A stretch of 20,000 bases of DNA from Reclinomonas americana ATCC 50394 (taxonomy: Eukaryota). The first letter of the stretch is position 1, and each line of letters starts with the position of its first letter. Shown here piece by piece: positions 1 to 20,000 of the stretch. Location: the NCBI GenBank assembly GCA_048213135.1, contig PS015181.1:58719-78718 (forward strand), in the 5' to 3' direction. Position numbers and translations under genes: made by a program. The notes below the pieces were generated by a model. The model was not told the DNA's origin. It made no database searches and was given only the letters and a program-made list of their open reading frames with translations.

Positions 1-2614
1 GCTGCCTCCATCGACGCCTCCATCCTGGGCGACTTTATCACTGTGCGCTCACTCAACAGCGTACTCCTGCAAAACACCGGCGGCAACCAGAACCTGAACA
101 GCGGCGGTTTCGTGTACATTGGCAGCACGTCGGCCACCAATGCCGGCACAGCGACGGTCACTGGCACCACGGCGGTGAGCGCGTCCGGCCAGACGGTGCA
201 GGTGACGCCCAGTACGCAGCTCGACGTGACGAGTTCGGCCACGGTCAACTTGCGTGGCGTGCAGCAGACCTCGTTGACGGCGCCGACTCTGTCGGCGACC
301 TCGACAGCCGCCGCCACGCAGACGGCGAACGAGCGCCTGACCATCAACGCCACGCAACCGCTTACGCTCACCGGCGGCACCGTGAGTGTCACCAGTGCGT
401 TCCCGTTCACCATCACGGCGTCGGCGACGGCCAACGTGCAGGCCTCGCGCGACATTCTGCTCTCGTCGGTCGCCGAAGTGCGCAGCATTGCGACCATTAC
501 GGCCAGCACCACTGGTGGTTCGGGCCAGGCGCTTCTCGCCGGCGGCAACGGACTGGTGGTCACCGCCGCCACCACGCTGCAGCTGGTGGGCGCACAGAGT
601 GCGGCGCTCACCGGTGAATCGGCGCTGGTGGTTTCTTCCACGGCCTCCACCGGAACCGTCACGCTGTCGGCGGCGGCCACCGGCACCGCCTCGTTCACGA
701 GCAAGTACATTACGCTCAGCGGCACATCCACGGCCACGGTGCTGTCCATGAGCGCCGGACGCAACCTCAGCACCAGCTCCACGTCGACGCTGGTGGAGTC
801 GAGCAATGTTGCTCTGATTCGCTCACAGACGGCGCGCTTGACCGTGTCGGCCGCCACCTCCAATGGCGATCTGTCGCTGACCGGCAACGGACACTTGCGC
901 TGCAGCTCCGCTCCTGTCACCAACTGCGCCTGTCCGACGCCGCTGGTGAGCGTGCAGGGTGCCACCGCCACCTTCCAGGCGTCGGGCATCGTCACGGCCA
1001 ATGCCACCACCTTGTTCCAGGTCGTGGCGCCCGCCGTCACCATCACCGCTCCGACCACCTTCCTGCTGTCGCCGGCCACCACTGCCGGCCTCTCGGCCAC
1101 CACCATCACCTCGACGGCGGCCAGCACGGCGTTGTTCGGCGCCACGAATACCGCCACTTTCAACGATGTTTCCTCTTCGGGGGCTGGCCTACTGTTCGCC
1201 ACGTCGCTCTGCACGGCCACCGTCAACGCCTTCAACATGACCAATCTCCTCAGTGTCGGCACCTCTGTGCTGCGCACCGTGCCCAGTGGATACACGGGCA
1301 CACCAGCGCGTCTGCTTGCCCTGCGTGGTGCCAATTCGAGCACCACTCCCGGCGGCGGCAGCATTGTTCTCGACGTCGGCAGCGGCACCACACAGAACGG
1401 CAACATGTTTGTCGGCACGCGCTCCAACTCGGTCATTCTCGGCAACACATCGTGCGTCTTCAGCACATCCTGCAATTGTTTTGGTCTGCTTGCTCCTCAC
1501 CTCACCGCCGTGTTTGCCTTTGTTTTTTGCAGTGCCACGGTCACCGCACGCGGCTCTTTTCGAGTGTACGGCGATCTGACGTTGTCGAGCACGTCGGCCA
1601 CCGATCTGTTCGTCACGCAGAACAATGCGGCGACCGCCACCCTCTACGACCTGACCATCGCAGGCCAACAAGTCACTGGCACCGGCAACGGCGGCGACGT
1701 GTACTTTGACGGCGGTGCCGGCAGCAGCAGTTGCGCCACCATGAATCCCCACCTCACATGCGTATCACTCACATTGCTCGTGCGCCAGGTCGCGGCACGG
1801 TATACGTCGGCACACTGACATCGCCCGTCACCATCTCCACCGGCACGAGAACGCTCTCGATCTACACTGCCAACTTGCAGCTGGGACAGGCCGATAGCGC
1901 GTTTACGCTCACGCGTGCGGCCGCCACCAACGCCACCCGCAGGGCATTGTTATTGTGGGCGGCACGAGCTCGGCGGTGACCATATCGTCCGGCACCGGCG
2001 GCACCGTGTTTGCGGCCAGCAGCGGCAATTTCGTGTTGCAAGGCGGCAACGGACCAGGCACGGGTGGCAGTGTCTATGTGCGCCACATCAACGTCACCAC
2101 CGGCACCTCCACCATCAGCCTCACAACCACCAGCAGCATTAGCATCGTCTCGGCCACCACCAACATCGGCAACAATCTGTCGATGCAAGTCGGCTTCCAG
2201 CCCGGTGCCGACGTCAGTGCACCACGCTTCCGCACGCTGATGGCTCGCTTCAGCCGCCTGTTCTTCCCCGACTCATTACCGCAGCAGGTGGCCCACAATA
2301 TGGGTGCCACGTTTTACCAGCGAGTCATTTCGGTGCAAGTTTCGTCTGGGGAATGACAGCGCACTTGTTTGTCTGCGTTGTTGTTGCTGCTACTCATCCT
2401 TCTGCTTGCTACATAGTGCACGCTGTACGGCGGCACCATTGAATCCAGCACCGAGTTGACAAACTTCTCGCCACCCTTCTCCGTTGGCGGCGGCTGGCTT
2501 GATGGCCTGCCGATTCTCACGGCCTCCGTCGACTCCACCTTCATCTCGGTGTGGTCCAAGGGGCTGGGAACGAACTTTATCGGCACCGCCTACATCACCA
2601 TCTTGTATATTTAG
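1..2614 (+). CDS. 3' part of a large Ser/Thr/Ala/Gly-rich beta-strand repeat (fibre-like) protein; 5' end lies outside the window
   Basis: Frame 1 is open from position 1. Inferred GT-AG introns at 1452-1532, 1730-1788 and 2339-2416 join ORFs 43..1818, 1731..1979 and 1955..2356 to a last exon 2417-2614 (CTLYGG...GTAYITILYI*). One unexplained frameshift remains near 1937. It shares the 'TIAGQ..GGDVYFDGG.G..G.VYVG' module with the downstream gene. Confidence 0.8.
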
Positions 2615-2719
2615 AGGAGAGAGGGGAGAAATGAGACTCGTCGCAATGCACGATGTCAACCAATCGACCAATCGTTCATCGTCCAACCGACGAGACCACC
2701 ACGAATCCAGACAGAAAAA

Positions 2720-5700
2720 ATGGCGTCGTCGCAGTCGTCGCCGTCGCTGTGTTGCGTCTTCTCTCTCCCACGCACACATACTCACACAGCTCTTTGTCAC
2801 ACGCAATCTCACTCTCCCTCGCGCACACGCGACTCTCACTCACATGTGTGTATTGTTCGCTGCGGCGCAGCTGCACAATCACCCGCAGTGATTGACTCGC
2901 GTCGAGTGTGGCGCCTCAAGCCACTGCCCGCGCCCTTCTCCTCACTAACAGGAGGACCAGGCGCCGCCCACGAGCATGACCACGACATCTTCATCTCTTC
3001 ATTATCATCTCATCCGCCGCATCCTCCACCACCACCACCTCCTCCATTGCCTCCCGCACAGGCCATGAGCATTGCCGCGCGCTTCTCACCCGCATGGCCT
3101 ACTGCTGTAGCCTTGACACCACCACAGCCAATGCTGCCGGGCGCAGTAAATTGGACACCGCTGATGCTGACGGGAGAGACTCGCTCGCCGGCGCCCGCCC
3201 TGCGTCGCACGTCGGTGGCGGGCGGTGCGCAGTCGACTGGAACGTCGCAGTCGGCGAGCGCCATGTCGCTGTCGAGTGAGTCATCCACGGGACGTCGGCT
3301 GCCGCGCAAGGTGGTTGTCGGCAACGAGGATGACTTTGAGGGCGAGGCGGAGGTGGCCGACGATGAACGCTCGTCTGTGTCCTCGTCAACAAGTGCGTCT
3401 GCCTCCTCGGTGCCGCCGATGCGTGGGGGCGGAATGCCGCGGCCCATGGATCCGGGTCAGCTGGACATGCCGCTCGATGCGCTGCCGCATGTCACCGACG
3501 TGGAGATGATGGATCCGCGCTTGACGCGCCTCCGGCAGCAGCAGTTGCTCGCAGCTCTGCTGGCCAACGCTCCTCCTGGCGCAGCGACAGAGGAGGCAGT
3601 CAAGCCGCGGCCTTCTTGGTGGCGCCGTCTGCTTCTGTCCATGGGCGTGCGCAGCGCGTACTGGCAGGATGTGATCTTGTCGACCACAGTCGTGGCGCAC
3701 GTGCTACTGATGTGGATCCTGTTTGGCATTGTCATGTTTCTCATCGCACGGTCGCCGACCTCGGTCACCACTCTCAATGTGGCCGGTTCGTGCTGATGCT
3801 TGCCTGTGTGTGTGCGCGCGTGCGCAGTACATGCAGCTCATTTTCTCGTTGCTTGGCAGGAGCGGCCACCACGACCACGCTAGTGGCCACCAACACTGTT
3901 AGTGCGCCGGCGGTGGTCGTGCAGTCGACTGTCGGCGACTCGCAATTAACATTGTCGTCGAGTCAAGCGGCGCGTCTGGTGTTTGCCGGCGGCGGAGCGA
4001 GTGCCAGCGCCGGGTTCACGCTCAAGTCCACCGATTCAGACACGTTGGAGTTCTCACGTGGCACAATATCTCTTCTCCAATTCACTCCGTCGGCTTCCGC
4101 ACGCAGCGCCCAAACAATGCCCTCGGCTCGTCGGCGAAGGTGCGAAACACGTTGTCATGTGCTTCTGGGCAACACTCACTCTGCTCACCCTTCCGCTTCT
4201 CTCGTCAGCCTTCTCCAACAATCGTCCACGGACACTACCGCATTCACCGCCAGGATAGGGACCAGCTCGCTGGAGATTGGCGACTCCACGCCGCAATCGT
4301 TGTTTAGTATCACGCGACTTGACGCTGTGGCCGGTAACGGCGGCACCACAATGCTTGCCGGGCAGAGTGCCAGGGTGTGTGTGTTTGTTTGAGTTCATGT
4401 CGAGCGGTGTCTCTTGGCACTCATGCACTCTTCTTCCGTTGTCGTTTATTATTGGGCAGGGGAGTGCCACGTACTCTGGCGGTGCGTTGCTGCTGGTCGC
4501 CGGCGATGGGTCACCCGGCGGCGACGCCACGATGCGAGCCGGCGATGGTCTGTAGCATTGTTCTGGTGTGAGATCTGGTTGCCATCTGTTGCTGATGCAC
4601 GGGCGCTCTCTCTTTCTTCCTGTTGGGGGTTGCAGGTGTGATTGCCGGCGGTCGCGGAGGCGGTAATGTGTATCTGCAGGCCGGTAACCCCACGTCCCCC
4701 AGCACTGCCGGTTTTGTGCAGGCTCATGGTCGCTTCTTCCAAGTGCGCCCGAGTGGCTCCAACAACGAAAGTCGCACGTCGGAACTGCAAATGGCAGTTC
4801 GCGCCGACGGCTCGGAGGCATTCTCTGTCAAGGCATCCGCGACGTCACTGGACATTAATAATCCGTCTGGTGGCCTCGTGTTCTCCTTTCCGGCCTCCAT
4901 TGACAATGGCTTCGAGTTCCTTTCGTCAGTCAGCGTGAACCGCCAGCTTCAGGTTTCCGCAGTCTCCGACAGTGCGGTCCTGTTGGCAAGCACCTCCTCG
5001 GCTGGTGGGTACCGAGTCAGTTAACTTTTTTGTCTCTCGCCGTCGTATTCCCTCTCTCACATGTCTATTTCTTCCTCACGCAGTGGCCGAGTCACGAATG
5101 GAGCTCCGTGCGGTCAGCGCGGTCGCCAAATTTGCATTGAGCAGCGCCACCGGTGTTGCGTCTCTTGTCAACACCAGCGGACCACTGACATTGTCCGCGG
5201 GCACCAGCAGCTCGGTGCAAGTGCTGTCACCGCTGCAAGTCAGCACCATCAATACGGCAACAGATGTGGACTTGATTCTGTCGCCGGCCACCAATCGCCT
5301 GAATGTGGGCTCCGACGGAGCGGACTTTTTGTTATCGCGGTCACCCGTCGTGGCCCTCAGCGACAATGGCAGTAGCCTCATTGTCCGTGGTCAAGATACG
5401 AACGCTGGCGCCGTGGGAGGCAGCCTGTTGCGTCTCGTCTCCTCTTTTCTCTGTCTTTTTTTTGAGTTCCACGTGCTCACATTGTAACGCAGGCGACTGG
5501 AGGGTGGCACTGGTCTGAGCACACGCGGAGCTGTGCGAATCGCCGTGGACACGCCTGGTCCGATCATTGTTGGCGACTCCAACGGCATGCTGCAAGTGCA
5601 AGCGCCCAGCACCTTTTCCAACACCGCCACGTTCATGCAAGTGGCCACGTTTGCGGCGGCTGTCGATACGGCCAGTGTCACCTCGGGTGGCGGCTCGGTG

Positions 5701-8700
5701 GCATTCGGCGCACTCTCACAGTCGGTGTTTACACTGACGCGGCCCAGTGCTACTGCGCCTGGAGCCAATGGAGTCGATTTCGCGTTGGTGGCAGGTCGCG
5801 GGAACGGTGGCGCGGCGGTCCACGGCCGCTTGTTGATTGGCACACGGAGCAGCACCAGTACGGTACGCAATGTTTTCCCGAATTCATGTCACACAGACAC
5901 GAGAAGCTAATATGCGTCGCTTTCGTCCCAGGTCATTGTGGACTCGGTCTCCACCACCACCATCGATTCGCAATCACAAGTCAACATTGCACCGACGGCT
6001 ACCTCCCTCAGTATCGGCAATGCTTCGCTCACCGCCACGATAGTCGGCAACGTGCGTTCTCACTGCGGCAGTTCGCACGCACACAAGTATTGCACACACT
6101 TACTGTGGCTGCGCAGTTGTTGACACCCAACGGCCTGACGACGGCGTTTGTGGATGCGCCTGCCGGCTCGACCAGTCTTCGGTTGCTGTCGAGCACCAGT
6201 GGGCGTTTTGAGTTTGGCGGCACCACCGGCACTGTCCTGCTCACGCGGCCGTCTGTCTCTGCCGCCGCCGCGACCGCGTTGACGATCGTTGGCCAGAGCA
6301 ACACGGGCGGGAGTGGCGGTGATTTGTTGCGTTCGCCCTCCCTTTGATCTGCATCCTCGTTTGCTCTCACCCTTTTGATGTAGGGTTCTCAACGGTGGCT
6401 CTGGGACCGGCACCTCCGGATCCGTGCATCTCGGCTCGAGCACCACTTCGCAAGTCGTTTTCGATGCGCTGGCAGTGGCGTCGACAGACCTGGTGGTGAA
6501 TGGAGAGGCTCGCTTCACCACACGGCTTCGCCTCTCGGGAACGGCGATGCAGTCTTCCGCTGCGGACTCGATTGAACTGGGTGATGTGACTACGGCACCC
6601 ACGCTGACAGTCACGCGACCGACGCCCACGGGCGTGAATCAGACCGGTGCCAGCATTCGCGTTGCTCCCTCGCCCGGCACAGGCGCCTTTGTGGCATCTG
6701 GCACTCTGTTCTTGGGCTCCTCCAACACGGGTACGGTGCGCATCGACGCAGCATCGGCGGCGATCGAAGCCACACAGGCGATTGCCATTGGTGTGCAAGG
6801 CACATCGGGTAACATCGCACTTGGACGCTCCGGCAGCACGGTCAATGTGGCTGCACAGGTGTGTGTGTGTGTGTCTCTCTCAATTCGAGTCCGTGGTGCT
6901 CCTCTCGTTTTTCGTTGCCTGATTGCTTTTCGACGCGCACTACAGATGGTCACCACTTCGTCGCTGACTGTGAACAGCGACGTTGTCGTGTCCACGGGCT
7001 CCGTGGCCACTCTGGGCGGCAGCCTTGCTTTGTCGCCTTCCAATAGCCGATTGGTGCTGGGCACGACCAGCAGCACTGTCGATTTTGTCGTGCAGAGACC
7101 GTCTGTGAGTGGGCGAGCGGCTGCGGATTTGTACATTTGGGGACAGGATCAGTCGAGCGTCGGCTTTGCGACGGGCTCTCTGTTGCGTTCATTTCTCCTT
7201 GTTCTCTCTTTCGCTTCGTGTTCGTACCAGCGTTGTTGATCTTGTGCATTGCCTGCAGCTATCTCGATGCTGGCAGTGGCGCCACCACCACGGGCGCCGT
7301 GCGCATCGGTTCCGCACGCGCGTCGGATGTCTATATTGGCAAGGCCACTAGCTCCACCGCCTGGCTTTTGTCGCCGACTGTGCGTGTGTCCAGCAATCTG
7401 CAGCTGGAAATAGGCGCCACACTGGTGACTGCCTCTGCCACTCTCCTCATTGGGGAGCCATCCAGCAACACCAGTCAAATTATCATTGCGCGCTCCGCAG
7501 CCACCGGCGTGGCGCCTGTCAACGGTGGCGACCTCCGATTGCAAGGCGGCAGCGGCGCTGGCGGTGGCGCCAACGGACGGCTGGTGCTTGGCGCAGCCAC
7601 TGTTGGCACTCCGGAGGTGCTTGCCACCGCGTCCGTGGTGCGACTCGCCGGCAGCACGCTGGTCGATGTGCAGACGTCGAGTGTGACGTTGGGAACGGCA
7701 TCGGCCACTGTCACAGTCGGCGGCCAACTCGTGGTCAACACTGGACTACAATTCAACGGAGCGGCGATACTGACCAACGGCGTGCAATCGCTGCCGGGAG
7801 TCGCCAACTCGCTCTCGTTGACGTCGTCGAGTGGCACGATTCTACTCGGAGACAACACCAATGCACTGACGCTGACCCGACCGCGCAATGTCGTGGGTGG
7901 AGGTCAGCCCCTGAACATTGTGGGTCAGCAGGGAGCCGGTGGTTCTGTCGGCGGCGATGTGTTGCGTTGGTCATCAATCACGTGCCATGAGCAAAAAGGC
8001 AGAGAGTTGTTGATGAGTGAGCGCGCGCGTGCAGATTAATCGACGGTGGCCCCGGTACACCGGTGGCCTCGGAAGGCGTTGTCCGCTTGGCAACTGCGAC
8101 CGGCAGTCAGGTTGGTTTTTTGTTGTCCTGCTCAAACGCTGTCGCGAGTTGCGGTGAATCACTGTTGCTTCGCGACCGTGTAGGTGGTCATTGGCCGTCA
8201 GGCGCTACCGAGTGGTGTCGTAATCGATGCGCCCTTGTTGTCGGTACTTGGCGACATTCGACTGGACGTCGGACGTGCTGTCCGTGTGCCTCTCTCAGGC
8301 AATCCGCTGTCGTCGCGCTTGAACTTTGGCGAGAAGGACACCTCTGCATTCATACTGCAGCGAGTATCGCCACCCAGTGGAACTAGCGTCGGGGCCTTTT
8401 GGGTACTCGGTGGAGCATCCACCGACAACGCCGCCGGTGGCGATGTGTACATTAGTGGCGGATCGAGTTTTGCTGGCAGCGGTGGTGCGGCGTACGTGCG
8501 GGGTGGTAATGATAGCTTCGGAATACCCACCGGGCCCGTGAACGTGGGCTTGGCGAGCACCTCGGCGCTGAATCTCCTTGGAGCGACAGCCAACCTCATT
8601 GGCGGCAGCACCGTCAGTATTCTCACCACCGCCGTTGGCGGAGCGGTGACCATTGGCAGTTCATCAAGTGCACTGACGATTGCCGGCACGGTGAGTGCGA

Positions 8701-11700
8701 GGGGCTGGACTTTGTCTATGTTTCCTGCTCACCGTTGCCATTTCGATTGTCGCAGACAACGGTGACAGCTACCTCGTCGTTCGTCGGCAGTGTGAGCATG
8801 GTGAATCTGCAAGTCACTGGATCGCTGTCGACATCAGCCCCTCTTAGCGCCGGCGCTGGTGTCGAGGCTCCGTTCATTGCCAATTCTTTCGGCACGCTCA
8901 CCGTGAAGAGTCTCAACAACCTCGTGGAGTTTGGCGTTGCTGGAAGCGATTTTGTTCTCTCGCGTCCTTTGGGCACGGCTGCCACCAACATGGTAATCGC
9001 CGGCCAGCAGTCGAGCACGGGCGTCGGCGGCAATGTGTTGCGTCTACACTGGCACGGACCGCACATGCCTACCACAGCATGATTTAACCGCGCACACTGC
9101 AGCGTTCTGGACGGCGGCGTAGGCATCGGATCCGATGGCACAGTGCGCATCGGGACTCAGCGAGGCGCAGTGGTCATAGGGAACGCCGGCTCAACGGTGA
9201 CCTTCAGCGCACCGACAGTGTCGACCACCGGCGCCGTGAATGTCGGCACGCTGTCGGTAAGTCGACGCCCATCATCGACATTTTTCCCATGCGCTGACCA
9301 TTGCATGCGTAGACCCAATCGACAGCTGTGCTCGGCGCTGCTCTCACACTCAGCACTGGCGAGTTGTTGGCGCCGAGCACGAATGGCCTGCTTCTCGGAC
9401 CAAGCACGCCGAGCTCTTCGTTTTTCATCAAGCGTCCGTCGGCGACTGGCGTCGGTGGCGATCTCAGTCTGGAGCCAGGAAGCGGCACGACCGGTCCCGG
9501 CACTCTGATCCTCGGTGCAGCCAGTCGTGCGAGCGCGAAAGTGAGAACCCTTTACTCATTGTGTGCGTGTGTGCAAAATGAGGGACTCACTTACTGCTTG
9601 CAGGTGTTGGCACAAGCGCAAGCGGTGGAGTTGGCTGCCGTGTCGTCGCTGCTTTTGCATTCGTCGGGCTCGCACATCAGCATCGTGGCCGACGGTGTGA
9701 ACCCTGCGTTTGAGGTGCAGCTGGCGGCTAGCGGGCGGCCAACTCGCGTAAAGGGCAATGTTAGTTGTCCGACAACGTCGTTTAGCTCGTTCGTTCATCG
9801 CCGTCGCGATTTGCTGACTTGATTTGCCTTGTGCTGCGGCAGTTGCTGGTGGATGAAGCGGCGGCATTCACCGCCGCGGTGACCGCCCCGTCTCTTACCT
9901 GCCCCACCCTTGCGTCGCCTGCCGGTGGAGCTCTGTCGCTTGCTCCCGCCAATGGCCAGGTGCGACGTACATTCATCGACTTTGTGTCGCCGGTAACTCT
10001 GTGTGCTAACTGAATCTTGGTAGCTGTCGTTGACGGCTGCTGCCGGCACTGCATTCACGCTGTCGCGTCCAGTGCAAGCTGCAAGTGCCGGCGACGTGAC
10101 GTACTTGACCGGCCAGGCGTCCACAGCACTCAACGGCGACGGTGGCGCTCTGTTGCGTCTGCGTGTGACATCTTTAGCGCACGTATGCGTCACTGATTCG
10201 CTCTTGTGCAATGAAGGTATCTGGATGGCGGCGCGTCAAGCAGTGGGGCGGCTGGCAGCTTGCTGATTGGAACCGTGAGCACCAATGATGTGCGTTACTC
10301 AGCAGGGTGTGTTATTGTCGGCACTTGGTTGCGTGGCATTGACCGTCTTCTCGCTGTGTCTCCAGGTGACCATTCACAAGAGTGGAGCCGGCTTTGGTAC
10401 CACCACGCTGGCCGCTGCGACAACCGTTGTCTCCGGTGGCTTGGTGACCAATGGAAGTTTGACGGTAATCTGCGAGTGCTTTTCACGCCGTAGTCACAGC
10501 TATTGTTGACTTGCACTTGTCGCTTCAGGTGGCGGGGTCGCTTGTGCTCACCGGACCGTTGCCGCTGGTGTCGAGCCTCGTTGCTCCTGCTCAGACGCTT
10601 ATCGTCGACACGAACCCCAGCGGCCAGGCGCTGCTTACCATTCGCACTCCTGATCGCGCCGGAAAGTTTTGTCTTCTCTCGCGATAGCATAATGACCGAG
10701 GCAACTCACGTGTCGTCTCTCCCTGCAGCACGGCCACAAGCTTGAAGATTGCACCAGGGCAGGGCAACTCTGCTTCCTTGCAGCTCGGCGAGACTGGCCG
10801 TATCACTGGAACGGTGTGTCTATCTGTGCAACCACCCATTCTGTCGCTTTGGCTGCCTGGCTGACCACGCACACGTACAGGTCACTGTCTTGGGTAGTGC
10901 GTTGGAGCTTTCCGGCGACACCGTCACTGTCAAGGGCACCACCATCTCCGTTGGCTCATCGGACCCGGCTCTCGCGTCACTGTCGATCTCTCGCGCAGGC
11001 ATTCTCACCTCCGTGCTCGGAGCTGTTGCGTCACCTGCTCCACCGTCATGTGCTCCTGCTTTTATCGCTTACCGTCAATGTTGGCCAGCTCAATGTCGCC
11101 GAAGACGTGACGATAGTCGGCAAGGCTACCGTGTCGCAGATTGTGTCTGCGGCCGCGACATCGCTTTCACTCGCCTCCAACAACGGCATTGTGTACGTGG
11201 ACAGTCTTGGTGTGAATCTGACGCTGACACGACCGCAAGTCAACGGATCGCCTTTTGATTTCACGGTGGCCGGACAAGATTCCACCGGATCTGTCACCGG
11301 CGGTCGTGTGTTTGTCGTTGGAGGCATGGGTACTTCGTCTGGCGGTGCCGTGTTCCTCGGAACGGCACCCACGTCGGCCACAACCGTCGGCCACACAGGT
11401 GGGACTCTGGCCTTGGTCGCCAGCACCATGACACTGTCGGCCACGTCTGTCACACTCCAGTCGCCCACGACTCTCGGCAGCTCCGACAACATCCTTCGTA
11501 TCGGTGCGCCGAATGCCATGCTCACTGTCCGCCATGCGTCTGCATTGGCGTCGACCGTACCGCCGCCAACACTTCGACTGGAGAGCGCAATACACGGCGC
11601 TGGCACGGGTACCGTGCTGTATGGCGACATTGAGGTGTCCACGGGAGCTGTCATTGGCCAGCGCGGTCGGGTGAGCGCTTGCTTTCTTGCTTGTCGCAGT

Positions 11701-14700
11701 GCGTCTGAGACCTCTTTCGTGTGTCTAACACGTGCCTCTTCTTGGCGCAGTTCTCTATTCAAGTTGGCGACACGACCGTGTCGTCGAATGGCACCGTGTC
11801 AATATCCGCCACATCGGCGTTGACTGTAAGTGGCACTTCTACTGTCAGCATCACGTCGACCAATGCTGCCTTGACTCTCGATGCTGTTTCGAGCGTTGCG
11901 TCACACTCTTGTCGACAATCTGCTCTGCCATTTACCCACCATGTGTTTTGCCGTTTGTGTAGACGGTGACCATGGGCGCGACGGCCCAGTCCGTTGTCAT
12001 TGGCAATTCATCGGCGAGTCTTACGGTGCAGAGCCCGGTGAGTTTCAACAAATCTCCACATGCATGCGCACGCTTGTCGACGCAGCTGACGCTGGCGACG
12101 TGGTACAGATTGCGGCGCAACGAGCGGTTGTCATGTCGGGCACGTTGGAGGTGAATGGCGAAGCACACTTGGTTGGCGATGTGCGCACAACGAACATTCG
12201 CTCCGAGAGCGCCACGAGTGCCACAGGTGGTATCATTAGCCTGCAGTCGCAGTCGGACCTGCAGCTTCTTGTTGGTGAGGAGTCTGGAAGTGACTTTCTC
12301 TCTCGCTTACCACCCACCATCTAACGATTGGCTGGCGCGCAGGTCTCGATGCGGGTGCCGCTTCGTCCATTGTGCAACTCGGAGACAGTACAGCCAAGGC
12401 TTTCATATTGAAGCGCGTCTCCACCGGATCGGCGACGGCCGGTTCTGCGACCCAATTGCTCGGCCAAGATTCCACTGGCACCGGCGGCAGCGTGTTGCGT
12501 CCCCTTGTCCAGTGCTGTGAATCAGGCGCTGGGTAGTTTCCTCACACTTTGTGATGCTGCGCCACGCAGGAGCATTGATGCGGGCGCTGCGCCTACTCCA
12601 GGCGACATTCTCATGGGCACTGTGGCCGCCACGACCATCACCATCGGCAATTCTGCACATGCCGCACAGCAGACGACCATTGTTGGTGCGTCCCTTTGTT
12701 GACTGTGATTGATGTGAATGCGCGCACATGTTCACGCGGTTGACGCTGCTGCTGCAGATGCCAGTACGTTGGTCCGCGTGGGCACTGTGGCCACCACCGC
12801 CACCGTGCGGCTCGGCGGGCTGGCCACACAGCTGTTGGGCACGGTATGTCGCGGCCGCCGCCGTTTGTGCACTTTTTGTTGATAACCTTCCACTGAGCTT
12901 GCGTATTGCCATTGCAGAATACCGTGGCCGTGGCGGCACCCGCCATCACTGTTGGGCAGGCGGCGTCCACCATCGCCCGCGCCACCTCGCTTACTCTCGA
13001 CGCTGCGACCACGCTGACAATTGGCGACTCCACGACGCCAACGTCTACCATTAGCGTGTACGGCGCCACGGCCACCGTTAGTTGCGTGGTGGAGCTCATT
13101 CACGATGCTTACCCACAATGCTGACCGTGTGTGTGAATGGGGTGTGCAGCGGCCACTACTTCACTGGCCGCCGTAACCGACGCAGTGACCTTTGGCACCA
13201 CTGCCGGCAGCAAGTTGCGCTTTGCGGCCGGAGCACCGTTTGTTGTCGACTTGGACGCTGTGGGAGGTCTGTTGGTGTTCTGATCTGCCTCCCATTTTTT
13301 CTTGTTGCTGACTGGAGCGGCGCAGGAACGCTTTCGTTCGGCGACGACACGCTGTCCACCACTGGCGCCGTCTTGAGTTCAAGCGTCAGCGCCAGTGGCA
13401 CCGTGTCCGGCAATGCTCTCGTGCTGACCGCCGCCGCCATCAATGCGGCCGGTGCGATCACTGGAACCAGCTTGAGTGTCAGCGGCGTCGTGAACGGCGC
13501 GAGCGTCAGCACCAGTGGCGCAGTGTCTGCGGATTCGTTGACTCTCACCGCTGCTGCGATCAACTCTGGTGGTGCCATCACGGGCACCAGTTTGAGCGTC
13601 AGTGGGGTCGTGAATGGAGCCAGCGTCAGCACCAGCGGCACGGTGTCCGCGAACGCGCTCACATTGACGGCGGCCGCCATCAACGCCGCCGGTGCAATCA
13701 CCGGCACCAGCATGAGCGTCAGCGGCGTCGTGAATGGCGCGAGCGTCAGCACGAGTGGTGCGGTGTCAGCCGATTCACTGACATTGACAGCGGCAGCGAT
13801 CAACGCCGCCGGTGCCATTACGGGTACCAGCCTGAGTGTTAGCGGCACCATCAACTCGTCAGGCATCAGCACGTCGGGTACTGTATCAGCCAGTGCACTC
13901 ACGCTGACTGCCGCGTCCATTGACGCCGCCGGTGCCATCCTCGGTACGAGTATGAGTGTGAGTGGAGNNNNNNNNNNNNNNNNNNNNNNNNNNNNNNNNN
14001 NNNNNNNNNNNNNNNNNNNNNNNNNNNNNNNNNNNNNNNNNNNNNNNNNNNNNNNNNNNNNNNNNNNNNNNNNNNNNNNNNNNNNNNNNNNNNNNNNNNN
14101 NNNNNNNNNNNNNNNNNNNNNNNNNNNNNNNNNNNNNNNNNNNNNNNNNNNNNNNNNNNNNNNNNNNNNNNNNNNNNNNNNNNNNNNNNNNNNNNNNNNN
14201 NNNNNNNNNNNNNNNNNNNNNNNNNNNNNNNNNNNNNNNNNNNNNNNNNNNNNNNNNNNNNNNNNNNNNNNNNNNNNNNNNNNNNNNNNNNNNNNNNNNN
14301 NNNNNNNNNNNNNNNNNNNNNNNNNNNNNNNNNNNNNNNNNNNNNNNNNNNNNNNNNNNNNNNNNNNNNNNNNNNNNNNNNNNNNNNNNNNNNNNNNNNN
14401 NNNNNNNNNNNNNNNNNNNNNNNNNNNNNNNNNNNNNNNNNNNNNNNNNNNNGAGCGTGAGTGGCGCAGTGAACGGCAGCAGTGTGAGCACGAGTGGCGC
14501 CGTGTCCGGTGCATCGCTGACGTTGACGGCAGCTGCAATCAACGCAGCTGGTGCGATCACGGGTGTCAGCCTGAGTGTGAGTGGCGCTGTTAACGGCCTG
14601 AGTGTGAGCACGAGTGGCGTGATGTCCGGCGCTTCGTTGGCGTTGACGGCAGCTGCAATCAACGCAGCTGGTACGATCACGGGTGTCAGCCTGAGCGTGA

Positions 14701-15553
14701 GTGGTGCGGTGAACGGCGCAACGATCACCAGCGGTGGTGTGGTCGTCGCGACGGGTGCAATCACGGGTGCCAGTGTCAGTGTCAGTGGCGCAGTGAACGG
14801 CAGCAGTGTGAGCACGAGTGGTGCGGTGAACGGCGCAACGATCACCAGCGGTGGTGTGGTCGTCGCGACGGGTGCGATCACGGGTGCCAGTGTCAGTGTC
14901 AGCGGCGCAGTGTCTGGTGCATCGCTGACGTTGACGGCGGCGTCCGTCGATGCGGCTGGTGCGATTACGGGCGACTCGCTTACGTTGACTGCGGCATCGA
15001 TTGATTCGGCCGGCGCCATTGCTGGTGACTCGCTGACATTGACGGCGGCGTCGATCGATTCGGCTGGCGCGATCACTGGATCTTCAGTGACAACGTCTGG
15101 CGATGTTGAAGTCGCTGGCACACTCAAGAGCACAGCTGGCCTCTCGCTGACACCTGTGATTATCATCGACGACATGATGGCATCGCAGACAGTCACCGAT
15201 CCCTCCATCGTCATTCTCAAAGTTGCGCGAAAGAGATTTGTGTTGCTTGACTTGCATGCCTTAAAATTACTCACCTGAATTGTCAATGTGCAGTCGAATG
15301 GAGGAGCTGTACGTAGTTTTTTTTTTACCGTCGTTGCCTTCAACCTCGTCGCTTGTGCCTCATTTTTTCTTGTTTGCAGGCACCTGTGGCAGTCGCCGTT
15401 ACCATCACGACGGCAGTCGACGGCCTCACCGTGTGGGTCAAGAATGTGTCGACCAACAACATGGTGGTCACTGTCGGAACCGCCACCACAACAATAATGC
15501 CATACACGACCGGCTTCTTTGTCTATGACGGCGCGTCGACAAGTTGGTACTAG
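2720..15553 (+). CDS. Giant (~3,400 aa) single-pass, probably type II, membrane protein with a long fibre-like beta-repeat ectodomain; 38 exons
   Basis: ATG at 2720 in an AAAAAATGG context. Inferred introns, all GT-AG and phase-compatible: 2751-2870, 3786-3859, 4140-4208, 4375-4459, 4548-4635, 5005-5083, 5427-5492, 5863-5931, 6052-6116, 6326-6383, 6859-6945, 7182-7258, 7961-8034, 8111-8183, 8691-8755, 9037-9102, 9257-9312, 9541-9603, 9760-9842, 9960-10023, 10152-10216, 10290-10365, 10465-10528, 10666-10728, 10814-10880, 11025-11088, 11671-11750, 11895-11962, 12038-12108, 12275-12342, 12494-12569, 12686-12757, 12844-12917, 13081-13149, 13267-13325, 15222-15293, 15309-15379. Hydrophobic helix VILSTTVVAHVLLMWILFGIVMFLIA at about 3670-3750. 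Stop TAG at 15551-15553. Continuity across the N gap is assumed because the same repeat flanks both sides. Confidence 0.82.
13380..15080 (+). repeat. Coding tandem repeat: 120-nt / 40-aa unit (SLSVSGVVNGASVSTSGAVSADSLTLTAAAINAAGAITGT) with shorter derivative units
   Basis: The 120-nt period is visible at 13431, 13551, 13671, 13791 and 13911. It continues after the gap (14521, 14641), followed by variant units and 16-aa units (DSLTLTAASIDSAGAI). Confidence 0.95.
13968..14451. other. Assembly gap inside the coding tandem repeat
   Basis: Run of 484 N. Confidence 1.
15294..15308 (+). other. 15-nt microexon (SNGGA) of the giant gene
   Basis: TGCAG|TCG AAT GGA GGA GCT|GTACGT. It is phase 0 on both sides and flanked by introns of 72 and 71 nt, typical for this gene. 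Confidence 0.7.
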
Positions 15554-15751
15554 AAAGAGAGAGAGAGAGAGACAAAAGGAAAAAGTTCAAAAGTGTACAC
15601 TGAGCAGAGTGCTGTTGTACTGCACAAACAGCAACAGCCACAAGCCCCACTATGCGCGGAATCGCCAACACGCCTCCCCCTCTCCCTCCCTCCTCTCTCT
15701 CTCTCTCTCTCACACACACATACACCGACTCCATCACTGACGCGGTTCGTC

Positions 15752-17677
<1,926 letters not shown>

Positions 17678-18102
17678 CTTGCGTTGAGTGTATGTGTGAA
17701 AGTGAGAAATAACCGGTAACCCGCAATTGAAAGTGCGAACGGTCACGGTCACCCATCACTTTCAACAATGTGCGAGGCACTTGTGCACTTTGCGCGTGTT
17801 GCCTCGTCGACTGCGGGACGAGGTGGGATTATTGGGCGAGCACAGCGTGGACTGTTTGCAGTTGCGTAAGTGCGCACACACCAGGATGATGAGAAAAGAG
17901 TAATGATGTGTGCTTACTCTCTCTTGTGTGTGTGTGCTTGTGTGCAGGGAAAGCGTGTGCTTAGTGGGCACTACATCTCCTTTAGTGATAAGCGGTGAGT
18001 GGAGGGGTGGGGGAGAGAGAGGGGATGAGAGAGAGAGGAAGAGTGGAGAGATGCAGTCACTCTTGCGCACAATGAATGCAACTGGCACACATGCAAGAGA
18101 GA

Positions 18103-18122
18103 NNNNNNNNNNNNNNNNNNNN
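18103..18122. other. Assembly gap (20 N, true size possibly unknown)
   Basis: Run of N between purine-rich low-complexity flanks. Confidence 1.
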
Positions 18123-18189
18123 CCTACGCGAGGAAGAGGTGAGGGATGAGGGGTGAGGAGGGTGAGGAGGGAAAGGGAATAGAACGAAC

Positions 18190-18304
18190 CGAGCCCGACA
18201 CGGCGCAGCCGGCGACCACCACGTAATTCCACAGCGGGTCGAACTTGTTGCGGCGATTGTAGAGCACGCGGGAGACGTATTGGTGCACTTCGGAGGGGTC
18301 GATG
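18190..18304 (-). CDS. PSMB4: Single internal exon of 20S proteasome subunit beta type-4 (beta7)
   Basis: CCACCAG|c ATC GAC...TCG|GTTCGT encodes IDPSEVHQYVSRVLYNRRNKFDPLWNYVVVAG, matching the beta7/Pre4 signature RV[LM]YNRRNKF[DN]PLWN. No other exons were recognised in the window. Confidence 0.85.
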
Positions 18305-19297
18305 CTGGTGGGGGGAAGTGGAAGGAGAAGTGAGGACGATGAAGGAGAATGAGGTGAAGAATCAGCTGAGTAATGGGTAGAGGACTGCATATGAAGCCAA
18401 CTGCAGCTGGGAGGACAACAAGAAATGATGCACACGCAGGATATGACTCGAGAGGATCAAGATGAGGGCATGAATATGTGCAGGAGCAGAGAGATGGGCA
18501 ACAAAGCATCAAGACAGACGGAAGCAGAGAGATGAGCAACAAAGGAGTCAAGACAGACGAAAGCGGGCCACGAAAAAGCAACGGAGGAGACTTGAGAGAT
18601 GCAGCAGAAGGGATCAAATGCACAGGAAGAGCACCGAAGCATCAAGACGATCGGATAGAGCATGAAGTTGCAACATCAGCGGGTTGAGAACGAAACCCCA
18701 AGGGATGCAGAAAGAGGAACTAAATACACAACAGGAGCAGACATGACACCACAAGCAGCTGGAGGAGCAGGAGGTGCATGAAGACGGATTGAGTTGACGA
18801 GAAAGTGCACACGAAACCCCAGGAACAGATATAGGGAGCTGCAAAGACACACAGCTCCATTTTGCAACGTAAACAGAAGGACGCACGCAAGCAGAACTGC
18901 GCGAATTAGAGTCCAGATGATCGCAGAAATGCAGCAAGTGGAGACGAACAAACAAACACCTTGTGACTTGAATAGATGAAAGAAAGAACTTGCACTGCAG
19001 CAGAAGGACAAAAAATCACAGCAGCCGTGCACGTACGCTCCAGAAGTGTGGTGGCACAAGCAAGAAGCCAGGAATGAACTTTGCATGCACGCTGCCAACC
19101 ACAGTGCCTTCTGCGAAAATCAGGAACGCACGCGACAGGTGCAACAACGCACAGGCACACTTTCGCCAAAATAGAAGCAAGAAAGACTGCCAATCACGGT
19201 TCTTGCTGAGACACAAGTGACGTGGTGCAAGCAACAACAACCAGGAACGAGACTGCATGCGCTGACAACAACGGCTATGTCTGCCAGAAGAGTGGTG

Positions 19298-19591
19298 GCA
19301 CGAGGAGGAAGAGAGGGGATGAACTTGCGTGGACGCTAGCAACCGAGTTCTTTCTGCTACAAGAGACGTGTGGCGCAAGCAAGAATGACCAGGAACGACC
19401 GCGACAGGTGAAGCGAAGGAGGGATATCCTTCTGTCACAAAAGATGTAGCACGAGGAGGAAGAGAGGGGATGAACTTGCGTGGACGCTAGCAACCCAGTT
19501 CTTTCTGCTACAAGATACGTGTGGCGCAAGCAAGAATGACCAGGAACGACCGCGACAGGTGAAGCGAAGGAGGGATATCCTTCTGTCACAA
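19298..19591. repeat. Two near-identical tandem copies of a ~143-nt unit (period 151), with more degenerate relatives at about 19040-19250
   Basis: 19298-19440 and 19449-19591 both read gcacgaggaggaagagaggggatgaacttgcgtggacgctagc...atccttctgtcacaa, with only a few mismatches. Confidence 0.95.
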
Positions 19592-19966
19592 GAGAAGTTG
19601 TAAATGCAAGAATACACAGAAAAGCCATTAAAGACAGACATCATCCCACAAGGGGGGCGGCAAAAGAAAGAATAGACCAGGACCGAACGCGTGAGGTGCC
19701 AGACACCCTTACGCTTGAAAGGCCGAGTGATACATGACAGAAATGCCATTGCACACCCCATCCCCTTTGTCTCCCCCCTTTCCCCTTGCTGCAGATTCTA
19801 CACGGAGAGGTGCAGCAAAGAGCTGTGGCACATGCAAGAACATCTCCCACTGACACTTGCCAGAGAGCGACCAAAGGCCGATTCGACCAGCGCTTCCCGT
19901 AAAACAAGAGAGAACAGAGAAGGTGTGGCACAACTCGCATCGTGATGCTCGAGAGAAGCAACAAGA

Positions 19967-19967
<1 letters not shown>

Positions 19968-20000
<33 letters not shown>
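19968..20000. repeat. (CT)n microsatellite
   Basis: Pure CT run reaching the window end. Confidence 0.97.

Follow-up and report, generated by a model that had tools for sequence, protein, structure and literature searches.

Rods built as trimeric β-helices are classic hardware of phages and bacteria. To our knowledge, eukaryotic rods of this fold are known mainly from the short stalk of MYRF and from giant alveolate glycofibril proteins that were described in a 2025 preprint. In the TLP-12 glycofibril, as described in that preprint, three chains with short Gly/Ser-rich repeats weave an extracellular triangular triple β-helix with a rise of 216 residues per chain per 14 nm, and the candidates are giant alveolate proteins such as a 19,853-aa Amoebophrya protein (bioRxiv 10.1101/2025.09.30.679562). 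MYRF is a membrane-bound eukaryotic protein which is reported to trimerise via a phage-type triple β-helix (PMC3742443, PMC8326128). Teneurins are described as type II transmembrane proteins of eukaryotes whose large ectodomain is of a bacterial structural type (PMC3278476, PMC6425310), and the Chlamydomonas mastigoneme protein Mst1 as a hydroxyproline-rich glycoprotein polymer of surface hairs (PMC10602792, PMC11015965).

Here we describe a giant gene in a 20,000-nucleotide window (the whole stretch of DNA analysed) from Reclinomonas americana ATCC 50394. From its sequence and from structure models we consider it on balance probable that the product is a type II-anchored, probably homotrimeric β-helical surface fibre of a new family. 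A limited literature search found no published description of such a protein family. The features of the locus are collected in Table 1.

Table 1 Features of the giant gene and its surroundings (positions in the window)
Feature	Position	Strand	Description	Basis
3′ part of upstream tandem gene	1..2614	+	distant paralogue	ORFs, sequence, profile A1 matches, weak C-terminal similarity
Whole gene	2720..15553	+	36 exons, 35 GT-AG introns, one 485-N assembly gap, at least 3,242 codons	Viterbi splice model, intron statistics
Exon 1	2720..3785	+	low-complexity Pro/Ser/acidic N-terminal tail and putative membrane anchor	ORF 2615–3796, sequence; no Pfam match
Single hydrophobic segment	3671..3748	+	residues 318–343	hydropathy scan, basic residues clustered on N-terminal flank
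Ectodomain body, exons 2–34	3860..13270	+	~15 modules in super-repeats	profile matches on + strand only
Intron 11	7182..7258	+	77 nt, one of seven paralogous introns	P0002 reads exons 11 and 12 collinearly in one ORF
Exon 12	7260..7958	+	233 aa, one full super-repeat	used for database searches, AF2 model and homotrimer test
Regular shaft	13318..15086	+	40-aa (120-nt) repeats, split by gap 13968–14452	TRF, autocorrelation, AF2 all-β model
C-terminal end	15087..15553	+	non-repetitive, ~100 aa (45 + 57 codons) and stop	sequence, model; no Pfam, PDB or PHROG match

Gene structure and paralogous introns

The gene model was obtained from a codon and splice Viterbi run over the window, with a codon model trained on the same locus. 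It was built independently of an earlier sequence-only reading of this DNA and recovered the gene borders proposed there. The model starts at ATG 2720, ends with the stop codon at 15551–15553 and encodes 3,242 aa plus whatever the 485-N gap encodes. ATG 3066 may be the true start, since 2750–2900 resembles CA/CT-rich non-coding DNA. Thirty-four introns lie upstream of the gap and one downstream (15222–15379); the earlier claim of a many-intron gene is upheld, whereas its count of 37 is replaced by the 35 GT-AG introns modelled here, to which the gap could add more. Intron lengths range from 40 to 165 nt (median 68 nt), and the introns are lower in GC than the exons (0.528 vs 0.622) and T-rich on the + strand only. 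Read-through meets an in-frame stop in 20 of 34 introns. For intron 2 there is a frame-neutral alternative to the modelled donor (4140 vs 4044). Long antisense ORFs are also present at the locus.

Seven introns, starting at 5427, 6326, 7182, 7961, 9037, 10152 and 12494, are paralogous. They share the same phase, the common donor GTTGCGT and the same position inside the GG[DNS]LxLxGG motif, directly after the [DNS] residue, and in other modules this motif carries no intron. This single gene illustrates cleanly how paralogous introns can keep their position, phase and donor sequence.

Comparative support came from a scan of 1.84 billion representative proteins, which returned nine relatives, all of them short and all resembling eukaryotic exon fragments with intron read-through tails. 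Several start or stop at the exon borders of our model. In particular, relative P0002 aligns with exon 11 over its residues 1–67 (43% identity, E 1e-11) and with exon 12 over residues 79–230 (34% identity, E 1e-11) within the same ORF, and the junction at intron 11 is therefore validated. A profile A1 search for near relatives returned P0009 only.

Immediately upstream lies a tandem gene that shares the composition and the modules of the giant gene and whose probable last exon is 2417–2614. Profile A1 matches it at 1522–1734 (E 3.6e-4) and 1800–1931 (E 5e-5); a search for homologous proteins with window positions 1–1299 found none.

The gap falls within tandem repeats, the codon model is self-trained and antisense ORFs are long, all of which would suit a locus that is not one functional gene but a set of shorter genes, an array of decaying pseudogenes or in part a repeat-assembly artefact. 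We consider this highly improbable, given that 36 exons follow one another in compatible frames without a break across 12.8 kb, with a single start region, anchor segment and terminal stop, that the introns fall 9 points below the exons in GC and are T-rich on one strand only, that profile matches are confined to that same strand, and that P0002 confirms a splice junction. The locus looks like a real, intron-rich eukaryotic nuclear gene, and the proposal of a single mRNA for 2720–15553 rests on frame continuity and comparative support.

Membrane anchor, repeat body, shaft and C-terminal end

The gene model and a hydropathy scan agree with the low-complexity N-terminal tail and single transmembrane helix that had been recognised earlier. 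Nineteen-residue windows with a Kyte-Doolittle mean above 1.9 start at residues 317–328 only, plus one at 3180 (1.95), and the mean rises to 2.75 in the anchor segment. Lys and Arg residues cluster just upstream of this segment, and one Arg follows downstream. One hydrophobic segment of about 20–25 residues close to the N terminus, with a positive N-terminal flank and no signal peptide to be cleaved, is what characterises type II single-pass proteins, and by the positive-inside rule the segment would be a signal anchor with N-in/C-out orientation, which would place the exon 1 tail in the cytoplasm.

The ectodomain, about 2,900 aa in total, is nearly free of Cys (1 in 2,858 aa) and poor in charge (D+E+K+R 8.1%), as the sequence-only reading had observed. 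It is composed mainly of Ser (14.1%), Ala (13.8%), Gly (13.4%), Thr (12.9%), Val (10.6%) and Leu (9.3%), with Ser and Thr together at 27% and Pro at 3.0%. Its body consists of modules of 100–130 aa with the pattern FxLxRP...GG[DNS]-LxLxGGxG...GxVxIG, present in about 15 copies and arranged in super-repeats of about 235–260 aa. The motifs singled out earlier, GG[DN][LV]xLxGGxG and [LV]xVxGx[IV], exceed their counts in 300 shuffles: the former occurs three times in strict form (0 in shuffles) and 10 times in relaxed form (shuffle mean 0.12, maximum 2), the latter eight times (mean 1.24, maximum 5). A third motif, [LVIF]x[LVIF]xR[PSVA], occurs 16 times (mean 2.41, maximum 6). In the body, the autocorrelation of Gly peaks at lag 7 (z=5.2), and hydrophobic residues alternate (lag 2, z=2.9).

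Between the body and the C-terminal end lies the regular shaft that had also been noted before. Its 40-aa period is seen by autocorrelation (z 8.8–10) and as 120-nt tandem repeats at 13379–13939 and 14453–15073 (TRF). The array is interrupted by the assembly gap, contains at least about 10 copies, and its halves on either side of the gap are 64% identical. The C-terminal end is encoded by 15087–15221 and 15380–15550, which are divided by the last intron with the donor GTTGCGCG and a T-rich acceptor. For the terminal domain of about 90 aa that the earlier reading had described, the model gives a non-repetitive end of about 100 aa.

Predicted folds and distant relatives

The AF2 monomer of exon 12 is an extended chain with no secondary structure (pLDDT 70.1), which is what one would anticipate if sheets arise only between partner chains. 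Three copies passed the homotrimer test with an ipSAE of 0.75 (runs 0.73, 0.77 and 0.75) against 0.00 for the best control, in a test that was calibrated on two copies, not three, and in which a pass can also stem from solved complexes that the predictor has memorised. Of the proteins solved as same-chain pairs, 21 of 30 reached the mark, as against none of 23 solved as single chains; of the eukaryotic test proteins without an older solved relative, only one of seven did. The predicted trimers contain 1,466–1,487 contacts with a partner pLDDT of 74–79, and agreement between runs is 94% of contacts or more. In the contacts that are best defined, residue i is paired with residues i±5–8 of another chain, which fits the 7-residue Gly period.

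In a VIA fold search, the exon 12 model aligned weakly with 10 of 48,161 PDB chains at Z≥2 (Z 2.0–3.1). Eight of the 10 are phage, pyocin or PVC spike and tail-fibre entries, which we take to be triple-stranded β-helices. This predicted resemblance to phage fibres concerns the fold class and does not demonstrate homology.

The shaft exon gave a different picture. Its AF2 monomer, with a mean pLDDT of 59.2 from a 2-row alignment, is an all-β, right-handed single-chain β-solenoid, and this low-confidence model aligns with EtpA (Z 19.9, rmsd 2.9 over 249 residues), the HMW1 secretion domain (Z 17.3), tapirin (Z 17.0), a chain of the Mtd-pertactin complex (Z 16.4) and many phage tailspikes. Since the shaft alone is predicted as a single-chain solenoid, part of the protein, at least, may not be intertwined. 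The earlier proposal of a trimeric β-helical filament is supported by the predicted exon 12 trimer; for the shaft a low-confidence single-chain solenoid is predicted instead. Foldseek searches of the two monomer models against PDB and BFVD returned no match at E≤0.001.

These shaft alignments invite the reading that the same gene and anchor carry a monomeric single-chain β-solenoid rod like the bacterial TPS and autotransporter adhesins. EtpA, HMW1 and pertactin are likewise giant, Cys-poor, repetitive surface rods rich in G/S/T/A/V, and the composition of the ectodomain resembles theirs. They are, however, single-chain solenoids with a TPS secretion domain or a β-barrel translocator, neither of which was found in Pfam (12 pieces) or NCBIfam (13 pieces) scans that also returned no autotransporter or adhesin family, and exon 12 is predicted to be trimeric: its monomer formed no solenoid, yet three copies passed the test. 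Given in addition the low pLDDT and shallow alignment of the shaft model and the empty Foldseek result, we regard a wholly single-chain rod as unlikely.

A largely unstructured, heavily O-glycosylated, mucin-like stalk was also considered. The high content of Ser and Thr, low complexity, lack of known domains and moderate pLDDT of both AF2 models would be in keeping with such a stalk, but Pro is scarce, hydrophobic residues alternate, Gly is periodic at lag 7, modules in the relatives are still 31–46% identical, and the models comprise a trimer that passed its test at a pLDDT of 74–79 and a shaft predicted as all-β. We give a mucin-like stalk a very slim chance.

Family searches agree with the earlier impression that the protein belongs to no named eukaryotic family. 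No Pfam family reached its cut-off (12 pieces; the top row was Shr-like_HID on the low-complexity shaft, with 20.8 bits against a cut-off of 22.3), and NCBIfam gave no significant match (13 pieces). In PHROGs (11 pieces) nothing was better than E 0.0035, the top row being a tail-fibre family at E 0.0036 and 16 bits on the low-complexity shaft exon. Sequence searches of the PDB found nothing at E<0.4, and the best E of a profile search was 0.59. No match was obtained by tblastn against 50,697 phage records or in Rfam, and no related locus was found by an exon 12 search of metagenome, viral and prokaryotic contigs or by a P0007 search of metagenome contigs. In the ESM Atlas, exon 12 scored 0.91 to unnamed, Chlorophyta-labelled eukaryotic clusters with low recognition, a weak lead, and the shaft scored 0.76–0.80, mostly to Uroviricota hypotheticals, a level that one-third of shuffled proteins also reach.

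Separate from the fold is the origin of the gene. Derivation from a viral or bacterial gene, suggested from the sequence before, found no backing in Pfam, PHROGs, NCBIfam, the PDB, the phage records or the viral and prokaryotic contigs, each of which gave no significant match. We judge it improbable that the gene descends from a fibre gene which was taken up from a phage, giant virus or bacterium and gained its introns later. Fold-class likeness, together with the tail-fibre PHROG row and the Uroviricota Atlas neighbours as weak leads, would favour capture; against these stand the empty searches and the eukaryotic exon-like character of all nine relatives, and the 35 introns and the tandem paralogue suggest that the gene has long been part of the genome.

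A candidate family of anchored protist fibres

The predicted ectodomain can be compared with the spikes and tail fibres of phages, pyocins and contractile injection systems (the T4 gp5 C-terminal helix, the P2 spike, the R2 pyocin spike and HylP1 of streptococcal phage), with which it would share an intertwined homotrimer of short strand and Gly-turn units and a Cys-free rod with a distal tip. It differs from them in that sequence similarity is absent, the gene is a eukaryotic nuclear one with 35 introns, the protein is more than 10 times longer, and an N-terminal membrane helix would take the place of the baseplate as its anchor.

TLP-12 offers the precedent of a giant eukaryotic triple β-helix fibril. 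As described, the repeats of TLP-12 are strict GSxxSx7 dodecapeptides and its C terminus carries an ICA domain, whereas the Gly period here is 7 and the shaft period 40, and no GSxxSx7 dodecapeptide periodicity was detected (lag 12, z=1.5). With its putative N-terminal anchor, modules of 100–130 aa and no ICA match, the giant protein is set apart from TLP-12 by description. For Peptidase_S74/ICA, Pfam gave no match at E≤1 when the last two exons, which an intron separates within the C-terminal region, were scanned one by one.

The MYRF/endosialidase case indicates that membrane proteins of eukaryotes can have such folds. The MYRF helix is described as a short one on the cytosolic or ER side that is tied to ICA self-cleavage; the giant protein instead has a predicted rod of ~2,900 aa, no Peptidase_S74/ICA match and no DNA-binding domain that we could find. 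Teneurins, as described, set a precedent for the idea of domestication, but their ectodomain is Cys-rich (EGF) and homologous to bacterial YD-repeat proteins, whereas we found no such homology for the giant protein. Mst1 may be a functional analogue as a component of a protist surface hair; relative to its published description, the giant protein contains only 3% Pro, is predicted to fold differently and has a putative membrane anchor of its own.

Returning to the anchored homotrimeric fibre that we favour, the disordered N-terminal tail would lie in the cytoplasm, one signal-anchor helix in the membrane and some 2,900 residues outside. Three identical chains would intertwine such that each strand-plus-Gly-turn unit of about 7 residues provides one side of a triangular prism, and the resulting triple-stranded β-helix would form a stiff rod. 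Applying the rise given in the TLP-12 preprint, the rod would be roughly 0.15–0.2 micrometres long. At its far end would come the shaft of 40-aa repeats and then, as the distal tip, a small C-terminal knob without repeats, which may be the part most likely to bind a ligand or to nucleate the trimer. The Ser/Thr-rich surface is probably O-glycosylated, judging from composition. The product could be a cell-surface or flagellar-surface fibril that serves as a hair, as part of the glycocalyx or as an adhesin.

More tentatively, the protein may be the first member of a hitherto undescribed family of eukaryotic membrane-anchored triple β-helices that fold without an ICA chaperone domain, that grew by tandem exon-intron duplication, that are convergent with phage spikes and not derived from them, and that form surface or flagellar hairs or glycocalyx fibrils of protists. 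If true, this would be a second eukaryotic fibre family of this fold, distinct from TLP-12 as far as the latter is described, with an anchor of its own, no ICA domain and a clear record of the duplication of exon-intron units. Such fibres would then have evolved or persisted more widely among protists than thought, and the locus gives a concrete gene to compare with protist surface hairs and coats that are known from micrographs alone.

Gene model of the giant-protein locus

The plus strand of the window carries a staircase of stop-to-stop ORFs, rich in S/T/A/G/V, whose frame changes from segment to segment. We modelled the gene by a Viterbi search over codons and GT-AG introns, using a codon log-odds table trained on the clearest segments of the locus and refining the path by donor and acceptor matrices. 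The best path runs from the ATG at 2720 through 34 introns to a gap at 13967, picks up again at 14454 and, after one further intron (15222–15379), ends at a stop at 15551–15553, giving 3,242 codons, excluding whatever the N gap hides. The intron-rich single gene described in the sequence-only reading is thus recovered by the model, with 35 introns in place of the 37 counted there. The introns are 40–165 nt long (median 68) and have a GC content of 0.528 compared to 0.622 for the exons. Read-through meets an in-frame stop in 20 of 34, just 9 of 34 are multiples of three in length, and in many a CTRAC-like element lies ahead of the AG. Intron 2 also has an alternative, frame-neutral donor at 4140.

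Directly upstream is the 3′ part of a further gene of this type. One of its exons alone spans over 430 codons (1 to ~1450), and it has three or more short GT-AG introns and FxLxR / GGxVxFxGGxG modules as in the main gene, and its probable last exon (2417–2614) weakly resembles the main gene's C-terminal exon (E 0.001). From the shared modules and the upstream profile matches, the locus appears to hold a tandem pair or family of genes. The upstream TAG stop (2612–2614) is only 105 nt ahead of ATG 2720 and is in frame with the downstream ORF, whose open stretch begins at 2615. The intergenic spacer, within 2612–2720, would then be extremely short, unless translation really begins further on, at ATG 3066; the latter may be the true start because 2750–2900 resembles the CA/CT-rich intergenic DNA beyond the stop. 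A read-through or fused product of the two genes is formally possible.

Downstream, the convergent gene's match to SF-assemblin/beta-giardin (E 1.3e-5, 25.2 bits, below the 30.6 cut-off) is partial and broken by the gap at 16686–16793; it gives a hint of flagellar-root or striated fibres in this organism. Positions 1–14 kb have a GC content of ~60% with T>A on the plus strand, and (CA)n microsatellites are present in the window. The plus strand at 17–20 kb is strongly purine-rich (AT skew up to 0.48), and a convincing ORF was not found in this stretch.

Features of the window and matches of the exon 12 alignment profile
Feature	Position	Strand	Details
Upstream gene, 3′ part	1–2614	+	
Main gene	2720–15553	+	
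Exon 12	7260–7958	+	233 aa, one full super-repeat
Motif-splitting introns (n = 7), starts	5427, 6326, 7182, 7961, 9037, 10152, 12494	+	donor GTTGCGT in all
Profile matches outside the alignment, main gene	12354–12497; 11966–12148; 5944–6081	+	E 1.8e-6; 3.8e-5; 2.2e-4
Profile matches, upstream gene	1522–1734; 1800–1931	+	E 3.6e-4; 5e-5
Very long antisense ORFs over coding exons	3–1496; 13886–15586	−	498; 566 codons
Convergent coiled-coil protein gene	15950–16480 (ORF 15947–16861)	−	Pfam SF-assemblin/beta-giardin
Long (CA)n and (CT)n/(GA)n microsatellites flanking genes	16529–16682, 16878–16931, 19969–20000, 15555–15575, 15690–15725		
N gaps (n = 3)	13968–14452, 16686–16793, 18103–18122		
Tandem repeat, 151 bp	19298–19595		2.0 copies, 97% identity

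Protein modules, relatives and splicing

The encoded protein begins with a low-complexity tail (exon 1) containing a poly-Pro run and acidic and Ser-rich stretches. Its sole strongly hydrophobic segment, residues 318–343 of the same exon, is preceded by a K/R cluster and by the positive-inside rule would be a type II signal anchor. The ectodomain has one Cys in 2,858 aa and contains 8.1% charged residues, 3.0% Pro and 27% Ser+Thr. It consists of about 15 modules, [LVIF]x[LVIF]xR[PSVA] followed by GGxLxLxGGxG...GxVxIG, grouped into super-repeats of roughly 235–260 aa, and the motif counts are far above those of shuffled sequences. Autocorrelation shows a lag of 7 for Gly (z=5.2) and of 2 for hydrophobic residues (z=2.9), a sequence signature of short β-strands with Gly turns. 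A regular 40-aa repeat, the shaft, begins at 13318, and the C-terminal ~100 residues (45+57 codons) are non-repetitive with a β-rich composition.

When exon 12 was compared by phmmer, exhaustively, with 1.84 billion representatives, nine relatives emerged at E≤1e-3, three of them at E≤1e-10, with lengths of 85–514 aa and identities of 31–46%. They look like exon fragments out of unannotated eukaryotic assemblies; the recorded source of one is Logan. Because several show a more AT-biased residue make-up, the family is probably carried by more than one species. No significant match to the main protein was obtained in Pfam (12 pieces), PHROGs (11) or NCBIfam (13), PDB sequences gave no significant match with profile or single-piece queries, and phage records, viral contigs, prokaryotic contigs and JGI metagenomes yielded no relative. 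By these searches the family is real yet nearly absent from public protein space and has no sequence tie to viruses or bacteria; domestication of a viral or bacterial gene, suggested earlier, is unsupported by any phage, viral or prokaryotic sequence match.

Three independent lines of sequence evidence support the splicing model. First, seven introns split the GG[DNS]-LxLxGGxG motif at one position and phase, and other modules of the gene encode it uninterrupted. The donor GTTGCG(T/C) is also found at 11025, 11895, 13081, 15222 and, in the upstream gene, at ~1728. Past the donor the seven paralogous introns have diverged, and they appear to be a clear case of multiplication by exon-intron unit duplication. 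Second, a 283-aa ORF from another assembly (P0002) aligns through residues 1–67 with exon 11 (43% identity, E 1e-11) and through residues 79–230 with exon 12 (34% identity, E 1e-11), and therefore codes unbroken what the window splits by intron 7182–7258. The start of another relative, P0001, coincides with that of exon 12, and P0001, P0002, P0004 and P0006 give way to hydrophobic read-through tails at positions aligned with the ends of exons 10 and 14. Third, a profile from the 20-row alignment built on exon 12 matches exclusively plus-strand segments, including pieces outside the alignment. The minus strand has no profile match, so the long antisense ORFs probably arise from the G/A/S/T/V codon composition; annotation based on ORFs could call them in error.

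Predicted fold of exon 12 and the shaft

AlphaFold2, given the 20-row alignment, predicted the exon 12 monomer with a pLDDT of 70.1 and a pTM of 0.51, and DSSP assigned the model as extended chain with no helix and no strand. Three copies predicted together gave ipSAE values of 0.73, 0.77 and 0.75 versus 0.00 in all three controls, in a test calibrated on two copies, not three, and one that a protein may pass through the predictor's memory of complexes already solved. Of proteins solved as one-chain pairs, 21 of 30 reached the mark, against none of 23 solved as single chains; among eukaryotic proteins without an older solved relative only one of seven did so. The trimer has 1,466–1,487 interface contacts, a run agreement of at least 94% and a pLDDT of 74–79. 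Its best-defined contacts pair residue i with i±5–8 of another chain, a spacing that in the model agrees with the Gly period of 7 residues and is expected of a triangular intertwined β-helix. The fibre interpretation of the sequence-only reading is supported by prediction, made here on a low-complexity sequence.

In a Foldseek-independent search of 48,161 PDB representatives, just 10 chains matched the exon 12 model at Z≥2 (maximum 3.1), eight of them phage, pyocin or PVC spike/tail-fibre entries. These eight were from T4 gp5 helix constructs, the P2 spike, the KP1 and Mu baseplates, the R2 pyocin spike and HylP1; such weak matches are consistent with a triple β-helix and are not proof of it. 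The shaft exon alone (2-row alignment) was predicted as an all-β single-chain solenoid (pLDDT 59.2), which overlays on EtpA with a Z of 19.9 and an rmsd of 2.9 over 249 residues and also aligns with HMW1, tapirin, pertactin and many tailspikes. The two models agree on a β-helix and differ on three chains versus one.

A candidate surface fibre

In the mechanism we propose, three chains would be anchored co-translationally through their N-terminal helices and their ectodomains would form a triangular β-helix rod, with the non-repetitive C-terminal end as its distal tip. Phage fibres carry receptor-binding or folding-nucleus domains at this position. In fold class the models come closest to the triple-stranded β-helix of phage spikes and fibres, and the closest biological precedent, by analogy, is the TLP-12 glycofibril. 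According to its preprint (bioRxiv 10.1101/2025.09.30.679562), TLP-12 rises 14 nm per 216 residues per chain, and its candidates, giant proteins of alveolates, combine GSxxSx7 repeats with an ICA domain at the C terminus. If this rise applies, ~2,900 residues would form a rod of roughly 0.19 μm, and O-glycosylation of the Ser/Thr-rich faces is likely, as in TLP-12. In the main protein, unlike TLP-12 as described there, neither GSxxSx7 repeats nor an ICA domain was detected, and a predicted membrane anchor is present. The literature describes a phage-type triple helix within a eukaryotic membrane protein for MYRF (PMC3742443, PMC8326128) and type II eukaryotic proteins with a bacterial-type ectodomain for teneurins (PMC3278476, PMC6425310). 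The comparisons made do not support membership in the phage-spike, TLP-12, MYRF or teneurin families; what we claim from the models is a likeness, that the protein would work like a triple β-helix fibre. Because an anchored trimeric rod with a distal tip and Ser/Thr-rich faces is proposed, we infer, as in all functional statements here, that the product may be a surface or flagellar fibril, a coat element or an adhesin.
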